Shown here: piece by piece, positions 1 to 64,000 of the stretch | Numbering within the stretch: position 1 is the first letter of the stretch | Layout: the number at the start of each line of letters is the position of its first letter | Program-made: the position numbers and the translations under genes | Source: Paramoeba atlantica | Taxonomy: Eukaryota; Protista; Discosea | DNA: 64,000 nucleotides | Direction of reading: 5' to 3' | Assembly: GCA_977017575.1 (NCBI GenBank) | Contig: CDRNVI010000161.1 | Coordinates: 1-64,000 of the forward strand | The notes under the pieces: generated by a model | Told to the model about the DNA's origin: nothing | The model's database searches: none | Seen by the model: the letters and a program-made list of their open reading frames with translations, nothing else

Positions 1-1195
1 CAAAAAAATAATATGAAAAAAAGAAAATAAAAAATAAATCAAATACATCAATTCAAAACAATTAAGAAATTTTATTGAACCAACTTAAAAAATATCATAG
101 ATCTGAAATATAAGTTCTAAAAATATCACAGAATCAGAAAATAAATTAAGGAATTGTATTCAATATGGAGACATAATTAAGAAATTGAAATTACAAAAAA
201 ATAATATGAAAAAAAGAAAATAAAAAATAAATCAAATACATCAATTCAAAACAATTAAGAAATTTTATTGAACCAACTTAAAAAATATCATAGATCTGAA
301 ATATAAGTTCTAAAAATATCACAGAATCAGAAAATAAATTAAGGAATTGTATTCAATATGGAGACATAATTAAGAAATTGAAATTACAAAAAAATAATAT
401 GAAAAAAAGAAAATAAAAAATAAATCAAATACATCAATTCAAAACAATTAAGAAATTTTATTGAACCAACTTAAAAAATATCATAGATCTGAAATATAAG
501 TTCTAAAAATATCACAGAATCAGAAAATAAATTAAGGAATTGTATTCAATATGGAGACATAATTAAGAAATTGAAATTACAAAAAAATAATATGAAAAAA
601 AGAAAATAAAAAATAAATCAAATACATCAATTCAAAACAATTAAGAAATTTTATTGAACCAACTTAAAAAATATCATAGATCTGAAATATAAGTTCTAAA
701 AATATCACAGAATCAGAAAATAAATTAAGGAATTGTATTCAATATGGAGACATAATTAAGAAATTGAAATTACAAAAAAATAATATGAAAAAAAGAAAAT
801 AAAAAATAAATCAAATACATCAATTCAAAACAATTAAGAAATTTTATTGAACCAACTTAAAAAATATCATAGATCTGAAATATAAGTTCTAAAAATATCA
901 CAGAATCAGAAAATAAATTAAGGAATTGTATTCAATATGGAGACATAATTAAGAAATTGAAATTACAAAAAAATAATATGAAAAAAAGAAAATAAAAAAT
1001 AAATCAAATACATCAATTCAAAACAATTAAGAAATTTTATTGAACCAACTTAAAAAATATCATAGATCTGAAATATAAATTTAAAACATATCATAAAATT
1101 AAAAAATAAATTAAAACATTCTCTTCAATATGGAAACATAATTACGAAATTGAAATTACAAGAAAATTAATATTAAAAAAATCACTTTTAATAAT
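1..1195. repeat. 193-bp AT-rich tandem satellite (IGS A), >=6 units, runs off window start
   Basis: The anchor ...GAAATTACAAAAAAATAATATG recurs with its C at 1, 194, 387, 580, 773, 966 and 1159 (period 193). The first five units look identical and the last is degenerate. Confidence 0.97.
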
Positions 1196-1261
1196 TTCTT
1201 GTTCATTCTTTATTTCAAATGTTTAAGTGGAAGAAGGCAAACAATTCCCCACAAATATTTC

Positions 1262-2700
1262 CTAATAGTGTAAGTCTTGATAACAAGTCAAACTATTGTA
1301 TGAATAAACTAAAAACTGATTTGAGTGGAGAGGTGTGAGGTGGTGGTGGATAAAATTATGTTGTGCTGTCCAGACCTGAAATTTTTCAGAATACCCATAC
1401 TTGTTTAATGAAGTCAGTGCAAGTTTTCCAAGTTGATACAGAAAGTGTGAAAAAGAGTGAATATTTTTCACTCTTGTTGGAGCCTTCATCAATAAATCAG
1501 ATCCACCACCACAATCAAGACTATCATCATCAACAACCTGTTCAATTCAAGAAGACAGGTTTTTGATTAGAACCTTTCAAAAAGCTTCTTCAACAAGATC
1601 ACATTTATGGGCATGGCAACCAAGAATCTGAAGGATTTTTCCAGCCATTTGACTCAATTCTCCAACTGCTGCTGGGTTTGAAGGAGTATGATCCCTCATC
1701 ACAGATTCAAAGGAAGAGAGGCTTAAAGAATCTGAAAAGGACTGGGTTTTAGGAAATTTCTTTACCAGATTTTAGAGACCATTTAAAAGAGAAAAAATAT
1801 CCTTTGCAATTGACAGGGCATCATGATCAACTGTTTCTCAAATACTTAAATTAACATGCCTACCTTTGCCCTGGATCCCAACAGAAAGAAGATTTTGTCC
1901 TTGTGATGAACTTCCATCATGAAAGAGAGTTGAGGATTTTCATTCTTGGACTCATAGTAGTGCTTCTAATTTTGATTGGATGCTGCCTTCACAACAAATC
2001 TATTGGATTGTGGTTGGTGATGGAAGAGTAGGGTCTTTTTTCAAAAAAATTTGGAAAAATTCTCAAATTGCAGGAGAAATATTTCTCTGGGCCATATCAA
2101 GGGAAGAAAGAGAATTGCAATCCACCAACACCAAGTTCAAGAGTTCTTACCTGCTCCTCCTCTTCTTCTTTTCCTTTTTCATCATTCTCCTCATCCTCCT
2201 CAGTCTTCTTTGCAAGCAAGGAGGTCATGAAATGAAATTTCCTCAGGAAGATCAATCAAATGATGAACTTTATCAACAAAAAGATCAAGATCATCCAACA
2301 CTTTGATGTGTGGTGGGCAATAAATAAAATAACCACAAGCAGGTTAGCTTTCCTTGTTTCAATCATGACCACTTCATAAACCACCAGAAAAATCCCCACC
2401 ACTTCCACAAAAGCAGATTGCCCAACTTTATCAAAGAATTTGGGGGCCAATAAAGAAAAACAACCATTTTCATTCAAAACAAAATGTTCAACAACAATTC
2501 GCAATTTTCGGTGTTTCAATCACTGGTTCCAGGAGGTCAGTCCTTCTCTAATAATTTTTCAATCTAAAGCCTTTTCTAATTGTCTTCACCATTTCTCCTC
2601 AAACAAGGAAGGAACAGCAATGAATGGTCCAGCATAAGTCATTGCTTTGTGGTCTGGTTCTTGACAATATTCACACTACTTTCAAGAATCACTTCTTTAT
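1262..2700 (-). pseudogene. DDE transposase remnant (hAT/Mutator/P-like CxxH group), IGS A copy
   Basis: The minus frame reads through several stops: STLFHDGSSSQGQNLLSVGI ... VMRDHTPSNPAAV ... ILGCHAHKCDL ... HHHLTPLHSNQF. Two candidate catalytic Asp and a CxxH motif are visible. Stops are mostly TGA. The superfamily is not resolved. Confidence 0.6.
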
Positions 2701-3169
2701 GGGTTTCATGAGCCTTTTTTTCAAAAAAAAAAAAAGATCAGTTTTAAGAAGAGGGTCTTTGAATTCAAAATCCAAAAGAATTTTGGGGATTGAAAGAAAT
2801 ACCTGCCTTAATCAGAGTTGTACAACAATTTTTTTGAGCAATTTCAAGGGCCAGGACGATTCAACTCCAAAACAAAAGAACAAAAAAAGAAAAAAGTCTT
2901 TGTCATGGTGCTACCTGCACAACTTTGGGCATGTTTGCACTCTAGAAAGAGAGAAAGAGTGGTGGTGAGAAAGGGAGAAAGGAGAGACAAAAGAAAAACA
3001 AAGAATTCAAAAATCCCAAAAGAGAGAAGAAGAATGAAAGAGAAAGAAAAGAAAAACAAAAACAAAGTGAAAAAGACAAAAAGACAAAAAAAAAAAAGGA
3101 GGGGGGGAGGAAAGGAAAAAAAAAAAGAGATTTCAAAAGAAAAAGAAAAGAAAAAAAGAGAAAAAAAAA

Positions 3170-6100
3170 AGACTTTTTCCCCCTTGAAAAACAACAAACA
3201 ACAAACCACAAACCAACCACACCACCAATCACTTCCCACTTCATCCGAATCAATACCCACTCTCCCCTCTTCCTCTTGAACCCCACCTTCAAAAGCTCTG
3301 CTCCCCACCCCTGACATAACAAAAGATTTTCAAGATCACCATGGCCATGCCTCTCAATCCTGGGCACCCTCAAACCAGATAGCACAGAAAACTTTCAGTT
3401 CCCAAAACTTCACTCGGGCCAAGTGGAGAAAGAGTCACAGCCAAGAAGGAGAGCAAGAGAAAGAAAAAGAAGGAAAAAAAGAAGAGGTCAGAGAAAGAGA
3501 AAAGGAAGGAAAAAGACAAAGAGAACCCCAAAAAAGCGAGAGAGCAGGAGCAGAAACAACGAAGAAAGAGAGAAAAGAAAGGAAGAGAACAAAAAGAAAA
3601 AGAAAATAGAGGAGGAAAAAAAACAGGAAGGAAAAAGAATGGAAAAAAAGAGGAAGAAAGAGAAAAATCAGAAAAAGAAAAGAATGAAAGAAACAAAAAA
3701 GAAAGAGAAAAAGAACTAAATCAAATGGACAATCCTCAGGCCCAGAAGACAACTTCACATCCTCCAAAATTCCTTGGCAATTGCTCGTACCGAAGATGCA
3801 GAGGCCAACACCAAAAAGTAATAGTCTCCTGATGCGAGAAGTGCCTCCTTACATTCTGCTGGAGAATCACACCCATCCTCAACCCAGACCCACAACACAT
3901 CCAACAACTCTTCTTCAATCATGGGCACTCTACAACCCTTCCTTATGGAAGCAAAGAAGAGGCTGCAATGAACTTCATCCTCTCTCTTGAAGGAGACTCC
4001 TTCTCAAAACACATCCCCCTCTGCTACATGGACTCAGTACCACTCTGCCTTTGTGATACAGTCATCAAAACTTTTTGTGCTGTATGACACCTCTTTCATA
4101 AGATACCCCAACTCCTGATCCTCCTCCCAAAATGGATCTTTGGCTGCCTTAGAAGGGGTACTCGAGGAATGAAAGAAGTGAAATCTCGATGCACCATGGT
4201 GCGAAATTTTGAGTGGGAGAGACTCCACAAAAAACTTGAGGGCAAGCTCAGCAAACTCAAGCAAAAGAGGAGGCAGAAGTCCACCAAGAAAACCAAGGCA
4301 GACCAGATTATTGAAGAGGTCAGAAAAGGACATCTCTCCAAAGCTGCAAGGAAGCTTCAATCCAAGAGTGGATTCAGGGATCTCTCAGTCCCAGAAAATC
4401 GTGAAACTGCAAAGAACCTCTACCCAAGATCTGAGCAGGTGTGGACTCCACCAGATCGAGCCGAAATTCCTGACTGGAAACCAGCAATCCTTGAACAAGA
4501 TGAGTTTCAGTCCTTTGACTCACTTGATCTGGCCCTTCGGAGACTTCCAAAAGGCCGCACACCAGGGCTCTCAGGAATGTTTTATGAGTTTGTCACACTC
4601 CTATGCACAGACCAAGAACTCCGCTCAACCCTCAAAGAATTGACTGTCTTAATCACCAACCAAAAACTCAATGAAACCATACACAACATCATGGCAACCT
4701 CTCTCTTCATTCCTCTGGCAAAAGGGGACAAAGGGATCCGTCCAATTGGTGTTGCTGAAGTTCTCAAGAGGTGGGCAGCGATTGCACTTGTTCTTGAAGT
4801 CCAACACGAGGGAATTCCTGAGAAATTGTCCCATCAGTATGGTGTATGCTTGCCAAGTGGTGCAGAAATGGTCCACAAAGCAATATCACAGCCTATCTCC
4901 ACCTCCACCCACAACATTATGCTGCGAAACTGGACATTGTTAATGCCTTCAATTCCATCTCAAGAAAAACCATCTTTGAGAGCACAGTCCAGCTGGCCCC
5001 TGTATTACTTCCATACCTCTACACCTTCTATTCTTCAGCAACACCCCTCACTCTCTCATGACCAGAACCACACCCTCACCATGGAGGAGGGTGTCCAGCA
5101 AGGAGATCCCCTTGGGACAATTTTCTTTTGTCTGGGATTTCATGGAATCCTCAATCCAATCTTTCAGAAGGTTGATGCTCCACTGAATGCACTTCTTCTT
5201 CTCCTCTCTGTCGATGATATATTTGTTTGTGGGAGCCTGGTTGCCATTGCAGAAATCACCACTCAGATCCAGAGTGTCCTCCCAAATGCCAACCTCAAAC
5301 TTGGCACAGAAAGGGGCAAAATGGTCTGTTTCTCTCCCGAAGCGCCCAGGAGCAATGACCTCAAAAATCTTGGCATTGGGAAGGCGGAAGTAATCACAGT
5401 TCTAGGGTCACCCATCGGGCTGAACACTCAAATTTCCAAGTGGCTTCACACCCTTGCTCAAGAATACCAACAAGCATCACAAGACCACTGTTTAATAATG
5501 TTCTCCAACCCCCATGAAAGTCTTGAGCTTTTTGTCAAAACCATCACACCCAAACTAACATACATCTGTCGCACAACACCTCTCTCTTTAACCCCTTTCC
5601 AAGACTTCATCAAGCAAACCACTACAACAAACATCAATTACCTCCTCAACCCCCTCCAAGTCCCCCACCTGCATCCAAACAAAGAACTCCATCTCTCTTG
5701 AGTAGAAGCTGCAGGCCTTCCAAAGTCAAAAGGTGGTGGTGGCTTGAGCTACTCTCAGAACACCCACCAAGCAGCCTTCCTTGGCTCCTGGATCTCAGTC
5801 TACCGATCCTGCTCTGAGTTCAAACCTGAACTTATCAACCTCTTTGAAGACTTCTGGAAGAGTGACTCACCCCAGCGCCAGGCTCTCCACCAAGCATATA
5901 TGACCATTTTGAAAGCTTCATCTTGAGCGAGTGGAAACTGCCAAGTGGTACCTCTGTCCATGAGCTCCTAACTCGATTGACAGAGCCACCATCTGACTCA
6001 ATGGGCACTGGAGAAAACTACAAACCACAGAAGAAGTTCACCTCCTGTGAACTTCAGGATGTCAAAAAGAAGATCATGGACCCAACACAAGACAAAAACC

Positions 6101-7232
6101 TCTGCCGTGCAATCCGTGAGAATGAGGTTGGCCCCACCACCCACTTGTGGATGACAGCCTACCCAGACAAGGACCACCTCTGGGCCAAAGCCATATCAAG
6201 CCTTAAATGCTGAAGATTTTCGCTCAGCCTACCAATGTAGGCTTGACATAGTTGACCCACACCTTGGGGCTCTCTGCGAACTTGGGACTGTCAAGTGTGG
6301 ATTCTGTGAAAAAGAACTCTGTGCTCCATCCTCCCTCCACCTCTCAGATTGCACCAGTCGTGGAAGAGGAACCACACAAGAAGACACCATGCTCTCTGTG
6401 ACGAACTCAAGAACATTGCCAGCTGGGCGGGAAAAACAACAATCTGAGATGGAGCCTACCGGCCAATCGGGAAGTCACACAAGCAACCTGATCTTACAAT
6501 CTGCGAGTGGCAAGGCGACCAGGATCTGTGTATTGATGTCCGAGTTGTGTCAACCCACAAAACCCCCCACTTTCGCTGTGTGATCCAAACACCCACCAAA
6601 ACCCACTCTGACCCCCTATACTCGACACCCTCTCACCTGCTGCACACCATGCCAGGATCATGAAACACAGAGAATATGTGGACAGATGTCTGACTGAAAC
6701 AGACTTTAATGCAGGAAGGGGCAGAGACACCCCTGAGGAGAAACAGACCCTTAAACAAATAACTCTTTCCGATCTCCAAGGTGAAGTCATCTTCCTTCCA
6801 GCATCTTCATCCTCAGGTGGTGGAATATCCCCTGACATTAGTGCACTCCTACGATCCCTCACCTCAATTGCCCTCCAAAACAACCGGGTCCTGGATGCCA
6901 ACCCCCTCCCCCTCTTCTTAAGAACAGCAAAGAAGAAGATTTCAGCTGCACTAATGAAAGCAATGGCAAACCACATGATGAGCATATAGGAAAATCTAAA
7001 ACCCAGCAACCCCCTTTTGACCCATCACTCTCTGTGCTTCTCATCATCTCTCAATCCAAATGACATTTCCATTCCCCCCTCTTCTTTCCACATGTACTAC
7101 CCCCCTTTTTCTGCAGTTCCTCCTTTCACTGGGTGAGATATTCTGCTGAATGTGCAACCATTCCCTTCTCTTACAACCATCTATTTCGAATAAAAATCTC
7201 TTTCATTGAAAAAAAAAAAAAAAAAAAAAAAA
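3170..7232 (+). mobile_element. CRE-clade-like non-LTR retrotransposon (RT + CCHC + restriction-like endonuclease), IGS A copy, with 3' UTR and poly(A)
   Basis: RT motifs GRTPGLSG, IRPIGVAEVLKR, HQYGV..GAE, (frameshift) LDIVNAFNSISR, GVQQGDPLG, SVDD. Downstream are KCGFC..HLSDC, RRHHALCDEL and QPDLTI..LCIDVRV (PD-D/E RLE). AATAAA lies near 7188 and poly(A) at 7209-7232. The 5' boundary is approximate. Confidence 0.88.
4169..6989 (+). pseudogene. Disrupted RT-RLE polyprotein of the CRE-like element
   Basis: ORF segments 4169-5701, 4846-5061, 5744-5926, 5923-6213, about 6203-6390, about 6375-6583 and 6660-6989 join into one polyprotein via several frameshifts and TGA stops. Confidence 0.85.
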
Positions 7233-7260
7233 AGAAAAGAAAAAAAAAAAGAAAAGAGAA

Positions 7261-7379
7261 GGTCTTCAGCACTCGGGATTCGAATGTGGTCACCCACCAT
7301 TCTACTAACCGAGCCCACAGCTGCTTAACTTCCGAGTTCTGATGGGATCGGGTGCTTTCAACTGGGTATGACCGAAGAC
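7261..7379 (-). rRNA. 5S rRNA gene (intact), antisense to the 45S operon
   Basis: The reverse complement GTCTTCGGTCATACCCAGTTGAAAGCACCCGATCCCATCAGAACTCGGAAGTTAAGCAGCTG...GCTGAAGACC is 119 nt with paired ends and box A (AGTTAAGCAG), followed by T-runs. Confidence 0.96.
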
Positions 7380-7720
7380 ACTTTCTCTTCTTTTTTTTCT
7401 TCTTTTCATATCAATCTAAATTAATAAAAAGAAAAGAGAAAGAGAAAAGAAAGATGAGAGAAAAGAAAGAAAAGAGAAAAGAGAAAAGAGAAAAGAGAAA
7501 AAAACCTCAATGGAAAGAGAGAAAAAGTGGTGGAATTTCAAAAAAAGAAAGAAAAAAACAAAGAAAAAAAACAAAGAAAGAGAAGGAAAAAAAATTAACA
7601 ACCTACAAAAAGAAAGATAAGAAAAGACAGAAGAAAAGAGAAAGAGGAAAAAGAAAGACTGAGGAAAACCAAAAAAAAACAAACGAACAAAAAAACACAA
7701 AAAACAAAAAAAAGAAAAAC

Positions 7721-7767
7721 GGACCTCTATTTTGGGTCCGAATATGATGGACCTCTATTTCAGGTCC
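7721..7767. promoter_or_regulatory. Tandem GGACC-N9-GGTCC palindromic motifs upstream of 5S
   Basis: GGACCTCTATTTTGGGTCC (7721-7739) and GGACCTCTATTTCAGGTCC (7749-7767). A copy identical to the first lies upstream of the 5S pseudogene (37434-37452). Confidence 0.45.
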
Positions 7768-7920
7768 TATCAGCCCTTTTTTTCTTTTTTTTTTTTTCTG
7801 TGTGTGTAAATGGTGGTTTATTTCGGGTTTCGAGAGTTCGAGGAAAGACACTTGGGGAATTCAAATGAATTGGGAAAAGTGAGAATGAAAAGGAAGAGGG
7901 GTGACGCTTGGTGGGTGACA

Positions 7921-7968
7921 ACCAATTTCGCCAAAATTGCGAGTCGCGGAGTCGAGATTCTATATAAA
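7921..7968 (+). promoter_or_regulatory. CpG-retaining Pol II promoter: CCAAT and TATATAAA box
   Basis: ACCAAT at 7921 and TATATAAA at 7961-7968, about 250 bp upstream of ATG 8214. Confidence 0.5.
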
Positions 7969-8213
7969 GTGATGTACATATTTGGATATTTCCTTATTTA
8001 CATGTGTGTGTTTTTGGTTGTTCTTTCAGTGATTTTTTTTGTTTTTTTTTGTTCAATTTTGATTGGTGTTCCTTCTCGCCACACCCCCCCTCTCATTCCC
8101 TCGTGAACGACAACAAACACAATCAACCACACCCTCAGGTTTTGTTTTTAATTCAAAACATTTCTTTTTCTGGATAACTTGAAACAGAAAAACAACAATC
8201 AATCAATCAAAAT

Positions 8214-9229
8214 ATGGTGATGAGAGTTCAGTTGATGTCGATTGTCGAAAGAGAAGAAGAGTGGTGGGAAGTTCGAAACACTGAGAATGGAAGAGTGTGT
8301 TCTGTTCAAGCTCAAGACTTTCAAAGTCTCCGAAGGAAGACCAGGATGTGTACGGAACTTCAACTGCGGTTCGAGTGTTCTATCTTGATGATGAGTGTGA
8401 TGTTGTCTTTGTGAAACGTGACCAAGACTTGGAAGATGCTTTGTTTGTTCTCCCAAAAAAGAACGAGACAGCAAAAGCAGTGGAGAGTCAAGTCGAAGAA
8501 GAAACCAAAAAGGAGATCCAAGAGGTCGAAAATCGAGTGGGTGATGATGAAGAGAAGAAGGTTGAGAAAATGGGGGATGAGATTTCTGAGAACCCTCAGA
8601 AAAGACTCAAGGAACAACAGAAGAGAGAGAAGGAGATTGAAATGCTCAGTAAACGTGACAAGAAACTGGCAGATCAGATTGATGTTCTTGAAGAAAAGAT
8701 CGTGGCTCTCCAACGAAGAAAGGAACAGTTGACTGAAAACAAAACCCAAGTTCGAGAGAACCTTGTTGATTTGAAAAGTCAAAAGGACATTGTTGGAAAC
8801 AAACAAGAGGAAGAGGAGATTGAAGAAATCCAATCCTCTGAGGAAGAAGAGGAAGAAGAGGAAGAAGAGGAAGAAGAGGAAGAAGAGGAAGAAGAGGAAG
8901 AAGAGGAAGAGGAAGATTGTGGTAAACCAAGATCATTTGGGCAATCGAGAAAGCTTCAGAATCAACGACGAAACATCGAAAGAAGACTTTGTAATCTTGA
9001 AGCGAAAGAAAAGAAGTCAAAAAAGATGATGGAAACAGAAATTATTCTCAAGAAATGTTTGGAAGAAATCACAGAGAGGTTGGCGACTGAACCAGAAGAA
9101 GAAGAAGAGAAAGACAAAATGTTTAGAAATAAGAGAAAAGGAACTCGACATTCTTCTTCCCCACCACATGGTTCGAAAAAGAAGTTTTTCAATTCTCCTC
9201 CTCCTCCAAAGGAGAGAAGACGAAAATAA
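8214..9229 (+). CDS. PB1-like domain + coiled coil + poly-Glu + basic C-terminus protein, with one apparent 1-nt frameshift near 8340
   Basis: The frame from ATG 8214 (CAAAATATG context) gives ...DFQSLRRK. The shifted frame continues QDVYGTSTAVRVFYLDDECDVVFVKRDQDLEDAL (OPCA-like motif), then a coiled coil, a run of about 24 Glu and KRK..KKK..RRRK. CpGs are retained. Confidence 0.6.
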
Positions 9230-9454
9230 ATAACAAAATCTCTTCAATGGAACCAAACTTCTTTTTTTTGTGCTCTATTTTTATCAAGAAAAACGTTTAT
9301 TTCTTTTCTTTTTTCTTTTTTCTTCTTTCTTCTTTCTTTTTTCTTTATTCACTCCTCTTCTTTTCTTTGTTGGTTATCTCATTGTAATTTTTCTCCTTTC
9401 TTTTTTCGTCAAAAAGAATGTGTCAGATAGATGGTTGGGGGTGGGGGAGATCTT

Positions 9455-9505
9455 GATACTCTCTGGGTGCTAATTTGTGAAAATCCGGACCCAGAGAATA
9501 CATCA
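9455..9505. other. Dispersed hairpin family member
   Basis: TACTCTCTGGGT-N20-ACCCAGAGAATA, homologous to hairpins at 12808, 36783 and 53564. Confidence 0.55.
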
Positions 9506-10554
9506 TCTTCAAATAAAAAAACATCTCTTTTGTCTCTTCTTTTTTTTTGAAGATTCACTTATCTGTAAGACTGTCTTATTTTTTCAAAAAAGAAAAAGGA
9601 AAAGAAAGGGAAGGGGGGGAAAGAGAGAGAAGAGAGAAGAGAGAGAAGAGAAGAGAGAAGAGAAAGAGAAAGAGAAAATAGAAAAAAAAAAAAAAAGAAA
9701 AAAATGAGAAACTGTGAAGAAGAAATTGAAAACAAAAGGAAAGAAATCAACAAAAAGAAAAGAAAAGAAGAGAAAAAGAAAAAAGGGGGGAAAGGGAAAA
9801 AAGAAAAGAGAGAACCCATCAAAAAAGGGAAGAAAGGGGAACGAGAAAAAGGGGAACAAGAAAAAGAGGAACAAAAAAAAGAGAAAAAGTGAGAAAGTGA
9901 AAAAGTGAAAAAAAAAAAAAGAGAAGAGATAAAAAAAAAAAAGAGAAGAGATAAAAGTGAAAAAGAAAAGAAAAAAACAGAAAAGTCAAGAAACAAAAAG
10001 AAATAAAGAGAGAACCCCATCCGGTCCCATTCACAAAGGGCAAAAAAGTTCGAGAAAGAGAAAGAAAAAAAGAAGGAAAAGAAAAAAAGAGAGAGAAAAG
10101 AGAAGAGAGAGAAAAGAGAAGAGAGAAAAAAGAGAAGAGAGAAAAAGAGAAAGAGAGAAAAAGAAAGAGAGAAAAAGAGGAGAGAAAGAGAAAAGGCAAC
10201 ACAAAACCAACAAGGCCAGAAAAATTATGAGCCCTAAAATCTTTTTTGTGTGCTAAAATAAACCAGCACAATTCAATTGTTTTTCTGAGTGTCGAAAAAA
10301 TATTTTACAAGGAAATTTTTATGAGAATTTTTTTTTCAATGCCCTGAAAAACCTTTGCAATTGCGTTCCTTTCCCTTTTCCCTTGGCAACCCGGTGAGAG
10401 AGAGGAAAGAGCGAAAGGAGAGAAGAAGAGGAAAGAGAAAAAAGAAAAGAAAAAAAAAGAGAAATTAAAAAAAAAGAATTAAATTAAAAAAAAAAAGAAC
10501 TAAAAAAAAGGGAAAGAGGAAGAAGGAGGAGGGAAGAAGGAGGGGAAGAAGAAA

Positions 10555-10810
10555 GAAGAGGGAAGAGGGAAGGTTGGGGGAGGGGAAGGGAGGAAAGGTA
10601 GGAAAGGTTGGGAAGAGGAAGGAGGGAAAGTAGGGAAGGTTGGGAAGGTTGGGAAGGTAGGGAAGGGAGGAAAGGTTGGGGGAGGGGAGAGGTAGGAAAG
10701 GTAGGAAAGGTTGGGAAGGTTGGGAAGGTAGGGAAGGTTGGGAAGGTTGGGAAGAGGGAAGGAAGGTTGGGGAAGGTTGGGGAAGGTTGAGAAGGTTGGG
10801 TAGAGGTGGG
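10555..10810 (+). repeat. G-rich purine microsatellite (GGAAGGTTG / GGGAAGGTA units)
   Basis: Repeated GGGAAGGTT(G) units sit at the switch from an A-rich to a T-rich plus strand. Confidence 0.85.
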
Positions 10811-10880
10811 TGAAGTGAAATCATGCTCTCTTTTTTTCTTGAGGTTTATTCTTTTTTCTTTCTCTTTTTTTTTTCTTTTC

Positions 10881-10911
<31 letters not shown>

Positions 10912-11838
10912 CTTTTTTTTTGTTTTTTTTTTTGTTTTTTTTCCTATTTTTCTTTTGTTTTTTCTTCTTTATCTTTTCCTCTTTATCTTTCCTCTTTTTA
11001 ATCTTTTCCCCTCTCTTCTCTTTTTCTCCCTTTTTCCTTCTCTCTTTCTTTTCTCTTTCTTTTCTTTTTCTTTTCTCTTTCTTTTCTCTTTCTTTTCTCC
11101 TTAACACAGGAAAGTTGTTTAATTGAAGAGAGTGTAATTCACGTTTTAAAAAATGGTCCTTTTTTCTTCATTGGTTTTTTTTCTTTTTTTCTTTGTTTTT
11201 TTTTCTTTTGTTTTTTCTTTTTTGTGTGTTTTTCTTTTTTTTCTTTTTTTTTCTTTTCTTTTATCTTTTGTTTTTTGTCTTCTTTATCTTTTATCTTTCC
11301 TCTTTTTAATCTTTCTCCCCCCCCTCTTCTCTTTTCTCCTCTTTTCCCCTCTTTCTCCTTCTCTTTTCTTTTCTTTCCTTCTCTTTCTTTTCTTTTAAAA
11401 CAGTGAAGTCGTTGAATTAGAAAAGAGTGAAATCACATATCAAAAAAAATCCTTTTTCACAGTTTTTTTCTTTTCTTTTTTCTTTTTCTTTGTCTTTTCT
11501 GTCTTTTTTTTCTTTTTTTCTTTTTTTTTTCTTTTTTTTTTTTTTTTTTTTTTTTTTCTTTTTTTTTTCTTTTTTTTTTCTTTTTTTTCTCTTTTTTCTT
11601 TCTTTTCTGTCTTTGTTTTTCTTTTTTTCTTTTCTTTCTTTTTTTTTTTCTTTTTCCTTTTCCTTTTTTTTCTTTTTTTTTCTTTTTTTTTCCTTTTTTT
11701 TCTGTCTTTGTTTTTCTTTTTTTCTTTTCTTTCTTTTTTCTTTCTTTTTTCCTTTTCCTTTTTTTCCTTTTTTTTGTTTTTTTTTGTTTTTTTTGTTTTT
11801 GTTTGTTTTTGTTTGTTTTTGTTTGTTTTTGTTTATTG

Positions 11839-11869
<31 letters not shown>

Positions 11870-12807
11870 GTTTGTTTTTTTATTTTATTTTTTTCCCTTG
11901 TTTTCTTTTCTTTTTTTTGTTTTTTGTTTTTTTTTTTGTTTTTTTTTGTTTTTTTTTGTTTTTTTTTGTTTTTTTTTGTTTTTTTTTGTTTTTTTTTTGT
12001 TTTTTTTTTTTGTTTTTTTTCCTTTTCCTCCTCTTTCTCCTTTCTTTTCTTGACAAAGCGAAAAGAAAAAGAAAATTGTTGGTTTTCTCTTTTTTCTCTT
12101 TCTCTTTTCCCTCTTCCTTTCCTTTTTTTTCCTTTTCCTTTTTTCTTTTTCTTTTTTCTTTCTTTTTTTCTTTTTCTTCTCTTTGTTTCTTTTATCTTTT
12201 CTTCTCTCCCGTTCTCTCTTCTTTTTTCTCTCTCTTTCTTCTCTCTTCTCTTCTCTCCTTTCCTCTCCCCTCCTCTCTTCTCTTTGTTTGTCTCCCCCCC
12301 CCTTTTGAACCCCAAGGGAACATCATGTTTTTTTTGTTATTATTATCACACACTCTGATCCTGTGTAGGTTCTATTCTCTTTCTCTCTTTTTCCTCTTCT
12401 TTTTTCTCTTTTTCCTTTCATCGCCCATTCTTATTTTTACTTTTCAGAGCGCAAAGGAATTGTTCTTCTCTCAAAGGACTGGACTTGAAGAGAAGAGGAG
12501 GAAGGGAAAAAAGTTCGAAAACCTTGACCACTCGCTGTCCGTCCACAAGAGAAGAGGAGGAGAGAGAGAGAGAAAATTGTGTGGTGTGTGTGTGGCATGT
12601 TTGATCTTCACCCCCACCCCCACCCCCCACCCCCAAAAAAAAACAAAAAAAAAGATGTATCTTTGTATCAAGGTTAATTTTTTTGGTTTTTTTTTTGGAA
12701 AAATCGCAAACGAAAAAGAGAGAAGTTGCCACACAATCAAAGTTGGATAAGGAGGGCAAAGAGAAGAGAGACCAAACAACACAAAAGAGGATTATTTCGT
12801 GATAATT

Positions 12808-12858
12808 TTCATACTCTCTGGGTCTGATTTTTCGAATTAGTACCCCAGAGAGAATGAA
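12808..12858. other. Dispersed hairpin family member
   Basis: TTCATACTCTCTGGGTCTGATTTTTCGAATTAGTACCCCAGAGAGAATGAA folds as a long stem and is identical at 53564-53614. Confidence 0.6.
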
Positions 12859-13454
12859 GAATCCACAAAAAAAAAAAGAAGATCCACCAGTCAGTCGGGG
12901 GGATTGGGGTGTTGTGTGTGTTGTGTTGTTGTTTTGGTGTTAAAAGAAATATCCACGTTTTTTTTTTGAAACAAAATGTCTTTGGTGGTGTGTCTTTCTT
13001 GGATTTTAAAAATTGTTCATCATTGGTTTTTTTTTCTTTTTTTCTTTCTTTTTTTGTTGTTCTTCTTTTTCTGGCACTGTTTTTCAGGGTTTTTTGGGCC
13101 CGACATATTGGTCTGTGGTTTTATATTAATATTGTCATCTCAATAAAACACCACCTCCCTCCCCCAATATCTTTTTCTTAATTATGTGTGGGTCCTTCTT
13201 AAAATCCCAATGTACAGAATAACTGGTTGTGTTGGGAAGAAGAAAAAAAAAGTATCTTTCACCCCCCCCAACCAACCACACACACTGGATAAAGAAAAGT
13301 AGTGTATTGTGTTGGGTGTCATTCTTCTGCTGCCATCCCAGAAAAAGAAAAAAAAAATTATGAAAAGAAAAATGACTCTTTGGTGAATGTCTCAAAAAGA
13401 AAGAAGATTTTTGTTAAAGTTTCAATTTATATTTTTTTATACAAGCTTTTTTTT

Positions 13455-14321
<867 letters not shown>

Positions 14322-17190
14322 TTAATTTAGATCTCCAAAAAAAATCTCGTTCTTTTTTTTTTTTTTGCGTTTTGTTGTTTTTTGTGGTGGGAGAGAAGAG
14401 AAGAGAAGAGAGCGCTCTCTTCTTTCTGTTTGTTTTTGTTTGTTTTTTGTTTGTTTTTGTTTTGTTTTGTGTGTTATTTGTTTTGTTTGTTTTGCCAATC
14501 TCACCAACCACCATCGCGCAGTTTTATGGTGGTATGTGTTTTGTGTTTTTTGTGTTGTGTGGGGGTTTGTTCTTCTCCTCACACCCCCTCCGCCCCCTTC
14601 TCTCTCTCTCAACCTCATCTTTTAACACACAGAGGAGAGAGGAGAAGGGAAAAAGAACCTCTCTCTCTCTTTGATGAAGGGAGATGAAAAGCAAAGAATG
14701 CGATAAAGAGGTGGTTTGTGTACTCTCTTCCTCTCCTTTTTTTTTTCTCAAACACACTTCTCTTCTCTCACACTCCTGACCATTTTTTCCCCCTTTCTCT
14801 CTCTCTCTCTCTCTCCCTCTTTCTTTCCCCTCTTTCTTTTCTCTCTTCCCTTTCCTTCACACAGTTTTCAAAGGAACAAAACATAAAAGTGGGGGGAAAA
14901 GGGTGGTGTTTTGTTTCACCCACATTAAAAGAGCAAATATTAGGGAACATGACAATCGAAAGAGTAGAGGGATAGTGGGTGAAAGGGGGAAGAGAAGATC
15001 ACCAGAGAGACACCCAATAGAGAGAGTGATGTTTGTGGTGGATGATCTCTCTTCTCTTTTTAGCCTGAGACGACGATCTTGTGTGTGTATTCTGAGGAGA
15101 GGCCTTTCTTCGAGCGTGTTTTGGCGATGATGGTGTAGTGTTTGGTGTATACTTCTCTTTTGAAAATGTTGGTTATTCATGAAGAACTTTACCACTGATT
15201 ATATGTTTCTGCTCTCTCTCTCTCTCTCCTTTCCCAAAAAATCCATGTTTGGTGTTGTTGGTGTGTGTGATTAGACCCTCTCTCCTCCCTTCTCTCTCTC
15301 CCCACTCTCACTGCTGCGCCCTATTCCTCTGTTTCTTATCATTTTTTTGAGGAGTAAAAGCTCTTTCTTCTTAGCTTTCTTCTTTTGGAGGGTTCCTTGA
15401 CACCTTCTTTGTCTCTTGAAATATTTGTCTCTTGGATTGGTGACAGTGATATTGGATCGGATCTCTCTCCTCTTCTTTAAGTGGTATGTCCTATCATAAT
15501 GAAATCAAATGTCTTCTTTCTCGAAAAAAATGTGACTTTCTCGACAAAAGGTATACCACGTATCGGACCCTGTATGTATCGTTATACTACACACACAACA
15601 CACAATAAGATTTTTTGCAACACACTGAGAAGGTTACTTTTTTGCATGGATTATTTTTTCTGTCTGTGTTTGGTGTGTTTTGTTGTTTACTTTTTTTGTA
15701 TTTGTCTCTTTGTGTTTTAAAAATGGGGTGTGTGTGTGTTAATGTTGTTTTTTTGTGTTTTTGTTTTGTTTTGTTTTTTGAGAAGAGGAAGGGAAGGAAG
15801 GAAGGAAGGAAGGGTGTGTGAAAAATTTATTAATTTGTACAAAAAACAGTTTGTTGTCTCTCAAAGCCAAATTCTCAAATCGAAAAAAAGACAGGAATCC
15901 CCAGATTCCACTCCAAAAGTTCATCAAGAAGAAAACAGACAAAAAGAATGAAAAGAATTTAGATCACCGAGATTGGTGTATTAATTGAAAGAAGTATCCC
16001 GTCCATTGAGGGGAATACGAAATCGTTGTAAATGATTGATGTCCATTTTAAAAGAAGGTTTTGTGTTCTTGTTAATTTGTTCTTGTTGAACTTGTTTTTT
16101 TATTATTTGTTTTATTTTTTGCTTTTGGTATTTTTGGTATTTGTTTTGCTCTTTTCTTTTTTGTGGCGATTGGTTTGGTTGGTTGGTTTTGATTAGTTAG
16201 GATAATATAATAATATGTGTGTGTCCACCAGCAGGGTTAGGGGGTTGTTAGGGAGGTGCAATAATTTATTTTTAGATGTTTATTTTTTTCTCTCATCTGT
16301 TATTATTGGAAGAGTGTTTTTGTTATTGTGTTAATTATTAGTATTTAATTAATTAAAATTCTCTGATACTAAAATCTGATTCTTCCTCCTCCCCCTTCTC
16401 TTTACTAGTGTGAGGACATCTTTTTTGTTTCCTTCGTTACAAAGACCTCCTTCCAATCACAAGCCTTTTTGAAAATATGAGTGGCACAGGTTTCCCTTTA
16501 TTTTGTGTTTTGTTGTTTCAGTGTTTCAGTGTTTGGTTTGTTAGTTATTTGATTGTGTGGATTTGTTTATCTTTTTTAGTATGATGTGATTATTCTGTTG
16601 TGTTGGTTTGTTGTTGGTTTGTTGGTTTGTTGGTTTGTTGGTTTGTTGTTGGTTTGTTGGTTTGTTTGTTGTTTTGTTTGTTGTTGTTGTGTCATTCAGT
16701 GTTACATTTGTTTTGTTTGTTGTGATTGTGATTGTTGTGATTGTAGTTAAGTTACAGTTGTTGTTGCTGTTGTTTATGATTGTGATTGTTTTTCTTGTTT
16801 GTTGTTGTTTATTGTTTGTTGTTTGTTGTTGTTTGTTGTTATTGTTGTTATTATGATTGTTGGTTTGTTATTGTGATTGCAATTGTTATGTTGTTACTAT
16901 TTTTTATAATCATTATTGTTGTTATTGTATTGTTATGATTGTTGTTGTTATTTGATTGTTATTGCTTTTATTATCATTGTTAATTGTTAAATTGTTAATA
17001 ATAGAATGGGGGCATTTTTGTTTCTTTGTTATAAGACTCCCTCCAGGCCTTTTTTTATATTACCCCATTCCCAACAATCCCGACTATTGTGCCACCACCA
17101 GGTTTTTCTCTTTTTTCCTTCTTTTATTTTGTGCTTGTTTTTGTTTTTGTTAATGGTATTGCTGTTGTGGTGGTGATGATATTTTGATTG

Positions 17191-17300
17191 TGTTGTTATT
17201 TGTTGTTATTTGTTGTTATTTGTTGTTATTTGTTGTTATTTGTTGTTATTTGTTGTTATTTGTTGTTATTTGTTGTTATTTGTTGTTATTTGTTGTTATT
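17191..17300. repeat. (TGTTGTTATT)11 minisatellite within a TTG-rich low-complexity tract
   Basis: Perfect 10-bp units. The equivalent position in B (about 58070-58470) has 12-bp TTGTTATTCTTG-type units. Confidence 0.9.
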
Positions 17301-18748
17301 GTTGTTCTTTGTTCTTTGTTATTATTGTTGTTATTTGTTGTTATTTGTTGTTCTTTGTTATTTGTTGTTATTGTTGTTATTTGTTATTGATATTTGTTGT
17401 TGATATTTGTTATTGTAATTGTTATTGTTGTTGTTGATTTTGTTTTTTTGTGTTGTGGTTATGTTGTGTTCGTAATTTTAACCAATTTTTCACAGAAAAA
17501 CACAAAAAAAGAGAGAGAGTGTGGAATCATCAAGACAAAGATGAGGGTTGGGGATTTCTGGAGGGAGCCAGCCACATATAATGGTTGGTTGGTTCTTTTG
17601 TAATATTTATATTTATATTTCCGTTTTGTTGTTAATATTTTTTTAGTTGGTTAATTTGTCTTCTGTTTTTTGTTTGGAGGGGTGATGTGCATTTAATTAG
17701 TGTTGTTTTGTTTTGTTTGTTTGGTTTTGTTGGAGTTAAATATTATTATTGTTAATTGTTTTTGGTCACTTTGTTGGTAGTTGGGACATCAGTGTTTTTG
17801 TGTATTGGTTGTGCATTGGTTTTTGTGTAAGTTGGTTGTGTGTTGTCTTGTGTACACACATTTTTCAAGGTTTATTGTTTGTTTGAACCAAACAATCAAA
17901 AATGACAAAAAGGTTTTCTTTTTTTTTTTTTTCGTCTTTCTTTCGTTTCGGTCCTTTTTGTTCTTTTTTTTTTTGTTCTTTTTTTTTTTTTTTTTTTTTC
18001 TCCCTTTTTGTTCTTTTTCTTTTTTTTTTGCTCTGTTCTACATTTTTTTTTTTGATGTTGGTGTTGGTCTTGTGTATGGGGTGTGGTTTTTTGTGGGGTT
18101 GGTGTTTTTCTAGAAGAGGGTTTTAATTGATGTGCAGGTTTTTCTTTTGATTTTTCTTTTGATTTTTTTTTTTTGATTTTTTGGTTTCTCTTTTTTTTTT
18201 AAGATCCAAAAAGTTTCCACAGACACACTATGGTTTTTCTCTTTCTGTTTTTTGTTAATACAAATGAGGTTTGCTTTGTGGGGATGGTTTGGGTTTTTCG
18301 TTCGATAAAATGGTGAATGTAGGTGTTTTTGTGGGAATTGTGTACCTTTTTTCTGTGGTGGCGCACCTTGTTTTTTTTTTTGGAGGGGGGGGGTCTTTAA
18401 TTGGGAGGGGGTTTGTTCAAAGGAAGAACACACTGTTTTGTTGAGATTTAATAAGACTAAAAAGGTTATAATATTTGTTCACATAAACAAATGTTGCAGC
18501 CTCTTTGGGAATTTTCCAGAATGGACATGAAGATTGGGTTTTGACTCGCACACCACCTCCGTAAATACGCCACAGTAGCACCAATTTTGTTGGGGGGGAT
18601 GGGGGATATATTGCCAAAATACATAATTTCCACAATTGTTTCAATTTGGTTGGTGACTTGAAGGAAGGGGGGGGGAGGTTTTCGTGGTGGTGTCGTATCT
18701 CCCCCAATCCTTTTTAAACCCATTTTTTTTTTCGATTTTTATCAAATT

Positions 18749-18821
18749 GCCTCCGTAGCTCAGTCGGTAGAGCGCTAGACTCTTAATCTAGTGGCCGCGG
18801 GTTCGAGCCCCGCCGGGGGCT
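18749..18821 (+). tRNA. tRNA-Lys(CTT), IGS A
   Basis: Cloverleaf with acceptor GCCTCCG/CGGGGGC, anticodon loop CT-CTT-AA, GTTCGA T-loop and a downstream T-run. Confidence 0.97.
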
Positions 18822-18921
18822 GTTTTTTTTCTTTTTCTTTTTCTTTTTTTTTTTCTTTTTTCTTTTCTTTTTTTTTCTTTTTTTCGGGTACAAAAGTTCG
18901 AGTCCTGAAAAAAAAGTCGAA

Positions 18922-19037
18922 AAAATTGATGGCAGACGCATCCTTCGTCCAGAGAAAAGTTCTCGTTCTCGACTCGCCTTCGGCTCGTCTCAACTCGAAC
19001 TTTTCTCTGGACGAAGGATGCGTCTGCCATCAATTTT
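18922..19037. repeat. Perfect 41-bp inverted repeat with 34-nt loop
   Basis: AAAATTGATGGCAGACGCATCCTTCGTCCAGAGAAAAGTTC (18922-18962) and its exact reverse complement (18997-19037). It extends imperfectly for about 20 more bp. Confidence 0.97.
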
Positions 19038-19109
19038 CCTGACTTTTTTTTGGACAAGAATCTTTTTATTGGAGAAAAGTTTGATGATATAAAGTGATCA
19101 AAATTTTTA

Positions 19110-20815
19110 TTATTCACCGACACTTTTGTCAAGGTTCTCCTTTCCTTCAATCTTTTGTTTCTTCTTTTTTGGTTCTGAAAACTTGAAGGTACAGTCTTTA
19201 AAATGGTTTCCCCCACCAATATTTGCCCCTCCCAGAGGAGAACAAGAAGGAACAAAACTCTGTTGATACAAAGGTCCCATCGACTCCATCCCAGGAGCAA
19301 ACCGAAAATAGTATGACATATTCTCTTCTCCTGACTCAAAGACTGGGTGTTTGTTGATATATATATACTGGAAGTTCACCAGCTTCTTCAAATAAATCTT
19401 TTTCAGGAGGAGTTGGGGGTGGTTGGGAACAAACAAACTGCTGTGTTCGAGGACGAGGGGATGGAAAACCAACAAGGGGATGATGACTGGGACTGCTCCT
19501 TGGAGAAGGTCGGAATGGGACAACTCGAGGTGATTGATATGGAACTGGGGATCAAGATGGAATTGGAACTAAGGGTTGAGATGGGACTGTGGATCGAGAT
19601 GAGGGTCGAGATAGGACTGGGGGTCGAGATGAAATTGGAACTGAGGGTCGAGATGGGACTGGAAGTGGGACTGGTTGTTCAGATGAAGAGACAGTTGATG
19701 AGAGAACTGGTGATGGACAAGAAGATTGTGCACTAACACCAAATGCATTATTTTTGAGTTTACCTCGTTGTTCAGCTGATGGATCAGTGTATGAATTCAA
19801 GGGATCAGATCGAGCCATGTCCAGTCAACTTGATGACCATATGGGGGTTTCCTCCAGCAGCAAGAGAAAGAGTGACGAGAGTGGAGCGCAAACTCTGGTT
19901 TGTGAATCTCTTTCCAATTTGATCAGTGGCAATTCCTATTTTTTGGGCTGTCTCTTTAAACCAATTGCCAATTGTTTTCTCTCCCACAGGCTGGGTCTTA
20001 TACCAATTCCCAGATTTGAGGTAAGCACCATGAGTGTCGTTTGGCTGAAGAAAAACACGATCATCCTTTGGGTGTGCTGGACGTTTTGCAGTCATTTCAG
20101 CATAAAGATCGATAAAGACACCATCCAAAACACTACTTCTTTCCAAATCTTTTGGCGGAGGCATAGGTCGATCCCCTCCCTGGTGGTTTTTATCTTGGAT
20201 GGCTTGATACCTCAAAACACCAGTTTTTTCTCCAAAATCATTTGTTTCCCATTGAAAGTGACTCAATCGAAAATGTGCTTGCTCATTCCCTCAACAGCCA
20301 AGACACAAGCCTGCAATGATAAAAAGGGTCATGTTTAGTCCTTGAGGAGTGTCAATCCCCCAAACATTTACCATCGCAATCGCTTCTTCTGCAGTGACTG
20401 CACTGGCAGAAACTTTTCTCTTTTCAGGGATTTTTTGGATCAGAGATCGTGCTGTGTCTCGTGCTGCTCGTGCTGCTTTGAAAGCAGGATCCTCAAAAAT
20501 GTTGATGGTTTGTTGTTGTTCTTGAAAAAACTTTTCGTTAATTTGTTTTGCAACAGAATTCCAGATTGTTTTCATTGAAGAATCGCAGTAAGAGTCTTCA
20601 TTTTCCTTCTTCATATTGAAGGCGAATTTCTTCATGACTCGACAAATTTCTTGTCTGTTTGAAGTTGCAGGATGAAACGAGACATTGTTGCTGGGTTCTG
20701 CCAAGAACCGCTCAAACACCCTCCAGTATGACTCTTTTTGCTTTTTTCCTCCCTTTTGTCTCTCATTCATCGACTCTTCCATTTCTTGCGATGATTTGTT
20801 CATTCTTTCTTGCAC
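19110..20815 (-). pseudogene. Tyrosine recombinase (Crypton/DUF3504-like) with stops and frameshifts
   Basis: MKKENEDSY..SMKTIWNSVAK, IFEDPAFKAAR, TPQGL..LGC*GNE (TGA at the box I Arg, in frame with the next ORF), KNHQGG, WYKTQPVGEKTI, FTNQSLRST, LTGH, (+1 shift) PLNSY. A Pro/Ser linker follows, then NHFKDCTFKF. Confidence 0.85.
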
Positions 20816-20856
20816 TCAGTTCTTCGCTTCAAAAAAAAAAAGAAAATGTCGAGTTG

Positions 20857-21147
20857 CCAATGATGACGTCAATGATGAAAGGTGAAAAAAGGACGAGTCC
20901 TTTTGTCACTTCCTGACCAATGAATGAGTGGCACGTCAGGTTTTTCAAGTGAAGAGTGAAAAAAGAACGAGTCCTTTTTTCAACTTTTGGCCAATAGGAG
21001 GATGCCACATCAGAAAATGATTCAAAATAAACTTTTTTAGACAAGAAAAGATGACATCTCCATGCAAAACAAAAAACAATGCCTGAAAAAAGCTGATGTG
21101 GTGTTGTTTTATTAGAGGAAATCAGCCAATAGCCTGCAGCTACGTCA
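20857..21147. promoter_or_regulatory. Three CCAAT-N9-(C/G)(C/T)AC(G/A)TCA composites plus a TGACGTCA, upstream of the YR gene
   Basis: Composites at 20917-20938, 20991-21012 and 21126-21147, all with exactly 9-nt spacers. TGACGTCA at 20864-20871. Confidence 0.55.
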
Positions 21148-21249
21148 TCTGAAAACTTTTCTCTTTCCAAAGGTTTTTTCTCTTCTTTTTCTAAAGGTTT
21201 TTTCTCTCTTCTTTTTCTCTCTCTTTTTCTCTTCTCTTTTTTTTATTTT

Positions 21250-21545
21250 TTTTTGAACTTGGTCTGAACTGAACTGCTTCTTTGTTGCTCAAAGGTTTTT
21301 CTCTCTTCTCTCTCTCTTTTTCCTTTCTTTTTCTTTTTTTTTTCCTTTTTCTTTTCCTTTTCTTTTTCTTTTCCTTTTTCTTTTTTAACCTGATGTGGGG
21401 GGGCTACCTTCTTTTGCTCTTTGAAATGTTTTTCTTTTTCTCTCTCTTTTTCTCTCTCTTTTTCTCTTCTCTCTTTTTTCTTTCTCTTTTTAAACTTGGT
21501 CTGAGTTGAACCGCTTCTTGTCAATTTGCTCTTTCAAAGGTTTTT
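21250..21545. repeat. About 45-bp spacer subrepeats (TTTGAACTTGGTCTGAACTGAACTGCTTCTTTGTTGCTCAAAGG)
   Basis: Two copies here and about six at 60034-61835 in unit B, separated by CT-rich tracts. Confidence 0.75.
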
Positions 21546-22450
21546 TCTCTTCTTTTTTTTTTCTTTTTTTTTTTTTTTTTTTTTCTTTTTCTTTTCTTTT
21601 CTTTTCTTTTCTTTTCTTTTTTCTTTTCTTTTCTTTCTTTTTTTAAAACCTAATTATGTTGAACTACCTTCTTGTCAATTTACTCTTTCAAAAGTTTTTT
21701 CTTTTCTTTTTTTCTTTTCTTTTTTTCTTTTTTTTTCTTTTCTTTTTTCTTTTTTTTCTTTTCTTTTCTTTTTTCTTTTTTTCTTCTTTTTTTTCTTCTA
21801 TTTTTCTTTGGATGGGTCAACCCTGTTGGATAACATGGATAATTGTGGGGGTGGTTAAATATTGGAGGGGGGGTGGGGTTGTGTTGACAAGGTTTTAGGG
21901 ATGGAATAAAATAGGAGAGGGGCAAGGTCTATTTTGGTTTGGGGGGTGGGGGTGGTAAATTTGCAATGGATATATTGAAAAAAAACTAAAAAGGCTTTCA
22001 TATTTGTTCACAGAAACAAATGTTGCAGCCTCTTTGGAACATTTTTCAAAGGAGTGATGATGAGTTATGTGGAAATATACAGATTACATATATAACACAC
22101 AATACACACAGCTTCTTTTTTGTTCTCTCTTTTGTATTACCAGATAAAACCTTTTTTTTCCTCTTCTTTTTTTTTCCTTTTTCTTTTTTTCATCTTTTTT
22201 CTTCCTTTCTTTTTTCTTCCTTTCTTTTTGTTAAAATGATGGACCCACCCTCAATTTGATGTTGTTGTGGGTTTGAGTGTGGATAAAAGAGTGTTTCTCT
22301 ACTACCCCCCCCCCCTCTTGGCCACACCACACAACACAAAAACAAATTTCACAAAGCTCACTTGTTATGTTGAATACATAAAAAAATGTTTTGTTCTCTT
22401 TTTCAAATTAAATTCTTGATTTCATTCTCAATTTTTTTTTTTGTTTTTCA

Positions 22451-22737
22451 GAGTGTTGCACACGAGCAATGTGCGCTACTCTGAAGACACTTGGCTCTCT
22501 GCTCTATTCGTTTGATCCGACTCTTGATCTCCTCCAACTCAATTCCCAATCTCCTTCAAGTCGACCCTTGGTCTCCTCCAAGTCGACCTTCTGTGAATCT
22601 AAATAAAGAACACCATTGATGATGTCATCAGGAAGTTTCTCGCTTTTTCGTGAGACTTCTGAGGACCGCTCTTCAGTTGTCCATTCAACATATTTCTGAC
22701 ACGCCTTCTTTAGTCTGTACCAAAGTAGACGTGTTCA
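22451..22737 (-). other. CpG-rich coding-like fragment (coiled coil), present only in unit A
   Basis: The minus strand reads LLWYRLKKACQKYVEW...DLEETKGRLE and, after a frameshift, ELEEIKSRIKRIEQRAKCLQ. Unit B runs straight across this site (about 62676). Confidence 0.4.
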
Positions 22738-22948
22738 GTGTGTGTGGTGTGTGGAGTGTGGTGTGTGTGGGGGTTTGTGATTTCCTTTGAACTTTTTGTG
22801 GAAATTCTTTTTTGATACAAAGAGAAAGAAAAAGGGAAAAGCAAACTCATGAATTGAGAGGTGAAAGAACAAAAAAAGGGTTGTTCAAAGGAAAGAACAA
22901 AGAAGAATAAAATAAGAATTTGGGGAAAAAAATGGGTAAGTAAAGAAA

Positions 22949-22970
22949 TGACGTGGCATTATTTGATTGG
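22949..22970 (-). promoter_or_regulatory. CCAAT-N9-CCACGTCA composite upstream of the 45S operon
   Basis: TGACGTGG-CATTATTTG-ATTGG, identical at 62894-62915. Confidence 0.5.
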
Positions 22971-23039
22971 TCTACTTTTTTAGAACTCCAAAATTAGCTT
23001 TTCTGGGTCAAAAAAGCTGCTCTTTCTTCTCAGAGGGGT

Positions 23040-38619: not shown

Positions 38620-40470
38620 AACATTTCTCCCAGAGTCTCACAGTTTTTGTGCTGTGTGGTTCACATATCTCAGATCAATCTTTTTCTTTGGTACAAAAAG
38701 GGTGGAGATGCTGCTGTTGGTGAAGTCTCCTCTTTGTCCTGTTCCTTTGCATACTTCTTGAGTACTTTCTCTGGCCTTCTTTTCCATTGTTTATCCCTCT
38801 TGATTATCCTTGGTTTTGGTCTCTTCCCTTTTTGGAGTAGAGTTTCTCAAGCCAACTCCAAAACCCCCCCCCTTATTTATTTTGATCTCAATCTTCCATC
38901 TTCTTTTCTTTCTGATTGCAATCTGAACCAATTGGGCCAATTCAACATTCAAATAGGTTCTTGGCTGCTTCCTCTTAACTGCCCAAAAGGTGGCTTGACA
39001 AAAGGTCTCAATATCTAGACCCCCCCTTGCATCCCCTGAGGATCTCAGTGACCCTTATCAAGGGGGGAAATATTCATCCTTTTGGCCAACTGAGCTGATT
39101 GGCATTACTAGTTTGCTCCTCTTGGGTTCATATTTCTTCATCACTTTCTTTGAAATCTCCTTGAACCTCCTCATTTGATAACATCCACCTCTCAAGATCC
39201 TTGAATTTCCTAAAGTTGGTGTTAGAGAATCATTTTCTTCTGTTCTTGTTGATAGGATTGAAGATTTCTCCTAAATCAAATTTCACTTTCTCATCCTTTC
39301 CATTCTCATGTGTCTCTCTCTCTCTTTTATTTCTTTCTCAAGTCCTAAATTCTCTTTCTCCATTTCCCCCTATTCCCCTCATTAATTCCACAAGCTGGTC
39401 TTCCACACCATGCTTGCATGAATTTGATCATGGTGACTACAATGATGAGGTACAAGAGTGCTTTTTATGTGCAGAAAGTGCTTAGATTCTTTGATCAAGG
39501 ATATCTTTTGAGATATTGCATTCCTTCTGATGATGTGTGCGCTTTTTGTCCATCTCCTGTGCACCCCATTTTGCCCCTCATCCACTCTTGTCTTACCCCT
39601 TCCTTCTTCTTTGCCTTCTTCTCCTCTGGTTTTTAATTTACTTTAAAGATGTCAGATCATGCAAGATGAACTTGTGGACACAGGATTGGAAATTCAAAAT
39701 TGATTATTCTTTGCTTCTATTTTTGATTCTGGTAATATTCCATTCAAGAGAAGATTTCTCATTTGTTTACAAAATGAATCAACCATTTGTTCAATTCAGG
39801 TCTATTGGTTTGTCTCCTCTCCAATATCTCTGCTTGTCCTTACCCCTCTCCTTAGGAGTTTGTTCATCAGTTATTCAAACTAAGTCTTGCTCAGATAAAG
39901 CATTAATCTTTTGGGTGACTCTTTTGTGCCCTACATTTGGTTTTGGCATGGGTGTGTGCACTCAAAACAAGTTGACCCATGCAACACCTCAGGCCCAAAA
40001 TGATGACTGTTTGTTGAGGGAGCAAGTTGACTCATGTTTTCTGATGACTCTTGTCTGGTTTGAGCAGGGGATCAAAGTTTCAAAATAAATCTCTTTCCAG
40101 ATCTCCAATGATGAGAGTGAAACTGTCATCTTGCTCATGATGAACAGTAACAGTTGAATCATTTTTGTTTGTCTAATTTTCTTTTGAGTTCATCAAGGTC
40201 CTTACAATTCTCAATCATTTCATTGAGTTGTGTCAGCATTTGCTTCTTTGCTGCTTGGAGGTCGATTTCCTCTTCTCTTTTCCTTTTGGGTGGTGGAGGG
40301 GTTTGATCAGATTGAGCAAACCACTGGACCAGGTTCATGCAATTACTTGAGAACATTTCAAAAGCTATATGTTGCCATAAGTTGAGATGAGGGAGGACCA
40401 AGTCTTGTGTCCCTGGCCAATTCTTTTCACTTTTAAAAGTTTTCCAATGTTCAGCCAAAGACATTGAAGA
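38620..40470 (-). other. Degenerate, CpG-depleted coding-like remnant of unknown family
   Basis: Broken minus-strand frames (e.g. 40159-40464 and RFKEISKKVMKKYEPK near 39150). No diagnostic motif was recognised. Confidence 0.3.
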
Positions 40471-41149
40471 TTACTGTGATCAGTGTTTTCTTCATAAGCT
40501 TACATCAGGTTGCATTGACCCAAACAATGAAGAAGAAGAAGAAGAAGAACTTGAATCAGAGTTTCTTCAAACAATCAGTGTCAAGTCAAGATCACTGAGA
40601 ATACATCCAGGAATGAGAGTCTCTGGTGAAAGAGTTTCTGTTTGGCCTTTTCTTTCAAATCAAACAATCCAATCATCAAAAGAATAATAAACACACACTT
40701 TTTTTTCTTTTTCTTTTTCTTTTTTGTTCCATTTCTTCAACCTTCACCATCTTCATTCAACCAAAAAACAAACAAATCAGAAAAGAGACCACAAGAGTGA
40801 ACATATGGATATAACATTAGATTTTTTTTGAAGGCTCAAAAGGAATATTTGAAGTCACTTCAATCCTAAAAACACTATGATTGCAAGTGCAGCTTAAGCC
40901 CACTCTTATGTAAAGCATTAAACCAACAGTTTTCACTCCAAAACCTGATGGAGGTTGAAACTTGAACAAGCCCATTTCAGGAATTTTAAGAGGATGGAAC
41001 TTTCCTTTGATAATTTCAAGAAAAAATATCACTCTAGTCTCCCCTCAACCAATTATATGATGTTCATTTCCAAAAAAATATGGTTTCTTTCTGAATAAAC
41101 ATTCAACTAGAAGTCAATTTGTAGAACCACACCACTATACACTCATTCA

Positions 41150-43650
41150 GACAGACCTGACAGATCTGTTAACTTGGAGCAAAGATGGTCTTTATTTTTT
41201 TGTTAAAAGCAACATGTAATCATGGATGGGGTGATCTCTCATGATGATAATGTGGTTAAAAAAGCAATTAAGGATTTTTGGGAGGGTCTTCTCAGCACAG
41301 AAAGACCATATAACAAAGATTCTCTTGATGAACTGATTGCTGACCACCAACCTCATTTCCTCCCAGTTGAGAAACATAATGTGGACAGGAAGAAAGTCAA
41401 TAAACTACTTCAGAGAACCAACAACACCAGCACAGGACCTGATGGTATTCCCTTCTCTTTGTATAAGGCAACACAAGAGAAGTACTTTGATATGTGGGTA
41501 AAACTAATTCAACAAGCAGGTGAGGTTATGGATTTTCAGGAGATCAATTGATGAAGCAGTAAAATCAGTATATGACTCTTTTTACAAAGCTTTGGCAGAG
41601 GGGAAAGATGTGACTCTCCTCCAAACAGACTTTTGCAAGGCATATGATTATGTGAATTGTGATGCACTCCTTTATATTCTCAAAGGTTTGAACACCCCCC
41701 TCAAGCAATCTATGTTGTTGAGAAAGTCCTTTGTGAATATGTAACCTGGCTGCCAAATATTGGTGGATCTAAGAGGGCAGGCACCAAAGAATCAATTCAA
41801 AGATGGACAGGAGTTAGACAAGGATGCTCAATCTCCCCTCTATTGTTTGTGATTGTGTTTGACATCTTCCTTGTGAGTTTGAAGAAGAAACACAACCCCC
41901 AAGATCTGCCAGGCTTTATGGATGATTTGAGGATGGTGCTTTAGTGAGCTGAAACCATCAATTCTCTCACTCCAACCTTTAAGAAATATGAAGAAGTGAC
42001 TGGAGCTAAACTGAACTTTAATAAGTGCTTTGACCTCTCAACTGAGTCTTACAAACCAGTAGGCCCCTGGTCTGAGATGGCAAGACCCAATTACTGTGGT
42101 GATGAAACTGGAAGTGAGATTGAGTAAATGGTTATTTCCTCTCAAAGATTGGAAAAAGGTGGTTGTGCACAGGGTGCTAGTTTAGCCCCAGGGGAATTCA
42201 GTGAAAGATGAAGCTCAAAAAGGAGAAGAATTATGAACTTGTAGAGTTCAGATATTAGCTGAAGAAGAGAAAGAGAAAGAAACTCACTTGGGAGTTTTAG
42301 AATAAAAAAAGTGCTTGAAGACCATTCTTGAGTCCATTGTTTTCTGTGTGTCAGAGTGACTGTGTGTTTGGTGTGGAGTCAGGAGGTCATTCACTGTGGT
42401 CTAAAAGATGAAGAAAGTTGAAACAGCAATTAAAAAGAGAGGTGGGAATTTTTGCTCAAGAGTGAAGATGGTCAATACCTATCTAACTCCATGTATGGAA
42501 TACTTAGTGAGATTCAAGTTGATCCTAAAATCTGTCACCTCTTTGATGTGGAAATCCATCTGCTTAGCCCTGGGTGCCATGCCAACACTAAAACCTCTGT
42601 TCTTACTTTATGCTATCCCCTTTGGACTCAAATCCTCAACTACACCACTCCATTGTTTTTAATTAGGCTCTTTTCACCTCTTGTCCACCAATAAGGAGTG
42701 ACTATCAGAGTCCTCTCTCCATTGGAGCTATGCAGAAGGATGCTTTCATTGCAGCCCAAAGCCTTTCTTCCAAAGTTGTGTTTGGCCAGGCCACTTGTGT
42801 TGTATATACCAATATGTCTCAAATAATTTCAATTGAAATCAAAGACTTGTATGTGGGGGAAGGAAGAGCTGAGTGTGTGGTGTACAACTTGACTCATGCA
42901 ATTAGACCTCAGCTCAAGAGGAATTTACTTAAATTTCTAATAAAAGAGCTATCTACAAGAAACAAGTTGTCTCACTTCTCAAACTAAGATTCAAGTTGTT
43001 GCTTAGCTGCCACTGAGAAAAGGAGTTATGATTTCATCTATTGGAAAAATGTTCTGTGGCTGAGGGTCTTCTTTAAGCAAGGGGAAGGAAATGTATTTTG
43101 CTGAAAGTACTCAACTGGCAAGAAACTAAGAGTGTGTGGCCTTGTCTCAAAGTATCTTACCAGGCAAGAAACCTCTGTGGTGAGTGCTGCCCTGCTGAGT
43201 TTGTAGCTCACAGTGTGTGCAAAAGGAACTAAATCAGCCTAATATACTAAAAAAATTTTTAGAAAAATCTTAAGAAAGAATAAAATCCTCCTTTGGCCTC
43301 TAAGGACTCAAACCAAGAAAGAATTAAAGAAAAGAAAAGTTTTAAATTCAAAGGTTTTTTAATGTTTTATAATGGTTCAGGACATACAAACCCTCATTTA
43401 GAGGGTGTAGGTTTTGCAGTTTTCAGGAAAGAAAGAGAGATATGTGGTGGGTTTGAAACCATTTCTTTTGGTTTTAACAATATTGGTGAATTTACAGGCT
43501 GTTTGAGAGGGATACAAAATGTTAAATCAATGATAAAAGAGATTATGATTGTTGAAGATTGTATAATTCTTACCAAGATAATGTTCAAAACCCATACTAG
43601 AAAAAATTATACTTTAAATGAATTACTTTGTGAAATTACAAGTTAAGGCT
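41150..43650 (+). mobile_element. Degenerate L1-like LINE: RT and C-terminal RNase H
   Basis: STGPDGIPFSLYK, LLQTDFCKAYDYV, GVRQGCSISPLLF, FMDDL, VTGAKLNFNKC, RVKMVNTYL. RNase H FYNGSG.NP..GVGF...NNIGEF..CLRGI...VEDC at about 43360-43600. Confidence 0.8.
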
Positions 43651-44854
43651 TGAAGGTTTGTAACACTATAAGTAAAACAACTATTTAAGATAAGAAAAGC
43701 TTTGGTATTATCTTTGAACTCTAAAAATCAACATCTTATAATCACTTTTAGAACAAAAATTTTATCAATTCAATAAGAAAATAACTTATTATTGATATTT
43801 GGTGATGAAAATGATATTACATAACACCACTCATTCACTGAGAGATTATACATTACCTCTAAGTTTGAAACAAAGGATATTGTTTTGATAATTGTAAAAA
43901 TTGAAAGATTCCATCCAATAATACCAACTATGAGCATTAAAGTGATATAGAATTCATTTCAAGAGGAACAATATCTATGAGAGCAATTATGTATTAAAAC
44001 AACTTTGAGTTTTTTAGTATCTTTTTTGTAATTAAAATCAGTTTCATTAATATTCATGATCAATTGAAAGTGAGCAGCATCAATCTTTTCTTGCAATTCT
44101 TTTACATTTTGTTTCAGCTTTTCTTCAAACAAACTGCATCTCTCTGCCTCAAGTGGCTCTAAATCAATAAGAAAAAGTTGTTTTTCACTCTAAACAAAGA
44201 AATAAATCCAAGTGAAAAAGATTGCTTTTAAGAAAGTGGTATTAATCCAATCTTTGAGGGTGGTTTGGATCAATGAAACTTGGTTTCCATTACATTTTTA
44301 CATATATTTAACAATTTTATCAATTTGAAAAGGTTCAATCTTTGTAAAGTGTTTTCACATCTTTGATTTCACTCTAAAAAGCAGGTTACCCCAGGTTTTG
44401 GAAAGTTTTCTGTTTTGTTGTTAGTCAATTTGAAAAAAACAACTCACATTTGTAAAAGTTATTATTTATTCTTTTTCATTTGGACTATTAAGAATTAATT
44501 TTTTATAAAAACAATAATATTACTTTATTAAAGTTTAACAAAGAGTTAACTTTTCTTATTCAAAGGTTTTAGAAAAAAAAATGTATTCATGAACTAGAAG
44601 TTTTAAATTTTACAATGAAATTACTTCAACAAGAAGAGCAAAAGATTTTTTTTTTTTTATAAAAGAAGATAATAGATTCTTGTATATGAGTTTAGGTGAA
44701 ATGAAGCAATTAAACAAAAACCAACAAAAACAAACAAAAAACTAAAATCAATTTCAGAAACAAAATTAATTTTCTTTATTTGGCTAAAAAAAAAATATTT
44801 TTCTCAATTTGATTTTTATATTTTTGAAAAAAATAAGATTTTAAATATTCAAAA

Positions 44855-45925
44855 AAGAGAATCAGAAAATAAATTAAGAAATTACATTCAATATGGAGAC
44901 ATAATTAAGAAATTGAAATTACAAAAAATTAATATAAAAAAAAGAAAATAAAAAATAAATCAAATACATCAATTCAAAACAATTAAGAAATTTGATTGAA
45001 TCAACTTAAAAAATATCATAGATCTGAAATATAAATTCTAAAAATATCAGAGAATCAGAAAATAAATTAAGGAATTGCATTCAATATGGAGACATAATTA
45101 AGAAATTGAAATTACAAAAAAATAATATGAAAAAAATGAAATAAAAAATAAATCAAATACATCAATTCAAAACAATTAAGAAATTTTATTGAACCAACTT
45201 AAAAAATATCACAGATCTGAAATATAAGTTCTAAAAATATCAGAGAATCAGAAAATAAATTAAGAAATTACATTCAATATGAAGACATAATTAAGAAATT
45301 GAAATTACAAAAAATTAATATAAAAAAAAGAAAATAAAAAATAAATCAAATACATCAATTCAAAACAATTAAGAAATTTGATTGAATCAACTTAAAAAAT
45401 ATCATAGATCTGAAATATAAATTCTAAAAATATCAGAGAATCAGAAAATAAATTAAGGAATTGCATTCAATATGGAGACATAATTAAGAAATTGAAATTA
45501 CAAAAAAATAATATGAAAAAAATGAAATAAAAAATAAATCAAATACATCAATTCAAAACAATTAAGAAATTTTATTGAACCAACTTAAAAAATATCATAG
45601 ATCTGAAAAATAAGTTCTAAAAATATCAGAGAATCAGAAAATAAATTAAAGAATTGCATTCAATATAGAAACATAATTAAGAAATTGAAATTACAAAAAA
45701 TTAATGTAAAAAAAAGAAAATAAAAAATAAATCAAATACATCAATTCAAAACAATTAAGAAATTTGATTGAACCAACTTAAAAAATATTTTTAAAATAAA
45801 AAATAAATTTAAAAAATATTACAAAATCAGAAAATAAATTAAAACATTTTATTCAATATAGAAATATAATTAAGAAATTGAAATTACAAAAAAATAATAT
45901 AAAAAAAATTACTTTTAATCATTTC
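44855..45925. repeat. 193-bp satellite (IGS B), about 5.5 units, alternating two-monomer pattern
   Basis: Anchor C at 44922, 45115, 45308, 45501, 45694 and 45887. Units 1/3 and 2/4 share diagnostic variants. Confidence 0.95.
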
Positions 45926-45988
45926 TTATTGATTCTCTATTTCAAATATCCAAGTAAAAGAGGGCAAACAACTCCACACAAACATTTC

Positions 45989-47460
45989 ATAATGATGTAA
46001 GTTTTGATAACAGACCAAACTATTGTATGAATAAACTAAAAACTGATTTGAGTAGAGAGGTGTGAGGTAGTGAATAAAATTATATTGTACTGCTCAAATA
46101 GAATGCTTATACTTGTTTAATAAAGTTGATGCAAGTTTTTCAAGTTGATACAGGAAGTGTGAAAAAGAGTGAATATTTTTTACTCTTGTTGGAGCCTTCA
46201 TTGATAAGTCAGATTTACCACCACAATCAAAACTACCATTATCAATAACTTATTCAACTCAAAAAGACAGATTTTTGATTAGTGCCTTTCAAAAAGCTTC
46301 TTTAACAAGATCACATTTATAGGCATGGCAACCAAAAATCTGAAAGACTTTTCTAGCCATTTGATTCAATTCTTCAATTGCTGCTGCTAGGTTTGAAGGA
46401 GTATGATCCCCCATTACAGATCCAAAGGAAGAGAGGTTCAAAGAATCTAAAAAGGACTAGACTTCAGGGAATTTCTTTGCCAGATTTTGTAGACCATTTA
46501 AAAGAGAAAAATTATTCTTTGCAATTGACAAGGCATCATGATCAACTGCTTCTTGAATACTCAAATTAACATGCCCACCTTCACCCTGGATACCAACAGA
46601 AAGAAGATTTCATCTTTGTGATGAATTTCCATCATGAGAGAAAGTTGGGGATTTTAGTTCTTGGATCAGTAGTGCTTCTAATTTTAATTGAATGCTGTCT
46701 TCACAACAAATCTGTTGGATTGTGGTTGATGATGAAAGAGTAAGGTCTTTTTCTAAAAAAATTCAGAAAAATTCTCAAATTGCAGAAGAAATATTTCTCT
46801 GGACCATCTCAAAGGAAAAAAGAGAACAAATCAAATTGTGAACTTTTTGAGAAAATTGCAATCTACCAGCACCAAGTTCAAGAGTTCTTACCTGCTCTTT
46901 CATTTCTTCTTTTTCTTTTTCATTGTTCTCCTTGTCCTCTTTAGTTTTCTTTGCAAGAGCAAGGAGGTTATGAAATGAAATTTCCTTAGAAAGATCAATC
47001 AAATGATGAACTTTTATCAACAAAAAGATCAAGATTATTAAATGCTTTGATGTGTGGTGGGCAGCAAATAAAATAATCACAAGCAGGTTGGCTTTCCTTG
47101 TTTCAATCATGACCACTTCATAAACCACCAGAAAATTCCCCACCACTTCCACAAAAGCAGATTGCCCAACTTTATCAAAGAATTTGGGGGTCAATAAAGA
47201 AAAACAACCATTTTCATTCAAAACAAAATGTTCAACAACAATTCACAATTTTCAGTGTTTCAATCATTGGTTCCAGGAGGTGAGTCCTTCTCTAATAATT
47301 TTTCAATCTAAAGCCTTTTCTAATTGTCTTCACCATTTCTCCTCAAACAAGGAAGGAACAGCAATGAATGGTCCAGCATAAGTCATTGCTTTGTGGTTTG
47401 GTCCTTGACAATATTCACACTCAGCTTGCACTACTTTCAAGAATCACTTCTTTATGGGTT
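45989..47460 (-). pseudogene. DDE transposase remnant, IGS B copy of 1262-2700
   Basis: Colinear with the A copy and more mutated. Confidence 0.6.
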
Positions 47461-47919
47461 TCATGAGTCTTTTTTCAAAAAAAAAAAAGATCAGTTTCAA
47501 GAAGAGGGTCTTTGAATTCAAAATCCAAAAGAATTTTGGGGATTGAAAGAAATACCTGCCTTAATCAGAGTTGTACAACAATTTTTTTGAGCAATTTCAA
47601 GGGCCAGAACAATTCAACTCCAAAACAAAAGAACAAAAAAAGAAAAAAATCTTTGTCATGGCACTACCTGCACAACTTTGGGCATGTTTGCACTCTAGAA
47701 AGAGAGAAAGAGTGGTGGTGAGAAAGAGAGAAAGGAGAGACAAAAGAAAAACAAAGAATTCAAAAATCCCAAAAGAGAGAAGAAGAATGAAAGAGAAAGA
47801 AAAGAAAAACAAAAACAAAGTGAAAAAGACAAAAAGACAAAAAAAAAAAGGAGGGAAGGGAGGAAAGGAAAAAAAAAAAAGAGAGATTTCAAAAGAAAAA
47901 GAAAAAAAAAAAAGAGAAA

Positions 47920-50900
47920 AAAAAAAGACTTTTTCCCCCTTGAAAAACAACAAACAACAAACCACAAACCAACCACACCACCAATCACTTCCCACTTCAT
48001 TCGAATCAATACTCACTCTCCCCTCTTCCTCTCAAACCCCACCTTCAAAAGCTCTGCTCCCCACCCCTGATGTAACAACAGATTTTCAAGATTGCCATGG
48101 CCATGCCTCTCGATCTTGGGCACCCTCAAACCAGATAGCACAGAAAACTTTCGGTTCCCAAAACTTCACTTGGGCCAAGTGGAGAAAGAGTCACAGCCAA
48201 GAAGGAGAGCAAGAGAAAGAAAAAGAAGGAAAAAAAGAAGAGGTCAGAGAAAGAGAAAAGGAAGGAAAAAGACAAAGAGAACCCCAAAAAAGCGAGAGAG
48301 CAGGAGCAGAAACAATGAAGAAAGAGAGAAAAGAAAGGAAGAGAATGAAAAGAAAAAGAAAATAGAGGAGGAAAAAAAACAGAAAGGAAAAAGAATGGAA
48401 AAAAAGAGGAAGAAAGAGAAAAATCAGAAAAAGAAAAGAATGAAAGAAACAGAAAAGAAAGAGAAAAAGAACTAAATCGAATGGACAATCCTCAGGCCCA
48501 AAAGACAACTTCACATCCTCCAAAATTCCTTGGCAATTGCTTGTACCAAAGATGCAGAGGCCAACACCAAAAAGTAATAGTCTCCCGATGTGAGAAGTGC
48601 CTCCTTACATTCTGCTCCTTTTCCCACCACAGGAAGTCACAAACTCTCTGTCACCCTCTTCCTCCTCCCCCCCCCCAACCTCTCCCATCCCTAACCTCCC
48701 CTCCCTGCTCTCCCTCCAATCCCTCCTCCCACCCTCCCTCCCCAATTCCCTCCCACCCTCCCTCCCCACTCCCCTCCCCCACTCCCTATCCCTCTCTGCA
48801 TCTCAATTTTAATCCTGATCTCGATCCCTCCAGCACCCCTCCCCCTTCATGTAACAACCCTGAATGCAATGGTAAAGCAGAAGTTGGCTCCCACATCTCC
48901 TGTAACCACTGCCAAATGCATTATTGTTCAACACAATGCCACAACAGCACAGAAAACCATCCCATCACCCCTTTTCCTCCTCCCCCATCTCACCCCTCAC
49001 CTCACACACCTCTCCACCCTCCTTCCCATCCACCTCATTTGCCCCCCCCCCAAGCCCACCTCACCACCTCCCTTCCCACACCCCCTCTCACTCCCCTCTC
49101 ACTCCCCCTCCCCAACAACTTTCCCACCGCCCTTCTTCTCATGGCCCACCTTCTTTTCAACAAACTCCTCCCTCCCTCTCCCTTATCCTTGAACTCTTCG
49201 AAAATGGCTCCTATGAAGATATAGTCTTAACTGTCCCCCGCTTCAGAAACTTGGATCGCGCAAGAACAAGCTCCCTCCAAACATGCAGAGCTCGTGACCT
49301 CCTTGGACTTGGAATCAACCACTTCTTTGATGGCCAACACCATTCTCTCCTCAGATTTCAAAAATGCTCAACAAACAAAGCAAGATGAGATATCGTCCCC
49401 CTTCTCTTGAATCGCAAGTAGCACGGGGAGAATAGCCTTTCTCCTACAGTTCTGGCAACACTGGAAACCTGCACCACAGCCTCCCAAAATCTCGCTCACA
49501 AATGTCAAAGACAACTTCTTTTTCATCTGTGGGGATGGATCTGTTGCTACCAACCCAAATGGATGGTGCGTTGGAAGCTCATCACTCTGTGTCATTCGTG
49601 AGAACAAGGAAATTGTCCACTCTCTCATCCATTCTCCCAAGCCCTGAAAACCATATTAACTGGAGAAACCACGAGAACAACTCTTTGGCAGATAGGATCA
49701 CAAGTTTAGCAGTACACAGAGGATGCCCTGACAACACCTGGAGAATCACACCCATCCTCAACCCAGACCCACAACACATCCAACAACTCTTCTTCAATCA
49801 TGGGCGCTCTACAACCCTTCCTCATGGAAGCAAAGAAGAGGCTGCAATGAACTTCATCCTCTCTCTTGAAGGAGACTCCTTCTCAAAACACATCCCCCTC
49901 CGCTACATGGACTCAGTACCACTCTGCCTTCGTGATACAGTCATCAAAACTTTTTGTGCTGTATGACACCTCTTTCATAAGATACCCCAACTCCTGATCC
50001 TCCTCCCAAAATGGATCATTGGCTGCCTTAGAAGGAGTACTCGAGGAATGAAAGAAGTGAAATCTTGATGCACCATGGTGCGAAATTTTGAGTGGGAGAG
50101 ACTCCACAAAAAACTCGAGGGCAAGCTCAGCAAACTCAAGCAAAAGAGGAGGCAGAAGTCCACCAAGAAAACCAAGGCAGACCAGATTATTGAAGAGGTC
50201 AGAAAAGGACATCTCTCCAAAGCTGCAAGGAAGCTTCAATCCAAGAGTGGATTCAGGGATCTCTCAGTCCCAGAAAATCGTGAAACTGCGAAGAACCTCT
50301 ACCCAAGATCTGAGCAGGCGTGGACTCCACCAGATGGAGAAGAAATTCCTGACTGGAAACCAGCAATCCTTGAACAAGATGAGTTTCAGTCCTTTGACTC
50401 ACTTGATCTGGCCCTTCGGAGACTTCCAAAAGGCCGCACACCAGGGCTCTCAGGAATGTCTTATGAGTTTGTCACACTCCTATGCACAGACCGAGAACTC
50501 TGCTCAACCCTCAAAGAATTGACTGTCTTAATCACCAACCAAAAACTCAATGAAACCATACACAACATCATGGCAACCTCTCTCTTCATTCCTCTGGCAA
50601 AAGGGTCCAGCAAGGAGATCCCCTCGGGACAATTTTCTTTTGTCTGGGATTTCATGGAATCCTCAATCCAATCTTTCAGAAGGTTGATGCTCCACCGAAT
50701 GCACTTCTTCTTCTCCTCTTTGTCGATGATATATTTGTTTGTGGGAGCCCAGTTGCCATTGCAGAAATCACCACTCAGATCCAGAGTGTCCTCCCAAATG
50801 CCAACCTCAAACTTGGCACAGAAAGGGGCAAAATGGTCTGTTTCTCTCCCGAAGCGCCCAGGAGCAATGACCTCAAAAATCTTGGCATTGGGAAGGCGGA

Positions 50901-51314
50901 AGTAATCACAGTTCTAGGGTCACCCATCGGGCTGAACTCAAATTTCCAAGTGGCTTCACACCCTTGCTCAAGAATACCAACAAGCATCGCAAGACCACTG
51001 TTTAATAATGTTCTCCAACCCCCATGAAAGTCTTGAGCTTTTTGTTAAAACCATCACACCCAAACTAACATACATCTGTTGCACAACACCTCTCTCTTTA
51101 ACCCCTTTCCAAGACTTCATCAAGCAAACCACTACAACAAACATCAATTACCTCCTCAACCCCCTCCAAGTCCCCCACCTGCATCCAAACAAAGAACTCC
51201 ATCTCTCTCAAGTAGAAGCTGCAGGCCTTCCAAAGTCAAAAGGTGGTGGTGGCTTGAGCTACTCTCAGAACACCCACCAAGCAGCCTTCCTTGGCTCCTG
51301 GATCTCAGTCTACC
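47920..51314 (+). mobile_element. CRE-like retrotransposon, IGS B copy: keeps the N-terminal Zn-finger region, has an internal RT deletion and lost its 3' half
   Basis: 48481-49224 encodes two Cys-rich repeats (CLYQRC..CEKC..C..HH; CNNPEC..CNHC..C..CH) around Pro-rich tracts. It lacks A 4727-5093 and is truncated at the equivalent of A 5804. Confidence 0.85.
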
Positions 51315-51984
51315 AAAGAGAGAAAACCCGATCAAAAAAGGGAAGAAAGGGGAACAAGAAAAAGGGGAACAAGAAAAAGAGGAACAAAAAAAAGAGAAAA
51401 AGTGAGAAAGTGAAAAAGTGAAAAAAAAGAGAAGAGATAAAAGTGAAAAAGAGAAGAAAAAACAGAAAAGTAAAGAAATAAAAAAAATAAAGAGAGAACC
51501 CATTCCGGTCCCATTCATAAAGGGCAAAAAAGTTCGAGAAAGAGGAAAGAAAAAAAGAGAGAAAAAAGAAAAAAAGAGAGAAAAAAGAAAAAGAGAGAGA
51601 AAAAAGAAAAAGAGAGAGAAAAGAAAAAAGAGAGAGAAAAGAAAAAAGAAAAAGAGAGAGAAAAGAAAAAGAGAAGAGAGAGAAGAGAAAAGGCAAAACA
51701 AAACCAATGAGGCCAGAAAAATTATGAACCCTAAAATCTTTTTTTTTGGTGCTAAAATAAACCAGCGTTGAAAAAATATTTTACAAGGAAATTTTGATGA
51801 GAATTTTTTTTTCAATGCCCTGAAAAACCTTTGCAATTGCGCTCCTTTCCCTTGGCAACCCGGTGAGAGAGAGGAAAGAGCGAAAGGAGAAGAAAAGAGG
51901 AAAGAGAAAAAGAAAAGAAAGAAAGAGAAATTAAAAAAAGAATTAACTTAAAAAAAAAAGAACTAAAAAAAAAGGGAAAGAGGA

Positions 51985-52215
51985 AGAAGGAGAGAAGGAG
52001 GGAAGAAGGAGGGAAGAAGGAGGGAAGAAGGAGGGAAGAGGGAGGGAAGAGGGAGGGAAGAAGGAGGGAAGAAGGAGGGAAGAAGGAGGGAAGAAGGAGG
52101 GAAGAGGGAGGGAAGAGGGAGGGAAGAAGGAGGGAAGAGGGAGGGAAGAAGGAGGGAAGAGGGAGGGAAGAGGGAGGGAAGGTAAGGAAGGAGGAAAGGT
52201 TGGGGAAGGTTGGGA
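51985..52215 (+). repeat. (GGAGGGAAGA[A/G])n purine minisatellite
   Basis: 11-bp units at the position equivalent to A 10555-10810. Confidence 0.85.
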
Positions 52216-53563
52216 AGAGGTGGGTGAAGTATGTTCTTGAGGTTTATTCTTTTTTCTTTCTCTTTTCTTTTTGTTTTTGTTTTTTTTTGTTTTTTTTTTT
52301 GTTTTTTTTCGATTTTTCTTTTTTTTTTTGTTTTTTCTTCTTTATCATTTTCCTCTTTATCTTTTTCCTCTTTTTAATCTTTTCCCCTCTCTTCTCTTTT
52401 TCTCCCTTTTTCCTTCTCTCTTTCTTTTCTCTTTCTTTTCTCTTTCTTTCTTCATTGGTTTTTTTTTTCTTTTTTTCTTTTGTTTTTTTGTTTTTTTTCT
52501 TTTTTTTCTTTGTTTTTTTTTCTTTTGTTTTTTCTTTTTTTCTTTTTTTTTTGTGTGTTTTTCCTTTTTTTTTCTTTTCTTTTCTTTTCTTTTATCTTTT
52601 GTTTTTTGTCTTCTTTATCTTTTATCTTTCCTCTTTTTAATCTTTCTCCCCCCCTCTTCTCTTTTCTCCTCTTTCCCCTCTTTCTCCTTCTCTTTTCTTT
52701 TCTTTCCTTCTCTTTCTTTCCTTTTAAAACAGTGAAGTCGTTGAATTAGAAAAGAGTGAAATCACGTATCAAAAAAGATCCTTTTTCTTCACAGTTTTTT
52801 TCTTTTCTTTTCTTTTTTTTCTTTTTTTTTTTCTTTTTTCTTTTTTTTTCTCTTTTTTTTCTCTTTTTTCTTTCTTTTCTGTCTTTGTTTTTCTTTTTTT
52901 CTTTTCCTTCTTTTTTTTTTCTTTTTCCTTTTCCTTTTTTTTCCTTTTTTTTCCTTTTCTTTTCTTTTCTTTTTTGTTTTTTTTTGTTGTTTTTTTTTCC
53001 TTTTTTTTCCTTTTCCTCCTCTTTCTCCTTTCTTTTCTTGACAAAGCGAAAATAAAAAGAAAATTGTTGGTTCTCTTTTTTCTCTTTCTCTTTTCCCTCT
53101 TCCTTTCCTTTTTTTTCCTTTTCCTTTTTTCTTTTTCTTTTTTCTTTCTTTTTTTCTTTTTTTCTTCTCTTTGTTTCTTTTATCTTTTCTTTTTTTCTCT
53201 TTTTTTTTCTTTTTTCTTTCTTTTTTCTTTTTTTGTTTTCCTTTTCTTTTTTTCTTTTCTTTTTTTTTTCTTTTCTTTTTCTTTTTTTTCTTTTTTTTTC
53301 TTTTTTTTCTTTTGTTTTTATTTATTTTTTTGTTTATTTTTCTCTTTTTTTTTTTCTTTTCCCTTTCCTTTCCCTTTTCTTTTTTTTTTCTTTCTTTTTT
53401 TTTCCTTTCTGTTTTCTTTCTTTTTTTCATTTTTTTTTGTTCAAAAGATTCGAAAAATCGCAAATGAAAAAGAGAGAAGTTGCCACACAAATTCAAAGTT
53501 GGATAAGGAGGGCAAAGAGAAGAGAGACCAAACAACACAAAAGAGGATTATTTCGTGATAATT

Positions 53564-53614
53564 TTCATACTCTCTGGGTCTGATTTTTCGAATTAGTACC
53601 CCAGAGAGAATGAA
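53564..53614. other. Dispersed hairpin family member (orthologue of 12808-12858)
   Basis: Identical sequence to the A copy. Confidence 0.6.
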
Positions 53615-54181
53615 GAATCCACCAAAAAAAAAAGAAAAGAAGATCCCATCAGTCAGTCAGGGGGATTGGGGGTGTTGTGTCTGTGTTGTTTTGGTGTAAA
53701 GAAATATCCACGTTTTTTTTTGAAACAAAATATCTGGTTTGGTGCTCTTGGATTCTAAAAAAATTGTTCATCATTGGTTTTTTTTTCTTTTTTTCTTTCT
53801 TTTTTTCTTTCTTTTTTTCTTTCTTGTTGTTCTTCTTTTTCTGGCACTGTTTTTCAGGGTTTTTTGGGTCCAACATATTGTGGTTTTATATTAATATTGT
53901 CGTCTCAATAAAACACCACCTCCCTCCCAATATCTTTTTCTTAATTATGTGTGTGGGTCCTTCTTAAAATCCCAATGCCCACAGATAACTGATTGTGTTG
54001 GGAAGAAGGAAAAAAAAGTATCTTTCCACACACACTGAATAAAGAAAAGGAGTGTGTTGTGTGAGTGTCATTCTTCCGCTGCCATTCCAGAAAAAGAAAA
54101 AAAAACTCTTTGGTGAATGTCTCAAAAAGAAAGAAGATTTTTGTTAAAGTTTCAATTTATATTTTTTTATACAAGCTTTTT

Positions 54182-55258
<1,077 letters not shown>

Positions 55259-58200
55259 TTATTTTTTAGCGCTCTACTTTTTTTTCGTTTGTTTTCTGTT
55301 TTTTTTTTGCGTTTTGTTGTTTTTTTGTGGTGAACGAGAGGAGAAGAGAGCGCTCTCTTCTTTCTGTTTGTTTTTGTTTGTTGTGTTTTTGTTTTGTTTG
55401 TTTGTTTTGTTTGTTTGTTTTGTTTTGTGTGTTATTTGTTTTGTTTGTTTTGCCAATCTCACCAACCACCATTGCGCAGTTTTGTGGTGGTGTGTGTTTT
55501 GTGTTTTTTTGTGTTGTGTGAGGGTTTGTTCTTCTCCTCACACCCCCTCCGCCCCCTTCTCTCTCTCTCTCTCACCTCATTTTTTAACACACAGAGGAGA
55601 GAGGAGAAGGGAAAAAGAACCTCTCTCTCTCTTTGATGAAGGGAGATAAAAAGCAAAGAATGCGAAAAGAGGTGGTTTGTGTACTCTCTTCCTCCCTTTT
55701 TTTTTTATCAAACACACTTCTCTTCTCTCACACTCCTGACCATTTTTTTCCCCTTTCTCTCTCTCTTTCTTTCCCCTCTTTCTTTCTCTTCCCTTTCCTT
55801 CACACAGTTCTCAAAGGAACAAAACATAAAAGTGGGGGGGGAAAGGGTGGCGTTTTGGTTCACCCACATAAAAGAGCAAATATTCGGGAACACAACAATC
55901 GAAAGTAGAGGGGCAGTGGGTGAAAAGGGGGAGAGAAGATCACCAGAGAGACACCCAATAGAGAGAGTAATGTTTGTGGTGGATGATCTCTCTTCTCTTT
56001 TTAGCCCTCTTGAGAGGCCTTTCTTCGAGCGTGTGTTTTGGCGATGATGGTGTAATGTTTGGTGTATACTTCTCTTTTGAAAATGTTGGTTATTCACGAA
56101 GAACTTTACCACTGATATATGTTTCTGCTCTCTCTCTCTCTCCTTTCCCAAAAAATCCATGTTTGGTGTTGTTGGTGTGTGATTAGACCCTCTCTCCTCC
56201 CTCCTCTCTCTCTCCCCACTCTCGCTGCTGCGCCCTATCCCTCTGTTTCTTATCATTTTTTCGAGGAGTAAAAGCTCTTTCTTCTTAGTTTTCTTCTTTT
56301 GGAGGGTTCCTTGACACCTTCTTTGTCTCTTGAAATATTTGTTTCTTGGATTGGTGACAGTGATATTGGATTGGATCTCTCTCCTCTTCTTTAAGTGGTA
56401 TGTCCTATCATACTGAAATCAATTGTCTTCTTTCTCGAAAAAAATGTGACTTTCTCGACAAAAGGTATACCTACCACGTATCGGACCCTGTATGTATCGT
56501 TATACTACACACACACACAACACACAACACACAATAAGATTTTTTGCAACACACTGAGAAGGTTACTTTTTTGCATGGATTATTTTTTCTGTCTGTGTTT
56601 GGTGTGTTTTGTTGTTTATATTTTTTGTATTTGTCTCTTTGTGTTTTAAAAATGGGGTGTGTGTGTGTGTGTTAATGTTGTTTTTGTGTTTTTGTTTTGT
56701 TTTGTTTTTTGAGAAGAGGAAGGGAAGGAAGGGAAGGAAGGAAGGAAGGAAGGGTGTGTGAAAAATTTATTAATTTGTACAAAAAATAGTTTGTTGTCTC
56801 TCAAAGCCAAATTCTCAAATTGAAAAAAAGACACGAATCCCCAGATTCCGCTCCAAAAGTTCATCAAGAAGAAAACACACAAAAAGAATGAAAAGAATTT
56901 AGATCACCAAGATTGGTGTATTAATTGAAAGAAGTGTCCCGTCCATTTTGAGGGGAATACGAAATCGTTGTAAATGATTGATGTCCATTTTAAAAGAAGG
57001 TTTTGTGTTCTTGTTAATTTGTTCTTGTTGAACTTGTTTTTTTATTATTTGTTTTATTTTTTGCTTTTGGTATTTTTGGTATTTGTTTTTGTTCTTTTCT
57101 TTTTTGTGGCGATTGGTTTGGTTTGGTTTGGTTGGTTTGTCTGTTATTATTGGAAAGAGTGTTTTTGTTATTGTATTAGTTATTAGTATTTAATTAATTA
57201 AAATTCTCTGATACTAAAATCTGATTCTTCCCCCTCCCCCTTCTCTTAACTAGTGTGAGGACATCTTTTTTGTTTCCTTTGTTACAAAGACCTCCTTCCA
57301 ATCACAACCCTTTTTGAAAATATGAGTGGCACAGGTTTCCCTTTATTTTGTGTTTTGTTGTTTCAGTGTTTCAGTGTTTGGTTTGTTAGTTATTTTGATT
57401 GTGTGGATTTGTTTGTCTTTTTTAGTATGATGTGATTATTCTGTTGTGTTGGTTTGTTGTTGGTTTGTTGTTGGTTTGTTGTTGGTTTATTGTTGGTTTG
57501 TTGTTGGTTTGTTGGTTTGTTGGTTTGTTGGTTTGTTTGTCGTTTTGTTTGTTTGTTGTTGTTGTTGTGTCATTCAGTGTTACTTTTGTTTTGTTTGTTG
57601 TGATTGTGTTTGTTGTGATTGTGATTGTTGTGATTGTAGTTAAGTTATAGTTATTGTTGCTGTTGTTTATGATTGTTTATTGTTTTTCTTGTTGTTTGTT
57701 GTTTATTGTTTGTTGTTGTTTGTTGTTATTGTTGTTATTATGAATTATTGGTTTGTGATTGTGATTGCAATTGTTATGATTGTTGTTACTATTTTTTAAA
57801 ATCATTATTGTTATTATTGTATTGTTTAGTTTGTTGTTGTTATTTGATTGTTATTGCTTTTATTATCATTGTTAATTGTTAAATTGTTAATAATAGAATG
57901 GTGACATCTTTGTTTCTTTGTTATAAGACTCCCTCCACAGGCCTTTTTTTATATTACTCTGTTTCCAACAATCCCGACTATTGTGCCACCGCCAGGTTTT
58001 TCTCTTTTATTTTGTGCTTGTTTTTGTTTTTGTTAATGGTATTGCTGTTGTGGTGGTGATGGTATTTTGATTGTGTTGTTATTTGTTGTTATTTGTTATT
58101 ATTTGTTATTGGTATTCTTGTTGTTCTTGTTGTTCTGTTCTTGTTGTTATTCTTGTTGTTGTTGTTGTTGTTGTTATTCTTGTTGTTATTCTTGTTGTTA

Positions 58201-59890
58201 TTCTTGTTGTTATTCTTGTTGTTATTCTTGTTGTTATTGTTATTTGTTATTCGTATTGTTCTTGTTGTTGTTCTTGTTGTTGTTGCTTGTTGTTGTTCTT
58301 GGTTGTTGTTCTTGGTTGTTGTTCTTGTTGTTGTTCTTGTTGTTATTATTGTTGTTATTATTGTTGCTATTTTGTTTTTATTGTTATTTGTTATTCGTAT
58401 TGTTATTCTTGTTGTCCTTGTTGTTGTTATTTGTTGTTATTTGTTGTTATTTGTTGTTATTATTTGTTATTTGTTGTTGATATTTGTGATTGTAATTATT
58501 ATTGTTGTTGTTGATTTTTTTTTGTGTGTGTTGTGGTTATGTTGTGTTAGTAATTTTAACCAATTTTTCACAGAAAAACACAAAAAAAGAGAGAGTGTGT
58601 GGAATCATCAAGACAAAGATGTGGGTTGGGGATTTTTGGAGGGAGCCAGCCACATATAATGGTTGGTTGGTTCTTTTTGTTCTTTTGTAATATTTATATT
58701 TCTGTTTTGTTGTAATAATATTTTTTTAGTTGGTTAATTTGTCTTCTGTTTTTTGTTTGGAGGGGTGATGTGTGTGTATTTAATCAGTGTTTTGTTTGTT
58801 TGGTTTGTTTGGTTTTGTTGGAGTTAAATATTATTATTGTTAATTGTTTTTGGTCACTTTGTTGGTAGTTGGTACATCAGTGTTTTTGTGTATTGGTTGT
58901 GCATTGGTTGTGCATTGGTTGTGTGTGTAAGTTGGTTGTGTGTTGTCTTGTGTACACACCTTTTTCAAGGTTTATTGTTTGTTTGAACCAACAATCAAAA
59001 ATGACAAGAAGGTTTTCTTTTTTTTTTTTTCGTCTTTCTTTCGTTTCGTCCTTTTTCTTTTTTTTTTTTGTTCTTTTTTTCTTTTCTTTTCTTTTTTTTT
59101 CTTTCTCCCTTTTTTTTTTCTTTTTCTTTTTTTTTTTACTCTGTTCTATATTTTTTTTGATGTTGGTGTTGGTCTTGTGTATGGGGTGTGGTTTTTTGTG
59201 GGGTTGGCGTTTTTCTAGAAGAGGGTTTTAATTGATGTGCAGGTTTTTCTTTTGATTTTTCTTTTGATTTTTCTTTTGATTTTTTGGTTTCTCTTGTTTT
59301 TTTTTTTAAGAACCAAAAGTTTCCACAGACACACTGTGGTTTTTCTCTTTCTGTTTTTTGTTAATATAAATGAGGTTTGCTTTGTGGGGATGGTTTGGGT
59401 TTTTCGTTCGATAAAATGGTGAATGTAGGTGTTTTTGTGGGAATTGTGTACCTTTTTTCTGTGGTGGCACACCTTGTTTTTTTTTTTGGAGGGGGGGGGG
59501 GGTCTTTAATTGGGAGGGGGTTTGTTCAAGTTTTTAGAAAGGAAGAACACACTGTTTTGTTGAGGTTTAAAAGACTAAAAAGGTTATAATATTTGTTCAC
59601 ATAAACAAATGTTGCAGCCTCTTTGGGAATTTTCCAGAATGGACATGAAGATTGGGTTTTGACTCGCACACCACCCTCCATAAATACTTTGTGATGGGTA
59701 AATTAGCCACAGTAGCACCAATTTTGTTGGGGGGGGGTGGGGGACATATTGCCAAAATACATAATTTCCACAATTGTTTTTCAATTTGGTTGGGTGACTT
59801 GAAGGAAGGGGGGGGGAGGTTTTCGGTGGTGGTGTCGTATCTCCCTCAATCCTTTTGAAACCCATTTTTTTTTTCGATTTTTATTGAATT

Positions 59891-59963
59891 GCCTCCGTAG
59901 CTCAGTCGGTAGAGCGCTAGACTCTTAATCTAGTGGCCGCGGGTTCGAGCCCCGCCGGGGGCT
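59891..59963 (+). tRNA. tRNA-Lys(CTT), IGS B
   Basis: Identical to 18749-18821. Confidence 0.97.
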
Positions 59964-60326
59964 GTTTTTTTTTTCTTTTTTTTTCTTTTTTTCTTTTTCT
60001 TTTCTTTTTTTTCTCTTCTCTTTTTTTTCTTTTTTTTTGAACTCGATCTGAACTGAGCTGCTTCTTTGTTGCTCAAAGGTTTTTCTCTCTTTCTTTTTTC
60101 TTTTTCTTTTTTCTTTTTCTTCGTCAATTTGCTCTTTCAAAGGTTTTTTCTCTTCTTTTTTCTTTTTCTTTTTTTTAAACTGGTCTGAGCTGAACTGCTT
60201 CTTTGTTGATCAAAGGTTTTTCTCTCTCTTTCTCTCCCCTTTTTTTTTTCTTTTTTTTTTTTCTTTTTTTTTCTTTTTCTTTTTTCTTTTTTCTTTTTTC
60301 TTTTTTCTCTTTTTTCTTTTTTCTTT

Positions 60327-61047
60327 CACAGCCCGATAGTGAGAGCAAAATTTCCGCCAGTTCCCTATTATGGGCAGTTTTGCCATGGTCGTGTTTTCCA
60401 TACATTTTTTTGAGTTTTTTTTCAATTTTGCAGAATGAACTCGTCTGTTCGAAAGCAATTTTGTTCTTTGAAAAAACAATCTAAGATTCAGAAGAACGTT
60501 TCCCAGGTCTGGACGAGACGGATTTTTGAAAAATTAGTTTCTCTCAAAGTTATCACCCCCACAAGAGAGCCATTTGTCCAACACTTTTTCTTCGTCATTT
60601 TTTTGTTCAAGGCGAAAGGGACACCACATTTTTTGTGGAAAACGCTCATTTGTGTTGGTGTCCTTCTTTTCTTTGCAGAAAATTGACAAAGTGATTGGAT
60701 GACATTGCCTCGTGTGGAAAAAAAGGGTTGAAAGGATCAGAGAGGGTTTGCCACCAATGTAACCAACCAAGAAACCATCAAAAGAGGTGCTTTTGTCACA
60801 CTGTCTTGTCTAGATTTTCTTTTCTCTTTCCACTGAAGATCAAACCATGTTTCTTGAAAAAAAATCCCGGTGGACCACAAAAACCTTGACTCTTTCATGG
60901 ACACAATGCATCCCCTCCTCTTCGCTTGCCATCGCCAAGAAATCAAATTGGGTTTTTTGCCACCGAGTTTTGCTTTATTTGGTTGAAAAGAAATGGTCCT
61001 CAACTTTGTGCTAGTGGCGGAAATTTCGCGCCCACTATCCAGCTGTG
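60327..61047. mobile_element. About 720-bp non-autonomous TIR element (CACAGC...GCTGTG termini), unit B only
   Basis: Left end CACAGCCCGATAGTGAGAGCAAAATTTCCGCCAGT versus reverse complement of right end CACAGCTGGATAGTGGGCGCGAAATTTCCGCCACT (35 bp, imperfect). TTT flanks both sides. Confidence 0.8.
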
Positions 61048-62893
61048 TTTTTCTTTTCTATTTCTTTTTTTTTGAACTTGGTCTCTCGCTCTTTTTTTCT
61101 CTTTTTTCCCCTTTTTTCCTTTTTTTTCTTTTTTTTTTTCTTTTTTTTTTTTTCTTTTTTTTTTTCTTTTCTTTTTTTTCTCTTCTCTTTTTTTTCTTTT
61201 TTTTTTTCTCCATCTGAACTCAACTGCTTCTTTGTTGCTCAAAGGTTTTTCTCTCTTTCTTTTTTCTTTTTCTTTTCTTTTTTCTTTCTTTTTTTTCTTT
61301 TTTTTCTTTTTTTTTTCTTTTTTTTTTCTTTTTTTTTTCTTTTTTTTTTCTTTTTTTTTTTTTCTTTTTTTCTCTTTTTTTTTTCTTTTTCTTTTCTTTT
61401 TTTCTTTCCAAAGGTTTTTTCTCTTCTTTTTCTTTTTTTTCTTTTCAAAGGTTTTTTCTCTCTTCTTTTTCTCTCTCTTTTTTTTGTTTTTTTTTGAACT
61501 CGGTCTGAACTGAACTGCTTCTTTGTTGCTCAAAGGTTTTTCTCTCTTTCTCTCTCTTTTTTTCCTTTCTTTTTCTTTTTTTTTTTCCTTTTTCTTTTTC
61601 CTTTTTCTTTTTCCTTTCTTTTTCTTTTTTTTTTTCCTTTTTCTTTTTCCTTTTTCTTTTTCCTTTTCTTTTCCTTTTTCTTTTTTAACCTGATGTGGGG
61701 CTACCTTCTTTTGCTCTTTGAAATGTTTTTCTTTTTCTCTCTCTTTTTCTCTCTCTTTTTCTCTTCTCTCTTTTTTCTTTCTCTTTTTAAACTTGGTCTG
61801 AGTTGAACCGCTTCTTGTCAATTTGCTCTTTCAAAGGTTTTTTCTCTTCTTTTTTTTTTCTTTTTTTTTTTCTTTTTCTTTTTCTTTTCTTTTCTTTTCT
61901 TTTCTTTTTTCTTTTCTTTTCTTTCTTTTTTTAAAACCTAATTATGTCGAACTACCTTCTTGTTGATTTACTCTTTCAAAAGTTTTTTCTTTTCTTTTTT
62001 TCTTTTTTTTTCTTTTCTTTTTTCTTTTTTTTCTTTGGATGGGCCACCCGTGTTGGATAATATGGATAATTGTGGGGGTGGTTAAATATTGGAGGGGGGG
62101 TGGGGTTGTGTTGACAAGGTTTTAGGGATGGAATAAAATAGGAGAGGGGCAAGGTCTATTTTGATTTTTTTTGGGGGGGGGTGGTAAATTTGCAATGGAT
62201 ATATTGAAAAAAAACTAAAAAGGCTTTCATATTTGTTCACAGAAACAAATGTTGCAGCCTCTTTGGAACATTTTTCAAAGGAGTGATGAGTTACGTGGAG
62301 ATATACAGATTACATATATAACACACAATACACACAGCCTGCTTTGTTCTCTCTTTTGTGTTGCCAGATGAAACTTTTTTTTTTTCCTCTTCTTTTTTTT
62401 TTCCTTTTTCTTTCTTTCATCTTTTTTCTTCCTTCTTTTTTCTTCCTTTCTTTTTCTTAAAATGATGGACCCACCCTCAATTTGATGTTGTTGTGGGTTT
62501 GAGTGTGGTATAAATGTTTCTCTACTACCCCCCCCCCTCCTTTGGCCCCACCACACAACACAAAAACAAATTTCACAAAGCTCACTTGTTATGTTGAATA
62601 AATAAAAAAAAGTGTTTTTTGTTGTCCTTTTCAAATTAAATTCTTGATTTCATTCTCAATTTTTTTTTGTTTTTCATAGTGTGTGTGGAGTGTGCAGTGT
62701 GGTGTGTGTGTGGGGGTTTGTGATTTCCTTTGAACTTTTTGTGGAAATTCTTTTTTGATACAAAGAGAAAGAAAAAGGGAAAAGCAAACTCATGAGTTGA
62801 GAGGTGAAAGAACAAAAAAAGGGTTGTTCAAAAGAAAGAACAAAGAAGAATAAAATAAGACTTTTTGGGGAAAAAAAGGGGTAAGTAAAGAAA

Positions 62894-62915
62894 TGACGTG
62901 GCATTATTTGATTGG
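62894..62915 (-). promoter_or_regulatory. CCAAT-N9-CCACGTCA composite, unit B
   Basis: Identical to 22949-22970. Confidence 0.5.
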
Positions 62916-63688
62916 TCCACTTTTTTAGAACTCCAAAATTAGCTTTTCTGGGTCAAAAAAGCTGCTCTTTCTTCTCAGAGGGGTTACATACCTCATAGAT
63001 GCTCTCTCTTATTGTAAATGGAAGGAAAACATAGTCCTATTCAATCGTGACTTTTTGTAATGTCTATATTAAGAAAAGTGAGTAAAAACAGATTTGAATT
63101 GAGTTTAAAAGGTCAATCTCAGTTTTGTTTGGATCTCTTTTCATTGAAAAATATCTCGGACATTTTTGTGACATTTTTTGCTTGAAGTTTTTGTAACTTC
63201 AGACAATAAAATTTCAAAAAAATGTGGGAGTTATTTTTTATTTTGTCTGTTTCAAATATTTGAAACAAAACAAAATTGAATTTGTGGAAGGTGATTTTTT
63301 TGTTGATTCAAAAGACAGAAAAAACAACCAACTTCAATTTCTGAATAAGAAAATCATTTTTCTTCTTTTCTTTTTTTTCTTTTCCTTTTCTGGAAATAAA
63401 AAAAAATAAAAAGAATTATCTTTTTCTTTCAGTTTATTTCTCTCTCTTTTGAAAATTTGGAAACAGAATACATTTGTTTTCAAATTATTTCATGAAGAGG
63501 TTCAATGAGAAATTGCAAAGAGGATTTCTTTGTTGGAAAATTGAATTCTAACGAAAAACAAAAAACTTATTTTTTTGATAACAAAAAATTGATAAAATAC
63601 TTTGAATTCTTTTCGAAGCTACTTTTTCTTTTTTCCCAATTGGGGGAAGAAGAAAAAAATAGTCTTTTTTTTTTGGAAAAAAAATAGT

Positions 63689-64000
63689 TATCTGGTTGAT
63701 CCTGCCAGTAGTCATATGCTTGTCTTAAAGACTAAGCCATGCATGTCTAAGTATAAACACTTGTACTGTGAAACTGCGAATGGCTCATTAAATCAGTTAT
63801 AATTTATTTGATGGTCCTTTATTTTACTACTTGGATAACCGTGGTAAATCTAGAGCTAATACATGCATAAAATCCTAACTCCTTTGAGAGAAGGGATGTA
63901 TTTATTAGATACAAAAACCAATGCAATCCTTTGGGGTTGGTTAACATATGGTGAATCATGATAACTTTACGAATCGTATGGTCTTTTGTGCCGACGATAG
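63689..64000 (+). rRNA. 18S rRNA, second copy (5' 312 nt, truncated by window end)
   Basis: Starts TATCTGGTTGATCCTGCCAG and differs from the first copy at 9 positions by eye. Confidence 0.99.

Follow-up and report, generated by a model that had tools for sequence, protein, structure and literature searches.

An RLE-type retrotransposon beside a 5S gene in the rDNA of Paramoeba atlantica: probably a single dead insertion multiplied with the rDNA unit

Elements of the CRE clade (CRE1/2, SLACS, CZAR) carry a reverse transcriptase (RT) with a C-terminal CCHC knuckle and restriction-like endonuclease (RLE), and they occupy a fixed position in spliced-leader genes. R2 elements (R2Bm, R2Tg, R2Pm; 8gh6, 9dou, 9nl3, 9nl2) reside in rDNA and likewise encode one protein, in which RT is followed by CCHC and a PD-(D/E)XK RLE. 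The NeSL group (Utopia, Togen, NeSL-1_TV, LIN) is also of RLE type (Kojima and Jurka 2015, PMC4640811). Togen is specific for (TG)n, NeSL-1_TV, LIN15 and LIN25 for tRNA genes, and oomycete Utopia possesses an RNase H upstream of RT, which has been termed unique (PMC4640811). APE-type endonucleases are found in Mutsu and in the Dictyostelium TREs. Mutsu, a 5S-specific non-LTR element of the L1/Tx1 group, inserts inside the 5S gene ~20 nt from its 5' end, and is represented by many independent, often intact copies with subfamily-specific targets (PMC5340908). TREs have colonised a large fraction of Pol III genes in many independent insertions; TRE3 is found ~100 bp downstream of tRNA genes and TRE5-A upstream of 5S (PMC5391098).

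We analysed a stretch of 64,000 nucleotides from Paramoeba atlantica (contig CDRNVI010000161.1, hereafter the window), which consists of two tandem rDNA units of ~40 kb each. Its first unit contains a retrotransposon docked on a 5S gene. Like R2, this element is located in rDNA, but it lies outside 28S and no fixed target site is evident. It has the same layout of RT and C-terminal CCHC/RLE as the CRE clade, while its copies are found in A-rich tracts. Reminiscent of the NeSL group, relatives of the element end in (TG)n or (CA)n, and the family shows D..E..D..D-type motifs upstream of RT; in contrast to that group, none of the analysed copies was seen in or beside U2 or tRNA gene bodies, nor apparently in spliced-leader genes. 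Both Mutsu and the present element are 5S-associated non-LTR elements, but here we appear to deal with a single event outside the gene, which was left intact. As for the TREs, the difference is that the present family has left 40 exact-match 5S sites unoccupied, with the majority of its copies at a distance from Pol III genes.

The element and its endonuclease

The features of the window referred to below are as follows.

3720-7208, plus strand: body of a degenerate RLE-type non-LTR retrotransposon (tblastn with L004; DNA copies at 97-98% identity)
4739-5375, plus strand: reverse-transcriptase core with RPIGV, GDPLG and VDD motifs (Pfam RVT_1)
5090-5116 and 5207-5224, plus strand: RT motifs GDPLG and VDD, respectively
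6296-6352, plus strand: CCHC zinc knuckle ahead of the endonuclease (C24, C27, H38 and C42 invariant in alignment A1)
6368-6383, plus strand: +2-nt (CA) frameshift between the CCHC and the RH/PD core (from the alignment)
6379-6680, plus strand: restriction-like endonuclease core (RH, PD, D, K..Y motifs), out of frame with the CCHC
6379-6408, 6481-6501, 6526-6549 and 6663-6680, plus strand: endonuclease motifs RH, PD, D and K..Y, respectively
7209-7233, plus strand: poly(A) tail of A25, variable in length and in its GAGAG interruptions from one rDNA unit to another
7234-7260, plus strand: A/G-rich stretch natively flanking the 5S gene on its 3' side; its minus strand is the T-rich terminator tract
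7261-7379, minus strand: 5S rRNA gene (Rfam RF00001, 102.8 bits, model positions 1-120)
36935-37040: 5S pseudogene with a homologous A/G-rich flank at 36902-36934
48617-51314, plus strand: unit-2 copy of the same insertion, retaining the N-terminal part
48850-48927, 49528-49545 and 49679-49699, plus strand: N-terminal motifs of the unit-2 copy (Cys-rich finger, DGS and N..AD, respectively)

The element is an RLE-type non-LTR retrotransposon with an RT, CCHC and PD-(D/E) architecture, as the first-pass annotation had stated. The longest ORF of the family (L004, 1007 aa) matches 3860-6580 by tblastn. Non-repetitive element sequence starts near 3720, behind a GA-rich tract, which we take as a provisional 5' boundary; the start at 3170 assumed in that annotation found no support. 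Compared with unit 2 and the copies L002-L022, ~1165 bp of N-terminal coding sequence are deleted at 3860/3861; this part is kept in unit 2 (48617-49737) and in most other copies. The unit-2 copy in turn misses 366 bp internally and everything 3' of window position 5804. The absent stretch corresponds to 5805-9803, i.e. the 3' part of the element, the 5S gene and ~2.4 kb more. The window copy is dead and incomplete: besides the frameshift, a premature TGA at 6445-6447 interrupts the endonuclease core, and its frames are broken. Pfam RVT_1 is matched weakly by this copy (E 0.008) and by decayed genomic copies (E 6e-4 to 8e-3), and with an E of 8e-9 by P0001, an intact relative with 44% identity.

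The class of the endonuclease is supported by several observations. Columns of the CCHC, RH, PD, D and K residues are invariant in alignment A1. An AF2 model of the intact paralogous C-terminal domain (L037) reached a pLDDT of 78, and its best Foldseek matches were R2Tg, R2Bm and R2Pm with probability 1.0, followed by Hjc-type and other PD-(D/E)XK nucleases. Identity in the R2 fold match amounts to ~13%, and the phmmer comparison with R2Bm (E 0.25) is not significant. An RT search with a HMMER library gave 961 matches. A CCHC-RLE HMM matched 78 of the 92 long RT neighbours, and the nine scanned among the 14 long neighbours without such a match lacked an Exo_endo_phos (APE) domain. The relatives come from metagenomes, one Closterium assembly and one further NCBI assembly. 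Their terminal repeats are (CA)n in L039 and L042, (TG)n in L040 and a CA-rich run in L043. No Rfam genes were matched on the relatives' contigs (L039-L044), most of which stop in the terminal repeat of the element.

Upstream of RT, no Myb or C2H2 N-terminus of the R2 kind was recognised; a Cys-rich finger and RNase H-like motifs are present instead. The latter, DGS..E..(T/G)DS..N..(A/G)D, are conserved in alignment A3 at the motif level, and RNase_H occurs in 44% of the members of the nearest Atlas cluster. Searches of this N-terminus gave no Pfam domain at E up to 10 and nothing relevant among PDB profiles, and the AF2 model built from a four-sequence alignment was unusable (pLDDT 37). The motifs hint at a possible RNase H-like domain ahead of RT, comparable to that of oomycete Utopia.

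The 5S junction and its copies

On the plus strand, the 3' UTR of the element (...CTCTTTCATTG) is followed by A25, then by 27 A/G-rich bases and the 3' end of the 5S gene, which is full length and antisense to both the rRNA operon and the retrotransposon. The tail-to-tail junction described in the first-pass annotation is therefore real, with a small correction: the poly(A) tail extends to 7233 and not 7232. Behind the 5S gene, T4 occurs first at +5 to +8, and this run is intact. The 12 nt adjoining the gene recur with at most one mismatch at 47 5S genes, at least 27 of which are unoccupied. No TSD could be resolved at the 5S-adjacent copy. We also asked whether the 5S gene could be a passenger retroposed by the element and rejected this, since the gene has its full length, with flanks on either side that recur at unoccupied copies. 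Likewise, the pseudogene at 36935-37040 was discarded as a stand-in for an empty site at the 5' junction: its homology covers the 5S with ~35 nt on its 3' and ~85 nt on its 5' side, and beyond this the upstream matches are of low complexity only.

Among the 68 5S or 5S-like sites found, 62 were exact matches; 22 sites were occupied by the element and 40 exact-match sites were empty. All 22 5S-adjacent copies lie within rDNA units and show one junction layout. Every one of them spans the whole query, none being 5'-truncated, and all have at least 1.75 kb of 5' flank in common, a flank never found beside a 5S gene that lacks the element. The CA (+2) frameshift is common to all 5S-adjacent copies as well as to L023 and L025, with L024 carrying a variant indel at this place. 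In the alignment, the independent copies L027/L037 and L031 are free of it. Because independent copies lack the frameshift while the 5S-adjacent ones share both flanks and lesion, this looks like one dead insertion amplified with the rDNA unit and not like 22 separate landings. In the tree, the 5S-adjacent copies form one clade on a long stem. The clade of L023-25 is sister to it and not nested within, and the tail of L025 is followed by 25 nt that belong to the 5S junction. Given this remnant and the sister position, a second insertion beside a 5S gene retains some slight plausibility.

Taken together, we favour, with a probability of roughly 0.75, a single insertion of an RLE element behind a 5S gene, which died and was multiplied with the rDNA unit, in a family that lands in A-rich tracts generally. 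The element would have inserted once into the rDNA spacer via target-primed reverse transcription, with a presumed nick in the T-rich tract ~27-35 nt behind the 5S gene. A-rich tracts in general would serve as targets, the T-run after the Pol III terminator being merely one example. The poly(A) tail may have paired with the nicked T-rich strand, priming the reaction and setting the tail-to-tail orientation. The copy would subsequently have died by the +2 frameshift, which parts the CCHC knuckle from the catalytic core, then been multiplied at the DNA level along with the ~40-kb rDNA unit, giving 22 copies or more, and the copies would have decayed later by CpG transitions and deletions.

Target preference of the family

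The first-pass annotation had suggested a lineage targeting 5S/Pol III terminators. If true, this would be a new target class for early-branching RLE retrotransposons, and the strategy of Dictyostelium TRE3 would have been invented independently a second time. The copies and empty sites collected from the genome speak against it. The 5S-adjacent copies trace back, in our reading, to one amplified event, 40 of the 62 exact-match sites are empty, at least 27 empty genes show the same 12-nt 3' flank, and none of ~19 further loci in the family and its sister families is near any listed 5S gene. These landings in A-rich sites bear no relation to 5S, an outcome that the first-pass annotation had itself named as a refutation, and a lineage with such a target is not supported. 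Every copy analysed is flanked by an A-rich tract or by 5S or tRNA-Lys surroundings. Of ~7 independent loci, two are near a Pol III gene (5S, and tRNA-Lys at L032), and the 10 kb retrieved around each of the others contain none. L031 is bordered by a 20-bp A-rich TSD (A8GTTA7TA), the tails of L035 and L036 are placed in A/G-rich runs, and L037 sits within a (GAAAA)n-like tract; the latter three copies are 5'-truncated. Poly(A) tails, 5' truncation and the TSD of L031 are TPRT footprints of the family. No Rfam match to snRNA was obtained in the window or on L031-L038.

One could also suppose that the family is strictly specific for simple repeats (A-rich or GA-rich microsatellites), as may hold for the relatives with (CA)n and (TG)n tails, and that the 5S gene just happens to sit inside such a tract. 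Purine-rich low complexity indeed borders the gene on both sides (3420-3718 and 7380-7750), the position of L037 and the repeat ends of L039, L040, L042 and L043 fit this notion, and microsatellites are frequent targets of RLE clades (PMC4640811). However, the target of L031 is an A-run with no defined repeat unit, the terminal repeats of the relatives may be templated by the element and not derived from the target, and the independent junctions are too few for a motif to be defined. We regard strict repeat specificity as rather unlikely.

A preference for the 3' flanks of Pol III genes, exerted in a TRE3-like manner via the terminator T-run or contact with the Pol III machinery, with the 5S copy as one of its products, is improbable. 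In its favour, the tail faces the 3' end of the 5S gene, and that of tRNA-Lys at L032 from a distance of ~150 bp, which resembles what we take to be the geometry of TRE3; the 5S-junction remnant in L025 could mark a second event. Moreover, tails of other retroelements are found ~50 bp upstream of tRNA genes in the same genome, and therefore Pol III-directed integration does occur there. Against it stand the empty 5S sites, including 27 genes with the same 12-nt flank (at most one mismatch), and the location of the ~19 other loci away from 5S genes. Around L031, L035, L036 and L037, the 10 kb fetched for each contain no tRNA, 5S or other Rfam gene. The inactivating CA lesion common to L023-25 (as a variant indel in L024) fits derivation at the DNA level, and the relatives end in microsatellites, with small RNA genes absent from their contigs.

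Decidedly improbable is a more elaborate version, in which an undescribed RLE lineage, equipped with an RNase H-like domain ahead of RT, would integrate preferentially into the T-rich stretches that follow Pol III genes (5S and tRNA-Lys, with L025 possibly preserving the fossil of a second 5S event) and would have reached a TRE3-like safe haven independently. Some modest interest remains in the divergent RLE lineage as such, with its microsatellite-tailed relatives and possible N-terminal RNase H-like domain, and in the unusual rDNA unit.

Finally, it is highly improbable that the 22 copies are separate retrotranspositions of a defective element, mobilised in trans to the same site with R2-like specificity: intact C-terminal frames elsewhere in the genome (of the L037 type) could supply the protein, poly(A) length and structure vary among units, and divergence among units is lower in the element body (1.4%) than in the 5S-side flank (4.2%), but one identical 5' flank of at least 1.75 kb and the same lesion recur in all copies, none is 5'-truncated, many identical target sites are empty, and the A-run variation with its GAGAG interruptions resembles slippage in one inherited tract. 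The lower divergence of the body we tentatively attribute to the low-complexity flanks and to conversion between paralogues. A positive correlation between the distances in body and in flank (Mantel r 0.25, p about 0.01) likewise speaks against separate events. Many identical junctions in tandem arrays can thus be one event multiplied by unit amplification, and finding one inactivating lesion and the same flanks in all copies offers a quick means of telling amplification from repeated insertion. The rDNA unit itself is unusually large and heterogeneous, and holds tRNA genes, 5S genes and several transposons.

Domain architecture and affiliation

The first-pass annotation had described the element as an RT followed by a CCHC knuckle and a PD-(D/E) endonuclease, and this architecture was borne out. 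In the translation of 5700-7230, the knuckle lies in one frame and the endonuclease motifs in others:

6296-6352, CCHC knuckle
6379-6408, RH motif
6481-6501, PD motif
6526-6549, D motif
6663-6680, K..Y motif

RVT_1 was weak in the genomic copies of the element (Pfam). An exhaustive HMMER search yielded 961 RT matches, headed by an intact metagenomic protein of 1403 aa (P0001, 44% identity; RVT_1 E 8e-9) with an unbroken CCHC-RH-PD-D-K region. An independent genomic fragment, L037, retained a 285-aa open C-terminal frame; in the alignment of this domain with 19 relatives, the CCHC, RH, PD and K..Y columns were invariant and the second D nearly so. Its AlphaFold model (pLDDT 78) matched R2 proteins of zebra finch, silkworm and big-headed turtle best in Foldseek (probability 1.0), with Hjc and other PD-(D/E)XK nucleases ranking next. 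The C-terminal domain HMM matched 78 of the 92 RT neighbours with at least 800 aa; nine of the 14 remaining ones were scanned, and all nine contained RVT_1 only and no APE domain. From the motifs, invariant columns, R2 fold matches and domain-bearing neighbours, it follows that the RT of the element is placed among RLE-type elements.

The second rDNA unit harbours a 1121-bp piece (48617-49737) absent from the first unit, which encodes additional N-terminal motifs:

48850-48927, Cys-rich finger
49528-49545, DGS motif
49679-49699, N..AD motif

Moreover, a D..E..D..D pattern is present upstream of the RT, in the same region of P0001 and its fellow relative P0015, and RNase_H occurs in 44% of members of the nearest ESM Atlas cluster. 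These motifs point to a candidate RNase H-like domain, which stays a lead because no support for an RNase H-like N-terminus came from Pfam, from a PDB profile search or from an AlphaFold run (pLDDT 37). Kojima and Jurka (PMC4640811) describe RNase H upstream of RT as a unique feature of oomycete Utopia, which belongs to the NeSL clade.

The 5S junction and its 22 copies

Two eukaryotic rDNA units are arranged in tandem within the window, which contains four tRNA genes and one full 5S gene:

7261-7379, minus strand, full 5S gene (102.8 bits)
23737 and 63689, 18S genes
26047, 5.8S gene
26526-30573, 28S gene
46850-51314, unit 2, carrying the same element

The spacers of both units are alignable, with large indels between them; unit 2 lacks 4727-5092 and all of 5805-9803, including the 5S gene. 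Each spacer begins, upstream of the element, with an array of a 193-bp satellite (1-1265 and 44729-45993). Between contigs, rDNA units vary greatly in length and content, with SSU spacing of about 35-100 kb. Upstream of the 5S gene, a gene-like sequence (8004-9375; ORF 8297-9229, plus strand) encodes an E/K-rich coiled-coil protein without Pfam match; at least six unoccupied 5S genes show the opposite arrangement, with a copy of this sequence (79-86% identity) about 700 bp on their downstream side.

The element ends with ...CTCTTTCATTG followed by A25 (7209-7233), and 27 A/G-rich bases (7234-7260) separate this run from the 5S 3' end. The first T4 run on the 5S strand (+5 to +8) is intact. A decayed 5S pseudogene (36935-37040, minus strand; 37.5 bits with Rfam, just below the cut-off; internal deletion), whose variant was also found on three other contigs (C149, C172 and C185), has flanks homologous to those of the real gene and lacks the element. 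As its homology to the occupied site starts within the A-run, the insertion is placed about 27-35 nt behind the 5S gene.

The junction is real, but the 5S targeting raised as a possibility by the annotation is not supported. All 22 copies (97-98% identity) adjoin a 5S gene and reside on rDNA-array contigs (genome of 45.7 Mb in 248 contigs), and they share one junction layout: a GAGAG-broken A-run, an identical 12 nt, and then 5S. Every 5S-adjacent copy is preceded by the same 1.75 kb (2109-3860), a flank that never occurs beside an element-free 5S gene. A +2 CA insertion (6368-6383), common to all 22, shifts the RH/PD core out of the frame of the CCHC knuckle; this lesion is absent from the independent copies L027/L037 and L031, and in a tree of the last kilobase the 22 form one clade on a long stem. 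Taken together, layout, flank, lesion and tree show that the 22 copies go back to one dead insertion amplified as DNA. Codon 6445-6447 reads TGA, CGA or CAA across these copies, i.e. transitions at CpG, so that premature stops vary; this indicates that decay went on after amplification. Among the units, substitution divergence was 1.4% in the element body and 4.2% in the flanking sequence on the far side of 5S (Mantel r 0.25).

Nor did the search for empty targets favour 5S specificity. Counted by fully specified patterns, a 27-nt 5S pattern had 68 sites (62 exact), 22 of them occupied; a second pattern, which joined the 12-nt 3' flank to 20 nt of 5S, recurred at 47 genes (at most one mismatch), and 27 of these were unoccupied.

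Other copies and relatives

In other rDNA units, the 5'-truncated copies L023-25 form a group that starts 60 bp from a tRNA-Asp gene. The CA lesion is present in L023 and L025, with a variant indel at this site in L024, and behind its tail L025 retains 12 + 13 nt from the 5S junction. Most simply, the group can be read as an early duplicate, rearranged, of the copy next to 5S; possible alternatives would be a sibling insertion and 3' transduction. The truly independent loci also speak against 5S targeting, as none lies near a listed 5S gene:

L037/L027, (GAAAA)n-like tract
L031, 20-bp TSD, A8GTTA7TA
L035 and L036, short 3' fragments, A/G-rich runs
L032, rearranged copy, tail facing the 3' end of a tRNA-Lys gene about 150 bp away

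In the 10 kb examined around each of L031, L035, L036 and L037, no tRNA, 5S or other Rfam genes were detected. Searching all six frames with the C-terminal domain brought up about a dozen further loci of greater divergence (31-64% identity), and none of them is near a listed 5S gene. Just past the tails of L023-type and L035 insertions, a repeated gene-like sequence appears in the same orientation (L023 4150-5000; L035 556-1238, 5489-6434 and 8213-9153).

In relatives from elsewhere, 3' ends are (CA)n in L039 and L042 (37-42% identity), terminal (TG)n in L040 (26%) and a terminal CA-rich run in L043 (NCBI assembly). The 3' UTR of metagenomic L042 comprises two tandem copies of about 230 bp, each followed by (CA)n (3800-4187), and looks as if one element had landed in another's tail. 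These four contigs contained no small RNA genes, and most end in the terminal repeat.

A proposed insertion mechanism and Pol III neighbours

Known elements near Pol III genes include the 5S-specific non-LTR element Mutsu, inserted within the gene (PMC5340908), and Dictyostelium TRE5-A, upstream of an rDNA-linked 5S gene, and TRE3, about 100 bp behind tRNA genes (PMC5391098); all are APE-type with many independent insertions. The NeSL group includes RLE families with specificity for (TG)n or for tRNA genes (PMC4640811). Our element shares its architecture with R2, NeSL and CRE but displays none of the defining behaviour of site-specific families. The data are compatible with ordinary target-primed reverse transcription: the RLE would nick the T-rich strand of an A/T-rich tract, the A-rich tail would pair with the nicked strand and prime cDNA synthesis, and second-strand cleavage would then create a TSD, at most about 20 bp long. 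The T tract behind a Pol III terminator is one of very many such sites in this purine-skewed, low-complexity spacer DNA.

Another retroelement has left a tail, ...CAGCAGTCACC + A24 (30746-30860), in a TRE5-like position: it is flanked by the 15-bp direct repeat TTTTCTATATTTGTA and lies upstream of tRNA-Gly by about 50 bp. A similar tail is found upstream of a tRNA-like sequence near 31750-31810.

Follow-up and report, generated by a model that had tools for sequence, protein, structure and literature searches.

A decayed Crypton-like tyrosine-recombinase element with a terminal rod hairpin in an rDNA spacer of Paramoeba atlantica, and the ends of its relatives

Terminal repeats were not found in CryptonA and CryptonI elements, the 50 copies in Rhodnius included (PMC3212892), and a study of Glomhopper found none either, direct or inverted (PMC13465315). 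A 2026 review describes the mechanism of Crypton transposition as without experimental demonstration (PMC13565253), and CryptonF, an active element, has gained copies despite clean excisions (PMC9977147). Integron attC sites recombine as a folded strand, by a single exchange and replication (PMC3458562, PMC11641012).

Here we describe an element in a 64,000-nucleotide stretch of P. atlantica DNA (contig CDRNVI010000161.1, positions 1 to 64,000), referred to as the window. It resembles CryptonA and CryptonI in its single tyrosine-recombinase (YR) ORF with no extra or C-terminal domain, its 1.5–2.3 kb size class, its Pfam matches (DUF3504, Phage_integrase and QRICH1), its closest named relatives being arthropod proteins, and its non-autonomous derivatives; it differs in having asymmetric inverted repeats, a terminal rod hairpin and a 2–3-bp overlap. 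An initial annotation of this DNA held a long foldback end to be unlike described Cryptons, which agrees with the papers that report no terminal repeats for CryptonA and CryptonI. With CryptonF and CryptonS the element shares YR insertion at short microhomology without true target duplication, but in those elements the direct repeats measure 4–6 bp, against an overlap of 2–3 bp here, and the protein carries GCR1_C or another C-terminal part; the 6-bp direct repeats and GCR1_C of CryptonF itself are absent.

Similarities to more distant systems are also evident. Helitron2/Helentron elements have asymmetric inverted repeats, one 5' and one subterminal before a 3' hairpin, with the ORF in either orientation (PMC3627910), although they encode an HUH Rep-helicase and carry the hairpin within 20–30 bp of the end, whereas here there is a YR and a rod of 90–200 nt. 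IntDOT of CTnDOT is a YR that requires only 2 bp of identity beside the first cut (PMC2817482), but the element that it serves is bacterial and conjugative, uses arm-type sites as well as accessory factors, and has no terminal rod. The proposed likeness to integron attC/IntI lies in a folded strand that has two arms with an unpaired spacer, further unpaired bases and a variable tip, and in very short homology at the crossover; here, however, each end of a eukaryotic element able to move itself carries part of the site, the protein is Cre-like, and single-strand use is putative. The end layout was described in no paper found in our literature search, which had Repbase Reports outside its range. 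Some CryptonV and Eulor5/6 elements may have inverted or self-complementary ends, which could lower the novelty of this layout. We know of no folded-strand transposition by a tyrosine recombinase in eukaryotes.

The element, its boundaries and its recombinase

The locus is very probably a dead copy of a YR-only DUF3504 transposon of CryptonA/CryptonI-like type, ending in the order IR-L, ORF, IR-R and rod hairpin. Its features in the window are as follows.

18749-18821, plus strand: host tRNA-Lys(CTT) in the rDNA intergenic spacer, given for context and outside the element; an identical element-free copy lies at 59891-59963
18886-21163, minus strand: whole element, 2278 bp (equivalently 18884-21161, since the GA/TC dinucleotide is common to both ends)
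18884-18885, minus strand: GA overlap dinucleotide at the 3' junction, from end motifs and empty-site comparison
18886-18899, minus strand: 3' terminus, one half of the junction site, made up of the 8-nt arm GAACTTTT and the 6-nt spacer GTACCC
18892-19066: rod hairpin, 175 nt, about -70 kcal/mol, with a 2x2 internal loop beside the outer arm
18922-18962, plus strand: perfect 41-bp arm, whose inner end repeats the half-site GAGAAAAGTTC
18963-18996: rod tip, 34 nt, with three stacked 3-bp helices, GA/GA-type loops on the minus strand and a GCC-GAA-GGC cap
18997-19037, plus strand: perfect 41-bp partner arm, from an inverted-repeat search
19058-19082, plus strand: complete site in an internal position, reading arm, 6 nt, GA, arm and opposite in orientation to the junction site, from a pattern scan
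19072-19087, plus strand: IR-R, subterminal inverted repeat adjoining the rod, matching IR-L at 11 of 12 nt, or over 16 nt with a 3-nt gap
19110-19788, minus strand: decayed Pro/Ser-rich ORF tail ending in an NHFKDCTF motif
19789-20803, minus strand: YR core-binding and catalytic domains, broken by a TGA and a frame change near 19800, with the Tyr codon at 19791-19789
20882-20909 and 20957-20982: two imperfect palindromes with core ACGAGT in the upstream region
21145-21163, minus strand: IR-L, 5' terminal inverted repeat, starting with the GA overlap

The initial annotation placed a Crypton-like YR element at 18885-21156, beginning about 64 bp 3' of tRNA-Lys in its T-rich flank and on the opposite strand. 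A DUF3504-type, YR-only element is indeed present, with both filled and empty sites, as is its position: 64 nt of T-tract separate its end from the tRNA, which is on the plus strand and the YR ORF on the minus. The far end is most likely at 21163 instead, giving the span 18886-21163, and the IR-L/IR-R pair (16–19 bp) had been missed. The value of this dead copy lies in the adjoining rDNA unit, in which the same tRNA (59891) stands without the element. Excising 18886-21163 in silico restores 35 consecutive nt of the unit-2 spacer, a match that is not to a strict orthologous allele because the spacer T-tracts are unlike between the units. A boundary set by a 5-bp TTTTC direct repeat was rejected, as it fits unit 2 over 23 nt as against 35 nt and is contradicted by the left flank of locus L012, where the element starts with GA.

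A second filled/empty pair is provided by a 388-bp element nested in the Molorchus locus L012, compared with the unfilled L011; the overlap is 3 bp, TGA, and TGA alone is common to its two junctions. Loci L011 and L012 diverge directly before the left GA, which together with the filled/empty pairs puts the overlap at 2–3 bp, GA included, and a longer target duplication is absent in both comparisons. This 388-bp non-autonomous rod element (L012 1980-2375, against L011 2361-2390) sits upstream in an autonomous Molorchus element, and its insertion site looks like joined-end sequence on both sides.

The element is taken up by a single broken ORF, and no second enzyme is seen among the Pfam matches of the ORFs scanned. 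Pieces of the broken protein were searched one by one, and the N-terminal piece yielded 88 relatives; those with names are proteins of beetles, a butterfly, cockroaches and a centipede. The best match is P0004, an intact 521-aa paralog from the ENA assembly that also contains the window locus (49% identity to the window core over 327 aa, E 1e-113). The Pfam matches of the window copy to DUF3504 (E 1e-3) and Phage_integrase are both weak, as is that of the family to QRICH1, while DUF3504 exceeds the cut-off in P0007 and P0011. Neighbors of the recombinase in the Atlas are DUF3504 clusters. The suggestion of a separate YR family was therefore not upheld, these Pfam and Atlas results placing the protein in the DUF3504 Crypton group. 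We read the element as a variant Crypton in spite of its terminal inverted repeats, taking the earlier "none" to mean that none was found. GCR1_C and DUF3435 had no Pfam match in the family proteins scanned; the lack of DUF3435 and the length of only 2.3 kb distinguish the element from Starships, and no reverse-transcriptase ORF of the DIRS/Ngaro kind occurs inside 18886-21163 or in the 1.7–2.1-kb relatives.

A structure model of P0004 (pLDDT 83) has Cre as its best fold match (E 3e-6) and resembles Cre and Xer, with IntI far lower in the same search. Built from the N-terminal 200 aa of our own hits, a tree joins the window protein to P0004/L003 (98/87) and recovers an arthropod-type clade (97/92), these support values being rough. 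The 90%-identity cluster of P0007 includes beetle (Molorchus) as well as butterfly (Pieris) proteins, suggestive of horizontal transfer between insects in the recent past. A peptide-pattern search of JGI metagenome and viral contigs gave no related loci, and no exact match to the end motif was returned.

All of the YR residues, R-H-R-(H)-Y, are present in P0004. In the window copy the first R is a TGA (20293-20291, minus strand) and the first H a Q, while R, H and Y are present; the reported loss of the box I Arg is thus confirmed, and so is a frame shift preceding the Tyr, the frame changing directly before 19791. A further in-frame TGA lies at 19554, a second frame change near 19350-19400, and possibly a second TGA at 19807, near the frame change just before the Tyr. 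The motif QSLR (19897-19886) had been counted as decay, but intact relatives also have Q there (NQSER in the P0020 ORF, NQSHR in L004). L002, a near-identical assembly of the same locus and probably of the same sample, has zero differences inside the element, so the lesions are not peculiar to the assembly of the window.

The ACGAGT palindromes are possible recombinase or transcription-factor sites. Duplicated palindrome-like motifs, together with CCAAT and TGACGTCA boxes, are found in the upstream regions of both the window element (20860-21150) and L003 (1590-1730), and some of these motifs resemble the arm of their own element, hinting at autoregulation.

The rod hairpin and the layout of ends

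The core of the rod is the perfect 41-bp inverted repeat with a 34-nt loop (18922-18962 and 18997-19037) noted in the initial annotation. Shuffles of the element (n=20) give longest perfect repeats of 7–11 bp, and the rod fold has a z of about -14 on either strand. The two direct repeats in the loop and an extra 11-mer are likewise present, 18892-18902 being the exact complement of 18994-19004; the alternative pairing proposed between these, however, is about 45 kcal/mol worse when forced (-24.6 versus -69.2 kcal/mol), and the 11-mer is better read as a predicted, repeated recombinase half-site. The arms had been noted to keep their CpGs although the ORF has decayed. Observed/expected CpG stands at 1.5 for the rod, against 0.5 for the YR core and 0.77 for the intact paralog, and other rods are CpG-rich too. 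The perfect arms hold only about four CpGs, and the outer-stem pair 18919/19040 looks deaminated; with about a third of the CpGs lost in the ORF, we estimate a chance of about 0.2 that all four in the arms would persist. These figures do not establish arm correction.

The layout IR-L, ORF, IR-R, rod is common to protist and insect relatives, whose rods share no sequence. It was compared in seven elements: that of the window, L003, L007, L009, L011, the nested 388-bp element in L012, and L001. The closest intact paralog, L003, from the same assembly as the window locus, has a 27-bp inverted-repeat pair and a rod; the pair is 9 bp in L009, about 45 bp in the Molorchus L011 (whose rod has a 36-bp perfect arm) and 13 bp in the nested element, each with a rod. 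In L007 a rod and IR-R are present and a left inverted repeat was not found. L001 has a 10-bp pair, with rod and inverted repeat 5' of the ORF and not 3' (243-430); its YR gene is split after CPVR by an apparent intron. Contig ends cut both L006, which has a rod behind the ORF, and L008, which has an inverted-repeat pair of about 45 bp, and L010 and L013 are fragments with no rod. Asymmetric inverted repeats of 9–45 bp plus a rod are thus found in all complete members.

The ends share further details. The terminus G-N5-TT-N6 followed by GA (G at -14 and TT at -8/-7 from GA) occurs in 7/7, GA starts every left end found, and a pyrimidine 2x2 loop lies directly inside the terminal arm in six of the seven. 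The 6 nt preceding GA are alike across families (GTACCC, GTTACC, TTTACC, and ATAAGT twice), which indicates that they are not carried host sequence. Four of the seven rods have GNA mini-hairpins at their tips, and the strand of the mini-hairpin varies from element to element. The motif-plus-stem pattern, scanned over 127 kb, matched only at element ends (6/7; L009 was missed) and often on both strands, the latter reflecting a full twin site between IR-R and rod; this shows specificity only, the pattern having been derived from the elements it is scored on. Extra half-sites lie inside the rods of the window element and L003.

From the absence of described terminal repeats in CryptonA and CryptonI, and from the MITE that does insert in this spacer (in unit 2), it might be thought that an ordinary Crypton lies here beside an independent foldback or MITE insertion, or that the hairpin is an artefact of assembly. 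Six other elements, however, have a rod in the same position and share the end motif; the rod arms co-vary with the inverted repeat of their own element, and the window rod is identical in the second assembly, L002. An independent foldback insertion is ruled out by the rods and end motifs of the relatives and by this co-variation, and its probability with that of the artefact is very small indeed. One layout with unrelated rod sequences marks the rod as a native feature of the end.

The joined-end site and how the element may move

When the ends of each element are joined at GA, 8-bp inverted arms surround a 9-nt spacer, with 41/56 positions matching (7, 7, 7, 3, 7, 5 and 5 of 8 per element). 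Other spacings give 7–26 matches and shifted centers 10–21; swapping arms among elements gives a mean of 32.6 (permutation p 0.003), the elements being related and the right arm of L007 being inferred from IR-R. Folding of the joined strand yields a single, longer rod, in which a 5–6-nt bubble adjoins GA. We predict from these patterns that the joined ends form a core site of recombinase type, with an inverted twin across the rod.

The best explanation overall, and in our judgement an even prospect, is a circular intermediate recombined as a folded strand in the manner of integrons. The element would move as a circle, as the symmetry of the junction and the permuted rod of L001 suggest, and joining at GA would form the core site of two 8-bp arms and a 9-nt spacer, with a second, inverted copy already lying between IR-R and the rod. 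One strand would fold, either as a cruciform or in the course of replication, with IR-R paired to IR-L or, before excision, to the A-rich target flank instead; the rod would supply the other arm, giving an attC-like substrate with duplex in both arms, an unpaired bubble of 6 nt, and the 2x2 loop set at a constant distance. At GA the YR would exchange one strand, 2–3 bp of target identity being enough, and host replication would complete the exchange, so that the element copies itself. The window copy would have entered the TTTTC-rich tract behind the tRNA terminator and then decayed. The rod 5' of the ORF in L001 is as expected if its circle opened at the twin site.

Use of a folded strand is favored by the 6 nt that appear fixed in the element and could not match a target, by the fixed 2x2 loop, by pairing that is conserved without sequence, and by the gain of CryptonF copies. 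On the other side, no circle, single-stranded form or preference for one strand was seen; folding energies are alike on both strands, and the strand of the GNA tip varies between elements; target flanks bear a weak resemblance to the arm (27/56, p 0.10); the end pattern was scored on the elements from which it was derived; and a double-stranded circle with two inverted sites accounts for the same sequences.

Such a circle could be recombined as duplex, by two strand exchanges that tolerate a mismatched overlap as with IntDOT, the rod serving as cruciform, origin or binding scaffold; we consider this a serious contender, if a doubtful one. The joined ends make a normal duplex site, the 9-nt spacer suits a 7-bp overlap with the 2 bp of identity that IntDOT requires (PMC2817482), a double-stranded circle is the accepted Crypton model (PMC13565253), and the rods of the window element and L003 contain extra half-sites. 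Against it, the terminal 6 nt look fixed in the element and not taken from earlier hosts, and the 90–200 nt of pairing, the fixed 2x2 loop and the mini-hairpin tips are left unexplained.

The initial annotation had suggested a cruciform or single-stranded substrate, like those of attC or of hairpin telomeres. The attC-like folded DNA survives as the favored model; the hairpin telomere fits poorly, the sites being some 85 bp away from the axis of the hairpin. The rods are long and nearly perfect, their tips are structured, and tip orientation varies between elements as flip/flop ends would, all of which might indicate a YR acting as telomere resolvase or rolling-hairpin factor on an element that replicates as a linear, hairpin-ended molecule. 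The symmetric site is, however, at the base of the rod and not at the palindrome axis, from which it is 45–100 bp distant across the family; each element has a single rod and encodes neither polymerase nor Rep, and the recombinase model resembles Cre and Xer. We regard this as improbable.

For the folded-strand model, an extension to a widespread Crypton lineage, from amoeba-like protists to insects, with integron-style recombination of folded single strands, 2-bp target homology and replicative resolution, is a tentative proposal whose prospects we put somewhat below even. If true, replicative movement of this type would explain the gain of Crypton copies. The end grammar itself fixes exactly where the element starts and stops, identifies the crossover dinucleotide and the likely binding arms, and gives a short substrate; in combination with the intact enzymes P0004 and P0092 it makes the Crypton mechanism directly testable. 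Such elements, non-autonomous derivatives included, can be annotated by the same rule, which is also relevant to the origin of the domesticated ZMYM, QRICH1 and KCTD1 proteins.

tRNA genes and the rDNA spacer

Docking at tRNA genes, proposed earlier as a family property, is not borne out: a tRNA gene is near one of the three other loci from the window assembly and near none from other sources. The one case is L007, with a tRNA-Ala 270 bp upstream of the ATG, and none is near L003, L010, L009, L013 (20 kb), L001, L011 or L012. Three 3' flanks from the window assembly start with GAAAA, which occurs every 44 bp in this spacer, and a preference for A/T tracts is enough to account for the tRNA proximity. 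Active targeting of tRNA genes by this lineage through the Pol III machinery, whatever the recombination mechanism, would be in keeping with the 64-bp distance in the window and with L007; given the seven loci without a tRNA, the frequency of GAAAA and the choice of the window copy for its tRNA, we think it unlikely. The tRNA-Ala of L007 (3658-3745) is low-scoring and is followed by TTTTACCGA, the same 9 nt as at the L007 3' end.

The window spans about 1.5 units of a 41–44-kb eukaryotic rDNA repeat that contains 5S, polyubiquitin, tRNA-Lys, 18S-5.8S-28S, tRNA-Gly and tRNA-Met genes; its 18S is 2.1 kb and AT-rich, and appears to be amoebal and similar to that of Paramoeba. In four public runs from one study, none recorded as RNA, 69–88% of the window's words are present. 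The 5S and several tRNA genes are scattered through the spacer (7261-7379, 18749-18821, 30906-30978 and 32360-32433), and 36902-37125 is 5S-region-like with no Rfam call. A polyubiquitin gene lies inside the repeat unit (13455-14246 and 54182-55201), with three units in one copy and four in the next. In the T-tract behind the second tRNA-Lys is a MITE of about 710 bp (60327-61037), missing from unit 1, with imperfect terminal inverted repeats starting CACAGC and a possible 9-bp TTTTTCTTT duplication, uncertain in T-tract flanks. Both rDNA units also contain a non-LTR-type RT-like ORF (4169-5701 and 50075-51421), with different breaks in each, and, in the same place, a 193-bp tandem satellite (1-1181 and 44858-45908).
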